A stretch of DNA of 64,000 nucleotides from Candidatus Latescibacterota bacterium (lineage in GTDB: Bacteria; Latescibacterota; UBA2968; GCA-2709665): positions 1,824,001-1,888,000 of the forward strand of contig OZ242180.1 in NCBI GenBank assembly GCA_965205485.1, in the 5' to 3' direction. Below the pieces are notes generated by a model. The model had not been told where the DNA came from and did no database searches. It saw nothing but the letters and a program-made list of their open reading frames with translations. Below, one piece after another: positions 1 to 64,000 of the stretch; position 1 is the first letter of the stretch; each line of letters starts with the position of its first letter. Made by a program: the position numbers and the translations under genes.

Positions 1-24
1 CCGCCGAGTCGCCGGGCTCGTGTT

Positions 25-221
25 CCTTCGACAAGCTCAGGACGGCGCCTTCGACAAGCTCAGGACGGCGCCTTCGACAAGCTCAGGACGGCGCCTTCGA
101 CAGGTTCAGGAATGGGCGGGTGAGACCTGAGCCGCTCCCTGAGCTTGTCGAAGGGTCGGCGAAGGGATATCGATTGGCCATTGACGAATAATGAAACGCG
201 CGCATTTCGACAAGCTCAATG
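25..221. repeat. Tandem and inverted cluster of a TTCGACAAGCTCA REP-like palindrome
   Basis: Three exact 23-bp units CCTTCGACAAGCTCAGGACGGCG (25-93), a degenerate fourth (94-110), an inverted copy CCCTGAGCTTGTCGAAGGG (137-155) and CATTTCGACAAGCTCAATG (~203-221). Confidence 0.9.
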
Positions 222-285
222 AGCACGTTTCAGCGAGACGCGATGAATCGGCAGTCGAATGGTGAGGTTTTGTCGGGACAGAACG

Positions 286-990
286 CTAGGGATAGAGCGA
301 GGCCAACTCCCGGTCGATCAGTTCGGTCTTTTCGGGGTATTTTTTCTTTACGACTTGCACAATCCGGCCGCTCGTGACGTGATCGACGAATTGTTCGGTC
401 GTCAGGTCCAGTCCTCTTGTGCATACAGATGCAACGGTCGTTCTGCGGGCGCCCAGTCTTTCTGCGACGATGCGGAAAGCCTCAGTATGGGTTTTGCCCT
501 TTTTCATTTCTCGAATAACCGGTATGAGACAGTCCTCAAGGTGTTCATACTCCCCCTTGTCCGATTTCGGCCCGTTGATGCATCCTCGATTGACCACCAG
601 CAGCGTCTCACGCAGCAACAGGCGCATGACCTTGCTTCGCGCGTTCGTCAGAACTGTGTTGTCGTTGTTGCTCCGTTTTTCGAGTTCATCCAGCTCCACT
701 CTCCAGGTACCCAGTTCCGACCTCAGCCGGCCTTCCCAATTGTAATACAGGCGGCGTTCCTGCACGCGACTCGCAGGTCGTTCGGTTTCCGCGAGTCCGG
801 CTTTGTATCGATCGAACAGGGCATCCAGTTGATCGTCGTCGTTCAATTCCGTTTCCCGGGTTCCGATTTTTTCGATCAGTTCGGTCCTGCGTGCTTCGAC
901 GGCCCGTTTGACGCTTTGCAGTTCCCTTTCGAGCAATTCCTGGAAGAGTTCGGCGATCTGTTGCGCCAGTCCGTTTCCGGAAGACGGCAT
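286..990 (-). CDS. Hypothetical protein, N-terminal coiled coil and C-terminal HTH-like region
   Basis: Long ORF with charged helical composition; GGGAGGGA RBS before the ATG at 990; C-terminal HTEAFRIVAERLGARRTTVASVCTRGL looks HTH-like. Confidence 0.7.
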   Translation of the reverse strand: MPSSGNGLAQQIAELFQELLERELQSVKRAVEARRTELIEKIGTRETELNDDDQLDALFDRYKAGLAETERPASRVQERRLYYNWEGRLRSELGTWRVELDELEKRSNNDNTVLTNARSKVMRLLLRETLLVVNRGCINGPKSDKGEYEHLEDCLIPVIREMKKGKTHTEAFRIVAERLGARRTTVASVCTRGLDLTTEQFVDHVTSGRIVQVVKKKYPEKTELIDRELASLYP

Positions 991-1214
991 TGAGTCCCTC
1001 CCGTGATCTTCAACGTCTGCATGTTCGCGGCGCATAACGTACAATCGTGCCCTGATTCAGGACGCTGCCGCGGTGCTTGTGACGCATCATCGGATGGGTA
1101 CGCCGCTGCCAACGCCGGGACGCGAACGACCTGCGGTGGGACGATAGCGGGCGCAAGCGGGTCTCGCGAGCGAGATACCGCGCGCCATCCTGCCGGGAGG
1201 GGTTCAATAAATAT

Positions 1215-1229
1215 GCAAAATCAGTGCCG
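1215..1229 (-). promoter_or_regulatory. sigma54 (-24/-12) promoter
   Basis: Minus strand reads CGGCACTGATTTTGC, exact GG-N10-GC spacing, pointing at the 286-990 gene. Confidence 0.65.
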
Positions 1230-1258
1230 ATTTCGATTTTTCAATTTAAATTATTAAA

Positions 1259-1380
1259 TATCAATATGTTATCTTCAAAAGGCTACAATCTCATTCTCGC
1301 AGAAGTCGTCGCAATATGCGTCTGTCAGGACACCCGGCGGAGCGCAATCGATAGCAATGTCCGGATATAACTATTTGATT
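1259..1380. promoter_or_regulatory. Two IHF consensus sites in an AT-rich stretch
   Basis: TATCAATATGTTA (1259-1271, +) and AATCAAATAGTTA (1368-1380, -) both match WATCAANNNNTTR. Confidence 0.6.
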
Positions 1381-1562
1381 ATAAACGTATTAATAGGAAG
1401 TCACAGAATGTGCAAACCGGTATGCGTTGTAACTCGAGACGTACGTCGCATTTTGCAACACATGCCGGTCGGGCACGAACAGCGGGGCGGACAGGGGACT
1501 GCTCACAACTCACCGCATGTCGCCGAGTACTCATGGCATATAACTCACAGAGGAGGAATTCC

Positions 1563-2120
1563 ATGAAAGGTCGCGGAATCGCAGCAATCGTTGCAGGAAT
1601 TGTCATCGGCGTCAGTCATATCGCCGCCGCCCACGTAGGCCACGACGGGAGCCCCGGTTCCAAATCCACCGCGTTCACGGCGGTCACCCCGATTCTGAAC
1701 GTCGAGAGTGTTGAAGCGAGCATCGCGCACTACACCAGCGTTTTCGGCTTCAAGAAGAACTGGGACTGGCCCGCAGACGTCGTGGACAAGACCTTTGCGT
1801 CCATATCCAATGGCGAAGTGACCGTCTTTCTGAGCGAGAAAGGGCAGGGGGCCCGGCCGGTCTGGATCTATTACAGCGTCGATAACGTTGACGAACTGCA
1901 CGAGAAGCTGGCGCGGGCGGGGGCGGAGATCAGGCAGAAGCCCGTCGACCGGCCCTGGGGGGCGCGGGAGATGCTCGTTGCCGACAGAGACGGCCACATT
2001 CTGCGCATCGGCGGTCCGAGCAACAGTGGGCACGGTGAAAGCGGGGAAGAACACGGCGAGGACAGGAAGAAGCACGAAGGGAGCGAAGGGGACAGCGACA
2101 AGGAGGAAGGGCACCATTAA
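1563..2120 (+). CDS. VOC/glyoxalase/bleomycin-resistance family protein with signal peptide
   Basis: GAGGAGG RBS; VTPILNV..SIAHYTSVFGF and PWGAREMLVADRDGHILRIG motifs; N-terminal hydrophobic signal; His/Glu-rich tail. Confidence 0.85.
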   Translation: MKGRGIAAIVAGIVIGVSHIAAAHVGHDGSPGSKSTAFTAVTPILNVESVEASIAHYTSVFGFKKNWDWPADVVDKTFASISNGEVTVFLSEKGQGARPVWIYYSVDNVDELHEKLARAGAEIRQKPVDRPWGAREMLVADRDGHILRIGGPSNSGHGESGEEHGEDRKKHEGSEGDSDKEEGHH

Positions 2121-2149
2121 AGGGAGCCGGACCTACCCCATGAAGGCAG

Positions 2150-2437
2150 GGAGACGGTAGAGGGTAGACGGGAGAGGAAGTCCTTGCCAGGTATTTTTTT
2201 CCTCTTTGCCTCCGGCACGAAAAGAAAACTCACAAGGCAGGCAATCTCTACCCTCTTACCTCTACCCGCTTTTGAGGGGCCGGGGAGAGAGGTCGGTTAA
2301 GGGCCGTTAGACGGTAGAGGTGAGACGGGAGAAGAAGGCCTTGCCTGGTATGTTATTCCTCCTCGCCTTCGGCACGAAAATTTTCCTCACACGGCAGGCA
2401 ATCTCTCCCCTCTTCCGTCTTCCCTCTCACCGTTTCT
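2150..2437 (+). repeat. Two copies (2150-2270, 2309-2437) of the ~120-bp hairpin element
   Basis: Purine-rich left arm, core CCTTGCC..GCC(TCC/TTC)GGCAC..CTCAC..GGCAGGCAATCTCT, pyrimidine-rich right arm; same element at 19209, 20364, 20624, 41829, ~61410. Confidence 0.85.
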
Positions 2438-2450
2438 CGGGGGTTTCTTC

Positions 2451-3371
2451 ATGGATCGAGACGAAGTTCGTGCGCATCTGACAGGCATCATTTCGTCGAT
2501 CGCGACGCCGTTCAATGAGGACGGCAGCGTGGATTACGACGGCCTACGGCATCAGATCGATTTTGTGCTGGAGGGAGGGAGCCACACCGTGTTGCTCACC
2601 GCGGGAGACAGCCACTATATCTGCATGTCGGAGGCGGAGATCGCGGAGGTCACCCGGGTGACGTGCGAACACACCGCCGGGCGGGGAATGGTGGTGGCGG
2701 CCGATCGGTATTATGACACCGGGCGCTCGGTCGCCTTTGCGTCGTTCGCGAAAGAGCAGGGAGCGGACGTGCTGATGGTGCTTCCGCCGGCGTGGGGGGC
2801 TTCGAGCACGGTCGAGACGCTGGTGGAACACTACGGCAAGGTGTCACAGACCATGCCCGTGATGATCGTAACGGGCGCGTTCTCGGCGCAGGGTCCGACA
2901 TTCGGATTGAAGGTGATCGATGAAGCGCTGGACCGATACGAACGCGTGGTGGCCATCAAGGACGACATGTGCGGGGACTTCGCGCGCCGGCTCTGCCTCG
3001 TCGCGCACGAACGGGTGGCGGTGTTCGCGGGCGGGCAGAAGGTGAACCACATGAATATGTGGCCGTACGGATGCGACGGCTATATGTCGTCGTATATCAC
3101 GTTCAAGCCGGAGATCGCACGGCGGTACTGGAATGCGATCCGGAACGCCGACGTCGACGCGGCCAGAGAAGTCATCCGCGAATACGACATGCCGTTCTTC
3201 GACTATATCGGCAAGCTGACCGGCGGATGGAACGCGGGGTTCCATGGCGCGATGGAAATCTTCGGCGTGGCCGGGCGCTGGCGTCGGAAACCGTACTATT
3301 CGTTGAACGACGAGGAGATGGACGGGCTCAGGGAATTCTTCAGGTCGAAAAAGCTTCTACAGGAGCGCTGA
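2451..3371 (+). CDS. Dihydrodipicolinate synthase/N-acetylneuraminate lyase family aldolase
   Basis: IATPFNEDGSVDYDGLR N-terminus; Schiff-base Lys in VVAIKDD. Confidence 0.9.
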   Translation: MDRDEVRAHLTGIISSIATPFNEDGSVDYDGLRHQIDFVLEGGSHTVLLTAGDSHYICMSEAEIAEVTRVTCEHTAGRGMVVAADRYYDTGRSVAFASFAKEQGADVLMVLPPAWGASSTVETLVEHYGKVSQTMPVMIVTGAFSAQGPTFGLKVIDEALDRYERVVAIKDDMCGDFARRLCLVAHERVAVFAGGQKVNHMNMWPYGCDGYMSSYITFKPEIARRYWNAIRNADVDAAREVIREYDMPFFDYIGKLTGGWNAGFHGAMEIFGVAGRWRRKPYYSLNDEEMDGLREFFRSKKLLQER

Positions 3372-3372
3372 G

Positions 3373-4602
3373 ATGAAAATCGTCGATATCGACATCATTC
3401 CGATCAACCCGGGACTCGCAGCACGGAACGCGGATCACAAGGTCCGATTTCGCGCCATCGACCAGCGGACCATTTTCAGGGTGGTGACCGACAACGGAAT
3501 CGTGGGTTACGGAGACTACCGGTCGGCCGCGCCGCCGAAGGAAAGCGTGGCACAGTTGATCGAACGCAGTCCGTTCGACTTTCTCAATCACGAGACGCTG
3601 CACCTGGCGCTGGGCGGCGCGCTGTACGACGTGATGGGCAAGCACCTGGGCATACCCGCCTACAAGCTGATGGGTCAAAAGGTGCGGGACCGTGTTCCTG
3701 TCATGGCTTGGACCCGGCCGGCATCGCCCGAAGACCTCAGCAGGGAGATCGTCCGCTCCGTGGACCAGGGCTATATGATGTTCAAGATGCATACCTGCCA
3801 GCACTTCGACGTGTTGGAGCAGAACCGGGCGGTGGAGGACGTGGCGCCGGAGGGATTCCTGATGCAGTGGGATATGAACCACAACAGGGCGATGGCAACG
3901 GTGCTGCCCATCGTGAAGGCCCTCGAGAATTCCAGGGTGGTGGGATTCATCGAGGACCCGCTGCTGCTGACCGACGTGGACGGGTGGCGGCGGCTGCGGG
4001 CGCAGTGCAATGTGCCGCTGGTGATGCATCTGCCCCCGCTGGGCGGGTTGCAGGAGATGATCATGGGCATGGCGGACGCCTATATCATCGGCGAATATTG
4101 CGGCGGGTTCGGAGATGCGCTCTTCCGGGGGTTCGCGTACGGAAAGGCGAACGTGCAGGCCGTTGTGCAGTTGACCGGCGGCACGCTGACGAAGGCGCTG
4201 GCCATGCACTTGGGGGCGGTGCTGCCGACGGCGGGACATTCGATCAATCTGGACGATCAGTACGAGGAAGACATTACAACAGAACGCATCGAGATTGCGG
4301 AGGGGTGTTCGGCGGTGCCCGAGGCGCCGGGACTGGGGTTCGACGTGGACGAGGAGAAGCTCGCGCGCCTGGCGGCCGTGGGGCCTACGGAAATGCCGAA
4401 ACACGTGGGCGTGCTCTACCTGCCCGGCGGGAATCGGATGTATGCGCCGAGCATACCGGACGTGCGCCGGCTCACCGGATTCGAGGAAGGGTCCATCCGC
4501 GGCGTGAATTCGGAAGTTTGGGAGGATGACGGATCGGAGGCGTTCGCACGGGTCTACGAACGAATCCAACTGGAGGGGGCGTTCATGGAGAAAGAGGACT
4601 GA
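3373..4602 (+). CDS. Mandelate racemase/muconate lactonizing enzyme family protein
   Basis: ALYDVMGKHLGIPAYKLMGQKVRDRV; KMH motif; WDMN, FIEDP; PGLGFDVDE. Confidence 0.9.
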   Translation: MKIVDIDIIPINPGLAARNADHKVRFRAIDQRTIFRVVTDNGIVGYGDYRSAAPPKESVAQLIERSPFDFLNHETLHLALGGALYDVMGKHLGIPAYKLMGQKVRDRVPVMAWTRPASPEDLSREIVRSVDQGYMMFKMHTCQHFDVLEQNRAVEDVAPEGFLMQWDMNHNRAMATVLPIVKALENSRVVGFIEDPLLLTDVDGWRRLRAQCNVPLVMHLPPLGGLQEMIMGMADAYIIGEYCGGFGDALFRGFAYGKANVQAVVQLTGGTLTKALAMHLGAVLPTAGHSINLDDQYEEDITTERIEIAEGCSAVPEAPGLGFDVDEEKLARLAAVGPTEMPKHVGVLYLPGGNRMYAPSIPDVRRLTGFEEGSIRGVNSEVWEDDGSEAFARVYERIQLEGAFMEKED

Positions 4603-4605
4603 GCG

Positions 4606-5769
4606 ATGAAGATCGCCGACATTCGGGCGCATGTCATGAACATCCCCGGAGCGGACGGGCGGACACCCAGACGGAACTGGGTCTTCGTGGAGGTGGAGAC
4701 GGACGCCGGCATCACGGGGATCGGCGAGGCCACCACGGAGCACCACGAAATGGCCGTGGCGGCGCAGGTGGAGACGGCGCTGAAACCCAGACTGCTGGGG
4801 ATGAATCCAATGGATGTGGAGCACGTCTGGCAACTGGGGCACCGGGACTTCTGGTGGAAGCGGGGCGTGGTGCAAACGAGCGCCGTCAGCGGGATCGACA
4901 TGGCGTTGTGGGATATCGTGGGCAGGGCAACCGGACAGCCCGTGTTCAGGCTGCTGGGCGGGAGAGTCCGTGACCGGGTGCGGTGTTACGCACGGGCGGA
5001 CCTGGGCCTGGATTCGCTGGAGGCGCACGCGGCACAGGCCCTTGAGGAGGGCTTCGATGCATTCAAGCACGGACACGGGCCGGCGGTCGCGCCGTTCGAT
5101 ATGGACGCCCAGGTGGACGTGGCCGTCCGGGAGATGACGCAGCTGCGCCAGGCGCTGGGGCCGGGCGTAGCGATGATGATCGACTGCGGCGGGGTGTTCT
5201 CGCCCGTCGCGGCGCACCGCCTGATGCGGGAATTGCAGCAGCTGGACATGTTTTTCGTGGAAGAGCCGATCGAGCAGAGTACGGTTGAACCGTACGTGAG
5301 ACTGAAGCGGGATTTTCCGGGAATGCGGGTTGCGGCGGGAGAGCGCTGGATCACGCGGTGGGACTGCCGGGAGTGGTTCGAGAAACAGGCGGTGGACGTG
5401 TGCCAGGTGGATATCTGCCACGCCGGCGGGATCAGCGAACTGATGAAGATCGCCCATTTGGCGGAGGTGTACGGGATCACAATCGCGCCGCACAACCCAT
5501 ACGGCCCGGTCGCGCTGGCCGCTGCCGCTCACGCAGCGGCAGCGATGCAGAATTTCGAGATCCTGGAGCACTGCCGGCTGCGTCCCTGGTTCGACGACGT
5601 GCAGACGATGGGCGTGCCGCTCTCGGCCGGTTGCGTGGACGTCGAGGAACTGGGCCGGCGACCTGGGCTGGGGGTCGAGTTGGATATGGAATTGGTCAAG
5701 TCGCGACCGTATCAGACCCTGCCCCCGCGCCGCTATATAGGTCCGGACGGGTCCATCCATTTGTATTGA
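4606..5769 (+). CDS. Enolase-superfamily dehydratase (galactonate dehydratase-like)
   Basis: RNWVFVEVETDAGITGIGE, SGIDMALWDI, FVEEP, AAGER, APHNPYGP. Confidence 0.9.
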   Translation: MKIADIRAHVMNIPGADGRTPRRNWVFVEVETDAGITGIGEATTEHHEMAVAAQVETALKPRLLGMNPMDVEHVWQLGHRDFWWKRGVVQTSAVSGIDMALWDIVGRATGQPVFRLLGGRVRDRVRCYARADLGLDSLEAHAAQALEEGFDAFKHGHGPAVAPFDMDAQVDVAVREMTQLRQALGPGVAMMIDCGGVFSPVAAHRLMRELQQLDMFFVEEPIEQSTVEPYVRLKRDFPGMRVAAGERWITRWDCREWFEKQAVDVCQVDICHAGGISELMKIAHLAEVYGITIAPHNPYGPVALAAAAHAAAAMQNFEILEHCRLRPWFDDVQTMGVPLSAGCVDVEELGRRPGLGVELDMELVKSRPYQTLPPRRYIGPDGSIHLY

Positions 5770-5782
5770 AAGAAGACCACTG

Positions 5783-5922
5783 CCCCGGCTCCACGCCTCC
5801 GGCGGGGGAAGGTCAACAACGGGTCAAGACGAGATACAAAATCCCTTTCCCCAAATTCCCTGCCTACGGCGTGTTCCTTTTGAAGCGACCAAAAGGAACC
5901 AAAAGTCGCCGCTGGCCGCGCG
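5783..5922 (-). repeat. ~140-bp element, inverted relative to the copy at 21709-21842
   Basis: CCCCAAATTCCCTGCCTACGGCGTGTTCCTTTTGAAGCGACCAAAAGGAACCAAAAGTCGCCGCTGG is the reverse complement of ~21714-21780; the CCCCGGCTCCACGCCTCCGGCGGGGAA end also matches. Confidence 0.9.
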
Positions 5923-5998
5923 TCCGGTCCGGAACGCGAACCGTCGTCGTCTTAACAGTCAACTCCTGAAGGAAGACGATTAAAGAGGTGGTACCGTA

Positions 5999-7771
5999 GT
6001 GTCTGATGAGAATGATTCGAAGGGCCAGGACATTCATCCGGACGATCCGCGGTTGCCCAATATCCGTGAGGCGATGGCGTTTCTGCGCCCCTACGCCCGC
6101 GGGGCGTGGCACTGGTTCGCTCTCGACGCCCTGCTGAGCCTGCTGGCCATCGGCGCGGGTCTGGCCGCGCCGGCCCTGGCCGCCGTGACGATCGACGAGG
6201 CCGTGGAAGGACGCATCGGCTGGGGGTTACCTGCACTGGCCGTCGCTATGGTCGTGTCGGCGATCATCGACATCGTCGCGGAACCCGTGAGGGCCCGATT
6301 CCGCGCCCCCATCGAAAGGCGGCTGACGCGCGGATTGGTCGACCATGCGCTGGACCTCGGCCTGCCCGGCCGGCGGCCGTTCGACGACGGAGACCTGCAG
6401 AACCGGATCCGCTCCGAGGCGACGCAACTGCCGCGTTATCCGGAAACCCTGCTGCGGATCGGTACGGGGATCCTCACCGGCGCGGGCAGTCTCGCCGCGT
6501 TGTTATACGTACACTGGGTGTTTGTGGCCGTTGCGCTCGCAGGTATCGGGGGCGTCATCGTGCTGATGCGCCGGCTGATGGGCACGCTTACCGCCGGACA
6601 GACCGGAATTGATGAACTGAACAGCCGCATGGTAAACGCGTACACGGGCGCTCTTGCCGGAAGGCGTACGATACGCGCGGCGGGCACCCTGGAACGCGAG
6701 GTCGAACGGATCACGCGTCCGCTGCCCGGCCTGGCGGAAAAAACGCGCGAACTCATGGAGAACGCCGGCCGCGGCGGCGTGTTGGTGACCAGCGCCAATC
6801 ACGTCGTTCTGACGGTTACCGCCATTGCCGGCGTGCTTCTGTTGGCGTCCGGCGGCCTGACCGTGGGCGCGCTGATGGCCGCCATCCGCTACGCGCAGAT
6901 GACATACTGGAGCGTCGCCGGCGTATTGGACAACGGCTGGTTCCAGATCGCATACTTTCGCGCCCATGCGGCCCGGGTGCTGGCCGTTCTTCGATCTCCG
7001 GCCGCGGTGCCGGAACCCGGGTCGGACGCGTCCGGCGCCGCGGGACCCGGCGAGGTCAGGATCGAAGGCGTATCCCTGGGCGGGCCGGAAAGAGAAATCC
7101 TCCGGCGCGTGGACCTCCGTATCGCTCCAGGAACGACGGTGGCGCTGGTCGGACAGTCAGGCGTTGGCAAGACCACGCTCTCCGGGCTGATCGGCCGGCT
7201 CCAGGACCCGGACAGCGGCGTCGTTCGCATCGACGGCACGCCGGTTTCCGAAATGCCGCGCGACGTCCTCTCGCGCCGGGTGAGCTACGCATTCGAGCGG
7301 CCCGCGCTCTTCGGCGATACGATTCGCGACGTTATCGCGCTTGGAGCAGAAACCACCCAGGAGAAGGTGCGCGACGCTGCCCGACAGGTCGAAGCCGATG
7401 CGTTCATCGAGCGTCTGCCAAAGGGATACGATTCACCCCTACACGAGGCCCCGATGTCAGGCGGCGAACACCAGCGGCTGGGGCTCGCGCGGGCCTCGCT
7501 CCGGGATACGCCCATCCTGATTCTGGACGATGCCCTCAGCAGCCTGGACGTGGCCACCGAGGCGCGCGTCCTGGCGGCATTGCGAAGACTCGGGAGGTCG
7601 CGGACGACCGTCGTGATTGCCCACCGGGCGAGTACTGCGGCAGCAGCCGACCGGGTGGCCTGGCTCTACAAAGGCGAGGTCCGGCGTGTGGCGCCTCACG
7701 CCGAACTCTGGCGGGACCCTTCCTACCGCGCCGCGTTCCAGGGCGACACGGCGGAGGAGGAAGCTGAATGA
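5999..7771 (+). CDS. ABC exporter, fused permease/ATPase (RamA/AmfB-like)
   Basis: TM domain; Walker A GQSGVGKT; signature MSGGEHQR; Walker B ILILDD; IAHR. Confidence 0.9.
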   Translation: MSDENDSKGQDIHPDDPRLPNIREAMAFLRPYARGAWHWFALDALLSLLAIGAGLAAPALAAVTIDEAVEGRIGWGLPALAVAMVVSAIIDIVAEPVRARFRAPIERRLTRGLVDHALDLGLPGRRPFDDGDLQNRIRSEATQLPRYPETLLRIGTGILTGAGSLAALLYVHWVFVAVALAGIGGVIVLMRRLMGTLTAGQTGIDELNSRMVNAYTGALAGRRTIRAAGTLEREVERITRPLPGLAEKTRELMENAGRGGVLVTSANHVVLTVTAIAGVLLLASGGLTVGALMAAIRYAQMTYWSVAGVLDNGWFQIAYFRAHAARVLAVLRSPAAVPEPGSDASGAAGPGEVRIEGVSLGGPEREILRRVDLRIAPGTTVALVGQSGVGKTTLSGLIGRLQDPDSGVVRIDGTPVSEMPRDVLSRRVSYAFERPALFGDTIRDVIALGAETTQEKVRDAARQVEADAFIERLPKGYDSPLHEAPMSGGEHQRLGLARASLRDTPILILDDALSSLDVATEARVLAALRRLGRSRTTVVIAHRASTAAAADRVAWLYKGEVRRVAPHAELWRDPSYRAAFQGDTAEEEAE

Positions 7772-9462
7772 CGCCCATCCGATCGCTCTACGGCTACGTG
7801 TCAAGGCACCGCGGATGCCTGTTTCGTATCGCCGTGTGCAGCGTGGGCGTGACACTCGCGCCGGCGTTCTCCGGTCGCCTCATCGCCAGCGCCGTCGACA
7901 CGGCGCGCGCGGGCGATCTCTCAGCGTCCCTGGTGTGGATCGGCGGGCTTCTGGTCGCGGGCGCGGTCGGCGTCTGGTCGCTGTTGCGTCTCTCGCACTG
8001 GTCGGCGATACTCACTTCGAGGGTACAGGTCGACCTGACTCGCGACACCGTTCTGCACACCCTGGGAGATGCGGTGCATTCGGACCGGGTCCTGCGTTCA
8101 GGCGCGGAACTCACCCAGCATGTACCGTCGCTCGTCGACGTGCTGGCGCACTTTCTGCGTCTGGGCCCGAGCGGCCTTTTCGCCATCGGATCCGCGGCCG
8201 GACTCGCGACGTTGTCGTGGACGCTTCTGGTCCTGGCTTTGCCCTGGCTCGTTGTTGCCGCGTTTCTGCAGATCGTGGTTGTCCGCGCCAAGGTCCGCAA
8301 CGAAACGGCGTCCATGCTTGCGGAAGAGGATACCCACGGCGAGACGACCCGCGCGCTCCAGTCGGTGCGGGATCTGATGGCTGCGGGCGCGAAGGGTTTC
8401 GCCATGGACCGGGTTGAAAACAGGATAAACCGGTCCGTCGGGGCGTCGCTCAGGCAATATGACCATCAGGCCGTCGGATTCGGAGTCGTGAACGCCGTCG
8501 CCACCACGTTTCCCGCCCTGACTGCCCTGGGCTTCGTCCCGTACCTGGTACGCAACGATCTGCTGAGCGCGGGAGAAGTGGTCGGGTCGTTTACGTACCT
8601 GCTCGCGGGTTTGACGGCGGCGACGGCGTTCGTGACGTACGGGCTGTCCAAACTGGTCACGTTGCGCGTCCACCATGCGCGCCTGCTGGCCTCCGTCGGA
8701 GACGGCACGGTACCGGTGAAGGGAGGTGAAGCGTGCATGCCGCCGCCACGACAGCCGGTATTGGCGGTGCGCGATCTGACCTTTGCGTACGGCGCAGGGG
8801 AGCCGATCGTCGAAAGCTTTTCATTGGATCTCCCTTCAGGAGACCATCTGGCCATCGTTGGACCCAGTGGGATCGGCAAGTCTACGCTGGCCGCCCTGCT
8901 GGCCGGGGTGCTGCGTCCGGACAACGGCACGATCACGGTCGACGGGGAGCCCTGTTTTCTGCGGACGGACCGTACAGGTCTGATTACGATGGTGCCCCAG
9001 GAGGCGTACGTTTTCGCGGGTACGCTGCGCGAGAACCTGGTGTATCTGCGGCCTTCGGCATCCGATGAGGAGATCGTCGCGTCCGCACGCGCGGTGGGGC
9101 TCGATCGTGTTTTGAATCGGCTGGGCGGCCTGGACGCGGAAGTCAACCTCACGAAGTCCGGCCTTTCCGAGGGGGAACGTCAGCTTGTGACCCTGGTGCG
9201 GGCGCATCTGGCGGCGTCGCCGATTATCGTGCTGGATGAGGCCGCCTGTCACCTCGATCCGGCCGCGGAGGAACGCGCCGAGCGAGCGTTCATGGCCCTT
9301 GGCCGCACCCTGATCGTCGTTGCCCACCGCATGGCGGCCGCCCGGCGTGCGAAGCGGGTGCTGGTGATGGACGGCGGGGGCATCGACGTCGGCAGCCACG
9401 AAGAGCTGCTGGACCGGCACGCGCTGTACGCCGATTTCCATGGGCTGTGGCAGCAGGCATAA
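7768..9462 (+). CDS. ABC exporter, fused permease/ATPase (RamB/AmfA-like)
   Basis: ATGA overlap with the previous gene; GPSGIGKS; LSEGERQ; IIVLDEAACHLDPAAEERAERAF. Confidence 0.9.
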   Translation: MTPIRSLYGYVSRHRGCLFRIAVCSVGVTLAPAFSGRLIASAVDTARAGDLSASLVWIGGLLVAGAVGVWSLLRLSHWSAILTSRVQVDLTRDTVLHTLGDAVHSDRVLRSGAELTQHVPSLVDVLAHFLRLGPSGLFAIGSAAGLATLSWTLLVLALPWLVVAAFLQIVVVRAKVRNETASMLAEEDTHGETTRALQSVRDLMAAGAKGFAMDRVENRINRSVGASLRQYDHQAVGFGVVNAVATTFPALTALGFVPYLVRNDLLSAGEVVGSFTYLLAGLTAATAFVTYGLSKLVTLRVHHARLLASVGDGTVPVKGGEACMPPPRQPVLAVRDLTFAYGAGEPIVESFSLDLPSGDHLAIVGPSGIGKSTLAALLAGVLRPDNGTITVDGEPCFLRTDRTGLITMVPQEAYVFAGTLRENLVYLRPSASDEEIVASARAVGLDRVLNRLGGLDAEVNLTKSGLSEGERQLVTLVRAHLAASPIIVLDEAACHLDPAAEERAERAFMALGRTLIVVAHRMAAARRAKRVLVMDGGGIDVGSHEELLDRHALYADFHGLWQQA

Positions 9463-9590
9463 GGGCGAAGAGACGAGAATACGAGAATACGAACAGACGA
9501 GAAAGCCGGAAGACGAGTGATGGATTCCCGCTTTTTCGTAGTTTCACTTCTTTCGTAGTTTCGTACCGCGATAGGACTCAGGAGGGTGAA

Positions 9591-10742
9591 TTGGCAAGGC
9601 ATGTGGTAATCTTCTTTATTTTTCTGGTGTTCCTTTCGCCGAGCCTTGAAGCTGCGCCACCGGAGATTCGTCCGGCGCTGGCCGCATTCATCGACGGCCG
9701 GTATGCCGATGCCGAGGACAGTCTGAAGAACCTGCTCAAGCAGCCCGGGACCGACCGCGCGCGGATCTGCTATCTGCTGGGCCGCATCAATACATGGGAA
9801 GGGGACGTCGAGGCGGGATTCGATTGGTTCAAGAAGGCCGTCGAGTCAAATCCGGAATCGGCCGACTATCAATACTGGCTGGGGATGGTTTACGGCGCGA
9901 GGGCGCAGCGCGCCGGCATTTTCGGGAAGCCCGGCAAGGCCCGCCGCGCCCGCAAGGCGTTTGAGAAGGCGGTTCGTCTGGATCCCGATCACTTCGCCGC
10001 ACGTACCAAGCTGGTGGAGTACCATCTCTTCGCGCCGGGCATTTTGGGCGGCAGCAAGGATAAAGCGCTGAAACAGGCCGCGGAGATCGCATCCCGGAAC
10101 CCGATGGAAGGGCACATGGCGCAGGCCATCATCCACGCGAAGGAAAAGGCGCAGGACAAACGGGAAAAATCCTACCTCGATGCGGTCGCGTCTGCGAACG
10201 GCGACGTCCGCCCGGTGATCTCACTGGCGACGCACTATCTCCGCGACGAACGGCGACGCGACGCGATCCGGGTCTACGAGACGTTTCTGGAGTCCCATCC
10301 CAACCGTAGCCCGATTCTGCGGCGATTGAGCAACCTGTATCGGCTGGAGAAGGAAAACGAAAAGGCGTTGGAGGCCGCTCGTCGCAGCCTTGAAATGGCG
10401 ACGGAAGCGCTCGCAGCGCTGGCGGCCGATTCACACCCGGGCGTTCAATCTTTCGAGAAAGCGCTGACGGCCGAGGGATTTCGGCTTCAGGCCCTCTATG
10501 CGATCGGCAGGTTCTCCGCCCTGACCGGGATGGAACTGGATCTGGGATTTGAATCGCTGACGACCTATCTTCGCCAACAGCCGGCGCGATGGAAGTTCGC
10601 ACGCATAAACGGACTCTACAGGCTGGGCCGTATCTACGCGCGCCAGGGAAGACAGGACCGCGCGCGCGACGCGTACAGGAACGTCCTGAAATTGAATAAA
10701 GACCATAAGGGCGCGAGAAAAGCGCTGGAGAAACTGGAGTAA
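9591..10742 (+). CDS. Secreted tetratricopeptide-repeat protein
   Basis: GGAGG RBS before the TTG at 9591; signal peptide ending LEA-A; multiple TPR motifs. Confidence 0.85.
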   Translation: MARHVVIFFIFLVFLSPSLEAAPPEIRPALAAFIDGRYADAEDSLKNLLKQPGTDRARICYLLGRINTWEGDVEAGFDWFKKAVESNPESADYQYWLGMVYGARAQRAGIFGKPGKARRARKAFEKAVRLDPDHFAARTKLVEYHLFAPGILGGSKDKALKQAAEIASRNPMEGHMAQAIIHAKEKAQDKREKSYLDAVASANGDVRPVISLATHYLRDERRRDAIRVYETFLESHPNRSPILRRLSNLYRLEKENEKALEAARRSLEMATEALAALAADSHPGVQSFEKALTAEGFRLQALYAIGRFSALTGMELDLGFESLTTYLRQQPARWKFARINGLYRLGRIYARQGRQDRARDAYRNVLKLNKDHKGARKALEKLE

Positions 10743-10774
10743 GTACAATAGTCTACTAACAGGAGGACACGTCC

Positions 10775-11833
10775 ATGTCAAAACCCGAATACCGCGCGGT
10801 GATTATCGGCCTGACCGGCATTGGCGCAAGGCGGCCCGAGGAAGATGGGCGCCTGCCGGTTTACGGCCCGATGCCCGGCTCGCACGCCGCCGCGTACGAT
10901 CGGCATCCTCAGACCCGGGTGGTGGGTGCGTGCGACCTCAGGGCGGAGGCGCTGGCGGATTTCAAAGACCAGTGGGGAGACGTGTGGCCGCATGCGGGTC
11001 TCTATACCGATTACCGGGAGATGCTGGAAGTGGAGAAGCCGGACCTGGTGAGCGTGGCGACTTCGGACCACGTTCACGCCGAAATGACCGTGGATGCCGC
11101 CGAGAGCGGAGCGCTTGCCATCCTGTGCGAAAAGCCGATCGCCACCTCGCTGGAAGACGCGGACCGGATGATCGCCGCCGCCGAAGCCAACGGCGTACTG
11201 CTCTCGATCGAGCACACCAGGCGGTGGAATCCGAGCTATCTCGAGGCGCGAGAGATCATTCGAAGGGGGGAGATCGGACCGCTGCGAACGGTTGTGTGCG
11301 AGCAGTTCAGCCGCCGGGCGATGATGTTCCGGAACGGCACTCACCTGCTGGACATGATCTGCTTCTTCGCCGAGGCCAATCCGCTGTGGCTCGCGGCCGA
11401 ACTCGAAGAGGGGTTCGAGCATTTCACCGAATACAAGGGGGACGGCGGGAAAGATCCGGCCGTCGATCCGTACGCATCGGCGTACATCCGGTTCGACAAC
11501 GGCGTGAGGGCGTTCTACAATGCCTTTAAAGTGAATTATCCCGGTTCGCAGTTCTCGCTGACGTGCGAGGATGGACGCATCGAGATTTCCGACCGGGGCG
11601 CATCCCTGATCCGGAGCAGGTCGCACTACGAGTCGTCCACGTCACCCATTCTGTCCGGGAAATACGCCATGGAGAACCAGACGGCCGCGGTGGGAGAACT
11701 CATCCGGGTACTCGAGGAAGGCGGCGACCTGGTTTCGCCCGCGCGGGAGGCGCGCAAGACAGTGGCGATTATGATGGGGATCCTGAAGTCGCACCACGGC
11801 GGGAACTGCCGGGTCGAATTCCCTTTGCCGTGA
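10775..11833 (+). CDS. Gfo/Idh/MocA family oxidoreductase
   Basis: Rossmann IIGLTGIG; CEKP; NGTHLLD. Confidence 0.92.
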   Translation: MSKPEYRAVIIGLTGIGARRPEEDGRLPVYGPMPGSHAAAYDRHPQTRVVGACDLRAEALADFKDQWGDVWPHAGLYTDYREMLEVEKPDLVSVATSDHVHAEMTVDAAESGALAILCEKPIATSLEDADRMIAAAEANGVLLSIEHTRRWNPSYLEAREIIRRGEIGPLRTVVCEQFSRRAMMFRNGTHLLDMICFFAEANPLWLAAELEEGFEHFTEYKGDGGKDPAVDPYASAYIRFDNGVRAFYNAFKVNYPGSQFSLTCEDGRIEISDRGASLIRSRSHYESSTSPILSGKYAMENQTAAVGELIRVLEEGGDLVSPAREARKTVAIMMGILKSHHGGNCRVEFPLP

Positions 11834-11840
11834 GGGGTGG

Positions 11841-12917
11841 CTAGATAGTCACCGTCTGCCCTCCCGCGCGTAGAGATCGGACCCCGGCCTCGGCTACGCG
11901 CATGGCATTGAGGCCGTCCTCCTGAGTCACGCTGAAGGGTTCGTCTTTCAGGCAGCGGTCGACGAAATACGCGAGTTCCCGTTTGTACGACGGTCCGAAC
12001 CGCTCGATGAATACCGGGACTTCCCCGCCGTAATCTCTCATCCGGAAGTCCTTCTTTTCAAAAACGCCTCCCCGGTCGTACGCTTCCACCGTCACCCGCA
12101 GCGGATCTTCCTGGAAGTGACCCACGTGGATGAGCCCGCCCCCTCCGTAGATCCACGTTTCGTTGCGATACCCGGCCACGTGGTTTCTGCTCACCTGGAC
12201 CTGCGCGATAACGTCGCCGGGAAACGTCATATGCAGGTGCGCGTCGTCGAAATCCTCCTTCACGGTCGTTACTCTGAAGTTGTGCAGGTTTGCACCTGTG
12301 GCGCCGACCCGTTCCGGAAGCGCGCCAAGAAGCCAGATCGCTTCGTCGATGTTATGCACGGCCATGTCCGGCACGATGCCCGGGCTGTTGTAGCCCACCG
12401 GCGGCGGGTGCGGGTCTTCGAGGACGGAGACGACCTTGAACGGGTCGCCGATAGCGTTCCGGTCCAGCAGGGATTTCGCATGGAGCAGCGGCTCGTCGAA
12501 GCGCCTCATAAAGGCCTGCATCAGGGCCTGCTTTTTCGTATTATCTCTCGACAGGTATCTGACGAAGTCGGCTGCGGCCTCGACCGAACCGGTAAGGGGC
12601 TTTTCGAGCATCACGCGGCAGCCCGCATCGATCAGCGTCCGGGCGTCGGATTCGTGGTCTTCGGTCCTCGAAGCCACAACGGCCGCGTCGATCAGCCCGG
12701 CGTCCGCCAGGTCCCGCGTGCTCTTGAAGGCGCGGATTTCGGACGCCTGGTTCTTCCGGAGATTGCGGGCGACGTCTTCGGCGGTGTCGCCGTAGCGGTC
12801 AACCACGGCGACAAGCTCGCAGGTACCCGCTGTTTCGCCCAGTTCCTGGACGTGCCTGGCGTGGAAAACGCCGATGCGCCCCACGCCCACAACCGCGAGT
12901 TTCAAGGGTTTGTTCAT
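11841..12917 (-). CDS. Gfo/Idh/MocA oxidoreductase (inositol 2-dehydrogenase-like)
   Basis: GVGRIG; LEKP; FMRRFD; DMAVHNID. Confidence 0.92.
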   Translation of the reverse strand: MNKPLKLAVVGVGRIGVFHARHVQELGETAGTCELVAVVDRYGDTAEDVARNLRKNQASEIRAFKSTRDLADAGLIDAAVVASRTEDHESDARTLIDAGCRVMLEKPLTGSVEAAADFVRYLSRDNTKKQALMQAFMRRFDEPLLHAKSLLDRNAIGDPFKVVSVLEDPHPPPVGYNSPGIVPDMAVHNIDEAIWLLGALPERVGATGANLHNFRVTTVKEDFDDAHLHMTFPGDVIAQVQVSRNHVAGYRNETWIYGGGGLIHVGHFQEDPLRVTVEAYDRGGVFEKKDFRMRDYGGEVPVFIERFGPSYKRELAYFVDRCLKDEPFSVTQEDGLNAMRVAEAGVRSLRAGGQTVTI

Positions 12918-13036
12918 TGTCTGAACGGTCTCCTGGAGAAGGGCCGGATGGACAGGAAGACTTCAATCGGCGGCTTCAAAATTAGGAAACTCACCGGCGA
13001 GATGCAAGCAATCAGCAGTAAGCTAAATTCGAAGAT

Positions 13037-13100
13037 GGGCTCACACGAAGACACAAAGGCACAAAGTGAAAGGCGGGCGACCACAAGGGTCGCCCCTACA
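13037..13100 (-). repeat. GTAG-type REP GTAGGGGCGACCCTTGTGGTCGCCC plus CTTTGTGTCTTCGTG arm
   Basis: Reverse complement matches 20519-20609. Confidence 0.85.
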
Positions 13101-13155
13101 AATACAACGATAGCGCGTAACCCAACGAAATCGATTCGTGGTTGGAGGAGACGAG

Positions 13156-16100
13156 ATGGTCAGAATGCCTGTGAAGGGTGAGGTCGTGGAGGATGAACCG
13201 GCGCTGCGGGCGCTGTACGAGGGTTTACATCTTCGCGACCCGCTGCCGGATCACGAGCCGGACAGGTACGCGCGCGCCGCGCGGTTCCACGAAGACGTGA
13301 TCGGCGGCGGCAAGCGGCAGGGGCTGGCGGGCATCTACAATCGCGGGGACCTGGAGCGCGCCCGGCGAAACGCGGAGCGGCTGGACTGGGCACGGGACAT
13401 GGTGGACCGGATCGTACGGGATGCCGACTTCTGGGCGAGGTTCTCCGATGAGACGCTCTTTGCGATGGTGCCCACGCAGAATCCCATGGCGTTGACCGTG
13501 GCCCAGTACGACGGGTGTCCGATTCACGGCGGCAACCGGTCCACGCTCGAAGGCGATCTCCTGCATCCGTACCAGTGGCGGTGCAATCTGGGCGGCGAGT
13601 GGTGGTACCATGGCATCGAGGTCGTCAATCCGGGCACTGGAGTGCCGGTTCGGATGGTGGACGACGGACCGGGGTGGACGGCCCCCCCGGGATTCCCGAA
13701 CTCCGGCGTGACGTACTACTTCGTCGGCGCGTACCGGTGTTATCTGCTATATCGTTTGTTTTCCAGCCCCTACGCTCCTCAAACGGGCGAGGGGCACCAG
13801 GGACGACCCGCCTCCCAGGCGCTGGCCCTGGCCTACGCGTTTACGGGTGAACGCAAGTACGCACATAAGGCAGGGGTCCTGCTGAACCGGCTGGCCGACG
13901 TGTACGGGAGGCTGCAGGGCATCAAGGAGGGGTACGAGGCCTACGATCGGAGCAAGGATCCCATTCGGGGCTACGTCGGTGAGGCGTCCGGACGGGAGCA
14001 GTCCTTCCTGCACAACGTGGCGCTGACGTACGATCTCGTCTTTGAGGCCATAGGGGAGGACGAAGACCTGGTGGGATTCTTCGAGGCCAGGGACGGAAGG
14101 GGCGGACCGGAGGCAACGTCAGATATCAACTTTAACATCCACCGGAACCTGTTCGCGTATGCCTACGAGTTTCTGGACCGCACGCTGCCTATCGCCGGCG
14201 GCGATTTTCTGACGTCGTCGCTCTACTGCCTGCTCGAAGTCGGGGCCTGCATGCAGAACGGTGCGATGATCCGGCAGGCCCTGGAAGCGCCTACGGGTCT
14301 CTACAACGTGATGTCCAACAGCTTCTTTCGGGACGGGAAGTTCTGGTACGACTCGATCGGCTACGGCGCGGGCAACATCCGGGGGGCGCTGAATGCCGCC
14401 GAATGGACCCTCGGGTTTCAGGATGGGGAGTACTTCACGTCGCCGGTCGACCTGTATCGCGACCCGAAGTTCCGGCTTCGGGAGATGATGGAATTCGCGA
14501 GCGCGGTGGACTGCGACGGCCGTGTGCCCATGATCGGGGACACGGGCGGAGGTCGGAACAGCGTGTTGCGCACGCCGTATTCGCTGGAGGACGAGATCGG
14601 CTACCTGCGTCTGCCGGAGGCGAGGGACCTTTACGCGCACCGGATTCTGGCGGGTACCGGCGGCAACCCGGACGCTGCGCGCAAGGACGGCGACCTCTAT
14701 CTCCTGTTCCACTGCGAACCGTGGAATGAGACAGTGAAGGCGGGACGTGAATCGTCCGGAAGCGACGTGTTGCACGATTCGGGCTTCTGCATCCTGCGCG
14801 CGGGCGATGAACAGGCCGGCCGCCGGCATGTTGTGTTGAATTACGGTAAGGGGAACCGGGGCCACGGGCATATGGACAAGCTGGCGGTGAATATCATCGC
14901 GTTCGGCTACGATCTGTCCGCGGACCTGGGCTATCCACCAAGCTGGGTGGCGCCAAAGAAGGACGGATGGGAAACGCACACGGCCAGCCATTTTACCGCG
15001 GTCATCGACGGCAGAAACCAGGTTTTCGCAACGGGAAGCCTGAATCTGCTGGTGGAGGGGCCGTGGGTGCGGCTGGCCGATGCGTCCGCCGAACGGGCCT
15101 ATCCGGACCTTGCGAAACTGTACCGGCGGGCGGTGGCTCTGGTTCCGGTGGACGACGAGCGGGCCTACGTGGTCGATCTGTTCCGAGTTTCCGGGGGTTC
15201 GGAACACGACTACAGCTTCCACAGCTGGGCGGGGGAGAATGCGGAACGGTTCGATATCGCACTGTCCGGGGGCGCCTCCTTCGAGAAGCAGGCCGATGGC
15301 ACCCTCGCCGGTCCCGACGTCCCGTTCGGAGAGGCGCCCGGATACGGGTACGTGAAGGACGTGGCGAGGGCCCGCATGGACCGCGGGGTGACGGCAGCCT
15401 GGCGGACGGAGGAAGACGGCGCCGGCATTCGGCTTCATATGACCGGCGAGGCGGGTTCAACGGTGATCACCGGGCTCGCTGAGGGAACGGGACTGCAGGG
15501 CCACAGCCCGTGGGACCGGTACGTCATCGTGCGGCGTTCGGGACGGCACGGGAAGGAAAACCGGTTCGCGGGCGTTCTGGAGCCGTTTTCAGGCAGGCCC
15601 TATATTGACGGGGTCGCGCCGCTGCCGGCCGGAGGACGCACCGCGGGCATGCGGGTCGAGATCGGTAATCGGGTCCACTATATCTTGTTCGGTCTGGATG
15701 GCGTCGCGGAGGGCGAGGTAGACGGCCTGCCGTTCCTGTTCGACGGAGACTGGGCATTCGTGGAACGCGAGGGCGACGCGATCCGGCGGGCGCAGGTCGT
15801 GAACGGAAGGGTGTTCCGTTTCGGAGAGATTGAAATGGAAGGGCCCGGCGAATGGGCGGGACAGGTGCACGCGGTGGATATCGACCGCCGCCGGATCCTC
15901 GTCTCGTCGGGGGTCCCGCTTCCGCTGGACGGCTCGCTGGCGGGGCGGACGGTTGTCATCGCGCATCCCAACTACATCTGTAACTCGTCGTGCGAGATCA
16001 CGGGCATCGAGGATGCGGGCGACGGCCGGTATCTGATCGCGATGGAGGAGATGGACCTGCTGTTGAGCGAGGGACGGATTGCGAGGGTGGAAGGCGCAAC

Positions 16101-16332
16101 GCTGATTACGGACACCCCGATGCTGAAGCTCGAGGTCGTACGCGATTTATTTGACGGAAAGACGATTTCGCACACGCGAGGGCAGACCGGGCCGCGATTG
16201 AAATCGGCTGAGAAGGGCAGGCTTACGCTCGCCGATCCCGGCGAAGCGCCGGCGTTTGCCGGGCAGCCATTCTACATATACGACGTCGCACCCGGGGACT
16301 CCTGGCGGATACCGCATGTGTGGCATATGTAA
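13156..16332 (+). CDS. Heparinase II/III-family (polysaccharide lyase-like) protein
   Basis: GGAGGAG RBS; GHGHMDKL, DLGYP, HTASHFTAVIDG motifs; 1058 aa. Confidence 0.85.
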   Translation: MVRMPVKGEVVEDEPALRALYEGLHLRDPLPDHEPDRYARAARFHEDVIGGGKRQGLAGIYNRGDLERARRNAERLDWARDMVDRIVRDADFWARFSDETLFAMVPTQNPMALTVAQYDGCPIHGGNRSTLEGDLLHPYQWRCNLGGEWWYHGIEVVNPGTGVPVRMVDDGPGWTAPPGFPNSGVTYYFVGAYRCYLLYRLFSSPYAPQTGEGHQGRPASQALALAYAFTGERKYAHKAGVLLNRLADVYGRLQGIKEGYEAYDRSKDPIRGYVGEASGREQSFLHNVALTYDLVFEAIGEDEDLVGFFEARDGRGGPEATSDINFNIHRNLFAYAYEFLDRTLPIAGGDFLTSSLYCLLEVGACMQNGAMIRQALEAPTGLYNVMSNSFFRDGKFWYDSIGYGAGNIRGALNAAEWTLGFQDGEYFTSPVDLYRDPKFRLREMMEFASAVDCDGRVPMIGDTGGGRNSVLRTPYSLEDEIGYLRLPEARDLYAHRILAGTGGNPDAARKDGDLYLLFHCEPWNETVKAGRESSGSDVLHDSGFCILRAGDEQAGRRHVVLNYGKGNRGHGHMDKLAVNIIAFGYDLSADLGYPPSWVAPKKDGWETHTASHFTAVIDGRNQVFATGSLNLLVEGPWVRLADASAERAYPDLAKLYRRAVALVPVDDERAYVVDLFRVSGGSEHDYSFHSWAGENAERFDIALSGGASFEKQADGTLAGPDVPFGEAPGYGYVKDVARARMDRGVTAAWRTEEDGAGIRLHMTGEAGSTVITGLAEGTGLQGHSPWDRYVIVRRSGRHGKENRFAGVLEPFSGRPYIDGVAPLPAGGRTAGMRVEIGNRVHYILFGLDGVAEGEVDGLPFLFDGDWAFVEREGDAIRRAQVVNGRVFRFGEIEMEGPGEWAGQVHAVDIDRRRILVSSGVPLPLDGSLAGRTVVIAHPNYICNSSCEITGIEDAGDGRYLIAMEEMDLLLSEGRIARVEGATLITDTPMLKLEVVRDLFDGKTISHTRGQTGPRLKSAEKGRLTLADPGEAPAFAGQPFYIYDVAPGDSWRIPHVWHM

Positions 16333-16373
16333 AGTTTCGCGTGACCCGGCGCGGGATCGGGGGCAGTGTCCCT

Positions 16374-16524
16374 GGAGCGAGGGCATCCCTGCCCTCGACG
16401 GCCGATTCGCGAGGTCTTGGCGCCGATATTCCAGACCTGGTTTTGGATGGAAGTGAAGCAATATGCCCTTGATGTGTAAATTCGTCGGTAGCTGGAAGTT
16501 CGAGGGCAGGGATGCCCTCGCTCC
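16374..16524. repeat. Inverted REP pair GGAGCGAGGGCATCCCTGCCCTCG with ~100-bp spacer
   Basis: 16374-16397 and its reverse complement at 16501-16524. Confidence 0.9.
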
Positions 16525-16561
16525 GGATATGGGTAGATCATGTCGCGGTTTCTTTGCCTTT

Positions 16562-16685
16562 CTCCCTCTTTCCTTTAGGAGAGAGGGCCGGGGAGAGAGG
16601 TCGGCGCTGGGTGGAGGGGTCGCTTTTGACTTTGCCTTTCGTCTTTCGCTTTTGGCTGAAGGCTGAGAGCTGACAGCTGAGAGCT
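16562..16685 (+). repeat. Composite module: CTCCCTCTTTCCTTTAGGAGAGAGGG hairpin, GCTTTTGACTTTG tract, GCTGACA heptamers
   Basis: First 41 bp identical to 59628-59668; related copies at 21835 and 41975. Confidence 0.85.
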
Positions 16686-16759
16686 TTTCTTCGTGTCTTC
16701 GTGTGAGCTGACTTACGCATTTGCCCCCGCCGTTAGTTGATTCTTGAAAGGGTTTTCCC

Positions 16760-17806
16760 ATGGCCACCATCGATTTTCGCAGGTTTCCTTCAGCTTCCGA
16801 GGTGTATCTCTGCAGAGACTGCGGCTATTTCCCCGTGCTCACCCACGTGGGCGGCGAGGAAATCCTGGCCGTGATCCGCGCCGGGGCCGGTCACGTTGGC
16901 GTTGCCGGTCGGCTGGAGTCGATGCGTTCGACGGACGGCGGGCGCACGTGGGAAGCGCCGGTTGTGATCGTCGATACTCCCGCGGACGACCGGAATCCCG
17001 CGGTTGGCGTTGCGCCCGACGGAGCGATTGTGCTGGCGTACCATGCCCAGGGCTCCTATTTCGACGACGGAAGCTGGATGCCGGAATTGCGAAGGGTGGA
17101 GATGCGCATCGCCCGGTCGCGCGATGGCGGGCGAAGCTGGGAAGACTCCGTTTCTCTCGGATTCCCGGCGATGAAAAAGCACTCCGCGTTCGGCCACATC
17201 GTGACCCTTCCCGGCGGGACGATGCTGCTGCCGCTCTACGGTTCCGATAACGATTCCGCAAACGAAGCGGACGACTGCGCGTATATCCTTCGTTCCGACG
17301 ACAACGGCCGGACCTGGGACCGGCCGTCGCTGATTGCCGAACGGTACAATGAAACGGCCCTGCTCCTGGCGTCCGACGGGGTTCTTCTGGCTGCGATGCG
17401 TTCGGCGGACCGGGGCGGCCTCGTCTCGGTGTGCCGATCCGCGGATGGAGGGTACACCTGGGACGAACCCTCGGAGGTGACCCGGGAGCGGGAACATCCG
17501 GCGGACCTCACGCTGCTGTCCAACGACTGGATTCTGATGGTGTATGGCGTGCGGCACGAACCTTTCGGCGTCCAGGCCCGGGTGAGCAAAGACGCGGGGC
17601 GGGCCTGGACCCGTCCGATGGTCGTGTGCGACGATCTGGGGAACCGCGACCTGGGCTACCCCTCCACCGTCAGGCTGGGAGAACGTCTTGTAACGGCCTA
17701 TTACAGCGCGCCCCGGGTGTGGAACGCAACCAATTACCTGGGCGAGGGCGTTTTTGCGCGCGCGCTTCTCTATAGCGAGGTCGACCTGATCGATGCGTTG
17801 AGTTGA
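16760..17806 (+). CDS. Sialidase/BNR (Asp-box) repeat protein
   Basis: Repeated SxDGGxTW Asp boxes; DLGYPSTV near the C-terminus. Confidence 0.9.
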   Translation: MATIDFRRFPSASEVYLCRDCGYFPVLTHVGGEEILAVIRAGAGHVGVAGRLESMRSTDGGRTWEAPVVIVDTPADDRNPAVGVAPDGAIVLAYHAQGSYFDDGSWMPELRRVEMRIARSRDGGRSWEDSVSLGFPAMKKHSAFGHIVTLPGGTMLLPLYGSDNDSANEADDCAYILRSDDNGRTWDRPSLIAERYNETALLLASDGVLLAAMRSADRGGLVSVCRSADGGYTWDEPSEVTREREHPADLTLLSNDWILMVYGVRHEPFGVQARVSKDAGRAWTRPMVVCDDLGNRDLGYPSTVRLGERLVTAYYSAPRVWNATNYLGEGVFARALLYSEVDLIDALS

Positions 17807-17830
17807 GATGCGGGCAGAAGGGATATCCTG

Positions 17831-19090
17831 ATGGACTATAAACGTAAAATCGCGGAAATCGATTCGCTGATTGAGAAGCATACGGCGTTTCGCGAAAACT
17901 GCCTGAATCTGATCGCCTCGGAAACCAGGCCAAGTCCCCTGGTGGAGCGGCTGATCGCAAACGACTTCGACCACAGGTACGGGTCGTACACCGGAATCGA
18001 TCCGCGGAACCGGGGGTATCCGGGAAATGCGTTTCTCACACAGATGGAGGAGGTCGCGCACGAGCTGGCGAAGCGGCTCTTCGGGGCGGCGTACGTGGAC
18101 TTGCGACCGTTGTCTGGCAATATCGCGGGCATCATCGCGTTGTTCGCGCTTGCAGGACCGGGAGATACCGTCCTGGAAGTGCATAACGGGCACATGTACG
18201 CCGCAAAGCTGGCGAACTCGGACTTGAAGGTGAAATTGACGTCGATTCCGATCCCGTGGGACGAAATGAACGCCAATATCGACCTGGATCGAACGGTTTC
18301 GCTCATCCGGGAGCATCGCCCCGGTCTGGTCAGCATCGGATCGGCGCATTTCATCTTTCCCCAGCCCGTGCGGGAACTGCGGGCCGCGATGGACCGGTAC
18401 AGTCCGGGTTCGTTCCTCGTCTACGATGCGGCCCACGTGATGGGACTCATCGCCGGAGGGCGGTTTCAGTCCCCCCTCGAGGAAGGCGCGGACGTGATTA
18501 TCACCAGTACCCACAAGACACTGGCCGGTCCGCAGGGGGGCATGATTCTGACCAACGACAGGGACGTCGCGGAGCGGATCGCGAAGGCGATATCGCCGCT
18601 GATGATCGCCAACCATCACCTCAGCCGCGTGCCGTCGCTGGCGGGTACCTTCCTGGAGTGGATGGCGTGCGGAGAGGCGCACGCCGATGCGATCATCGGC
18701 AATGCCAAAGCGCTGGGCAGGGCGTTTCAGGAACAGGGCGTGCCGGTGGTGGGCGCGGACCTGGGCTTTACGGAATCTCACACCGTGCTGCCGGTTGTGG
18801 ATGCGTTCGGCGAAAGCGGCGCGCTGGTCAGACAGCTGGAAGCCTGCCATATCCTGCTCAACGCGGCCGGCGCGCCCCGGGAGATGGGGAAACACGGCCT
18901 TCGCATCGGCGTTCAGGAAGTGACGCGTTACGGCATGACGGAGACGGATGCCCCGGAAATCGTCGGCTGCATCCTGGACGTGGTTGGCGAACGGGACCCG
19001 GACGGCGCAAAGGAACGCGCGATCGCGCTCGCCCGGCGGTTCGATACGGTTCGGTTCACCCTGCCGGATATCGACTCGCGATTAACGTAA
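17831..19090 (+). CDS. Serine hydroxymethyltransferase-like PLP enzyme
   Basis: LNLIASE; YDAAHVMGLIAGG; PLP-Lys motif STHKTLAGPQGG; GLRIGVQEVTR. Confidence 0.88.
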   Translation: MDYKRKIAEIDSLIEKHTAFRENCLNLIASETRPSPLVERLIANDFDHRYGSYTGIDPRNRGYPGNAFLTQMEEVAHELAKRLFGAAYVDLRPLSGNIAGIIALFALAGPGDTVLEVHNGHMYAAKLANSDLKVKLTSIPIPWDEMNANIDLDRTVSLIREHRPGLVSIGSAHFIFPQPVRELRAAMDRYSPGSFLVYDAAHVMGLIAGGRFQSPLEEGADVIITSTHKTLAGPQGGMILTNDRDVAERIAKAISPLMIANHHLSRVPSLAGTFLEWMACGEAHADAIIGNAKALGRAFQEQGVPVVGADLGFTESHTVLPVVDAFGESGALVRQLEACHILLNAAGAPREMGKHGLRIGVQEVTRYGMTETDAPEIVGCILDVVGERDPDGAKERAIALARRFDTVRFTLPDIDSRLT

Positions 19091-19117
19091 CGGGGAACGC
19101 TTGTCTCCCCTTTGCCC

Positions 19118-19340
19118 CCGGGACCTCCCCCCCGGGAGCGAGGGCATCCCTGCCCTCGGAACGCCGTAATTATGTATATTTTGGGACAGCCCTTGTGGTT
19201 GCCCGAAGGCGGGTAGACGGTAGAGGTGAGACGGTAGAAGAAGCCATGCCCGGTATGTCTTTCCTCCTTGCCTTCGGCACTAAAAGAACCCTCACGAGGC
19301 AGGTAATCTCTCCCGTCTAACGTCTCCCCTCTCCCCGCTT
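19118..19340 (+). repeat. Repeat stack: GGACCTCCCCC motif, GGAG-REP, degenerate GTAG-REP, 120-bp hairpin element
   Basis: 19118-19167 nearly identical to 20459-20508; hairpin copy at 19209-19340. Confidence 0.85.
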
Positions 19341-19356
19341 TAATAAGGAGAAATCA

Positions 19357-20446
19357 ATGTCTTCAAAAGGACTTCTCGAACGGATCTTGAGCGGAGAAAC
19401 GCTGCTCCTGGATGGCGGAACCGGGTCCGAGATTCAGCGGCGAGGCGTCGACGTATTGAAAGGCGCGACGGTGGAGGGCGGCCTTCAGGCCTGGTCGGCC
19501 ACGGCCAATATCGATGCCCCGGAGACCGTCCGTGAAGTCCACGGCGACTACCTGCGCGCCGGCGCCGACATCATCATCAGCAACAATTTCTGGACGAGTC
19601 CCACGCGGATGGAACCCATCGGCCTGGGCGACAGGTGGGAAGCGTACGCGACGGCCGCGGGTGAAAACGCGATCACCGCTCGCGATGCCGCGAATCCGGA
19701 TGCATTTGTGACGTATTGAAAGGGCCGGCGGCATCGCGCCGCCGTGTGTCCAGAGGCGGGTTGGCGGAACCGCGTCCGACTGTGACATACTGGGGGAGGA
19801 AGCGTACCGGAGGGAGATTCGAGACCACGCGAAGCTGCTGGCCGGGGTGGGCGTGGATGCGGTCTGGGTGGAATACGTGGGCTTTATCGCTGATTGTGTT
19901 TCCGCTGCGGCAGCGAGCGCGGAAACCGGCCTGCCTGTGTTTCTGGGTGTGCGCCATATCCGGGAAGACGGCAACATGCAATACGAGGAACGACTCGAGG
20001 ACCTTGCAACGGCCCTTGAGGGGAGCGGCGTCGCCGGCGTGCTGATCATGTGTACCCCACCGGAGCAGGTCTCGGCCGGACTTCCCCGACTCAGGGAGGC
20101 GTTTGACGGCTGCGTGGGCGTGTATCCCAATATCGGTTACCAGCCGCTCGCGCCGCTGGGCCCCGCGGAAGGCGAAGAATCGCAGGATGAGCCGGGAGAA
20201 ATCCTGCAGCCCGGGGACAACACGCCCGAGAGCCTGGCCGGCTTCGCAGGGGAATGGAAGGCCATGGGCGCGCAGATCATCGGCGGCTGCTGCGCGACCG
20301 GACCGGAACACATCGACGCCATGCGGCCGGCGGTCAAAGGAAGGGAAGAAGAGAAGGAAGAACGTGAGACGTTAGAAGAAATCCTTGCCAGATGTTTTTC
20401 TTCCCCTTTGCCTCCGGCACGAAAGGACTCCTCACACGGCAGGTAA
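19357..20446 (+). pseudogene. Homocysteine S-methyltransferase family gene, frameshifted by a 13-bp insertion
   Basis: LLDGGTGSEI, HGDYLRAGADII in the first frame; GVYPN, IIGGCC in the second; deleting 19711-19723 restores AFV-AGGIAPP. Confidence 0.85.
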
Positions 20447-20765
20447 TCTCTCCTTCCTCCCGGGACCTACCCCCCGGGAGCGAGGGCATCCTGCCCTCGG
20501 AACGCCGTCGTCGGTTGTTGTAGGGGCGACCCTTGTGGTCGCCCGCCTTGTCGCTATTTCCGGCTTTTGCCTTTGCGTCCTTTGTGTCTTCGTGTCTCCG
20601 TGTGAGCCCGGTCAAAGGCGGCAAGACGGGAGACGCAAGCCGGTAGAAGAAATCCTCGCCCGATATTGTATCCCTCATAGCCTCCGGCACGAGAAGAAAC
20701 CTCACGAGGCAGGTTAATCTCTCCCGTCTAACGTCTTCCCTCTCCCCGCTCTTAGCTGACAGCTT
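20364..20765 (+). repeat. Repeat stack with two 120-bp hairpin copies and two REP types
   Basis: Hairpin cores at 20364-20452 and 20624-20752; GGAG-REP 20477-20499; GTAG-REP 20520-20544. Confidence 0.88.
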
Positions 20766-20768
20766 CAT

Positions 20769-20797
20769 TTGACAAACCCATCCATTTATCCTACTTT
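20769..20797 (+). promoter_or_regulatory. sigma70-type promoter of the TA operon
   Basis: TTGACA-N17-TACTTT. Confidence 0.65.
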
Positions 20798-20835
20798 TAG
20801 TAAGACAATTATACTACCTTTATACATTTCTGGGG

Positions 20836-21084
20836 ATGGACGATATGAAAATAAAAACATCTATTACCCTGTCCGAGGGCCTTGTCCGGGACATGGACAG
20901 CCTGCTGAAGGCGCCTGATACACCGAAGAACCGGTCCGCGTTCCTGGAAGCGGCATTGAGTCAATACGTCGCTTTGTTGAGACGGCGGATCCGGGATTCT
21001 CGCGATGCGGAGATCCTGGACCGGAAGGCGTCGAAACTGAACGTTGAAGCGAAGGACGTGCTTTCCTTCCAGGTCGAAGTGTGA
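20836..21084 (+). CDS. Ribbon-helix-helix antitoxin
   Basis: [26 protein letters not shown] pattern; overlaps the toxin start. Confidence 0.85.
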
Positions 21085-21410
21085 CGCGGGGAGAATTGTA
21101 CAGGGTCTATAGAGGCTCGCGCGAGGACCCGCGGAACTACCGCGTGTTCGTGGTCGTCAGCCGCCAGGCGCTTATAGACTCCAGGTTCTCGAGCGTGATC
21201 TGTGCGCCGGTATTTTCCACTTACGACGGGCTCTCCACACAGGTCCCTGTGGGGGTGGATGAGGGCCTCAAGCATGCCAGCAGCGTCTTCTGCGACCAGT
21301 TGGTCAGCATTCCGAAGTCCGGGTTGAAACACTTCATAGGATCCCTGTCTCCAAAAAAGGTCCGGGCGCTGGACAGCGCGCTTGCGGTTGCACTGGACCT
21401 CGAGTCCTGA
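21081..21410 (+). CDS. PemK/MazF-family toxin (type II TA)
   Basis: [51 protein letters not shown]. Confidence 0.9.
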
Positions 21411-21708
21411 CGGATTGGACCCCCCGGATCAAGGGCATCTCGCCGTCGGCGCGCTGTCGTCGGTTGTTGCAGCGGCAACCCATGGGTCGCCTACGTTGTA
21501 GCCCGCAAGTCGCCGATAGATGTCGCAAGGCGATATTGTTCGCCTTCGGTCGGGCATTCGTATGCCTAACGCGATGCCAATCCAGAGTACTCCCAGAGCA
21601 GGGCGCGTTGTTCCGTCCCGCACCGAGGTACGTTATCATCATGTGTTGGCAGGCCAGCGTATCAGGTGAGTCCTCTGAGGATATTCGCGCCATGCATATG
21701 GCAGGCCC

Positions 21709-21905
21709 CGCGCCCAGCGGCGACTTTTGGTTCCTTTTGGTCGCTTCAAAAGGAACACGCCGTAGGCAGGGAATTTGGGGAGATGTTGATTTTGGTTTTG
21801 CCCTTTTTGTCCTGGTTCCCCGCCGGAGGCGTTGAGCCGGGGAGAGAGGTCTGGGCGGTGGGGCGGAGGGGTTGCTTTTGATTTTGACTTTCGTTTTTAG
21901 CTGAA
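21709..21905 (+). repeat. ~140-bp element joined to a composite GCTTTTGA/GCTGA module
   Basis: Matches 5783-5922 inverted; its 3' part continues into a match to 16585-16665. Confidence 0.85.
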
Positions 21906-21909
21906 CGCC

Positions 21910-21955
21910 CACAAAAAAACAGGCCGACGGTGTTTCAGTCGGCCTGTTTTTTGTG
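21910..21955. terminator. Bidirectional intrinsic terminator
   Basis: AAAAAAACAGGCCGAC-loop-GTCGGCCTGTTTTTT directly after the Hsp20 stop. Confidence 0.9.
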
Positions 21956-21967
21956 CGCGCTGCCTGA

Positions 21968-22402
21968 TTACGCGATCTTGATCACTCTCGACATTGACGC
22001 CTTTGCCTTGGGCAGCGTGAGCGTCAGCACGCCGCTGTCGAATCCGGCCTCGATCTTGTCCTCTTCAACCTCAGACGCCAGCGCGAACGAGCGGGCGAAG
22101 CGTCCGTAAACCCTCTCTGAACGGTGGCTGCGATTCTGGTTCTCCTCAACAGCCGGCTTCTTCTCCCCCTGGATCGTAAGCACACCGTTGTCCAGATTGA
22201 TTTTAATGTCGTCCTTGGACATTCCGGGAAGCTCGATCTGGACAAGGAGGTCGGTCTCCGTCTCCAGTACGTCGGTGGCCGGAATCCAGTTCGCGGGGGC
22301 CGAGGCGTCTTCGTCAGAACCCCTCAGGAAACTGTCGAAAAACCGATCGAAATCGGGCGTCAGGTTGAGACGCCGGCGGGGTTGCAGTCTGGCGAGCGTC
22401 AT
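21968..22402 (-). CDS. Hsp20/alpha-crystallin small heat-shock protein
   Basis: ELPGMSKDDIKI, ERVYGRFARSF, GVLTLTLPK; AGGAGG RBS. Confidence 0.95.
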   Translation of the reverse strand: MTLARLQPRRRLNLTPDFDRFFDSFLRGSDEDASAPANWIPATDVLETETDLLVQIELPGMSKDDIKINLDNGVLTIQGEKKPAVEENQNRSHRSERVYGRFARSFALASEVEEDKIEAGFDSGVLTLTLPKAKASMSRVIKIA

Positions 22403-22515
22403 GGTCGATTCCTCCTGTTAAAGGGTTGCTCCGGCAAATGTGAACCTTTACCGGGTCAGAGAGACCGACGGTGCTTCCGCCGGTCTCTCCTGTGGGACGT
22501 CGTGGGCTCTGCCTG

Positions 22516-22950
22516 TTATGCAATTGCGATTTCTCTCGACATTGACGCTTTGGACTTCGGAAGCGTCAGCGTGAGGACGCCGTTCTCGAACCCGGCCTCG
22601 ATGTTTTCCTCTTCCACCTCGGACGCGAGTTCGAAGGATCGTGCGAATCGTCCGTAGGTGCGCTCGGAACGGTGGCTCCTGTTTTCCTTCTCTTCAACCA
22701 CCTGCTTCTTCTCGCCCTGGATGGTGAGCACGCCGTTGTCCACGTTGACCTTGATATCTTCCTTGGAAATTCCGGGAAGCTCAACCTGAACGCGAAGTTC
22801 GGTTTCGGTCTCTGTTACGTCGGCGGCCGGAATCCAACCGGTCGGAAACGGAGCGTTGGCGTTCGAACCTCTCCAGAAGCTGTCGAAGAACCGATCGATC
22901 TCGGGAACGAGTCCGAAACGCCGTCTGGGTTGCCACCGGGTGAGTGTCAT
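22516..22950 (-). CDS. Hsp20/alpha-crystallin small heat-shock protein (tandem paralog)
   Basis: Same motifs; AAAGGAGG RBS places the start at 22950. Confidence 0.95.
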   Translation of the reverse strand: MTLTRWQPRRRFGLVPEIDRFFDSFWRGSNANAPFPTGWIPAADVTETETELRVQVELPGISKEDIKVNVDNGVLTIQGEKKQVVEEKENRSHRSERTYGRFARSFELASEVEEENIEAGFENGVLTLTLPKSKASMSREIAIA

Positions 22951-23061
22951 GGTAAATCCTCCTTTTGAAGGGTTATTTCCCCGACGATTGACTGTTGTTG
23001 AGGTTCTCGAGGTCTTTCTGCCCACCCTCGAGCCTGTGCCAATAACCCTTCGCAAGCCCCG

Positions 23062-23119
23062 TGCCAATAACGCCGAGCCAATTCGAGTATTAATCATATC
23101 CCTATAAATCAATAGTTTA
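23062..23119 (-). promoter_or_regulatory. sigma54 promoter with upstream IHF site
   Basis: Minus strand TGGCACGGGGCTTGC (23076-23062); AATCAATAGTTTA at 23107-23119. Confidence 0.8.
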
Positions 23120-23269
23120 TGAAAAAACCATGAAAAATGACACCTGCAGATCCGGTAAATCGGTCGCGGTTCCGAGACGCATATATGCTATTTTGGCAGC
23201 ACTGGAAATTGAATATGACAAAATGGCATATCAATTCTGCCAAATCTGCCTTATCGGTTCGGGGCTTGA

Positions 23270-23304
23270 CACAAAAAAACCCGGACCCACGTGGGAATCC
23301 GGGG
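23270..23304 (-). terminator. Intrinsic terminator
   Basis: Minus strand CCCGGATTCCCACGTGGGTCCGGG followed by T7. Confidence 0.8.
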
Positions 23305-23391
23305 GCTCCAGAAAACTCCGCCTGGAGCGAGGATATCTATAAGGTAACTATCCTATACGAATGTTGTCAAGAGAATCTGGGAAAAAATGTC

Positions 23392-23563
23392 CTATTTGCG
23401 GATCTGCTCCAACAACAGTCTGATCTGAGCGGCCTGCGGATGGTCGGGATCGAGTTTCAATGTCTTCTCGAAATTCACCCTGGCGTCGTCGAAACGTCTC
23501 AATGCCCGATATGACATTCCCAGCAGCAGGTGTGCGTTCGCGTGGTGGGGCCCAGTTGAATGG
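23392..23563 (-). pseudogene. C-terminal TPR gene remnant
   Basis: HANAHLLLGMSYRAL..FEKTLKLDPDHPQAAQIR closely parallels the end of the 26104-28494 gene; the rest of the gene is absent. Confidence 0.75.
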
Positions 23564-23604
23564 CTTCTCTCTGCTCCCCGTCGAGCCAATGCCGTTCGGT
23601 TCAA

Positions 23605-26100
23605 CTAATCTTCATGCTTGTTTTTGAGGAGGTACTTTATCGGGAAACTGAAACGCGCCCTCCATCCGAAGTATCCAATGCAGACAGCGACCAATACGAC
23701 GTTCAGAATAAGCAACCCGCGTCTCAATGGAGACAGAACCGGTTTCAGAACGATGCGATGTTCACCCTCGCCAAGACGCAATGCGATGAAACTTCCGGCC
23801 GTCTGGTATGGCACGACTTTTTCGCCGTTGATTGTAACGCTCAGATGGGGATAATATGCATAGGCCAGACGGGCAAAGCATGGGCTGGAGGTGCGGATGA
23901 GTAGCTCTACGCGCTGATTCCACACACGGTGTTCTAGCACTCGAACGGATGGGTCGGTTCCAAGATCTTGTGTTCCTTCAAGCGTCGCAAGTAGAATTCG
24001 TTCGCACGTATTCTTCTCCCCATTTACCCCCATCTGCTTTACCAGCCGCGAAAATGCTGACTGTTTGTCGATACCTGTATTGTTCCGCGACAGTAGATCC
24101 CATCCTGTGACCTTCGGCGAGACGACCACAGGGCTGACTGTGGGAGTACGCCAAATCATTAGTTCACTTCTATCGGTGCTGCGCGCCAGGAATCGCCTGA
24201 CATTTGTCAGGTGGAGCGCATCTTGAATAAAGCCAAAACTGTGTTGACCGGGCGACTTGAGCTTCTCCGCTTTTCTGATTGCAGAATTCAGCGATTTTTC
24301 CAGGGGGCGGCAAAATATATCCTCTGCCAATGACGACTCGTCGAACAATCCAAGAATCGTCGCGATCCCTGTTTTTACCGACAAATATGAAACTGTAAAA
24401 TGAGGATAGTCAGTGTCTGTTGCATAATAAATCCGAAAATTGGGGATTTCATCATGGGCGAATTGCGACGCCTCGCTTTGCAGAAGATTAGTCGCTTTAG
24501 TGCCTACGAGCTGTGGTTCGTTCAGAACGCTGTGGGTGAGATAGGGCTGTTGAAATGTGGTCGGTCCCAAATCAACGGCCACGATGAACAGCAGCATGGT
24601 GAAAGCGTCGATACGCGTTTCCCGTCCTCTAAGAAAGCGAAGAAGGGCAACGGTTCCCACGCCTGCCATTACTGACAAGAAAAATACAGCAAAAAGCAGG
24701 AATCGTGTGGCGGCGAACGCTTGAACGACGCTAAGGGAGCCCAACGGCCAGCGATACCCGAAAACCAGGAATAAGGACGCCGCTAAACAAGCAACTACCG
24801 GCCACGACTTTGAAGGCAGGTCTTCAACTGCAGTCAATTTCAATCCTGCTCTATTCACGAGACGGGACGCGCGCGTCCCGTCTCGCCACTTCCGAAATGG
24901 CACCGCGCCAGTCAGCCCCACAACAGACAGTGCAATCAGTGACAAGCCCAGATAGCCACCGTACCAGTGGTTGGCTTCTATTGAAAAAAGACGGAAGCGA
25001 TAGTTGGACCATACTAAAAGCTGCCCTAGGGTCGGATCCGGAAAACCCGAGAGGTCGAACCCTTTATACAGCCGTACGTTTTCACGTTCCAACCACATCG
25101 GAAGTGTCAGATAAGCGCCAATGACCAGGCCTCCCGTCAGCAATAAGAGGCTATGCCAACATACGGCACGTATCGCACGGCGATCTGTGTCGGTCCAGAT
25201 TCGTATACACACGTATAGCACGAAAAGTCCCGTAGCCCAGAAAGCATATCCCGGATGCGTAAAGGCCAGCATTCCAAGGGTCACGCCCCCTGCCATCGCA
25301 CTCGCCAACTTAAGCGTACGCGTCTTGAGATGCTCGAAGCAGTAGAACGGAAAGGGAAGCAGGGCATAGAACACCGAGAGTGGTAAACGCCCCATAATAA
25401 GCACCTGCTGTGTGTGCCAGACACACGCCACGTAGGCCATTGCCGCCAAAAAGCCTGCCTGTCTGTTGAATAACGTCCTTACGAACAGGTACATCCCAAT
25501 GCCCGAAATCACATGGCTGACGCCCATCGTGAATTTTAGTGAGAACTCCAGATCGGAAAAAAGCTGGTTGACCGCGCCCGTCAGGTAGAAGAAGAGAAAG
25601 CCATAGAACTGGCAATAGGGACTGCCCGCACCAAAGTAATTCGTCCAGATGGGAATCTCTCCGTAGGCGAACGCCTGGGAAGCTATCCAGGCGTAACCGA
25701 TGTGGAAGTTCACGTCGCCACCCCATACAAGCCCTCCCCGAGCGAAATAATGGCGAGCGCAAAGCATGCAGGCGATGACCAAAACCAGAAGTGTCCGCTT
25801 CTCGGTCTCGAATACAAGGCTCAGAAATGTCGACAGACGCTTTTTGCGTAATTCCAGTACGATGATGGTCGCGAACAAAACAAAGATCAGCCCTGCCAAG
25901 ATCGCATCCGACAGATCGAACTGTACATTCCGTTTTACGACCGGTACAAATATGGCCAAGCTATGGTACCGCCTGGCCGGTGCGAGTACCGCGAACTTAT
26001 AGAGTGTGGTATACTGGAAATAGATCAGTGACACAGCAAGGGTCGACAGGATAGCGATAATGTCACGTGGCCATTTGACAATGTCGGATCCGACACGCAT
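23605..26100 (-). CDS. Polytopic membrane protein, PTPS-related/YfhO-like (putative GT-C glycosyltransferase)
   Basis: GGDVNFH..PIWTNYFGAGSPYCQFYG loop, many TM segments, C-terminal YYPHLSVTING..GEHRIVL; visibly lower GC. Confidence 0.75.
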   Translation of the reverse strand: MRVGSDIVKWPRDIIAILSTLAVSLIYFQYTTLYKFAVLAPARRYHSLAIFVPVVKRNVQFDLSDAILAGLIFVLFATIIVLELRKKRLSTFLSLVFETEKRTLLVLVIACMLCARHYFARGGLVWGGDVNFHIGYAWIASQAFAYGEIPIWTNYFGAGSPYCQFYGFLFFYLTGAVNQLFSDLEFSLKFTMGVSHVISGIGMYLFVRTLFNRQAGFLAAMAYVACVWHTQQVLIMGRLPLSVFYALLPFPFYCFEHLKTRTLKLASAMAGGVTLGMLAFTHPGYAFWATGLFVLYVCIRIWTDTDRRAIRAVCWHSLLLLTGGLVIGAYLTLPMWLERENVRLYKGFDLSGFPDPTLGQLLVWSNYRFRLFSIEANHWYGGYLGLSLIALSVVGLTGAVPFRKWRDGTRASRLVNRAGLKLTAVEDLPSKSWPVVACLAASLFLVFGYRWPLGSLSVVQAFAATRFLLFAVFFLSVMAGVGTVALLRFLRGRETRIDAFTMLLFIVAVDLGPTTFQQPYLTHSVLNEPQLVGTKATNLLQSEASQFAHDEIPNFRIYYATDTDYPHFTVSYLSVKTGIATILGLFDESSLAEDIFCRPLEKSLNSAIRKAEKLKSPGQHSFGFIQDALHLTNVRRFLARSTDRSELMIWRTPTVSPVVVSPKVTGWDLLSRNNTGIDKQSAFSRLVKQMGVNGEKNTCERILLATLEGTQDLGTDPSVRVLEHRVWNQRVELLIRTSSPCFARLAYAYYPHLSVTINGEKVVPYQTAGSFIALRLGEGEHRIVLKPVLSPLRRGLLILNVVLVAVCIGYFGWRARFSFPIKYLLKNKHED

Positions 26101-26103
26101 CGG

Positions 26104-28494
26104 TTACCTTTGTTCGCTGGCTTGTTCCAACCACTGCCTGATCTGAGCGGCCTGCGGATGGTCGGGCTCGAGTTCCAACGTCTTTTCGAAGTGTGCCCGG
26201 GCTTCGTCGCCGCGTTTCAACGCCCGACAGGACATTCCCAGCAGCAGGTGTGCGTCCGCGTGGTTGGGATTCAACTGAACGGCCCTTTTGAAATACGGGA
26301 TCGCTTTATCGTACTCGCGCAATTTGCAATACGTATCGCCGATGTCCATGTAGACAGTCGCGCTCACGCTTTCTCTCTGAAGCTCTAGCACTTTTCCGAA
26401 GTGTACGATCGCCTCCTGGTACCGGCCCTGAGTCTTGTAGACGAGGCCGAGATTTTTATGTGCCCGGGAATAGTCTGGTCGAAATTCAACCGCTCTTTCC
26501 AGGTATTGGATCGCGTAGTTAAACTGGCCCATTTTGGCGTAAACGGCTCCGAGATTTCCGTAAGCGATGGCATCGTCGGTTCGTAGTGCCACAGCTTTCG
26601 TAAGGGCTCGGATTGCATTCGCGTATTGCCCTGCATCGTTGTAAGCCGCTCCGAGATTTGAATGGGTCTCGGCCTCTCGCGGTTGAAGCTCGGAAGCTTT
26701 TTCAAGGTGTTCAACGGCTTCATCCAACTGGCCGGTCTTCCTGAAAATGGCGCCGAGGTTCGCGTGGGCTGTCGCAAGATCCGGTTTAAGTGCGATCGCC
26801 TTTCTGGTGTATTCGATGGCTTTGCCGAATTCACCGATGTCGCTATAGGCTGCGCCAAGATTCATATACGGAACCGGTAGATTCGATTGAATTTCGACGG
26901 CCTTCTGGTAGTACTCTACCGCACTGGCGGACCGTCCGATCTCGCGGCAGATGTTCCCGACGGTTAGCCATCGATTGGGATTGGTTGGATCGGCGTCGAT
27001 CGATCGCTCGTAAGCTTGGACAGCTACCGGAATGTTGTCTTGCCGGCGATGGAATTCGCCCAGGGTGAGCCAGCTGTTTACGGCGGAAACGCCAGTTAGC
27101 CGGGCCGCCAGGTGGACGAATCGGGCTTCGGCCGCGCCGGTGCTGGCATTAAGGCCGATCCAGAAAAGCGTGTGGAACGCCGCCGACCCGCACAGGATGA
27201 AACCACTATGGAAGAGCGGTTCACGAGCGTGAATGCGTGCCATGAGTGCTGTGGCTACCCATAGGGTCAGGGGAAGTGCCGGCAGGGAGAAAATGTCCCA
27301 GTCTCGAAAGACGCCGATTTCCGGTCTCGCGAGGAACGTGAAGAAAAGGGGGAATACGGCCGCGATGAATAGGAAGGGTTGATGACGGAGGTCTCTCTTG
27401 CGTAGCAGGACACAGGCCATACAGGCAACGGGGGCCGCAAGCAATTGTTGGTTCGAAAAGTCGAGCAAATGCGCGAGGGAGAATACCCGGTATTCCGAAT
27501 GAAGGCCCGGTTCCGCGAATAGCGGCAGGAAATTTCTGCCGCCCATCCGGACCAGATATCCTTCGAAACCGATACCGCTCAACCCGAGTAACACTGCTGT
27601 GCTCACCGGGACACAACAAAGGGCCGCGACGGTGGCGGCCGTGTTTTTCGAGGTTGAGACGGTTTGCTGCCGCTTGCGCCACGTGCTGTACGCGAGGACG
27701 AGCAGGGACGGTCCGAACACGGCGAATGCCTGGTGAAGGGCGAGCAGCAAGCCCAACACAATTGCCGGGGCGTACAGGTGACGGCCGCTTTTCTGCGTCT
27801 GCAGGCCCAAAAGGAGATACAGCAGCAGGCCGGGCATGTAAAGTGCAAAATTCTCCACGTATCCGAAGAAAAGTTGCATGTATCCGGTCGTGAGCAGGAC
27901 GGCCAGGACGACGGACATTTCCAGTCTGTTTCTTCCAAGGGCGGAGGCGACCGGAAAGCTGAGCAGAACATAGAATACGCCGGACGCATAGCTGTAGATC
28001 CGGTACGTGTTCTCAGGTGTCTCCCAGAACGCCCGGCCCGCGTGATGCAGCTCACGGATGAACGCGAAGGTGAGCGGCGCCCGGGACTGATCCTGAAACG
28101 TATCCGCGCCCAGTTTTCGAAGCAGCAGGTAACCGTCGCCGAGAAAGTGGCGTGCGGAGGAGAGCGCGACAAAGGCGGCAAGGGCAATGAGCAGAATCAG
28201 GACTCGTGTGATCCATATTCGCCGCCTCCGGCCCCAGATCGCGAGCGGAAGACGACGTACACATGCGCGGACTTGCCGGCGGAAACCGGGAATGAATAGG
28301 AGAATGGAAAGTAGAACGAATGCGACCTGGACCGGTGCGGGAAGATAGACGAGGAAGTCCACGCCCCACAGCGCGTCGGGTCGCCACAAGAGCGGCAGGA
28401 GGTGGAGGCCCAAAAATACTGCGACGATGATGGCGGGTCGTGAAATAGCGCGGAGTCGCTGATTCCCTGGACGTGATTCCGTTAAATCGGACAT
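26104..28494 (-). CDS. Multi-TM membrane protein with C-terminal TPR array
   Basis: ~450 aa hydrophobic region (FLGDGY, RDWD) followed by about nine TPRs. Confidence 0.85.
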   Translation of the reverse strand: MSDLTESRPGNQRLRAISRPAIIVAVFLGLHLLPLLWRPDALWGVDFLVYLPAPVQVAFVLLSILLFIPGFRRQVRACVRRLPLAIWGRRRRIWITRVLILLIALAAFVALSSARHFLGDGYLLLRKLGADTFQDQSRAPLTFAFIRELHHAGRAFWETPENTYRIYSYASGVFYVLLSFPVASALGRNRLEMSVVLAVLLTTGYMQLFFGYVENFALYMPGLLLYLLLGLQTQKSGRHLYAPAIVLGLLLALHQAFAVFGPSLLVLAYSTWRKRQQTVSTSKNTAATVAALCCVPVSTAVLLGLSGIGFEGYLVRMGGRNFLPLFAEPGLHSEYRVFSLAHLLDFSNQQLLAAPVACMACVLLRKRDLRHQPFLFIAAVFPLFFTFLARPEIGVFRDWDIFSLPALPLTLWVATALMARIHAREPLFHSGFILCGSAAFHTLFWIGLNASTGAAEARFVHLAARLTGVSAVNSWLTLGEFHRRQDNIPVAVQAYERSIDADPTNPNRWLTVGNICREIGRSASAVEYYQKAVEIQSNLPVPYMNLGAAYSDIGEFGKAIEYTRKAIALKPDLATAHANLGAIFRKTGQLDEAVEHLEKASELQPREAETHSNLGAAYNDAGQYANAIRALTKAVALRTDDAIAYGNLGAVYAKMGQFNYAIQYLERAVEFRPDYSRAHKNLGLVYKTQGRYQEAIVHFGKVLELQRESVSATVYMDIGDTYCKLREYDKAIPYFKRAVQLNPNHADAHLLLGMSCRALKRGDEARAHFEKTLELEPDHPQAAQIRQWLEQASEQR

Positions 28495-28498
28495 GGCG

Positions 28499-29326
28499 TC
28501 AAGGTCTTGACATGAACCGGAAGACACATCTTGTCAACCAGTGTCTGGGAGAGGTGTAGTGCTTCTCGGCGAAGTAACGAAGGCTCTCAAACAGCATCTT
28601 CTTTCGAGGCCGCGGCACTGGAGATTTACCACCGTAGTGTACGATTGGACCCTCGGGAAAGAACCAGCACTGAAATCCAAGCTGGCTGACTCTGTAACAG
28701 AGATCCACGTCCTCACAGTACATGAAATAGCCCTCGTCAAATCCCCCAACCCTGTTGTAGACCTCCCGCCGGATCCAGAGGCAGGCGCCGGTAACCCAGT
28801 TTACCTGGCGCGGCCTGTCGTAGCCCGTCCAGTGCTGATTGGAAAAGCGTCCCAGAATCGGCCGTGCTGGTGGCAGGTATCTCAGAAATCGGCCCAGTCC
28901 CATACTGAAAAGCGTTGGAAGCGACCCGGCGGATCGCTCCGGCTCTCCCCGTTCGTCCAGAACAAGACCCCCGGAAACGCCGCACCGGGGATGGTCCTCG
29001 AATCTCGCCAATATCGGCGACAGACTGTCCTCGCGGAGTCTCGTATCCGGATTCAGAAAGAGCAGAATCGGCGCACGACTCTGCCCGGCGCCGATATTGT
29101 TCGCCCTGCCGAAACCGACGGTTTCTTCCAATCGCACCAGTCTAACGCCAGGGAATTTCTGCCGAAGGGTGTCGGTTGAGCCGTCGCTGGATCCGTTGTC
29201 CACCACCACGACTTCAAGTGATTCGTATATTCTCTGTTTCTGTAGAGACTCAAGACAAGGCTTTAGCCATTTCAGTGTGTCTACACTGACAATGATAACG
29301 GAAAGCAACGGTACTGGATCAGACAC
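28499..29326 (-). CDS. Glycosyltransferase family 2
   Basis: VVVDNGSSDGS, GFGRANN, LNPD, GGFDEGYFMYCEDVDL. Confidence 0.92.
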   Translation of the reverse strand: MSDPVPLLSVIIVSVDTLKWLKPCLESLQKQRIYESLEVVVVDNGSSDGSTDTLRQKFPGVRLVRLEETVGFGRANNIGAGQSRAPILLFLNPDTRLREDSLSPILARFEDHPRCGVSGGLVLDERGEPERSAGSLPTLFSMGLGRFLRYLPPARPILGRFSNQHWTGYDRPRQVNWVTGACLWIRREVYNRVGGFDEGYFMYCEDVDLCYRVSQLGFQCWFFPEGPIVHYGGKSPVPRPRKKMLFESLRYFAEKHYTSPRHWLTRCVFRFMSRP

Positions 29327-29349
29327 AATACGCGCCTCAATTCATAGAT

Positions 29350-30624
29350 TTATTCGAAAAAGGGGAATTTTCGGGAGATTATCCCATGCCATTGCACTCT
29401 ATGGTCCTTTTTTCTTGACTCAATTCCCATTGCCGCACACCCCTTTCTATTTTCAGAAAATTCCGCGACCAGGTCCTCGTAGACTCGAAGACTATCTCGC
29501 GCGATCTCTGCCCATGAGAGCTGGTTTCCGGACACGTGAAGAGCGGCCTTGCCATGCCGATTCCTGAGTTCCGAGTTCCCGGTATAGTTCAGCATCGCAC
29601 GGGCGAGACTCGCGCGATCATCGGGTGTGAACGTCAGGCCGTTATCCCTTTCAACCAGATAGGCCGTTGCGAGATGGTCCGGTGCGATTAGGGGGCGGCC
29701 AACGCCGAGGATCTCCTTCATCCCGCCCAGTTTCCCGGGCATGACGCCAATGTCCGCCGCATTGTAGACCGCGCACAGGTCCTCTTCGGCCATCCACTTC
29801 AGAAAAACAACTACATCGGAGATGCCCAGATCCCGTGCGAGTCCGTGGAGTTGCGCTTCGTATTCGGGAGTTCCTGAACCTGCAATCGCCAGTCTTGTTG
29901 CCGGGTGACGGCGGTGTACGTCCGCAAAGGCATTGAAGAAGAGCTCGAATCCCTTTCCCGGTGTGAGCCGCCCGGAGGTGATAAACAGGCAGACGTCGTC
30001 CGCCAGGCCCAGCCTGTTTCTCCAGGCCTCGCGCTTTACCGGGTCAGGGTAAAATGTGCGGGTATTGATGCCCAGCGGGAGAAGGAGTACGTTTTCCGCG
30101 GGCGCCGCGTACACTTCTTTCACGAACCACTGGGCAAAGGGATTGGACGTGAAGACTTTGCCCCCAACGCGGCCGATCTGCCGGCATACCTGTTTTCCAA
30201 TGCCGAACCGGATCAGGTTGCCCGGTCCCTCGGGCAGATTGCCGTTATCGGAATGGTCATCGCCAACGTGAACGTAGAAGGGATGTTTGGACAGAACCTG
30301 GAGTACGGGAAAAAATCTGACACCGTGAGTGTTCACCACGTCCGGTCGGATTTTGTAGATCGTCCGATTCAGGGTTCGGATATACACCTGCGCGCGGCTC
30401 TTGATGGGAACAAAGGAAGGCAACCTCCAGATTCGTACCGAGTCTTCGCGGTATATTCCCTGTGGCAGCCGGCCCCTTGATTCGGGGTATTTCTTCGGGT
30501 GCGGCAGGCGGTCGCTGGTCAGGATCCACACGTCGTGCCCCAGTTTTGCCTGTTCGTGAGGCAGGATATTTTCCTGGTAACTCAGACCCGGTATATAGAA
30601 TTGATTGACATGGACAATTCGCAT
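29350..30624 (-). CDS. Glycosyltransferase family 4
   Basis: GHDVWILT, SGRLTPGKG, YNAADIGV, LSWAEIA. Confidence 0.88.
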   Translation of the reverse strand: MRIVHVNQFYIPGLSYQENILPHEQAKLGHDVWILTSDRLPHPKKYPESRGRLPQGIYREDSVRIWRLPSFVPIKSRAQVYIRTLNRTIYKIRPDVVNTHGVRFFPVLQVLSKHPFYVHVGDDHSDNGNLPEGPGNLIRFGIGKQVCRQIGRVGGKVFTSNPFAQWFVKEVYAAPAENVLLLPLGINTRTFYPDPVKREAWRNRLGLADDVCLFITSGRLTPGKGFELFFNAFADVHRRHPATRLAIAGSGTPEYEAQLHGLARDLGISDVVVFLKWMAEEDLCAVYNAADIGVMPGKLGGMKEILGVGRPLIAPDHLATAYLVERDNGLTFTPDDRASLARAMLNYTGNSELRNRHGKAALHVSGNQLSWAEIARDSLRVYEDLVAEFSENRKGCAAMGIESRKKDHRVQWHGIISRKFPFFE

Positions 30625-30722
30625 GTGGATTCTCAAACAGATAGGTATATATTATTCACAGAGGGTTCGAATCCTGTCTCTCACGTATTGCCTGTGCCAT
30701 GTCCGCTCTGTACACGAGGAAT

Positions 30723-31475
30723 ATGCGAACCATGAAGATTATTCGTCCAATAAACCAGGGAGGCAGATGGGGCCTCCGGCTGTACAAGTGGTTCGGCCCT
30801 CCCCTGCTGGCTTTATCCAGATCCTTACAGCATCCTTCCGCGATGTATGGCCAGGAAATGTTGTACGAGCGCCTGTTTTCCAACGCGCTGAGTCGATTTC
30901 AACTGGAGAACCGGTATTACCCGACCGGAGTTGCCGCCAACTTTTCGCTGATGTACATCCTTCTTCGCTGTATTACAGAACTCCCGGTGCAGCGGGTAGT
31001 CGAACTCGGCTGCGGCCAGTCTACGTTGCTGTTGGACGCATTGCAACCACTGCGGCCGATCGATATTACCACGTTGGAACATGACCGGGAGTGGGCGCGT
31101 CGATTTCAATGCCACGTGAATCACGAGATTATCCGTGCGGATCTGGTCGAACGTGTCGTACAGGGGCGGAAGACCCTTGTCTACGATAACGATACGGTTC
31201 TTGACACCCCACTCGACCTGCTTCTGATTGACGGCCCGAAGGGAAATTCGAGACACTCTCGATGGGCTGGGCTACAGTGGATCGAGAATGGGCTCGACGA
31301 CGATTTTATCGTTGTGTTCGACGATGCGGAACGGCGCGGCGAAATCGACACGATTGAAAAATCGCTCAGCTTGCTCAGGGCGCAGGGTCGTAATTTTCGT
31401 ACCAGGTTTTACAAGGGTCTTAAATGGCAGTTTGTTGTCGCCGCCGGCAGCCTCATACCGGCAACCCAGTTTTGA
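30723..31475 (+). CDS. Class I SAM-dependent methyltransferase-like protein
   Basis: VVELGCGQST, LEHDREW, DLLLIDGP, VFDDAER. Confidence 0.8.
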   Translation: MRTMKIIRPINQGGRWGLRLYKWFGPPLLALSRSLQHPSAMYGQEMLYERLFSNALSRFQLENRYYPTGVAANFSLMYILLRCITELPVQRVVELGCGQSTLLLDALQPLRPIDITTLEHDREWARRFQCHVNHEIIRADLVERVVQGRKTLVYDNDTVLDTPLDLLLIDGPKGNSRHSRWAGLQWIENGLDDDFIVVFDDAERRGEIDTIEKSLSLLRAQGRNFRTRFYKGLKWQFVVAAGSLIPATQF

Positions 31476-31520
31476 ACGGACTCCCTACCCGACTCTGATG
31501 AACCCTGTCCCGATCGACTG

Positions 31521-34500
31521 TCAACCTTCCTTCATGACGGTCTCGATGTGATCCAGGCCAAGGTAGACGATGTGTCCGGTTCTCGCGCCCGTGGCTTTCA
31601 GATATGACCCCACCTGTTCGCGGTAGATCCTGATTTGCGCTTTCCCGGAGACGCGCGTCGCTCTTCCAGTCCACCACCACGTCGATGCGGCCGTCGTCAT
31701 CGAATGTGACGGCGTCCGCAATGCCCGCCGTGACGGCCATCTTCCGGCCTTCGAAATCGCAGCCGTAGACCCAGTACTCCGGCACCAGCCGCGGTCGAAG
31801 GGACGCGATCTCAGGGCGTTCCAGGGTACGGATGACCATCTCCGCCATTCCAACGCTGGATATACGGGCCGAGGCATCCGTGGAGTCGACGAGTTCCTGC
31901 TGTTCGATAAGCTCTCTCGCGCGAGCCCGCACGCGGGCGTCGTCGTCCACCGTCTCGCCGGTCAGCACTTCCTCCATCAGTTTGTGAAGAATCAGGCCTC
32001 GTTTCAGCGCCGTACTGTCGGGGCCGCCGCCGGACTGGCTCGTCAATGGCTTCGACGGCCTCCTCTTCGCCCGCAAACACGGCCGGCGAATCCTCCTCGT
32101 CCACACGTACCGCGTCCTCGTGACGGCTGGGGCGGCGCCACGCGATCTCTCGCAGGTTATCGGTAATGGCTGCCGCCTCCTCCATCCATGTCTCGAGGTC
32201 CTGACGGTTGGCGCCAGGCTCATCCTGAACCGTACGTGTCTTTTTGTAACGCTCCGCGTCGAAGGCAGGAAGTGTATCCACGTCGACGTCGATCAGGCTC
32301 ATCCAGTCTCCGTCCACGCGTTCGTTCTGTCTGGGCAGGAGCAGCAGATCCCGCGCGCGGGTCAGCGAAACGTACCATAGACGCACCCGCTCCCGGTTGA
32401 GTTCTTCGATCTCCTCCAGCATCGTCTCTTCGTATTCGGTGTCCGCGTAGCCCAGTACCTTGAAATGGACGGTGTCGTCCCGCCGGCGGTACAGATAGCC
32501 CTCCTGGTGCCTGAGACCTGTTGTCGAATTGATTGGGATGACAACAGGCCATTCCAGGCCCTTGGCCGAGTGCATGGTGATGATGGAGACGGCATCTTCC
32601 GCCTCGTCGTGTCGGCCTTCCACCTGGTCTTCAGCGTCTTCCCATCTCTGCCATAGCGCGCGTGCGAAGTCCTCAATGCCTCGCGCCGCGTAGGGACGCG
32701 CCATTTCCAAAAACAGATCGACGTTCCCAAGGGCGCGCTGGGCGCTGCCGCGGTGGCGCGCCATCAGAATCGGACGCACCCCCAGCGTCTCCACCGCCTC
32801 CGCCATGATCTGATAGGGCGTCGTCGTGCGGCGTTTTCGCCTCAACTCCTGCAGGGTCTGGAGTGTCTCTCGCAGGACCGGGTTCCCGACCAGCGAAGGA
32901 TCGGTCTTGACGTCCAGGCGGACGGACCGGTCCGGATACACGGGCAACGCGTAAATCTCGTCCGCAATCTGCTCGTCCGAAAGTCCCACCAGCGGTCCCC
33001 GGATCAATGCGCCGAACGCCAGCGTGTCGCGGGCGTCGGCAACCGTTCGGGCAACCGCGATCAGATCCTGCACCTCCTGCCGCCGGTAGAACCCCTTGCC
33101 CGCCTGCGTCGCGATGGGGATATCGTGTTCCTCCAGGGCCCGCTCGTATATCCAGAGGCTCGTGCCCGTTGGGGCGAGCAGCGCGATATCCGAGGCCCTC
33201 GCGGGCCTCGTATTCCCGTTATCCGCATCACAGACGGGATAGGACCCGATCAGACGGGTTACGATTTCCGCAACGATTTGGGCCTCTTCCTCGCGGACCC
33301 TTTCGACAATCAGCCTCCCTCTTACCTGTGCGGTGTTCGTCACCCGGCACGACGTCGAAGGCCGCGACGCTCGGGCCGATCGTCTCCTCGTCCCCGTCCC
33401 GCGTTGCCGTCAGCGGCGTGAATCCGGGTTGGCCGCGCTCTTCGACCAACAGACTCTGGAAGTGTCCGTTAACGTACGTCAGGATGGGTTCCCGCGACCT
33501 GAAGTTGGCCGTGATGCTGATGACGGATGCCGGGTCGCGTCGGGAAAGCGCGTCCCGGGCGGTGAGGTAGGTTTGCACGTCCGCGCCGCGGAACCTGTAG
33601 ATCGCCTGTTTGGGGTCGCCCACCAGGAAGAGCGCGCCAGGACGAATCACGCGTTCCTGCCACGGCCCCCCGGGATCCCCCTCGCCGGCCAGACGCCAAA
33701 TGATCTCGGCCTGGAGCGGGTCGGTATCCTGGAATTCATCCACGAGGATGTGCGTGTAGCGCCCGGACAGCGCCTTTCGAACCGATTCGTGGTCCTTCAG
33801 GAGGTCCCTGGCCTGGTACAGCAGGTCGTCGAAATCGAGCAGCGCCGCATCGCGCTTGTATTCCCGGTAAAGCTTCCGGATCGTGTCGAATTCCTGGATG
33901 AATCGATGAACCGCCAGTCCTGCAAGGGTGTAACAGAATGCGCCGTAAGCCCGTTCGCACGCTTCGTATCGCTCCAGCCCGGCGGCGAAGCGCGTTTCTC
34001 CCTCGGCTGCGTTCATACCGGCGGCTTTTGCTGCATTTCTCCACTTTGTCTTCGCGCGCCACTGCTTGAAGCCGCGCTCGTTTTTCTTGCAGGCCTCCGG
34101 AGGGTTGTGATGGAGCAGGTCCGCGAGGTGTTCCGCCGGAATCCGGCCGGCGCCGGGCGCAGCTGTCTTTTTCACCGTGTCCAGGAAGTCATTGGCAACG
34201 GCGGCGGTGCCGGGTTCTTCTATTCCCGTGCCTTCGTACCAGGCCGCGAATGCGCGCGCGGCGTCGACCCATTTCGTATAGGCCTCCCCATCGACGTCGG
34301 AAACCCCGGCTCCGGCCGTGCGGTGTATTCTCAGAAAGTGGGCCGTGTCCCTGATCAGGCGAAGCGTTTCGTCCGGCGATCTCTGCAGGAGAGAGGCGAA
34401 GAGATCCTCACCTTCGGCGCCGGGATGCTCGATCCTGGGCAAACGTCCCAGACCGTCTTCGGCCGGATCCCGTCCGAATCGCGCCGACAGCCATGCATCC

Positions 34501-34976
34501 ACCAGGTCGTCAAAGGCGAGTTCGACAACCGCCGGGTCGACAATCGAAGCGCCGGGGTCCTGTCCGGATTCCACCGGATAGGGCGTGATCAGTTTCTGGC
34601 AGAAGCCGTGGATCGTGGTGCATGTCAACTCGTCCAGCGAACCTGCGCCGTCATTGAGATTGGCGCGTTGCGTGTCGCTCAGACCATTTGGCAGGGCCGG
34701 CCCGATTTCCACCGGTGGCTTTCCGGATAGGAGGGCCCTCACGATACGGTCGATTCGCTCCAGAAGTTCGGCCGCCGCCGCTTCGGTAAAGGTGATGGCG
34801 GCGATGTTCCTCGGAGCGGTCCCCCCGGCCACGAGCAGCGCCGCCCTGCCTGCCATGAGCGCCGTCTTGCCGCTGCCCGCCCCGGCTTCGACAAGAAGGG
34901 AACGATCGTGACGGGTAAGCGCTTCGATGCGCGCGCCCAGATCGGAAAGCGGCGCCTGTTGACGATCGCAAGGCAT
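31521..34976 (-). pseudogene. AddA/RecB-like UvrD helicase-nuclease split by three frameshifts
   Basis: AGAGSGKT, VDEFQDT, GDPKQAIYRFRGAD; TMHSAKGLEW, YVSLTRAR; GIADAV..DWKS in successive frames; shifts near 33323, 32031 and 31652. Confidence 0.88.
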
Positions 34977-34977
34977 C

Positions 34978-37680
34978 TCAGGGCTGCTCCCACAGCTGAG
35001 ACAGCGGCATCAGAGTCATTGCGGACAGGGGCGCCTTGGTCTTCAGGTACATTTCTTTCGATCTTCCGGGCAGTGCGAAGGACAGATCGTAATACCGGTC
35101 GGCCGCCGCGGCGCCGCTCAGCGTTTTACCGCCAGCGAAAAGGTCCGTGGCCGCATTGAAGTAGCTCGCCAGTTCCGCGAGCGTTTCCCCGGTGTCATCA
35201 AGCACCAGGGCCGGTCTGTCGCTGCGCGGATAGACCAGACGCGCTTCAACCTCGGGTTGCGCCGGGACGAGCGATCTCACCGCAAACGCGTAGAGGCATC
35301 GCTGCAATTCCGCGCCGCCGTTGATCCGCGGTGACTTTCCTGGATATTTCCCCGATTTGTAATCCGTAACGCGGGCGCGCCGCCGGTCTTCCGACAGGTC
35401 GAGCCTGTCGATGAATCCGCCGATACGGATCCGCGTACCGTCAATATAGACCGGCGTCGAGAGGTCCCATGGCGGACTGCCGCTTCCACTGGAATCCCTC
35501 CTGAGTCCAGGGTAACCAAACTGAACTTCCGCCCAGGTTCTCTGCCCCGGCAGAGGCGCTTCGTCTCGCGTCAACGCGTCAACGGCGAGTTCCCTGGCCT
35601 CTTCGCACTTCCGCCGCCAGATGACGGGTGGCGGGACGGGCCGTTCGGCCGCCCATCGTTCCGCAACCGCGTTGGCCGCCGACGTGACCGTGCGTTCGAT
35701 CTCCCTGCGGGAAGCGCCGGCAAGTCCGCCGTGCCGGGATCCCTCCAGCCGGTTTACGCTCTCTCCGAGAAACTCGTGCAGAAGGGACCCGAAGGCGAGC
35801 GCGTCGAGCGTCAACGGCTCCTCCGTCTCTTCCGGCGCCTTCCAGCCGAAGCCGTAGGTCCACAGATAGCCGAGCGGGTCCCGGAGCAGTCTGGAGAGCG
35901 ACGTGGCGGATTGCGTGCGGTCGAGCGCGCGAAGGAGCATCGGATGCCCCGTGCTGATCAGACCGTCATGGGCCGTCAGCTTCTCGCTGCGCCAGTCAAT
36001 CCATGTCCGGGCGGCGGATTGGGCCAATGGCAGCGCGGCGAACTCACGACGTCTGGCCGCGAGCCGGTCGCTCTCGCTTGCGGCATGCCCGGGGATCCGG
36101 CCCTGGGCGAGAAACGCTTCTTCCCTGTCATCGGGATAGAGTGGAGAGACGCCGTTCAACCGGCCTTCGCTGTCCCGCCGCGCTCTCGAGCAGACGACCT
36201 GCCGTTCTGCCATTCTGCAAATCGTTTCGAAATCACGGCGATCGGATTCATGAACGGGAAGGGGTTCCAGGTCCTCCGGCCGCACCACGTGTGTTGGAAG
36301 CAGGGGGTCCTCCCCGGCGCGGCGGGGCCAGGAGCGCGAGGTAAGGCCGACCAGCCGGCAGAAAGGCCGGGGAACCGCCGCGACGGACGATGCCGGCCCC
36401 CAGACGATGGCGCCGCCCGGTTCTTCCCGGTCGGGTACGCGAAGTCCGGCGAGGGTCACGTCCAGCGCGGCCGGCGGTCCTTCGACCAGGGCCCTCTTCC
36501 AGATCGCCAGGGCTTCTGAATCCGTCAGAAGCGCCTCACCTATGTCTTCCGCCCCGGCCAGTCCCAGACGGAGTACCTTGATTATATGTCGCAGCAGCGG
36601 TCGATGATCTCTACCGTCGGGAAAGTCTTCCGGCGAGAGCTTGTTCAGGAGTTCCTCCCATCGGTCCGCGTTAAGCAACGGGGCATCGTCCGGCAGGACT
36701 TCCCGCCAGTCTTCAGGCAAAGATTGGAAACGCCCCCCGGAAGACCGAAGCAGGCCCACCAGGCGGACCATGCGGGAACGCGAAAACCCGCGCAGAAGTA
36801 CTTCGGCGAGCGCGGCGGCAAGCTGTCCGTCCGGTGTCGCAAGCGCCGGCTTGCCGTGAATGAAGTGGACCGGCAGCTTCGCGGCTTCCGCCATGGCCAG
36901 TACGTGATCGTCCCACGTCGCGGGGGATGCCGCTGTAATCGCGATGTGCTGCGCGGGGGTTCCATTCGCCAGATGCCGCCGCGCCCAGCGGAGAGCCTCC
37001 TGGATTTCGTGGCGCGGCGTGGCGCACGATACCGCGCGAATTTCCGGATCCGGCGCCGCGTACTCATGGAGGTCAATGCCCGATCCTGACAGCCAACCGG
37101 GCGTCGACCTGGCGCCGGCCACCCAGACCACCTCCGTTTCCCTGCTCAGCCGCAACAACAGGTCCCGCCACACCGGCGACAACTCGGTGCGTCCATGAAT
37201 CTCGATTCGGCCGAAGAGGACGGGAGCCAGCGCCGCCCGGTTGAGTGCTCGCCCTGCCAGATCGGGGTGCGGGAGCTGATTCTTCGGTAATCTGGAACGG
37301 ATTTCACGTTCGAGTATCGCCAGCGACCGGGTGCGCGGTTTCCTGCTGCCCGCCAGACCCAGGTCCGCTCGCCAGGCCTTTGACAGGGTGGCCGCGGCCG
37401 CCCGCTGAAATCCGGGAAGCCCTTTGATCGTATCCAGTTCGTCGAGCGATCCCGCGGCTGCGGCGTCTCTCACCGTTTCCTTGAGATCGTCGGTTCGAAC
37501 GGATCGCAGAAACCCTCCGGCAAGCCTCGCCGCGAGCTCCTCCATCGAAATGACGAGCAGTCCGTGATCGCCTTCCATGGCGGCTTGTGTCTGATGCCAT
37601 CGCCGCGCGTACCGGCCTTCCACCACCACGGTCCTGCGCCTGTGTGTTCCCGGCTTCATTCCTGTTTCTGTTTCCGGCAT
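34978..37680 (-). CDS. AddB-like protein with C-terminal PD-(D/E)XK nuclease
   Basis: GSLLHE, AEVQFG, GFIDRLD, DYKSG, LQRCLY; abuts the helicase gene. Confidence 0.85.
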   Translation of the reverse strand: MPETETGMKPGTHRRRTVVVEGRYARRWHQTQAAMEGDHGLLVISMEELAARLAGGFLRSVRTDDLKETVRDAAAAGSLDELDTIKGLPGFQRAAAATLSKAWRADLGLAGSRKPRTRSLAILEREIRSRLPKNQLPHPDLAGRALNRAALAPVLFGRIEIHGRTELSPVWRDLLLRLSRETEVVWVAGARSTPGWLSGSGIDLHEYAAPDPEIRAVSCATPRHEIQEALRWARRHLANGTPAQHIAITAASPATWDDHVLAMAEAAKLPVHFIHGKPALATPDGQLAAALAEVLLRGFSRSRMVRLVGLLRSSGGRFQSLPEDWREVLPDDAPLLNADRWEELLNKLSPEDFPDGRDHRPLLRHIIKVLRLGLAGAEDIGEALLTDSEALAIWKRALVEGPPAALDVTLAGLRVPDREEPGGAIVWGPASSVAAVPRPFCRLVGLTSRSWPRRAGEDPLLPTHVVRPEDLEPLPVHESDRRDFETICRMAERQVVCSRARRDSEGRLNGVSPLYPDDREEAFLAQGRIPGHAASESDRLAARRREFAALPLAQSAARTWIDWRSEKLTAHDGLISTGHPMLLRALDRTQSATSLSRLLRDPLGYLWTYGFGWKAPEETEEPLTLDALAFGSLLHEFLGESVNRLEGSRHGGLAGASRREIERTVTSAANAVAERWAAERPVPPPVIWRRKCEEARELAVDALTRDEAPLPGQRTWAEVQFGYPGLRRDSSGSGSPPWDLSTPVYIDGTRIRIGGFIDRLDLSEDRRRARVTDYKSGKYPGKSPRINGGAELQRCLYAFAVRSLVPAQPEVEARLVYPRSDRPALVLDDTGETLAELASYFNAATDLFAGGKTLSGAAAADRYYDLSFALPGRSKEMYLKTKAPLSAMTLMPLSQLWEQP

Positions 37681-37726
37681 TGACGCCCCCACGCCTCCAC
37701 CTGTCGATCGCATTGTCCGGTTACGA

Positions 37727-37756
37727 ATTATACCCCGCACCATGCTTTCTTGTCAA
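37727..37756 (-). promoter_or_regulatory. sigma70 promoter of the addB/addA-like operon
   Basis: Minus strand TTGACA-N18-TATAAT; argues against the ATG at 37743 being the start. Confidence 0.75.
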
Positions 37757-37805
37757 TGACTTATCCGGTCTCGACGTTCCCATTAGAGAGAGGGGTGGAG
37801 TGAGG

Positions 37806-37907
37806 GTGGGGCAGACATTCCTGTCTGCCCACGTCGCCGACCCCGTGCGCCTGAACTGTCATTCAGACGAAGCCGATTTCAGGGTGGGGCAGACATTCCT
37901 GTCTGCC
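37806..37907 (+). repeat. Two direct copies of REP GTGGGGCAGACATTCCTGTCTGCC
   Basis: 37806-37829 and 37884-37907; further copies at 40830 and 50428. Confidence 0.9.
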
Positions 37908-37979
37908 GGAAACTGATGAAGCCGTCAGGCCGATAGAGTGTCCCTATGGATCTCTCTGTGACGGCTACGGTCTCCCTGC

Positions 37980-40784
37980 TCATCGGTGATCGAAGGTCAC
38001 GCGGTACAGAACGATTCCCGTCAGGTCCAGGTCGGCCTCGCCGTCATACTGAACCAGTACATGAACGTCCTGCGCCTCGTCCAGAATGAACCGCAACTCG
38101 CTTGTCTCGTCGCCTGCGAAGGGGATCGACAGCCACCACGGGGGGTGCGCACCGTATGCAAGGGGGAGCGCGGGAGGCGGGAGGGTATAGACGGCGGTCT
38201 TGATCGGTTCGGGACGGCGCTCGAAAAAGCTCCAATAGCTCGAGCCCGTGATGTTGAAGCGGACCAGATAAATTCCTTTGGATAAATTGCTGATTTTACG
38301 GGCAAATTGCATGGGGCGTTCCCGCTTCACTGGCCCGGTGCGAGCTATTTCCGAAATTATCGGATCGGCGAGTTGAGGTAAATGAAAGAATTCGGCGCGG
38401 ATTTCGTCCAGCGACAGTTCGCCCGTTCCAGTGTAGAATATATGGACATAAAAAAGCTGCGGTTGATCGACGTCAAATATGACGGATTTGTCGCGGTTGA
38501 GTTTTCCACCGATGAGTGGATAATTGGACGTTGTGCTCCAGAGAGATACGGCCGGTACTGTATACCGCCGCGAGAGGGTCAGATGGCCGGAGATCTTACC
38601 TTTGGCTGCTTCGACCCGGAGTCCGCGGAAGTTAAGCCGGTAACGCCCCTTTTGGAGAGGACCCAATCGGGGCATGGCCATCCGCGAATAGCCGACCCTG
38701 CCTTGCCGTGAGACTCCCTCTCGAGCGCGAATTCTACCTTCGGAGTCCGCGGCATCTTCGGGCACGGAATCGATCGGGACGTGGAAACTGTAAGACGTTG
38801 GCTTGATTCCGTCTGAGAGGAGCGGCATATAGGGCGCCCTGCTTCCTTGTAAGCGCGAGTTCAGTACTTCGCTATGACTCCATATGAGGGGCGCGAAGGC
38901 GGCCGCGGCGACGACGGCCGCGCGCAGACCAACCTTCCGGGGGCGGATGAACAGCGCCCCCGTCAGCACACTCCAGAAGGCAAGGTCGAGCAGCGGCAGG
39001 TCCTGCCGGTCCGGCTCGAAGAAGTGCAAATGCAGGGGATAGTAGCGGTTGATCGACCTTTCGGGCAGGTTATACCCTTTATAACCCGCTTCAGGAAGTT
39101 CGAGCACATGAAGGACGCTTTCCACGCTGACCGCGAGGGCCAACGCCACAAGAAAGCTGGGCGTCGCTCTGCGCAGCAGCGGCGGCAGGCCCCAGGCCAG
39201 TCCCAGCGCCAGCACCGGCATCGCAGTCATCATGAAACGGCCGGGCAGGTCGTGGCCGAATACCCATAGCGTGTGAAGCCCGTTGATGCCGGCGGTGGCG
39301 GCGAAAAGGACAAGAGCGACGCCAACGCGCCGGTCGCGCAGCTTGGCGAGGGTCAGTAGTCCGAACAATGCAAAGAAAAAGACCGGCGACGAGTTGAGAA
39401 TGCCTCGGCCGACGTGCAGCCAGTGGCCGGGAAGGGAAATCTTCCAAATGGCGAAATCGAGAGCGTTCTCATCCCAGGCGCCGCTTCCCGGGCGCAGCGG
39501 CCCCAGCCAGTCCCCGCTGAATGCGTGGTGGTAGGCAAGGAGTCCGTATAGGCCGCCGGCGATGACGAGGCCGATTGTCGAGAGTGCCCACCATCGCCTT
39601 TGGTTTCTCCAGGCCTGAAGCAGCACCGGAACGCCGCAGAAGAGGCCGAGCGGAACGAGGCGCGGGTGCAGAAAGGGCAGGCAGCAAAGCAGCAGGGCAA
39701 GCAGGCCCAGTACAGGTATCTCCCAGCGTCCCAGAGATCGGTAAGCGCAGCCGGGAGTCTGCCAGTGAGCAAGGGCGATCAGGACGGTCAACACGATGGC
39801 GATGGCCGGGATTTCCGGATAGATCTGGTTGGAATAGTAGAAGTACGGCCCTGTAACGGCCGTTATGGCCGTGGCTGTCAGTGCCGACCAGGATTCGGCC
39901 CCCAGCCGTGTGAGATATATGAAAAGCAGGGGAACGCACAGACTCGCAAACAGCGCGATAAAGAGCGCGGCGGACAGCCTCGGGTTCGCCCAGGCATCCA
40001 GGCCCCACCTGTAGGCGGGAACCAGGGCGACGGAAAGGCCGATCGGATGGGTCGAATGGATTTTGCCTTCGGGAGACGCAGGCGCCCTGTTCAACCCGAA
40101 GTCCGTCACGTGGAATTCCCCCACGTGCTCGATACCAAGGTTGTTGGCGAGATCCATGTCCCCGTCGTGGACCAGGCTTTGGGTCACACGCAGGTACTGG
40201 CCCTCGTCGCTGTGGAGCATGGTGACCTGGCAGAAGTACAGCGTGTAGAACACATACAGCGGCAGGAATACGGCAAACAGGGCGCCGGCGACGTAGACGG
40301 TACGGAGGGGTTTCCGGGCCCCGAGCGACGGCAGGTGTACGTATCCGAGAAATACCAGCGCAAGGGCCCACAGCGCGTGGGGTGACCAGAGGATGGTCAG
40401 GAAGGGAAAGATGCGGACGAGCGGATCGACGAGGGTGAGGAGACGCACAGCCAGAAGCGCGCCTGCCAGCAATGCCGCGCGCTGGAGCCGCTCCTGCAGG
40501 TTGGTCCCGGCGCAGAAGAAGCGATATCGAATCCACGCCAGGACGAGGCCGGCGAGCCCAATGAGCGCCGGTCCGAGGGGCGGCCAGCGCAGGTGGAATG
40601 GTCCGGGGGATATGGCCAGTCGCAACTCGTCTGTTGCCGCCGCGACGAGGGGATCGAAGCCGCAAAGCGCCAGCCATGCACCGAAGAATCCCGCCGCGAG
40701 TCCAAGGTCGACCGGAAACGGCCGGGAGGCGAGCGGCGTGATTTGGAGCCGCAAGGTCGCAATGAGATTCCGGGCGGCGTGCAT
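37980..40784 (-). CDS. Large polytopic membrane protein (GT-C-like)
   Basis: SDEGQYL..SLVHDGDMDLAN loop, YPE, GRF motifs, many TMs and a soluble C-terminal domain. Confidence 0.7.
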   Translation of the reverse strand: MHAARNLIATLRLQITPLASRPFPVDLGLAAGFFGAWLALCGFDPLVAAATDELRLAISPGPFHLRWPPLGPALIGLAGLVLAWIRYRFFCAGTNLQERLQRAALLAGALLAVRLLTLVDPLVRIFPFLTILWSPHALWALALVFLGYVHLPSLGARKPLRTVYVAGALFAVFLPLYVFYTLYFCQVTMLHSDEGQYLRVTQSLVHDGDMDLANNLGIEHVGEFHVTDFGLNRAPASPEGKIHSTHPIGLSVALVPAYRWGLDAWANPRLSAALFIALFASLCVPLLFIYLTRLGAESWSALTATAITAVTGPYFYYSNQIYPEIPAIAIVLTVLIALAHWQTPGCAYRSLGRWEIPVLGLLALLLCCLPFLHPRLVPLGLFCGVPVLLQAWRNQRRWWALSTIGLVIAGGLYGLLAYHHAFSGDWLGPLRPGSGAWDENALDFAIWKISLPGHWLHVGRGILNSSPVFFFALFGLLTLAKLRDRRVGVALVLFAATAGINGLHTLWVFGHDLPGRFMMTAMPVLALGLAWGLPPLLRRATPSFLVALALAVSVESVLHVLELPEAGYKGYNLPERSINRYYPLHLHFFEPDRQDLPLLDLAFWSVLTGALFIRPRKVGLRAAVVAAAAFAPLIWSHSEVLNSRLQGSRAPYMPLLSDGIKPTSYSFHVPIDSVPEDAADSEGRIRAREGVSRQGRVGYSRMAMPRLGPLQKGRYRLNFRGLRVEAAKGKISGHLTLSRRYTVPAVSLWSTTSNYPLIGGKLNRDKSVIFDVDQPQLFYVHIFYTGTGELSLDEIRAEFFHLPQLADPIISEIARTGPVKRERPMQFARKISNLSKGIYLVRFNITGSSYWSFFERRPEPIKTAVYTLPPPALPLAYGAHPPWWLSIPFAGDETSELRFILDEAQDVHVLVQYDGEADLDLTGIVLYRVTFDHR

Positions 40785-40829
40785 TAACGCGCTTCCGTAT
40801 TCAGTATTACTTCACGATCCGGTTTGAGG

Positions 40830-40853
40830 GTGGGGCAGACATTCCTGCCTGCC
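40830..40853 (+). repeat. REP GTGGGGCAGACATTCCTGCCTGCC
   Basis: One mismatch to the copies at 37806, 37884 and 50428. Confidence 0.85.
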
Positions 40854-40857
40854 CGCG

Positions 40858-41586
40858 TCAGCCACCGTTCACGCTCTCGCCGGTGACAACCATCGGATGC
40901 TTCCATACCGTCGAATCATCCCTCTCTGACCCGTCCCGGTAGGTCGAAATGAGGCTCCAGCGGTCCGCGCCCGTGGTATTCGGATAGGAACTGTGCAGGG
41001 TCTGATCGTGAAAGAAGACCGCATCACCTCGACCGACCGCAAGCGTGGTCTCCGGAAGCCCGGCGATTTCTTCGTTTCCGATACGCCAACCGAAGCCGTT
41101 TTGCGCCCTGACCTGTTTCACTTTGAACCGCCTGAAATGGCTGCCCGCAATCATCTTCAGACACCCGTTTTCCGGCGTGGCGTCGTCCAGCGCGATCCAC
41201 ACCGAAATCTTGTTCACGCCCTTCCAGTAGTACCAGTCCTGGTGCCAGGGCGAACCGAACCGCGTGAACTTGTTCTTGTAGACCGACTTCACACTCAGAA
41301 ACTCCACGTCCGGTCCGATGATCCGGTTGAGTACCGAAACCACGCAATCATCCTTCATCCGTTCCCTGAAAAACGGGTCCAGCACGTCCGCCATGAACAC
41401 GTGGACGCCGGTGGACGTCGGCTCCGTGTTTATGTGGCCCCCCGACTCGAGGATGTCGACAATGCGTGTCTTCCAGTCCAGCATCTCTTCCGCACGGTAG
41501 AGTCCCCTCGCGATGCAGAAACCGTCGCGATGAAACGCCTCGGCGACGTCTTCCGCGTATTCCGGTACCGGTTGATCGGATAACAT
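40858..41586 (-). CDS. Phytanoyl-CoA dioxygenase (PhyH) family Fe(II)/2OG dioxygenase
   Basis: PWHQD, WIALDDATPENGCL, LHSSYPN..R; AGGAGA RBS. Confidence 0.92.
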   Translation of the reverse strand: MLSDQPVPEYAEDVAEAFHRDGFCIARGLYRAEEMLDWKTRIVDILESGGHINTEPTSTGVHVFMADVLDPFFRERMKDDCVVSVLNRIIGPDVEFLSVKSVYKNKFTRFGSPWHQDWYYWKGVNKISVWIALDDATPENGCLKMIAGSHFRRFKVKQVRAQNGFGWRIGNEEIAGLPETTLAVGRGDAVFFHDQTLHSSYPNTTGADRWSLISTYRDGSERDDSTVWKHPMVVTGESVNGG

Positions 41587-41769
41587 ACCGCGTCTCCTGA
41601 CTTTCATTGACAATTGTTGATATGCTCCCGCCGCCATCGCACCTGCCTCGGAAACGGTCGCAAAATGCGACAGTTAAGATACGATCGAGTGTAGTGCGAA
41701 TGATAATCCAATTGCCTTCAGTATTCAACAAAACCAGAAGGGGTGTGACTGCGCAACGCCCGGTTTTCC

Positions 41770-42056
41770 TCCCTCTTTCACCCGGACCTACCCCCTTCCT
41801 GAAGGAAAAAGGAAGAAGGAAGAAGAAATGCGGTGAGACGGGAGAGGTAAGCCGGGAGAAGAAATCCTTGCCAGATAAGGAATTCCTCCTAGCCATTGGC
41901 ACGAGAAGAATCGTCACAAGGCAGGTAATCTCTCCCCTCTCACCGCTTCTCTGAGACGACCGGTGTAAGTACACCCGGGAGCGAGGCCTGGTGGAGGTGG
42001 CTTTTGACTTTGCCTTTCGTTCTTGTTTTTAGCTGATGGCTGATAGCTGACAGCTA
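41770..42056 (+). repeat. Repeat stack: GGACCTACCCCC motif, AGGAAGA run, 120-bp hairpin copy, composite GCTTTTGA/GCTGA module
   Basis: Hairpin copy at 41829-41950; GCTGATGGCTGATAGCTGACAGCT at 42032-42055. Confidence 0.85.
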
Positions 42057-43495
42057 TTCCCGCAATTCCTTCAACAGCGCAACGTCTTCCCGCGTGACGC
42101 CTCGGAAGAGTACGATGAGCGCGCTGTAGACGAGCAGCCCGATCACGCTCGCGACCGCGAAGTGATCCGTTATGGCTGACACGCAAAGCATGGTCAGAAC
42201 AGTCGCCAGCACCGGTCTGGCGGCGGCCGCGCCAAGCGTAACCACGTATTTTCGCAGCGGCGTGAAGAAGAGCCCCGCAACCGGAAACGCGATGGACCCG
42301 ACCAGGACGGCCGCTGCCGATCCCGAGGATATGGTGCGCGGGGATCAGGGCGACGTTCAGAAGCGTGCCGAGTCAGCGCCGCCGCGCCAAGGCAGATCAG
42401 CCGGCGTTTTTCCTGGCCGACGGCCACGATCAGAAAACCGAAGGCAATGCCCATGTATTTGAAGACCATCGCCCAGATGAGGAGGACGAGCGTCAGGCTG
42501 GCGCGGCCGAACATGGCTTCAGGAATCCTGCCGGGAAAGAGCAGATTCAGGATGTCATTGGAGGCAAGCGTGCAGAACCCGGCGATGGGGACTATGAACA
42601 GCAGCAGGTAGCGTGCGCTTCGGCGGTAGATTCTGTCGAACGCAACCGGATCGGTCTCCCGGTGTCTGACCATCACGGGGAAGACGGAAGCGATGAATAT
42701 CGAAGCCAGAAAGGGAAGGCTGTCAGGAATTCGGGCGGCCATGTTGTAAAGGCCCACGGCTTCCTTGCTCTTGATGGACTCGAGCAGCATGATGCCGATC
42801 TTGTCGTGGACCGTGGCGCACACTGAGGCCAGCATGAGCGGGATGCTCTGCCGCAGAAGCGTTCTGACGATCCGCGTGTCGAACCGGAACCGGGGAAGCT
42901 CGAAGAGACGCCGGTGCGTGATGCACAGACCGGCGAACGAGAGAAACTCGGCGGCGATCAGCGCGCAGAAGATGGCGACGAGAAGGCCCTTGTTGAGAAC
43001 AACAACGACCAGCAGGCCGGCCATGAGCAGGTGGGAGACGGTGTTCCACGCCACCACGTACCCCATCCTGAGCTCTGCCTGGAACCGGACCTGGAACATC
43101 CTTCGAAACGCGTTCAACCGGGGCGATACGAACAGCGTGAGCGAGGCGATGAGCGCGGGTATGAGGGTCTCCGCGCCCTGGCCCGAAAGATAGAGAAAAG
43201 CGTTAGAGGTGAGAATGGCGGCAGTAGAGGAGATGAGCCCTATAGATAACGCGTTCCCCAGAAGCCGGTCGGCGTTCTCCCGGCTGGCGGCTTCCCTGAT
43301 CAGGACATTGTACGTCCCCGCGTCCGCGAGCACCCCCCACAGCATCAGGTTGGTCAGGATGAACGTATAGGCGCCGAACGCCTTGAGGTCCAGGTAATGG
43401 ACGAGGAACAGGAAGATTGCGAACTCGATGACTCGTCCGAATACCTGGACCGAGGTGTTGCCCGCAATCCGTCTGACGGGTGACGTTGCGCCCAT
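42054..43495 (-). CDS. Wzx-like oligosaccharide flippase with two apparent +1 indels near the 3' end
   Basis: Multi-TM, AVGLYNMA, SVFPVM; removing single bases near 42371 and 42323 gives LNVALIPAHHILGSAAAVLV and joins the 42054-42245 ORF. Confidence 0.85.
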
Positions 43496-43498
43496 GGG

Positions 43499-45940
43499 TC
43501 ACTCCGCGGCGGCGGCCGGTTTCCCGGAACGTTGCCGCCAGTACCATGCGGCGGCGCAGGCGATGGCGAAGAGGGTGGAGAGTAGGGTAATCCAGCGGCA
43601 GGCCGTGGCGATGGGATCGTGGAAGCGGAGTACAACCCGGTGTTCGCCCCCGGGCACGACGACCGCCTTCCAGGCGTAGTTGGCCCTGAACAGCGGCCGC
43701 TCCTCCCCGTTCACCCGGGCGCGCCAGAAGGGGTGGTAATTCTCTGAGATTACGAGCAGTCGCGGACCTCCGGATTTGACGTTGAGTTCGATATGTCCGC
43801 TGCGTTCGTCGTACACGACCTTCTCGATATAATCCTGCGCTCGCGTATCCGAGTGATCCGCCGAAAAGCCTTCCGGCTCGGCCTCCAGGATAACGGTCTC
43901 TTCGGGCTTGAACCCGGGCTCCGAAAGCAGTTCCAGCATACGGGCTTCGTCGGTCTCGATCCGGTATCGGGGCGCCAGGTAGAACCAGGGCAGCGCGAAT
44001 TCGTTCCTGTAGATATGGAGACCGTCGGCGACCACGGTCGCGGGCGCGTCCGGAAAGGGTTCCCGGGTCACGACGTAGCGGGTGTTCAGCAGATTCAGGA
44101 TGGGGAAATGCCTGAGGTTCTGGGGTTCGGTCATCCGGTCGTAGCGCAGCATCGTAAAGGGTTCGTGATAATCCACCCGGACCCGGTCTACGATCGTTCG
44201 CTTGCCGGCGCCGATATGCGGCGGGGGAACGGAGAGCTGCGTTACGAACAGCACGCGGTAGAGATCGGGGTCCTGTTCGAAATGCCGCAGCACGCCGCCG
44301 TAGACGCGTTCGGGCGGGGGCTGAAGGTCCGGGTCGAAATACCGGAGGAACTGCCGGTCGATCCGCCAGGTATCGAAGAGCATCAGGGGAACCAGCAGGC
44401 ATGCGAAGACCGCGGGGGATATGCCGCCGCCCAGGCGTCTCCACGTCAGAATGGCCAGGACCGACACCAGCAGGGCGGCGAATACCGCGCCCCGGCTGAG
44501 GTTGGGCGCGTTCGCCTGGGCAACGCGGACGGCTGAATCCGGAATATCGGACCAGAAGAGTCCGGCCCACGCGTTCACGGCGCTCTGGGGCGCCAGGGCG
44601 ACGCCGAGCAGCAGGGCCACCGCGACCCCGGCGCCGATGGCGAGATTGCGTCGCGTCCGGGGCGAAGCGTCCGTTGGATAGAGGACCCGTTGCAGTCCGA
44701 TGGCGGCGAGAACGCACGCGGGGAACGCGAACAGAAACGCGATCATGCCAGGCGCCCTGAGCACCTTCATGCCAGGGATATACCGGTACGCGTATCCGTG
44801 CACGAAGGTATGGGGTCCGAGAGCGAATGCCAGGGCGAAGAAAAAGAGCAGGAGAAAGATCCAGATTCTCGGGTCGCGGCGGATGCGCCCGAGGGCGAGC
44901 GCGGCGAAGAAGAGAACGGCGATGCCGAAATACTCGGAATTGAGTTTAAAGGGATTGCGGCCCCAGTAGTTTCGTTTTCTTCGGTCCGGGTCGTCGAAGT
45001 GGGCGAATTCCGGCACGACCAGCGAAGCGACTTCCTCGGGGTGCAGCGACCACGTCTGCGCGTATTCCAGACCCTTGCCTTCGCCGTCCCCGAGCGCCCT
45101 TCTCGATTCCGTTCGGGTGAACCAATATTGTGGAAACACGCCCATGGCGCCGATGCCCAGACCCAGGCAAACGGCGCCGGCGCTGAGAAGGCTTCGGCGC
45201 AGGGCCGCCGCGATGTCTCTCTCGCCGTACAATGTCTGTCCGAGCCTGGCTGCGAAGAGAATGGCCAGGCCGCAAAGGGCGTAGTACAGCATCTGGAGGT
45301 GCGGCGTGTAGATGCCCGCACCAATGGCGACCGACAGAACGAGGTAGTAGATGGGACGACCGGTCTCCATGCCGCGGTACAGCCCCCAGACCATCAGCGG
45401 GAACAGGCCGATAACGAGCATTTTGGCTTCATGGCCGGCGTAGATGAAGGTGAGCAGGGCGGGCGCGGAGGCGTAGGCGATGCCCGTGAGCCAGGCCGTG
45501 AGCGGCTTCATGCCGAAACCGCGGATGCAGAGATACATGAAATAACCGGCCATGAACATGGCGAAGAAATACCGCCAGCCCAGAAGCCGGTGCCGGGTTG
45601 TAAACAGGGCGATGATTTCAAGCGGAAAATAGCTCGACGTCCGTTGTCCGGTCACGGGGGTGCCGCCGAGATAGCGCGTCCAGTTGGCCGGGGCCAGGTT
45701 GGCCAGCTTTTCGAAAAAGGGCTCCCGTCCCTTGTGGAATTCCCTTCCCGTGTCCTGTCCGAGGATGACGTGATCGGTAAAGACGAACCCGGCGAAATAC
45801 ACCACGCTCAGGAGCAGGAAGAACACGACCGGGGCCCAGGGCGAGGCGAGCCAGGGAGCCAGGCGTTCTGAGAGGGTCTTCGAGGATTCAGGCCTCGGCG
45901 CAGCGGAACGCCGTGCGGCTCTTTTTCTGCGCTTGCTCAA
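43499..45940 (-). CDS. YfhO-family membrane glycosyltransferase (GT-C)
   Basis: Many TMs; C-terminal ISENYHPFWRARVNGE..RANYAWKAVVVPGGEHRV. Confidence 0.88.
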   Translation of the reverse strand: MSKRRKRAARRSAAPRPESSKTLSERLAPWLASPWAPVVFFLLLSVVYFAGFVFTDHVILGQDTGREFHKGREPFFEKLANLAPANWTRYLGGTPVTGQRTSSYFPLEIIALFTTRHRLLGWRYFFAMFMAGYFMYLCIRGFGMKPLTAWLTGIAYASAPALLTFIYAGHEAKMLVIGLFPLMVWGLYRGMETGRPIYYLVLSVAIGAGIYTPHLQMLYYALCGLAILFAARLGQTLYGERDIAAALRRSLLSAGAVCLGLGIGAMGVFPQYWFTRTESRRALGDGEGKGLEYAQTWSLHPEEVASLVVPEFAHFDDPDRRKRNYWGRNPFKLNSEYFGIAVLFFAALALGRIRRDPRIWIFLLLFFFALAFALGPHTFVHGYAYRYIPGMKVLRAPGMIAFLFAFPACVLAAIGLQRVLYPTDASPRTRRNLAIGAGVAVALLLGVALAPQSAVNAWAGLFWSDIPDSAVRVAQANAPNLSRGAVFAALLVSVLAILTWRRLGGGISPAVFACLLVPLMLFDTWRIDRQFLRYFDPDLQPPPERVYGGVLRHFEQDPDLYRVLFVTQLSVPPPHIGAGKRTIVDRVRVDYHEPFTMLRYDRMTEPQNLRHFPILNLLNTRYVVTREPFPDAPATVVADGLHIYRNEFALPWFYLAPRYRIETDEARMLELLSEPGFKPEETVILEAEPEGFSADHSDTRAQDYIEKVVYDERSGHIELNVKSGGPRLLVISENYHPFWRARVNGEERPLFRANYAWKAVVVPGGEHRVVLRFHDPIATACRWITLLSTLFAIACAAAWYWRQRSGKPAAAAE

Positions 45941-45956
45941 GGTTGGGCTCCATGGC

Positions 45957-46706
45957 TCAGGGCTGGCATCGGGATATCTCCTTTTTCGGGACGGTTTCCG
46001 GACCCCGGCCGAGATACGTGGTTGCGAAGGCGTAGAAAAACCAGCGCAGGTATTCCGGAAGCCAGCGGATGACTCTGAAGCGGCTGCGGCCGGTGGTCCT
46101 TTCGTACCACTCGGCGGGGACCTCCGCGACTTTCCAGCTCAGCCGGTGGCACTTGACCAGCAGTTCGATGCCGTAAGCGAAACCCGCCGTGGACTCGATC
46201 CGCGCCCGGTTCAGCAGTCGCCTTGAGAACAGGCGAAGGCCATTGCTGGCGTCCCGGGCGGGCAGCCGCGCCAGATAATAAAGGGTGAAGGCGGCGCTAC
46301 GGACAAGCAGAGATTTCAGCCACGGCGCACCCACCATGCAACCGCCGGCGATAAACCGGCTGGCGCAGACGACGTCGCAACCGTTCACGTATTCCCCATA
46401 CATCCTGTCGATGATGCCCGCGTTGTAGGTATCGTCGGCAGGCCACATGATCGCCGCCGGCGCGTGGCCGTCGCTGAAACCGGTGACGACGGCCCCGTGG
46501 GCGCCCCGTCCGCGGTTCCGGACTCTGACGATCTCGCATCGGGCATCCGTGAAATCCTTCAGGGCTTTCAGCGTGTCGTCGGACTCGTCGTCGTAACAGA
46601 TCAGCACGCGGAAGGGCGTACTCGTGGCATCGCACAGCGCGTTGAGCACGTTCAGGATGTTGTCGCCCTCGTTGTACACGGGGATGACGATGTCGAGATC
46701 GGGCAT
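45957..46706 (-). CDS. GT2, polyprenol-phosphate glycosyltransferase-like
   Basis: IVIPVYNEG, PADD, ASRFIAGG, DASNGLR, ERTTGRS. Confidence 0.88.
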   Translation of the reverse strand: MPDLDIVIPVYNEGDNILNVLNALCDATSTPFRVLICYDDESDDTLKALKDFTDARCEIVRVRNRGRGAHGAVVTGFSDGHAPAAIMWPADDTYNAGIIDRMYGEYVNGCDVVCASRFIAGGCMVGAPWLKSLLVRSAAFTLYYLARLPARDASNGLRLFSRRLLNRARIESTAGFAYGIELLVKCHRLSWKVAEVPAEWYERTTGRSRFRVIRWLPEYLRWFFYAFATTYLGRGPETVPKKEISRCQP

Positions 46707-46928
46707 GGTCCTGGTTTAACCTTGATTCCCAATTGTTCGGGGACCTGAATGTCGAATATATACAGAAGAACAAAGGCGTATGGACACAAAGGTCCCGGAT
46801 ACTTGAAGTCACTGGACGTGAAGGGAAATTTCATCCATTTGAACGACCTCAATACCCCGTTATCGTACCGTCCCCTTCTGTGCTTTTTGTGGTAAAGTGA
46901 CTGTTGTCTTTCTTCGAATTGCGGTCAG

Positions 46929-48179
46929 TCAATCCGCCACGATACGGGGCGACGGAAGCGGGACGATGTATTTCCCCCTGAAACCCATACGCGTGAGTTT
47001 GGGCATGAGTTCCCCGGCGATATGCCATGAGAAGAGCAGCGCGTATTCGGGCTGGTCGCTGAACAGCGCGGACTCTTCCAGCACCGGGATGCCGGTGCCC
47101 GGCATATATTTGCCGATTTTGTACGAACCCTGGATTTCAAGGACGCAGTCGATCGTCTCGCGGTCCAGTCCGGTATAGGCGATCAGCGTGCTGGCGCGGG
47201 AGGGCGCGCCGATACCGTAGATGCGGCCGTCGCGGGCCTTGATGTCTCGCAGCAGGCCCAGGAGGTCGAGTTTGCTCTGCAGAACGTCCCCGGCGAAACG
47301 GCGGTAGGTTTCGGGGTCGAGCAGTCCGGCCCGCTGTTCTTCTTTCAGCTGATCCGGAACGGACGGATCCACCGGATATCGACCCGTACGGGCGGCAAAG
47401 ACGCGGATGGAGCCGCCGTGCGTGGGGATGCGTTCCACGTGGAAGATCTCCAGTCCGTGTTTTTCCAGGAGGAATTTCAGGCTGTGCAGGGAATAGTACC
47501 TGAGGTGCTCGTGGTAGACCGTATCGTACTGCAGCGTCCCGATCAGGTCCAGCAGGTAGTGGGACTCGGAGACGAAGACGCCCGTTTCATCCAGGATGTC
47601 CAGAATCCCGGCCACGACCTCGTCGACGTCGGGCATGTGCGCGAATACGTTGGTTGCGGTCACGAGATCGGCCGGGCCGTATTCTGAGGCAACCGTCTGC
47701 GCGGTCTCCCGCGTGAAAAAAGCCTGGAGGCTGCGGATGCCCCTCTCGTTTGCAAGCTGTGCCCTGTCCGTGGGGTCGATGCCCAGGACCCTGCAGCCCC
47801 CGGCCTTGAAATTGGCCAGGAGCGTGCCGTCGTTGGAGCCGATGTCGATCACAAACGAGGTGCCGTCCGCCCCCAGGCGGTCCTTGCACCGTTCGAACAG
47901 GTCCGCGAAATTCTCACGGAGAATGCGCGTGGTGCCGCTGGTGTAGGGATATTCCGGCGGGAACAGGACCTCCGGGTCCACCTGCCAGCCGATCTGCACC
48001 AGGTGCGAGTCCGGGCAGTAGAGCAGTTCCAGGGGATACATCGGGCAGTCGACGGGCTCTGCGCCCACCGGTTGCATGTCGTTCACCGGCGGCACGAAAC
48101 CCAGGAAGAGAACGGACTGAAGATTCGAGGATTGGCTGATCTGGCAGCGGGTGACGTTTCGGGAGGTTGCGCGCGGCAC
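46929..48179 (-). CDS. NDP-sugar C-methyltransferase (class I SAM-dependent)
   Basis: YPLELLYC, DIGSNDGTLL, ATNVFAH, DTVYHEHLRYYS, THGGSIR, KIGKYMPGTGIP. Confidence 0.88.
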   Translation of the reverse strand: MPRATSRNVTRCQISQSSNLQSVLFLGFVPPVNDMQPVGAEPVDCPMYPLELLYCPDSHLVQIGWQVDPEVLFPPEYPYTSGTTRILRENFADLFERCKDRLGADGTSFVIDIGSNDGTLLANFKAGGCRVLGIDPTDRAQLANERGIRSLQAFFTRETAQTVASEYGPADLVTATNVFAHMPDVDEVVAGILDILDETGVFVSESHYLLDLIGTLQYDTVYHEHLRYYSLHSLKFLLEKHGLEIFHVERIPTHGGSIRVFAARTGRYPVDPSVPDQLKEEQRAGLLDPETYRRFAGDVLQSKLDLLGLLRDIKARDGRIYGIGAPSRASTLIAYTGLDRETIDCVLEIQGSYKIGKYMPGTGIPVLEESALFSDQPEYALLFSWHIAGELMPKLTRMGFRGKYIVPLPSPRIVAD

Positions 48180-48194
48180 GCATGTTCCTCCTGC

Positions 48195-49163
48195 TCAGTT
48201 GCGGTGGTTTTCGAGGTACCAGGCGATGGTGCCGGCCAGACCCTCGCGGAGCGAGACGCGGGGGCGGTAGCCGAGGGCTCTGAGCTTGTCGATACCGGGG
48301 CGCCTTCTTTCGGGGCTGCCGGCTGTCAACGCTCCGGGGACGATTTCAAAGTTCCTGCCGATGCGTTCGAAAATCAGCCTGGCGAGACGCCGGATGGTGA
48401 CTTCGTCATCATTGCCGACGTGGTAGATATTCAGGTGCGCGCCTCTTTCCAGGACGGTGGCGAACCCGTCTGTAAAATCGTCGATATGCATGAAAGCCCG
48501 GGTCTGCGAGCCGTCGCCCTGTATTGGAAACGGAACCGCGCCTCGAGGGTGTTCGGTTGCGAGCGAGGCCGCCCTCAGAATGAGCTGGGGGATGACGTGC
48601 TCGCGCCCCATGTCAGGCCCGTACACGTTGTGCGGGCGGACCACGAGGACGCGCCCCAGGCGCCTCCGGCCGTAGTTCAGGGCCATGAGTTCGCTGATGA
48701 TTTTGCTGCCGCCGTAGGAAAAACGGGGATTCAGGGGGTCGGGAACGGAAAGTGGCGCGGATTCGTCCGTGGGAATGGTTGGCGGGGTCTGGTACACTTC
48801 GGAACTGGAGGCCAGGACGTATTCGGAAACGTCGTGCTCCAGGCAGGCGTCGATGGTGTTTACAACGCCCTTTACGCCCACGTCAAGTACGATTTCAGGC
48901 TTGCTGTAGAACCATTCGGTGCCGTTCACCGAGGCCAGGTGGCAAAGGCTTTCCACGCCCCGGGCGGCATTGCGCACGGCATCCGCATTCCGGACGTCCG
49001 CTTCGATGAATTCCACCTGGTCCCCGATGTCCGCCAGGCGGCCCGCGTTTCCCCGTGACAGATTGTCGAGAACCCGCACCCGGTGGCCGCCCTGAAGCAG
49101 GCGCCGTACCAGGGAGGAACCGATGAATCCGGCGCCGCCCGTGACCAGGTAGAGCTTACTCAA
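48195..49163 (-). CDS. NAD-dependent epimerase/dehydratase (extended SDR)
   Basis: TGGAGFIGS; SSSEVY; YGGSK; HNVYGP. Confidence 0.92.
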   Translation of the reverse strand: MSKLYLVTGGAGFIGSSLVRRLLQGGHRVRVLDNLSRGNAGRLADIGDQVEFIEADVRNADAVRNAARGVESLCHLASVNGTEWFYSKPEIVLDVGVKGVVNTIDACLEHDVSEYVLASSSEVYQTPPTIPTDESAPLSVPDPLNPRFSYGGSKIISELMALNYGRRRLGRVLVVRPHNVYGPDMGREHVIPQLILRAASLATEHPRGAVPFPIQGDGSQTRAFMHIDDFTDGFATVLERGAHLNIYHVGNDDEVTIRRLARLIFERIGRNFEIVPGALTAGSPERRRPGIDKLRALGYRPRVSLREGLAGTIAWYLENHRN

Positions 49164-50352
49164 GGTTCAGGTACCCCCAGATATCCACGACGGGTTTGTT
49201 TTTGAGATCCAGCCTGCGGTACGCCGCGTGCGGCACGCACAGGACCAGCAGGTCGCTCCTCTCCATGACCTCCCGGACGGGCAGCAGGTTCGGGTCCGTG
49301 GTCACGTGCGGGTCCGTGGTCATCACCTCCCTGGCCCGGAACGCCAGGATGTCCTTCAACTTGTAGCTCAGCGAAAACCGTGTGTCGTCGCTGTTCGCCT
49401 TGAAGGCCATGCCAAGCAGGCCGATGCGGAGACGGCGCAGGTCGCCGTACCGGTTGCGAATCTCCTCGACCAGGTAGTTCACCAGGCCCTGGTTGACGTT
49501 CATGGCCGCCCGTCCCAGCGTGAAACCGTCGCTGGCGAAGGCGGCCAGCTGCATGGTATCCTTCAGCAGGCACGGGCCCGCCGCGAATCCCGCGGAGGGG
49601 ATGTCCCGGGCGCGAGGGTAGTCCTTCTTCATACCTTCGAGTACCCGGCTGTAGTCCACGCCCGCGGCGTTTGCGATCGTATAGAACTGGTTCGCGGTTG
49701 CAAACTGGATATACCGGTACGCATTGCTGAACAGTTTCGCGAACTCGGCTTCGATGGGCGTCAGGTGAACGATCCCCGGCGAGATCCGCCTGAAGAGGGC
49801 TGCGGCCTCCCGTTCGGCTTCATCCGTGGTTCCGCTGACGATCTGGGTGAGCAGCGGGATTTCCTCGATGGCCTGGCCCTGAACGATGCGTTCGGGGCAA
49901 AAGGAGACCTTGGGGTTTCTGCCGTTCGCGCGCAGGTAGTCGTACAGCCAGTCCGTTGTCCCGGGGGAAACCGTGGACCGGAGCACCACAAGCTGATCGT
50001 CGGACAGATGCGGCAGCATGTCGTCCGCGAGGCTCTTGAAAGTCGAGAGAATGGGCTTCGAGAGTTCGTCCGCGGGCGTGCCGATGGTCACGATCACGGT
50101 GGCCGCGCCGGCCACGCAGGACGTTTCGGACGATACGCTCAGCCGGCCCTTTGCAAGCGCGTTGGCGAGAAGGTCCCCGGCGCCCTTCTCCTCGAAGGGC
50201 ATCCGCCCCTCGCCGATCAACTCGAGAGACGCCTCGTTGATGTCGCAGACGATAACGCGCAAGCCCTTGCCGGCGAAAGTCAGCGCCAGCGGCAGACCCA
50301 CCCGGCCGGCCCCGCCCACAATACAGATGTCATTTGCGTATCCGGTGGTCAT
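49156..50352 (-). CDS. Nucleotide-sugar dehydrogenase (UDP-Glc/GDP-Man/UDP-ManNAc DH family)
   Basis: GAGRVGLP, LRSTVSPG, CPER, AEFAKLFSN, GPCLLKD, GMAFKANSDDTR. Confidence 0.92.
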   Translation of the reverse strand: MTTGYANDICIVGGAGRVGLPLALTFAGKGLRVIVCDINEASLELIGEGRMPFEEKGAGDLLANALAKGRLSVSSETSCVAGAATVIVTIGTPADELSKPILSTFKSLADDMLPHLSDDQLVVLRSTVSPGTTDWLYDYLRANGRNPKVSFCPERIVQGQAIEEIPLLTQIVSGTTDEAEREAAALFRRISPGIVHLTPIEAEFAKLFSNAYRYIQFATANQFYTIANAAGVDYSRVLEGMKKDYPRARDIPSAGFAAGPCLLKDTMQLAAFASDGFTLGRAAMNVNQGLVNYLVEEIRNRYGDLRRLRIGLLGMAFKANSDDTRFSLSYKLKDILAFRAREVMTTDPHVTTDPNLLPVREVMERSDLLVLCVPHAAYRRLDLKNKPVVDIWGYLNLE

Positions 50353-50427
50353 ATTCGCAACGGCTCATTGTGCCGATGATGTCGTTGGCGTGAAGGTTTT
50401 AGGGCTTGTGAATCTGAAGGTTTGAAG

Positions 50428-50451
50428 GTGGGGCAGACATTCCTGTCTGCC
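50428..50451 (+). repeat. REP GTGGGGCAGACATTCCTGTCTGCC
   Basis: Identical to the copy at 37806. Confidence 0.88.
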
Positions 50452-50493
50452 GAAGCCGATCTGCTCGTCCCTGTCAAGCCAGGGTTCAAGATA

Positions 50494-51597
50494 TCACCTC
50501 AGCGACCGTTCATATACGCGCTCCTGCTCCATGGCAATCCGGTCCCAGGAAAAGTTGGCGGCCCACGCCCTCCCGTTATTGCCGAGGTCCGCGCGCAGCC
50601 GGGAATCCTCGAGCAGGCGTTTCATGGCGCCCGCGAGGGCTTCCGGGTCCTCCGCCGGCACGAGCAGGCCGGTCCGGTCCCGCTGGATGGCGTCCACGAG
50701 CCCGGGGATCTCCGTGCCGATCACCGCTTTCCCGGCGGCGCCGGATTCGATCGCGGCGATGCCCCACCCCTCGTATCGGGAAGGCTGACAGGTGAACAAC
50801 GCGCCGGCGTAGAGGTTCCACTTTTCCGCTTCCGAAACAGGCCCCGTGAGTTCCACGCGATCCGATATGCCCAGGGAACGGGACTTTGACATCAGTTCGT
50901 GCTGTCGAGCCTCCGTGCCCCGACCCGCAAGGACCAGGCGGACTTCCGGATGCGCCGGTTTCAGCCTGGCGAATGCCGGGAGCAGAACGTCGATGCCCTT
51001 GTTGTAGGTGTCCAGCCGCCCGAAGAAGAGAATATAGTCCTCTTCGCGAGTCTCTGCCAGGGCCGGATGACTCACGCCGTTGCAAACCGTATGAACGGGT
51101 GTGTTCGGGCGTGTTCGCCTCTCCAGGTGGAGGGCGGTACTCGGAGAAACGGCGATGATCCGGCGGTGCAGCCGCGTGTGGAGGCCTTCGGCGGCGGCGG
51201 CCAGAAGACCGATCCCGGGGTATTTCCGCGTGGCGTGCGCGGCTATGGGATGGTGAAAGACCATCACCGACCGCGCCCGCCGGGACGGAAGCGCGTACAC
51301 GGGCGAGAACGCGGAAAAGTCGTACACCCAGAGGTCGAAGGGCCGCTTCGCCAGCGCACGGGACGCCAGCGCCGAAAAGCTCAGACGGCTGAACAGATAG
51401 TTCCGGCTCGTCCCCACCCTGCGGATGCGGATGCCGTCGCGGTCTTCCTCCCTGGCGGCGCCGGGAAAGTGACCCGTCAGGAGGGTGATCTCGTGCTTCC
51501 GGGCGAGGCGCCGGTTGATTTCCATGGCCCTCACCGCGCCGCCTCCTCCGCACCAGGGGTTGTCCACGTCGTCGTAGATGGTGTGGAGGATCTTCAT
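50494..51597 (-). CDS. Glycosyltransferase family 4
   Basis: FGRLDTYNKG; PSRYEGWGIAAIE. Confidence 0.92.
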   Translation of the reverse strand: MKILHTIYDDVDNPWCGGGGAVRAMEINRRLARKHEITLLTGHFPGAAREEDRDGIRIRRVGTSRNYLFSRLSFSALASRALAKRPFDLWVYDFSAFSPVYALPSRRARSVMVFHHPIAAHATRKYPGIGLLAAAAEGLHTRLHRRIIAVSPSTALHLERRTRPNTPVHTVCNGVSHPALAETREEDYILFFGRLDTYNKGIDVLLPAFARLKPAHPEVRLVLAGRGTEARQHELMSKSRSLGISDRVELTGPVSEAEKWNLYAGALFTCQPSRYEGWGIAAIESGAAGKAVIGTEIPGLVDAIQRDRTGLLVPAEDPEALAGAMKRLLEDSRLRADLGNNGRAWAANFSWDRIAMEQERVYERSLR

Positions 51598-51609
51598 GGC
51601 GTGTCCGCG

Positions 51610-52140
51610 CTATGTCCCGGCCTTGAGGATGCGATTGATGATCGCGGTCGTGGACGTCTTGAAAGCCGTGGAAACCGTTGCTACACGGCCCCCGGCGTCT
51701 TCCACCACCTCGCGGGCGACGATCTGATCCGGGGAATAGTCCCCGCCCTTTACGAGGACGTCGGGCAGCAGTTGTCGAAGGATTTCGTGCGGTGTGTCTT
51801 CCTCGAATACGCAGATATAGTCGACGGCTTCCATGCCGGACAGCACGCCGATCCGTTCCTCGATCGACAGAATCGGGCGGCCTCTGCCCTTGATGCGGCG
51901 GACGGAGTCGTCGCTGTTGAGCGCCACGACGAGCGCGTCGCCCAGGGCGCGCGCCCGCTGAAGAAAAGCCACGTGGCCGGGATGGATCAGGTCGAAGCAG
52001 CCGTTCGTGAAGACCAGCCTTGCGCGGGTTCGTTTGAGACGCCGCCGGACCTCTCTGGCCTGATCCAGCGTAAGGACCTTTCCGCCACCGGCGTCGGGAT
52101 CGAATCGAGGGCTCGCGTTGCGCGCGTTGTCGGGAGTCAT
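51610..52140 (-). CDS. rfaE2: D-glycero-beta-D-manno-heptose 1-phosphate adenylyltransferase (stand-alone RfaE domain II)
   Basis: VFTNGCFDLIHPGH, LNSDDSVRRIKG, LVKGGDY, STTAII. Confidence 0.9.
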   Translation of the reverse strand: MTPDNARNASPRFDPDAGGGKVLTLDQAREVRRRLKRTRARLVFTNGCFDLIHPGHVAFLQRARALGDALVVALNSDDSVRRIKGRGRPILSIEERIGVLSGMEAVDYICVFEEDTPHEILRQLLPDVLVKGGDYSPDQIVAREVVEDAGGRVATVSTAFKTSTTAIINRILKAGT

Positions 52141-52148
52141 GTCGGACC

Positions 52149-52745
52149 CTACAACACGCCTTTGGTGGAGGGAATCCCCACGACGCCGGGGTCCTGTCCG
52201 CATGCCTGCCGGAGCGCCCGGCCGGCAGCCTTGAAAATCGCTTCGGTGGCGTGGTGGGCGTTTGTCCCGCGAATCAGGTCGATATGTGCGTTCAGCCGCC
52301 CGTGGTCCGCGAGCGACCGGAAGAATTCCGGGCTCATCGCCGTGGGGTACGCGCCGACCATTTCGTCGGGCATGTCGGCGTTGTAGACCAGGAACGGCCG
52401 GCCCGAGAGGTCGACGGCCGCGCGCGCAAGGGCTTCGTCCATAGGTACGAAACTGTGTCCGAAGCGCGTGATGCCCGCCTTGTCGCCCAGCGCTTCGGAA
52501 AATGCCCTGCCCAGACAGATGCCCACGTCTTCCACCGTGTGGTGCGCGTCCACGTCCAGGTCGCCCCGGCAGGCCACGTCCAGGTCGAAGCCTCCGTGCC
52601 GGGCGAACGCGTTGAGCATGTGGTCGAAGAAACCGATTCCGGTTTCGAGCCGGCAGTCTCCGGACCCGTCCAGGTTCAGCGTGAGGTCGATGTCGGTTTC
52701 CGATGTCTTGCGTTGTATGCGGTGGGCGGTGCGAAGGACCGGCAT
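52149..52745 (-). CDS. hisB: Imidazoleglycerol-phosphate dehydratase
   Basis: DAHHTVEDVG; PMDEAL; NAHHATEAIFKA; PSTKGVL. Confidence 0.97.
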   Translation of the reverse strand: MPVLRTAHRIQRKTSETDIDLTLNLDGSGDCRLETGIGFFDHMLNAFARHGGFDLDVACRGDLDVDAHHTVEDVGICLGRAFSEALGDKAGITRFGHSFVPMDEALARAAVDLSGRPFLVYNADMPDEMVGAYPTAMSPEFFRSLADHGRLNAHIDLIRGTNAHHATEAIFKAAGRALRQACGQDPGVVGIPSTKGVL

Positions 52746-52797
52746 GGGGGTTAACCTTTCCCGTGTCGTGTTTCCAGGTCAGGATTGATGATGTGTA

Positions 52798-53877
52798 TTA
52801 TACACACGCATCCTTGAGTGTCTCTTCGAGCGCGTCCAGAAAGAGGGTGTTTTCCTCTGCCTTGCCGATGCTCACGCGCAGGGCGTTGCCGAGCCGAGGA
52901 TACGAGGTCACGTTGCGGATGAGGATGCCCTTTTCGATGAGCCCGTTGAAGACCCGGGCCGGATTGCCGACTTCGAAGAGGATGAAGTTGGCATGTGACG
53001 GCCGGGGGCGGACGCCGTCGATTTCCCGAAGGGCCGCGAACACCCGCTCGCGTTCATCACGGATCGTCCTGACGCGTTCCCGGATCAGACTGTCGTGTTT
53101 CAGAATGTGCAGCGCCGCTGAATGGGAGAAGACGTTGATGTCGAACGGCACTTTGGCTTTCAGGACCTCCCGGGCGATCTCAGGATGCGCCATCAGGTAG
53201 CCGATGCGTATACCCGCTGCGCCCAGGGCTTTTGAAAAGGTCTTCAACACGATGAGATTGGGATATTCCCCGATCAGGTCGCGGGCCGTCTCATCGCTGA
53301 ACTCCGCATAGGCTTCGTCCACCATCACCAGCGCGTCGGTTTGCTCGAGCAGGGTTCTGAGGTCCGCACTGGAGACGACGCAGCCCGTTGGGTTGTTGGG
53401 GGAACCGAAGATGACCATGTTTGCCGATTCCCGACGGACGGCTTCCCGGATTTCCGGCAGGTCGAAAGCGTATTCCGCCGTGAGATCCACCGGAACCACG
53501 CGACCCCCGAAGAAGCCCGTGTAGAGCCCGTACAACGAAAAGCTGGGCGACGGGATGACCACCGGCGCGCCGGGGCGGGTGCTGACGGCCAGAACGAGCT
53601 GTACCAGGGTATTGGAGCCGTTGCACACGATCAGCCCGTCCGGACGCCAGCCGGCGAAGTCGGCCAGGGCTTCCACCAGGTCCATCTCCATCGGCTGGGG
53701 ATAGCGGAACCAGGGCCGCTTCCGGACGTCCGCCAGGATTTCGTCCTTGAGATCGTCCGGAATATCGAACGGGCTTTCGTTCTGATTCAGTTTTACCGGG
53801 CAGTCGTAGCGCGTCAGGTGGTACCCGTCCGCGGACCGGATTTCCGGCCTGATGCGTTTCAGTGGCGGATCGATCAT
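52798..53877 (-). CDS. hisC: Histidinol-phosphate aminotransferase
   Basis: KLNQNESP, SPNNPTG, DEAY, TFSKALGAAGIRIG; operon position. Confidence 0.93.
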   Translation of the reverse strand: MIDPPLKRIRPEIRSADGYHLTRYDCPVKLNQNESPFDIPDDLKDEILADVRKRPWFRYPQPMEMDLVEALADFAGWRPDGLIVCNGSNTLVQLVLAVSTRPGAPVVIPSPSFSLYGLYTGFFGGRVVPVDLTAEYAFDLPEIREAVRRESANMVIFGSPNNPTGCVVSSADLRTLLEQTDALVMVDEAYAEFSDETARDLIGEYPNLIVLKTFSKALGAAGIRIGYLMAHPEIAREVLKAKVPFDINVFSHSAALHILKHDSLIRERVRTIRDERERVFAALREIDGVRPRPSHANFILFEVGNPARVFNGLIEKGILIRNVTSYPRLGNALRVSIGKAEENTLFLDALEETLKDACV

Positions 53878-53966
53878 CGGAAACGATCCAAAATGAGAAC
53901 GCCGCGCCCGCATGGTCGCCGGAGTTCGGCGGTTGCGCGGGCGGGCGGTTTTGGATTGTGCCGGCG

Positions 53967-55262
53967 CTATTCCTGCCGGACACGGATGGCGTTCGCGTGC
54001 GCGTCGAGTCCCTCGGCTTCCGCCAGGGCGATAATGTCGCCGGCCGTCTTCTTCAACCGGCGGTCCGTGTAGGACACGATACTCGAGCTCTTCAGAAAGG
54101 TATCCACGCCCACCGGCGAGGCGAACCGCGCGGCGCCGGCGGTGGGCAGAATGTGGTTCACGCCGGCGTAATAATCGCCGACGGGTTCGGAGGAAGCCGC
54201 GCCCAGAAAGACCGCGCCCGCGTTCCTGACCTCGTTCAGGCGGGACCACGGATCGCGCACCTGGAGTTCGATGTGTTCCGGGGCGATCCGGTTGGCCAGC
54301 CGGATGCCTTCGTCCACGTCCCTTACAATCACGACCGCGCCGAAGTTCCGCAGGGCCTTGCGGACGGCGTCGCGGCGGTCCAGGCGGGCGGCCTGACGCT
54401 CGACTTCGTCGGCAACCTCACTGGCGAGGTTCGAGCTGGGCGTGATACACACCACAGCTTCGAAGCCGCTTCCATGTTCGGCCTGCGACAGCAGGTCGGC
54501 GGCGACGTGCCTGGGGTTTGCCTCCTCGTCGGCCAGGACGACGATTTCGCTGGGGCCGGCGACCATGTCGATGTCGACGGTTCCGAAGACCAGTTTCTTG
54601 GCGATCTGGACGGACGGGTGGCCGGGGCCCACGAGCTTGTTCACCCCCGGGATGGAGGCGGTGCCGTAGGCCAGTGCGGCAACGGCCTGCGCGCCGAAAA
54701 CGCGATAGACTTCATCGACGCCCACGACGTGGGCGGCCGCCAGTACGGCCGGATGCACGGAGCCGTCCGGTCGCGGGGGCGTGGCCATGCAGAGTCGGGT
54801 CACACCGGCGATGCGGGCGGGAATGGCGGCCATCAGCAGCGTTGAGAAGAGCGGGGCGCTGGCGCCGGGAACGAGAATGCCGACCTGCTCGATGGGGAGC
54901 ACCCGCCTGCCGAGTACGACGCCGTCGCCGTCTTCGATGAACCAGGACGTCTGTTTCTGTGCGTCGTGAAACCGTTGAATGTTCTCCGCCGCGGCCCTGA
55001 TGGTTCTGATGAGCCCGGGGTCCGCTTCGCGGTACGCGGCCTGGATGTCCGGCTCCGGCACGCGCATCCCGACCTCCGTAAGATCCACGCCGTCGAGTCT
55101 GCGGGTGTATTCCAGGACCGCGTCGTCGCCGCGTTCCCGCACGGCATTGACGATTTCCTGCGCGGAGGCCAGGAGGTCCGGCTCGAAATCCGTGGTCCGC
55201 GAAAGAATGGCGTTGAGTCTGGGAGAAGGGTTCTCCGGATCGTGGGTGACAACGTCGATCAT
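53967..55262 (-). CDS. hisD: Histidinol dehydrogenase
   Basis: GAQAVAALAYGT, IDMVAGPSE, DLLSQAEH, APEHIE, GDYYAGVNHILPT. Confidence 0.97.
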   Translation of the reverse strand: MIDVVTHDPENPSPRLNAILSRTTDFEPDLLASAQEIVNAVRERGDDAVLEYTRRLDGVDLTEVGMRVPEPDIQAAYREADPGLIRTIRAAAENIQRFHDAQKQTSWFIEDGDGVVLGRRVLPIEQVGILVPGASAPLFSTLLMAAIPARIAGVTRLCMATPPRPDGSVHPAVLAAAHVVGVDEVYRVFGAQAVAALAYGTASIPGVNKLVGPGHPSVQIAKKLVFGTVDIDMVAGPSEIVVLADEEANPRHVAADLLSQAEHGSGFEAVVCITPSSNLASEVADEVERQAARLDRRDAVRKALRNFGAVVIVRDVDEGIRLANRIAPEHIELQVRDPWSRLNEVRNAGAVFLGAASSEPVGDYYAGVNHILPTAGAARFASPVGVDTFLKSSSIVSYTDRRLKKTAGDIIALAEAEGLDAHANAIRVRQE

Positions 55263-55454
55263 TTGCCTCAATCCAAAAAAAACAGCAACGCGGCGACGCG
55301 ACAAAACCCTCCGAAACGGGGCGTTATCGACGTATAGATGGACGTTTTTTCCCTTCACGTCCAGTGACCTGGTGTATCCTGGTAATCAGCAGTCTAATCG
55401 CCTTTATTTACAAGCATATATTCGAATTAACGTTCGAGGACTTACGAATCAAGG

Positions 55455-56375
55455 TTAGTAGATCACTTTGTTCAATGGATATTCGATAATGCCTTCCGCG
55501 CCCTTGTTCTTCAGCAGGGGCACGGTGTCGCGCACGACGCGTTCGTCAACCACGACCTCCACGGCCACCCAGTCGCCGTCCAGCAGGTTGGAAATGGTGG
55601 GGTTGTTCAGCGCGGGAAGCAGCCCAACGACTGCATCCAGGTCTTTCCGCCTTACGTTCATCTTCAGGCCCACCTTGTCTTCAGCCTGGAAGGCGCCCAC
55701 CAGCAGCGTGGCGATATTCCGGGCCTTCTCCCGTTTCCACGGGTCGTCCCATGCGCTTCTGTTGGCAATCAGGCGCGGGGTGGTCTCGAGCAGGTCTTCC
55801 ACAATCCGGAGTTTGTTGGCGCGGATCGAAGACCCGGTTTCCGTGAGCTCCACAATGGCGTCCACCAGACCCGGCTCGTAGGCCCCTCCATCATTTCCCG
55901 GCGTCGCCGCGCCCGCCGTCCTGACCTTGGCCTCCGTGGAACCCCAGGAGAACTCCACTTCCGCCTGTACGCCCCGCGCGTCCAGGTACTTCCGGGTGAC
56001 ATTGACCAGTTCCGTTGCGATGCGCCTGCCCTGAAGATCTTCCACGGTGCGGACGGGCGATTCTTCAGGCACGGCGATAACCCAGCGCGCGGGCTGCGCG
56101 GTGGTTTTGCTGTACGGCAGTTCCGCGACCTCGACGACGTCGGCGTTGTTTTCCAGGATCCAGTCTTTGCCCGTAAGGCCCACGTCGAGCACGCCCCGTT
56201 CCACGTAATGGGCGATCTCCTGCGCGCGAAGGAACAGGCCCTCCAGGTCCGGATCGTCGATGGTCGGGATGTAGGACCTGTGGTTGGCGCGAATCCGATA
56301 GCCCGCGTTCGCGAACAGATCGAGCGTGGACTCCTGGAGGCTGCCCGACGGCAGTGCGATTCTCAAAACCGCCAT
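55455..56375 (-). CDS. hisG: ATP phosphoribosyltransferase (long form)
   Basis: ALPSGSL, RAQEI, DVGLTGKD, DAIVELTETGSSIRAN, C-terminal regulatory domain. Confidence 0.96.
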   Translation of the reverse strand: MAVLRIALPSGSLQESTLDLFANAGYRIRANHRSYIPTIDDPDLEGLFLRAQEIAHYVERGVLDVGLTGKDWILENNADVVEVAELPYSKTTAQPARWVIAVPEESPVRTVEDLQGRRIATELVNVTRKYLDARGVQAEVEFSWGSTEAKVRTAGAATPGNDGGAYEPGLVDAIVELTETGSSIRANKLRIVEDLLETTPRLIANRSAWDDPWKREKARNIATLLVGAFQAEDKVGLKMNVRRKDLDAVVGLLPALNNPTISNLLDGDWVAVEVVVDERVVRDTVPLLKNKGAEGIIEYPLNKVIY

Positions 56376-56477
56376 TGAAGATTCCCCCGCGGCGGGGATA
56401 CTTACGGCCGCCCGCCCGTGTGATTGACGGCCTCAAAATTCACACAATCCATCATACTTGTCAACATAAACCTATAT

Positions 56478-56504
56478 GTAACGCGAATTGGCAATTCGCG
56501 CTAC
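56478..56504. repeat. GTAG-type palindrome GTAACGCGAATTGGCAATTCGCGCTAC
   Basis: 9-bp stem with a GTAG tag on the minus strand; partial second copy at 56509-56520. Confidence 0.65.
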
Positions 56505-56538
56505 GGCCTGGCAATTCGCGGCACGTCCCGCCCTCCGG

Positions 56539-56567
56539 TTGACAAAACCACCGCTGAGGCGTAAGTT
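56539..56567 (+). promoter_or_regulatory. sigma70-type promoter
   Basis: TTGACA-N17-TAAGTT upstream of the phosphoesterase-uvrC genes. Confidence 0.55.
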
Positions 56568-56665
56568 TGTCTTGAATTCAGAAGGTGCCCTCGGGCAGGA
56601 CCTGACACTGACATGATCTCCTTACCCGAACCGAAATCCTGTCTTCGAAAACCACGTACGAACGG

Positions 56666-57169
56666 ATGGTGGCCATGGCACACGCGCATCTGGTGGGACT
56701 GATCGCCGACACGCACGACAACAAGGCTTCTGTGGAGAAGGCGACGGCGTTGTTCAACGAGCGGGAAGTCGGGCTGGTGGTACACGCGGGCGACTATATC
56801 GCGCCCTTCAACGCCAAATGGATGGCCGGCCTGAACGCGCCTATGGTGGGCGTTTTCGGCAATAACGACGGCGAGCGGTTCGGGCTTCGCGCCCAGTTCG
56901 AGTCGCTGGGGGCCATACACCGCGCACCGTACGCATTCACCCACGAGGGCAGGCGTCTGCTGGTTCTTCACGAACCCGACGAGGTGGACGCGCTGGCGGC
57001 AAGCGGCGCCTACGACGTGATCGTCTACGGTCATACCCACGAGATCGACGTCCGCACCGGCGGGACACTGGTTGTCAATCCCGGTGAGGCGGGCGGTTGG
57101 GTGACCGGCCGGTGCACGGTGGGGTTGCTGGACTTGCGGCTGCTGCAGGTCGAAATTCTGGACATTTGA
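56666..57169 (+). CDS. YfcE/MJ0936-family metallophosphoesterase
   Basis: DTHD, HAGD, GNND, GHTH, NPG motifs. Confidence 0.92.
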   Translation: MVAMAHAHLVGLIADTHDNKASVEKATALFNEREVGLVVHAGDYIAPFNAKWMAGLNAPMVGVFGNNDGERFGLRAQFESLGAIHRAPYAFTHEGRRLLVLHEPDEVDALAASGAYDVIVYGHTHEIDVRTGGTLVVNPGEAGGWVTGRCTVGLLDLRLLQVEILDI

Positions 57170-57170
57170 T

Positions 57171-59060
57171 ATGAACCCGGTATCGGAAAACCGTAGCGCG
57201 GCGCCGGCGGGAATGAGCCGTAAGGCCGTACGCAGGCGACTCAATGAGATTGTGTCTCATATGCCGCGGGAACCCGGTGTGTATATGTTGAAGGACGAAC
57301 GGGGGCGGATCATATATATAGGAAAGGCGAAGTGCCTGCGAAGCCGTGCGCAATCCTACATCCGGTCCAACGCGTACGACGGACGGCGTCAGTTCCGGGC
57401 GCTCGTACGTAACGCGCGGGACCTGGAATACATCGTAGCGGATACCGAGGTGGATGCCCTGATCCTGGAGTCCAATCTGATCAAGGAGCATAAGCCCCGG
57501 TACAACATAAACCTGAAAGACGACAAGAAGTACCCGTTTGTCCGGATTACGGATGAGCCCTTTCCCAGGATTCTGTTTACACGCGACGTGGTCAAGGACG
57601 GTTCGCGTTATCTGGGACCCTATACGGACGTCAAGGCCCTGCGCCGGACCCTCGAAACCATGCACCGGCTGTTCCGTATACGGAGCTGTGACTACGCGTT
57701 GCCGGCAACGAACGTCCGTCTCTGTCTCGACTATGAGATCAAACGCTGCGACGGCCCCTGCGAGGGGCTTATCCCGGCAGCGGAATACCGCAAGATCGTG
57801 CGCGAGGCCGTGCTGTTTCTGACGGGTCGCCATACGCAGGTGGTGGCAGCGCTGAAGGAACGCATGCGGAATGCGGCCGCCGAACAGCGATTCGAGGAGG
57901 CCGTGGTCTACCGCGACCGGCTCCGTGACCTGGAGCAGACGACCAACCGCCAGAGGGTGGTGTCCGCGGAACAGAAAGACTGGGACACGATCGCGGTAGC
58001 CAGGGAAGACGACGAAGCCTGCTGCGTGGTGATGGAGGTACGCGAGGGAAGGCTGATCGGGAGGCAGCACTATTTCCTGGGCGGCGTGCTGGACGCGCCG
58101 ATCGAAGAGGTGGTTGGCACCTTCGTCCAGTTGCTCTATCTGACGGCATCCTTCGTGCCGGAGGAAATCTGTCTGCCGTGCGATATCGAGTCGCGGGAGA
58201 CCGTGCTGGACTGGCTGAGGGGGCGGGCAGGGGGTCTGGTGGAAATCCGGGTGCCCCAGCGGGGCGACAAGGCACGGCTGGTGAAGATGGCCGAAAACAA
58301 CGCGGCGCTGTTGCTCAGCGAGCGCCGGTTGAGGCGCGAGAACAGGAGGTCACAGGCGCCCGCCGCGGTCGCCGCGTTGCAGCGCGACCTGCGCCTCGAG
58401 CGGCCCCCGAAGCGGATCGAGGCCATGGACATTTCGAATTTCCAGGGTTCGGACCCCGTGGCGTCGCTGGTGTGTTTCGTTGACGGGCGGCCCCGGAAGT
58501 CCGAGTACAGGCATTTCAGGATTACGGGTATCGAAGGCCCGGACGATTTCGCGATGATGCGGCAGGTGGTGACGCGGCGTTTCAAACGCCTGATGGAGGA
58601 GGGACGGGCGTTTCCCGATCTGCTCCTGATCGACGGCGGAAAGGGGCAGCTCTCCAGCGCGGTGGCGGCGTTGAAAGAGATCGGCGTCAGCGATCAGCCC
58701 GTGATCGGCCTCGCCAAGCGTCTCGAGGAAGTCTTCCTGCCGTCCCATTCGGATCCGCAGAATATCCCCAAGGCATCGGCGGCGCTCAAGCTGTTGCAGG
58801 CCGTGCGGGATGAATCGCACCGGTTCGCCGTCACCTATCACCGCAAGTTGAGGCAGAAACGAACGCTGGCTTCCCGTCTGGATGAGCTCGATGGGGTGGG
58901 CCCGGCCCGGCGGAAAGCGATGCTGGCGCATTTCGGATCCATGAAAAAGATCCTGGAGGCAGGCGCATCGGAACTGGCGGCGGTGGAGGGCATCGGACCG
59001 AAGCTTGCCGAACACATCGCGGAACAGCTGGCGATGGATCTGTCGAAACCTACCCCCTGA
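57171..59060 (+). CDS. uvrC: Excinuclease ABC subunit C
   Basis: PGVY..YIGKAK, KPRYNINLKDDKKYP, DISN, LIDGGKGQL, RDESHRFA, HhH end. Confidence 0.97.
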   Translation: MNPVSENRSAAPAGMSRKAVRRRLNEIVSHMPREPGVYMLKDERGRIIYIGKAKCLRSRAQSYIRSNAYDGRRQFRALVRNARDLEYIVADTEVDALILESNLIKEHKPRYNINLKDDKKYPFVRITDEPFPRILFTRDVVKDGSRYLGPYTDVKALRRTLETMHRLFRIRSCDYALPATNVRLCLDYEIKRCDGPCEGLIPAAEYRKIVREAVLFLTGRHTQVVAALKERMRNAAAEQRFEEAVVYRDRLRDLEQTTNRQRVVSAEQKDWDTIAVAREDDEACCVVMEVREGRLIGRQHYFLGGVLDAPIEEVVGTFVQLLYLTASFVPEEICLPCDIESRETVLDWLRGRAGGLVEIRVPQRGDKARLVKMAENNAALLLSERRLRRENRRSQAPAAVAALQRDLRLERPPKRIEAMDISNFQGSDPVASLVCFVDGRPRKSEYRHFRITGIEGPDDFAMMRQVVTRRFKRLMEEGRAFPDLLLIDGGKGQLSSAVAALKEIGVSDQPVIGLAKRLEEVFLPSHSDPQNIPKASAALKLLQAVRDESHRFAVTYHRKLRQKRTLASRLDELDGVGPARRKAMLAHFGSMKKILEAGASELAAVEGIGPKLAEHIAEQLAMDLSKPTP

Positions 59061-59282
59061 CCCCCTTCCTGAAGGAAGAAGGAAGAAGGAAGAAGGAAGA
59101 AGGAAAAGGTAGCGGTAACTTTGACCTCTGTCACTTCTGCAATCGGACTCTCTCAAAAACCAAATGGAAGCGGATTGCTGAGGAGAGCGGAAAACCGGCG
59201 GCGTTTCCTTGAAAATCAGAGTATCACAACTGTCCAAAATCGTCTCTTCCAACCACTATCACGACATGATCCACCTGCAACC

Positions 59283-59429
59283 GGAGCGAGGGCATCCTGC
59301 CCTCGAACTTCGCGTCACCGACCCCTATTCCCGTCGAGAGACTGACTGTCCATTCAATCCCACACCGGGTCACGGAAAACACCGTGTGCGACGAGTTATC
59401 CGATGTCGAGGGCAGGATGCCCTCGCTCC
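59283..59429. repeat. Inverted REP pair GGAGCGAGGGCATCCTGCCCTCG with ~100-bp spacer
   Basis: 59283-59305 and its reverse complement at 59407-59429. Confidence 0.9.
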
Positions 59430-59627
59430 CGGGAACGCCAACCGCACCGGTCACAAATCAGTTTCTGTCCTGGACAGCCGTGGCCAAATGAGGGGGATCT
59501 GCATTGGCACTTCGAAACGACTTTCAAGAAAACCAGGTACTTACGTATCCAAAATCGTCTTTTTCAAACTATCTTGGACAGCAGTGTCAGAGTGTCTATA
59601 GATGACCGGCACGCGGAGCCTGCTTTC

Positions 59628-59760
59628 CTCCCTCTTTCCTTTAGGAGAGAGGGCCGGGGAGAGAGGTCTGCGGGGTGGTGAGGGGTTGCTTTTGCTTTTC
59701 GCCTACTTGCTTTTCGTTTTTAGCTGATGGCTGACGGCTGAGAATTGATAGCTGACAGCT
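59628..59760 (+). repeat. Composite module (copy of 16562-16685)
   Basis: 41-bp identity, then GCTTTTGCTTTT and GCTGATG/GCTGACG/GCTGACA heptamers. Confidence 0.88.
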
Positions 59761-59793
59761 TTATCTGAGGGGCCGGGAGCGAGGCCCATTAAC

Positions 59794-60318
59794 GTGGAGA
59801 ACACTGTGAAAAATGGAAACGGCACAACATCGGCGGTTCAATCCGCCGTCCTTCAGACGGGCCTGGGCCAGGTGGAGGTCGCGTGGGCAGGCACCCGTCT
59901 GGCGTCTGTCCGGCTGGGCCGCTTCGCAAGGGTCGATATCGCCCGTCCCGCGCTGGTTGACGGCAATCCCCCGGATCCGGCGGGCCAGCGCCTCCTCGAC
60001 GCGCTGGCCGGTTACTTCTCCGGTGAGCCCGTGCGGTTTCACGACCTCCCGGACCTGTCCGGACATACGGCTTTTCAGGAGATGGTCTGGCGGGCGACGC
60101 GTGAGATTCCGTATGGCGTGCGGCGGTCTTACGGCGACGTCGCCAATGCGGTCGGTCGCCCGAAGGCCGCCCGCGCGGTGGGCGCCGCGCTCGGGAAGAA
60201 CCCTTATGTGATCGTGGTGCCATGCCATCGGGTTGTGGGGGCTTCCGGGGCGTTGACGGGTTTCGCCTACGGAGGAGAATGGAAAGCCGCCCTGCTGGCG
60301 CTGGAGGGAATCGGGTGA
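59794..60318 (+). CDS. ogt: Methylated-DNA--protein-cysteine S-methyltransferase
   Basis: IPYG, AARAVG, active-site PCHRV. Confidence 0.92.
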   Translation: MENTVKNGNGTTSAVQSAVLQTGLGQVEVAWAGTRLASVRLGRFARVDIARPALVDGNPPDPAGQRLLDALAGYFSGEPVRFHDLPDLSGHTAFQEMVWRATREIPYGVRRSYGDVANAVGRPKAARAVGAALGKNPYVIVVPCHRVVGASGALTGFAYGGEWKAALLALEGIG

Positions 60319-60335
60319 CAGGGGAGAACGCGGGA

Positions 60336-61274
60336 ATGGCGGCTATGGCCGATATCGATGAGGGCGAACAGCGCCTGACGGCACAGTGGCGCAACGCGCT
60401 GCGCGGGTTCCTGGATTACGTTCACCTGGAGCAGGGTCTGGCAGAGAATACCGTATCGGCCTATGCCCGGGACCTGGAACGGTACGCCACCGTACTGGAG
60501 GCGCGGGGCGTAACAACGCCGGTCCGCGTGTCGCAGGCGGACGTATCCTCGCTTTTGCGGTTGCTGGGTGAACTCGGCCTGGAAGCGTCCAGCGTGGCGC
60601 GAAACCTCACCGCCGTCCGGATGTTTCATCGGTACCTGCAGGCGGAGGGGATGATCGAAAACGACCCCACCGAGCATATGAAGTCGCCCAAACTGGGCCG
60701 GAAACTGCCAGCTGTCCTGAACATATACGAAGTGGAACGCCTGATGATGGAGCCGGACGTGGAGACGACTCTGGGTCTCCGCGACCGCGCGCTGCTCGAG
60801 ATGTTGTACGGAGCGGGTCTCCGGGTTTCGGAACTGATCGGCCTGGAACGGATGCACCTCCTGTTCGACCTGGAGGTGGTGCGCGTGATCGGCAAGGGCA
60901 GCCGGGAGCGGATCGTGCCCATCGGATCGGAAGCCGTGGCGTGGGTCAGTCGCTATCTGACCGGCGCACGCGAGGAATTGAGCGGCCCGGCGTCGGGGAA
61001 TACGGTTTTCCTGAATTTCCGCGGCGGGGCCATGTCGCGAATGGGCGTGTGGAAGATACTGAGGCGCTTCGTTCAGAACGCCGGTATCCGGAAATCGGTG
61101 AGCCCGCACACGATGCGCCACTCGTTCGCGACCCATCTGCTGGAGGGCGGCGCCGACCTCCGCGCCGTACAGGAAATGCTGGGGCACGTGGACATTTCGA
61201 CCACACAGATCTACACCCACGTGGACCGCGAATACCTCAAAGAGGTCCACCGCTCCTTCCATCCAAGGGCATAA
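60336..61274 (+). CDS. xerD: Site-specific tyrosine recombinase XerD
   Basis: GLAENTVSAYARDL, RDRALLEMLYGAGLRVSEL, PHTMRHSFATHLLEGGADLRAVQEMLGHVDISTTQIYTHV. Confidence 0.93.
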   Translation: MAAMADIDEGEQRLTAQWRNALRGFLDYVHLEQGLAENTVSAYARDLERYATVLEARGVTTPVRVSQADVSSLLRLLGELGLEASSVARNLTAVRMFHRYLQAEGMIENDPTEHMKSPKLGRKLPAVLNIYEVERLMMEPDVETTLGLRDRALLEMLYGAGLRVSELIGLERMHLLFDLEVVRVIGKGSRERIVPIGSEAVAWVSRYLTGAREELSGPASGNTVFLNFRGGAMSRMGVWKILRRFVQNAGIRKSVSPHTMRHSFATHLLEGGADLRAVQEMLGHVDISTTQIYTHVDREYLKEVHRSFHPRA

Positions 61275-61501
61275 GAAGGAAAAAGAAAAAGGAAGAAGGA
61301 AAAAGGAAGAAATGCGGGGAGAAGGTAGACGGAAAAAAAGGGCGGGTAGAGGTAAGAGGGTAGACGATAAGATAAATGCGGGGAGACGGGAGAGGGTAGA
61401 CGTTAGAAGAAATGCGGGGAGACGGTAGAGGTGAGACGGTAGAAGAAGCCATTGCCAATATGATCCTCCAACTTGCCTGCGGCACCCATCGCCAGGCTCA
61501 C
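61274..61501 (+). repeat. Purine-rich repeat run and truncated copy of the 120-bp hairpin element
   Basis: AAGGAAG runs; repeated AAATGCGGGGAGA and GTAGAC units; degenerate core TTGCC..GCCTGCGGCAC..CTCAC; right arm missing. Confidence 0.75.
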
Positions 61502-61562
61502 GTAGCGGTTCAAGGCATCGGGGGTGCCGGTCGCGGCACATTTGGCTCATTGAAACTTTTCA

Positions 61563-62152
61563 ATGCGTGGTCATTGAGCATGCCTGCATTGAGCTTGTCG
61601 AAATGTCGAAATGCCCGTGATCTGGCAACCCGTCTACGGTCCTCTGAAGCGCAACCACTGAGACTCTCTGAACGAGCGCAGATTTGCAAGAAGCCTACAT
61701 GTACATTCTGGTTTGTTCTAACGGCAAATATTACACGGGTAGTACTAACGACGTCAGAGAAGACTTGCCAGAGAAGACTTGCCGAGCACAATGCAGGTGA
61801 AGGGGCGAATTACACACGCAAATTTCGGCCTGTCAAGTTGGTGTATCTTGAGCGGTTCTCAAGACTTGATGACGCATATTTTCGTGAAAAGCAAGTGCAA
61901 GGATGGAGTAGGAAGAAGAAGGAAGCTTTGATAAATGGCGAGAGCGCCATATTGCCACGGTTATCGAGGAATTCTCGCCAAAATCGAAAACATGGAAGAT
62001 AAGACCAGGGCCCTTATGGCCAATTTGAACTTATCCATGCGTGGTCATTGAGCTTGTCGAAATGCCCGCGATATGGAATCCTTCGACCCTTCGCCGGCCC
62101 TTCGACCCTTCGACAGGCTCAGGGACCGCAATCTCAGGGATCGGCTAAGGGC
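61563..62152 (+). mobile_element. Putative GIY-YIG nuclease unit bounded by direct REP-like repeats
   Basis: ATGCGTGGTCATTGAGC..TGTCGAAATGCCCG at 61563-61617 and 62037-62068; nested CCCTTCGACAGGCTCAGGG copies at 62080-62151; lower-GC interior. Confidence 0.55.
61684..62002 (+). pseudogene. GIY-YIG nuclease (UPF0213/YhbQ-like), frameshifted
   Basis: YMYILVCSNGKYYTGSTND, then in another frame RRLAEHNAGEGANYTRKFRPVKLVY..REKQVQGWSRKKKEALI; tandem 14-bp repeat at 61755-61782. Confidence 0.88.
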
Positions 62153-62224
62153 GCGGGTGGATGATGTTAATTGCGCTTGTCCAGTCAGGCCGCCCTCATC
62201 AACCCCATTGCGACGTTTACAACC

Positions 62225-63313
62225 ATGCAAAAAGCATTCACGGATCTCAGCGAATACCTGCAGGAGGTCGAAATCCTGTCCTCCGCGCCCTGCCGGCTGG
62301 ACGTTGGCGGCACGTGGGACCTCAAGTGCTTCGCGCTGCCCTACGCCAGCCTGAATCCCGCCACCACCAATATCGCCATCTCCGCACGCACCGGCATCCG
62401 CCTCAAAGCCTGCGAGCCGGGCTACGTCCGGATTCTGGATGAATTCCATCGCGAGACGTTTCCCGCGGACGCGCCCGACATGACGGGCCATTTCGGACTT
62501 CTGTTCGCGATCGCGGCCCACTTCGCGCTGGGAGGCGTCGAAATCGAAATCTCGTACGGCTGCCCGCCCCGCAGCGGTGTGGGCGGGTCAGGCACGCTCT
62601 CGGTGGCCCTGGCCGGAGCGCTCGCCCGCGCAAGAGAACGGGTTGGAGGCGAGCGTCTTTCGCCGGAGGAGATCGTCGAGATCGTCTACAATATCGAAGA
62701 CGGTTTGCGGTTCTCGTATACCGGCCTGCAGGACCAGTGCGCCGCCGCTTACGGGGGCGTCAATACCTGGCGGTGGACTTACGGAAACCCGGGTGGAAAG
62801 TTTCGTAGGGAGGCGATTCTCTCGCCGGACCAATACAGCGCCCTGGGCGAACGTCTTCTGGTGGCCTATATTGGCAAACCGCATGATTCGAACGACGTCA
62901 ACAGCCGGCAGGTCGAGGACTTCCTTGCGGGTCGGCATCGAGGCCGGTGGTTCCGCGTCAATGAAATCGCTACGGAGTTCGCCGGGGCGCTGAAACGGGT
63001 AGACTGGGAGGCCGCCGGCAGATTGATGAACGAGGAAACTGCGATTCGCTGCGCGATCGTTCCGGCCCGGATAACCGTGCTCGGAGAAAAGCTTCAGGCC
63101 GTTTGCGCGGAATTCGGCGCGGGTTTCGCCACGGCAGGCAGCGGTAACGGCGGATGCGTCTGGGCGCTTGCGCCGAAAGCCGATATCGTACCCGCACTCT
63201 CGACCGCCTGGAGCGAGGTACTGTCCGCCGTCCCCACGGCGCGAATCCTTCCCGCGACGGTCGATGCCGCCGGCCTTAAGGTGAAGCAGGTTTCTCCGGG
63301 ATGCCCCACGTGA
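62225..63313 (+). CDS. GHMP-family sugar kinase (HddA-like)
   Basis: SAPCRLDVGGTWD; PPRSGVGGSG; GLQDQCAAAYGG; GSGNGG. Confidence 0.85.
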   Translation: MQKAFTDLSEYLQEVEILSSAPCRLDVGGTWDLKCFALPYASLNPATTNIAISARTGIRLKACEPGYVRILDEFHRETFPADAPDMTGHFGLLFAIAAHFALGGVEIEISYGCPPRSGVGGSGTLSVALAGALARARERVGGERLSPEEIVEIVYNIEDGLRFSYTGLQDQCAAAYGGVNTWRWTYGNPGGKFRREAILSPDQYSALGERLLVAYIGKPHDSNDVNSRQVEDFLAGRHRGRWFRVNEIATEFAGALKRVDWEAAGRLMNEETAIRCAIVPARITVLGEKLQAVCAEFGAGFATAGSGNGGCVWALAPKADIVPALSTAWSEVLSAVPTARILPATVDAAGLKVKQVSPGCPT

Positions 63314-64000
63314 ACGCAGATTCTGAAATTGTCTCGCGGAGACACCTGCTATCCATCATGATTCCCGTTTACAACGAGGAGAATACGCTTGAGGCCGTGA
63401 TCGAACGTGTCAGGGCCGTGCCGGTTCAGGAAGGCGTTGACAGGGAAATCATCGTGGTGGATGACGGCTCCACCGACGGGACCGGAGCCATACTGGAGAA
63501 TCTGAACCATCACGTTATCAGGGTGGTCCGCCATCTCCGGAACATGGGAAAGGGCGCGGCGGTCAGAACGGCCCTGACGCATGCAACCGGAGACTGGGTC
63601 CTCATTCAGGATGCGGACCTGGAATACGCGCCCGAAGACTACCCTGAACTGATCGCCCCCTTTCTGAGAGACCCGTCCATCGTCGCGGTGTTCGGTTCGC
63701 GTTTCCTTGGCCGGATCGAAGGCATGAAGCTGCCTAACTTCATCGCCAACAAACTGCTCACCTGGTTTACGAACGTCCTCTTTCATTCACGGATTACCGA
63801 CCTTTGTACAGGGTACAAACTCTACCGGACCGAAGTCGTGCGTGAGATTCCACTCGTTCGGGACGGCTTCGACCTGGAACACGAACTCACGGCCAAGCTC
63901 CTGAAACGAGAGTGCCGGATCGTCGACGTCCCGATAAAGTACACAGGGCGGGACGTGAGCGCCGGCAAGAAGGTGCGCTGGACCGATTTCTTCATCAACA
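63310..64000 (+). CDS. Glycosyltransferase family 2 (DPM1-like), truncated by the window end
   Basis: Manual translation from GTG 63310: LSIMIPVYNEE, IIVVDDGSTDGT, NMGKGAA, IQDADLEY, FGSRF. Confidence 0.9.
   Translation, partial: MNADSEIVSRRHLLSIMIPVYNEENTLEAVIERVRAVPVQEGVDREIIVVDDGSTDGTGAILENLNHHVIRVVRHLRNMGKGAAVRTALTHATGDWVLIQDADLEYAPEDYPELIAPFLRDPSIVAVFGSRFLGRIEGMKLPNFIANKLLTWFTNVLFHSRITDLCTGYKLYRTEVVREIPLVRDGFDLEHELTAKLLKRECRIVDVPIKYTGRDVSAGKKVRWTDFFIN

Follow-up and report, generated by a model that had tools for sequence, protein, structure and literature searches.

A stand-alone GIY-YIG nuclease gene and its GGT-tagged hairpin in a Latescibacterota genome: a candidate sister system of the Ssn nucleases

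The stretch of DNA analyzed here (the window) comprises 64,000 nucleotides of the genome of a Candidatus Latescibacterota bacterium (contig OZ242180.1, positions 1,824,001 to 1,888,000). Near its right end the spacer between xerD and a GHMP kinase gene holds an intergenic gene for a single-domain protein of about 96 amino acids, accompanied by several copies of a short hairpin (Table 1). A first-pass annotation, made from the letters of the window, had described a stand-alone GIY-YIG gene of low GC content, and both points are borne out: the frame matches PF01541 (Pfam, E 3.8e-9), the gene is the sole stand-alone GIY-YIG gene found in this genome and its GC content (44.7% vs 60% genome-wide) belongs to the lowest 0.6% of 304-bp windows. 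Translation may start at a TTG (61684) or at an in-frame ATG (61699) and ends at a TAA (62002). The protein falls in a branch on the UPF0213 side of the tree, termed clade A, and its closest homologue in named genomes, among the best 80 of 485 relatives, is titled Ca. Latescibacterota. The same annotation knew of no established role for GIY-YIG proteins with such repeats; an established precedent exists in the single-domain cd10448 (Ssn) proteins, which cut single-stranded DNA (ssDNA) next to flanking hairpins and whose likeness to REP-RAYT systems is already drawn in the same paper (Chenal et al., 2025; PMC11893778).

The residues Y2, Y12, R22, H26, and E59 are invariant in the 23 proteins aligned. 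The gene is 85% identical to the intact ortholog of the relative G005, relative to which the assembly contains 13 extra nt, so that the earlier description of this copy as frameshifted is true of the assembly. Contigs from 4/4 read sets (all of one study, from at most two samples and possibly including the source sample) lack the 13 nt and match the rest of the gene exactly; the frameshift probably stems from misassembly or from a minority allele. Because of these contigs, and of dN/dS values of 0.09–0.17 vs G005 and G012 that denote purifying selection, the gene is probably intact; its dS is about twice that of xerD in both pairs. In other homologues, the clade A domain of L369 (genome G113) lies inside an open frame of 701 aa, which may be a fusion or may result from read-through across hairpins, and in L046, L049, L055, and L059 the reading frame continues through downstream hairpins into variable C-terminal tails.

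Table 1. Coordinates of the nuclease gene, the hairpin copies and neighboring features in the window.
Feature	Position	Strand	Remark
Stand-alone GIY-YIG nuclease gene, clade A (UPF0213 side)	61684–62002	+	Pfam PF01541
13 extra nt, from a 14-nt tandem duplication; frame shifted in assembly	61755–61768	+	Absent from read contigs
Left hairpin (GGT tag, 3-bp stem, TGAG-loop-CGAA), interrupted by nested copy	61563–61617	+	
Nested 23-nt hairpin unit in loop of left hairpin	61583–61605	+	Commonest nesting register of the genome
Second hairpin of left type, repeating the first directly; 32-mer without interruption	62037–62068	+	Core 62049–62061
Right arm: opposite-strand nested hairpin cluster	62078–62143	-	
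Right arm: 23-nt GGT-tagged unit	62106–62128	-	Nested within outer copy 62098–62139
Upstream flank, site-specific, common to G005 and G010	61481–61562	+	Single copy in genome
Degenerate opposite-strand hairpin copy within upstream flank	61484–61507		
Gene-less cluster of the same hairpin	25–225	.	Four units at 23-nt period, two more copies

The gene had been placed between 32-bp direct repeats. The right copy is exact, the left one is broken by the 23-nt nested unit, and the repeat is longer than the 32-mer (61535–61630 vs 62009–62081, 79–85% identity). The second copy nested in the left repeat, the nested cluster of opposite orientation on the right and the gene-less palindrome cluster given as 25–221 are all present. 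The view that an adjoining hairpin element had simply lost its right arm is not tenable: in G010 the same left hairpin is joined directly to the spacer and right arm, an arrangement which indicates that the gene, together with the second left hairpin, lies within the spacer of an element with two arms. The gaps of the uvrC-ogt-xerD-kinase region are hot spots for several repeat families. Purine-rich degenerate 36-nt repeats, numerous both in read contigs and in the spacers of relatives, follow xerD (61275–61450), and another palindromic family lies between uvrC and ogt (59140–59600). Sequence similar to the latter precedes RAYT-like HUH genes in relatives from the genus (L443–L447), and such repeats may constitute a separate REP-RAYT system of the genus.

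The hairpin was defined on 79 clade A loci, a set consisting of the best 80 of 485 confirmed relatives minus four rows (L033, the same locus as L005; L074, L082, and L086, with an identical protein or a short match) plus the loci of three relatives. The consensus at these loci (best 80 of 485) is a CGGT tag, a variable 3-bp stem, TGAG, 5–6 nt, CGAA and the closing stem. Bases at the three stem positions differ freely from copy to copy, yet pairing is retained in 94, 92, and 91% of the 283 copies from the same loci (best 80 of 485), which indicates that the hairpin is under selection. Folding of single hairpins gives weak z-scores (-0.7 to -2.6), so that the hairpin structure rests on covariation; TGAG and CGAA could conceivably pair as tandem G-A mismatches. 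Stem covariation cannot separate RNA from ssDNA, and the hairpin copies examined are mostly intergenic, as would also be expected if the hairpins were RNA elements (for termination, mRNA stability or autoregulation) and the protein, by binding its own transcript, co-varied with them. This explanation is nevertheless improbable: hairpin orientation differs between the two sides of the gene, a largely uninformative promoter and terminator scan found no terminator-like site at the hairpin-nuclease locus, an Rfam scan of 59000–64000 found no family near gathering score and SsnA, the Ssn nuclease of Neisseria meningitidis, does not bind RNA (PMC11893778).

The core is matched 10 times in the window vs 0.49 expected, and its 13-nt form has 148 exact copies in the genome (5.13 Mb) vs 2 for a reversed control. 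The GGT tag is kept in only 37/132 stemmed cores of this genome. The hairpins are dispersed as inverted dimers, polymorphic between relatives; gene-less two-arm elements are many, with 38 inverted pairs in this genome. Nesting is frequent (65/162 cores lie in another core). Forty nested cores are consistent with a unit of 23 nt that runs from the tag to the end of the stem, with a margin of 1–2 nt at the junction, and 30 of these 40 units occupy one loop position, although the copies do not represent independent events. Within a nest the inner stem often differs from the outer one, which indicates that the inner unit came from elsewhere.

The association of gene and hairpin extends well beyond this genome. 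A first scan with the window's own core (up to 2 mismatches) found most clade A loci flanked (best 80 of 485). With a core pattern that was refined on these same loci, 75/79 of them have a core within 400 bp, and 44 have it on both sides, again among the best 80 of 485 relatives; the refuting condition set by the first-pass annotation, that homologues be flanked by the repeat no more often than random genes, does not hold. Cores near the gene number 289 in 62 kb vs 40 in 158 kb of distal sequence (4.6 vs 0.25 per kb), and a generic hairpin scan detects 73/79 loci, with 4.59 vs 0.18 per kb distally (both best 80 of 485). The linkage spans about ten phyla, and in most homologues the gene lies between inverted hairpins, the nearest downstream copy being on the bottom strand in 59/71 loci and the nearest upstream copy on the top strand in 32/48 (all within the best 80 of 485). 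A direct-repeat hairpin copy 3' of the gene is found in G000, G005, and G012. By eye, a further UPF0213-side group (L007, L008, L009, L010, and L014) also has flanking hairpins, with the same GAG...CGA ends and with long internal stems or other loops.

Tag and loop vary with the enzyme, as the first-pass annotation had proposed for protein clade and repeat. The GGT tag occurs at 63/79 clade A loci, the GTC tag at 0/79, and GTC at positions -7 to -5 in 3/283 clade A hairpins (best 80 of 485 relatives in each case); 8/8 further carriers have GGT as well. GTC tags characterize 21/22 loci of a sister clade and 19/80 Ssn-side loci, and GGT was found at none of either. This sister UPF0213-side clade (L371–L392, from the genus of G041) is placed outside the Ssn side of the tree and has GTC-tagged TGAG...CGAA hairpins. 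On the clade A tree (75 labelled rows; best 80 of 485) three loop classes, defined after these loci had been seen, require 6 changes vs 33.8 when shuffled (as few in 0/200 shuffles), and every class occurs in several phyla (best 80 of 485); the trees were built on 81–92 columns and kin are not independent.

Gene and hairpin also co-occur at the level of genomes within Flavobacterium, the genus of L107. In 151 genomes all 8 clade A carriers, one of which was the search centre, have 3–17 GGT hairpins, at least two of them far from the gene in each, and the 143 non-carriers comprise 2 genomes with at least three such hairpins, 5 with 1–2 and 136 with none; since kin are not independent, no p-value is claimed for this co-occurrence. 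All 15 genomes of the Latescibacterota genus hold 39–154 cores, but the gene was found in only 3, and the 12 repeat-rich genomes in which it was not found indicate that the repeats can be maintained in its absence. Among 26 relatives from outside that genus, the gene was found only in G024, which also has the highest copy number (40); its own genus has 0–2.

Spread of REPs is attributed to HUH RAYT transposases, and the clade A loci share with REP/REPIN-RAYT (TnpA-REP) systems one enzyme gene flanked by repeats, gene-less two-arm elements and a predicted tag-dependent specificity. A RAYT-type HUH transposase, present or past, could have spread the hairpins with the GIY-YIG gene as a passenger: RAYT-like genes occur in 8/14 genus relatives and decayed fragments in this genome, and the units recall HUH chemistry in being precise and having no fixed target duplication. 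The clade A enzyme, however, is a hydrolytic GIY-YIG protein and not an HUH tyrosine transposase, its gene is patchy within the genus, and no HUH Y1 transposase was found beside the repeat at clade A hairpins. This genome has no Y1 transposase above threshold, only decayed fragments; the hairpin is next to 0/42 Y1-transposase loci and, in 15 further RAYT-like or Y1-domain regions, a single nearby core was seen in one (a weak match, G020) and none in the other 14. Y1 matches occur in 117/151 Flavobacterium genomes vs GGT hairpins in 15, and three clade A carriers possess GGT hairpins but no Y1 match, in line with the earlier expectation that repeat abundance does not track RAYT/Y1. Likewise, CGTC-type repeats are described as unlinked to tyrosine transposases by Di Nocera et al. 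(2013; PMC3733652). Spread by a RAYT is thereby largely refuted and can be regarded as very improbable indeed.

With regard to known systems, the closest in anatomy is Ssn (PMC11893778), in which, as here, a single-domain GIY-YIG gene of about 95 aa is flanked by its own tagged, oriented and genome-dispersed hairpin; both pairs are patchy and widely distributed, and the catalytic Tyr, Tyr, Glu have the same spacing (Y2, Y12, E59 in clade A; Y6, Y17, E64 in SsnA). Part of the Ssn side even uses the same TGAG...CGAA inner motif. In contrast, a 99/100 branch separates clade A from the NTS-flanked proteins (32–41% identity), and a joint clade of the two is rejected (p-AU 0.005, under a simpler model and with the group chosen after the first tree). 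Membership of cd10448 was judged by proxy, with six NTS-flanked proteins as Ssn anchors; no metagenome contig matched the published ssnA primer, and Neisseria SsnA itself is therefore not in the trees. Clade A hairpins also differ in having GGT and not GTC as tag and in missing the conserved C after the stem. The SRM pattern, which combines the two (GTC tag, C after stem), matches 0/79 clade A loci (best 80 of 485 relatives), 6/6 NTS anchors (selected on NTS) and 11/80 Ssn-side loci, and none of its 48 matches in this genome overlaps a hairpin core. Nesting and insertion polymorphisms, as found in clade A, are not described in the available part of PMC11893778. Thus the clade A pair resembles the Ssn pair by anatomy but lies outside the SRM pattern and, by the anchor proxy, outside the cd10448 clade; as judged from sequence, it forms a system sister to Ssn that differs in enzyme branch and tag.

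Other classes agree in part. CGTC-tagged REP families, which "apparently lack a dedicated transposase" (PMC3733652), are likewise short tagged palindromes, often in inverted dimers and with no link to a tyrosine transposase; the clade A hairpin differs from them, as far as that text describes them, by its GGT tag, 3-bp outer stem, 11–12-nt inner motif and linked nuclease gene. An unpaired CGTC-like tag before an 8–9-bp stem starting with AT is all but absent from clade A hairpins and present in the sister-clade and Ssn-side types, and the GTC-tagged sister types may overlap with the CGTC-2 to -4 REPs, with which they were compared by textual description. The solved structures best matched by sequence are UPF0213 proteins (PDB 1zg2, BH0048, E 1.7e-15; 1ywl, EF2693, E 3.2e-13), and UPF0213 structures are also closest by fold and stand on the same side of the tree; E. 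coli yhbQ, however, is operonic with no hairpin within 400 bp, whereas clade A genes are patchy, low in GC and hairpin-flanked. The two housekeeping UPF0213 controls, yhbQ and L012, both lack hairpins, and as YhbQ relatives in phage contigs gave one partial match, this control is thin. NCBIfam has no match over cut-off for the clade A protein. A GIY-YIG homing endonuclease was considered and rejected, there being no extra DNA-binding domain and no intron or intein (TIGR01453, 21 bits vs a cut-off of 56). A search that reached few subscription journals found no literature on the clade A branch or its hairpin. The enzyme-hairpin concept is already published for Ssn (PMC11893778); what is new is that tag and loop follow the enzyme branch, the co-occurrence in Flavobacterium, the lack of a Y1 link, the empty and gene-less alleles and the unit of about 23 nt.

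Empty xerD-kinase sites had been anticipated in relatives, and among 12 of them a 15-bp empty spacer is found in 4. The cassette is present in G005. In G010 there are two hairpin elements and no gene, and the second of them corresponds to the present allele minus the gene and one hairpin; unrelated repeats occupy the site in 4 and one is truncated. G003 and G011 were left out for want of a full xerD match, and the G006 contig ends in the spacer. The spacer of G008 (L136) holds a different cassette, an Ssn-side gene (L015:1495–1776) with GTC-tagged hairpins, which are also missed by the SRM pattern. A local kinase tree at this site is unresolved and does not tell gene gain from loss. In G012 the same cassette, of about 770 bp, lies at the uvrC-ogt junction, which is empty in G001, G007, and G009; the 13-bp direct repeat at its ends is not provable as a target duplication. 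A 48-bp solo hairpin of G024 is absent from 6/6 aligned relatives. Read contigs, which drop rare variants, contain no clean excision joint, and apparent gene-skipping joints in them proved to be other repeat copies with other letters between the two sides. Overall, the clade A gene appears to have been gained and lost repeatedly while the hairpins persist.

This record could also be accounted for by a nuclease that mobilizes nothing, that is, an SsnA-like hairpin-specific ssDNA enzyme that trims incoming or recombining ssDNA for the host or for itself; the hairpins would then multiply through gene conversion, slippage or recombination in the host, and the gene would be carried along with them. 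Lowering the integration of transforming DNA is the only role shown for SsnA (PMC11893778), plain recombination between direct repeats explains the G010/G000 allele pair, a nested copy is formally equivalent to two short tandem duplications meeting in the loop, and the repeats are abundant in the genus genomes without the gene. The differing stems within nests are harder to reconcile with it, as are the GGT hairpins far from the gene, which occur almost only in carriers, and the gain of gene and 40 copies by G024; it is considered less likely than spread driven by the enzyme.

GIY-YIG enzymes hydrolyse DNA and are not known to join strands or to possess any strand-transfer chemistry, so that spread of the repeat would need host repair. 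The best explanation, to which we assign a probability of roughly 55%, is that the clade A enzyme binds and cuts the GGT hairpin as ssDNA and lets the host spread hairpin and cassette. The nuclease would bind the tagged hairpin in single-stranded form and cut beside it, the ends produced by hydrolysis would be open to host ligase or recombination, and host repair and recombination would then spread the hairpin and the gene cassette; gain or loss of the gene at the xerD-kinase site would proceed by recombination between the two direct-repeat hairpins. That the enzyme cuts ssDNA specifically at its cognate hairpin is a prediction held with considerable confidence, on the model of Ssn. Cleavage by SsnA depends on the three bases that precede the stem (PMC11893778), and by the same analogy cleavage in clade A would be specific for strand and for ssDNA and would read the tag. 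The weakest step is that the cuts may create new hairpin copies. A bolder and doubtful extension is that small GIY-YIG nucleases beyond Ssn are the missing mobilizers of non-RAYT REPs, in which case clade A would excise the GGT monomer of about 23 nt from ssDNA and host repair would paste it into hairpins or new sites, a minimal selfish element without HUH, DDE or recombinase enzymes.

The principle of Ssn, a tiny nuclease with a cognate ssDNA hairpin, would thus be extended to branches on the UPF0213 side that escape the published search pattern. Part of an uncharacterized family gains a testable substrate, and a new specificity of ssDNA cleavage, the GGT tag, is predicted. For the question left open in 2013, namely what copies the transposase-less REP families, a candidate enzyme, a 23-nt unit, an insertion register and empty alleles are now specified.
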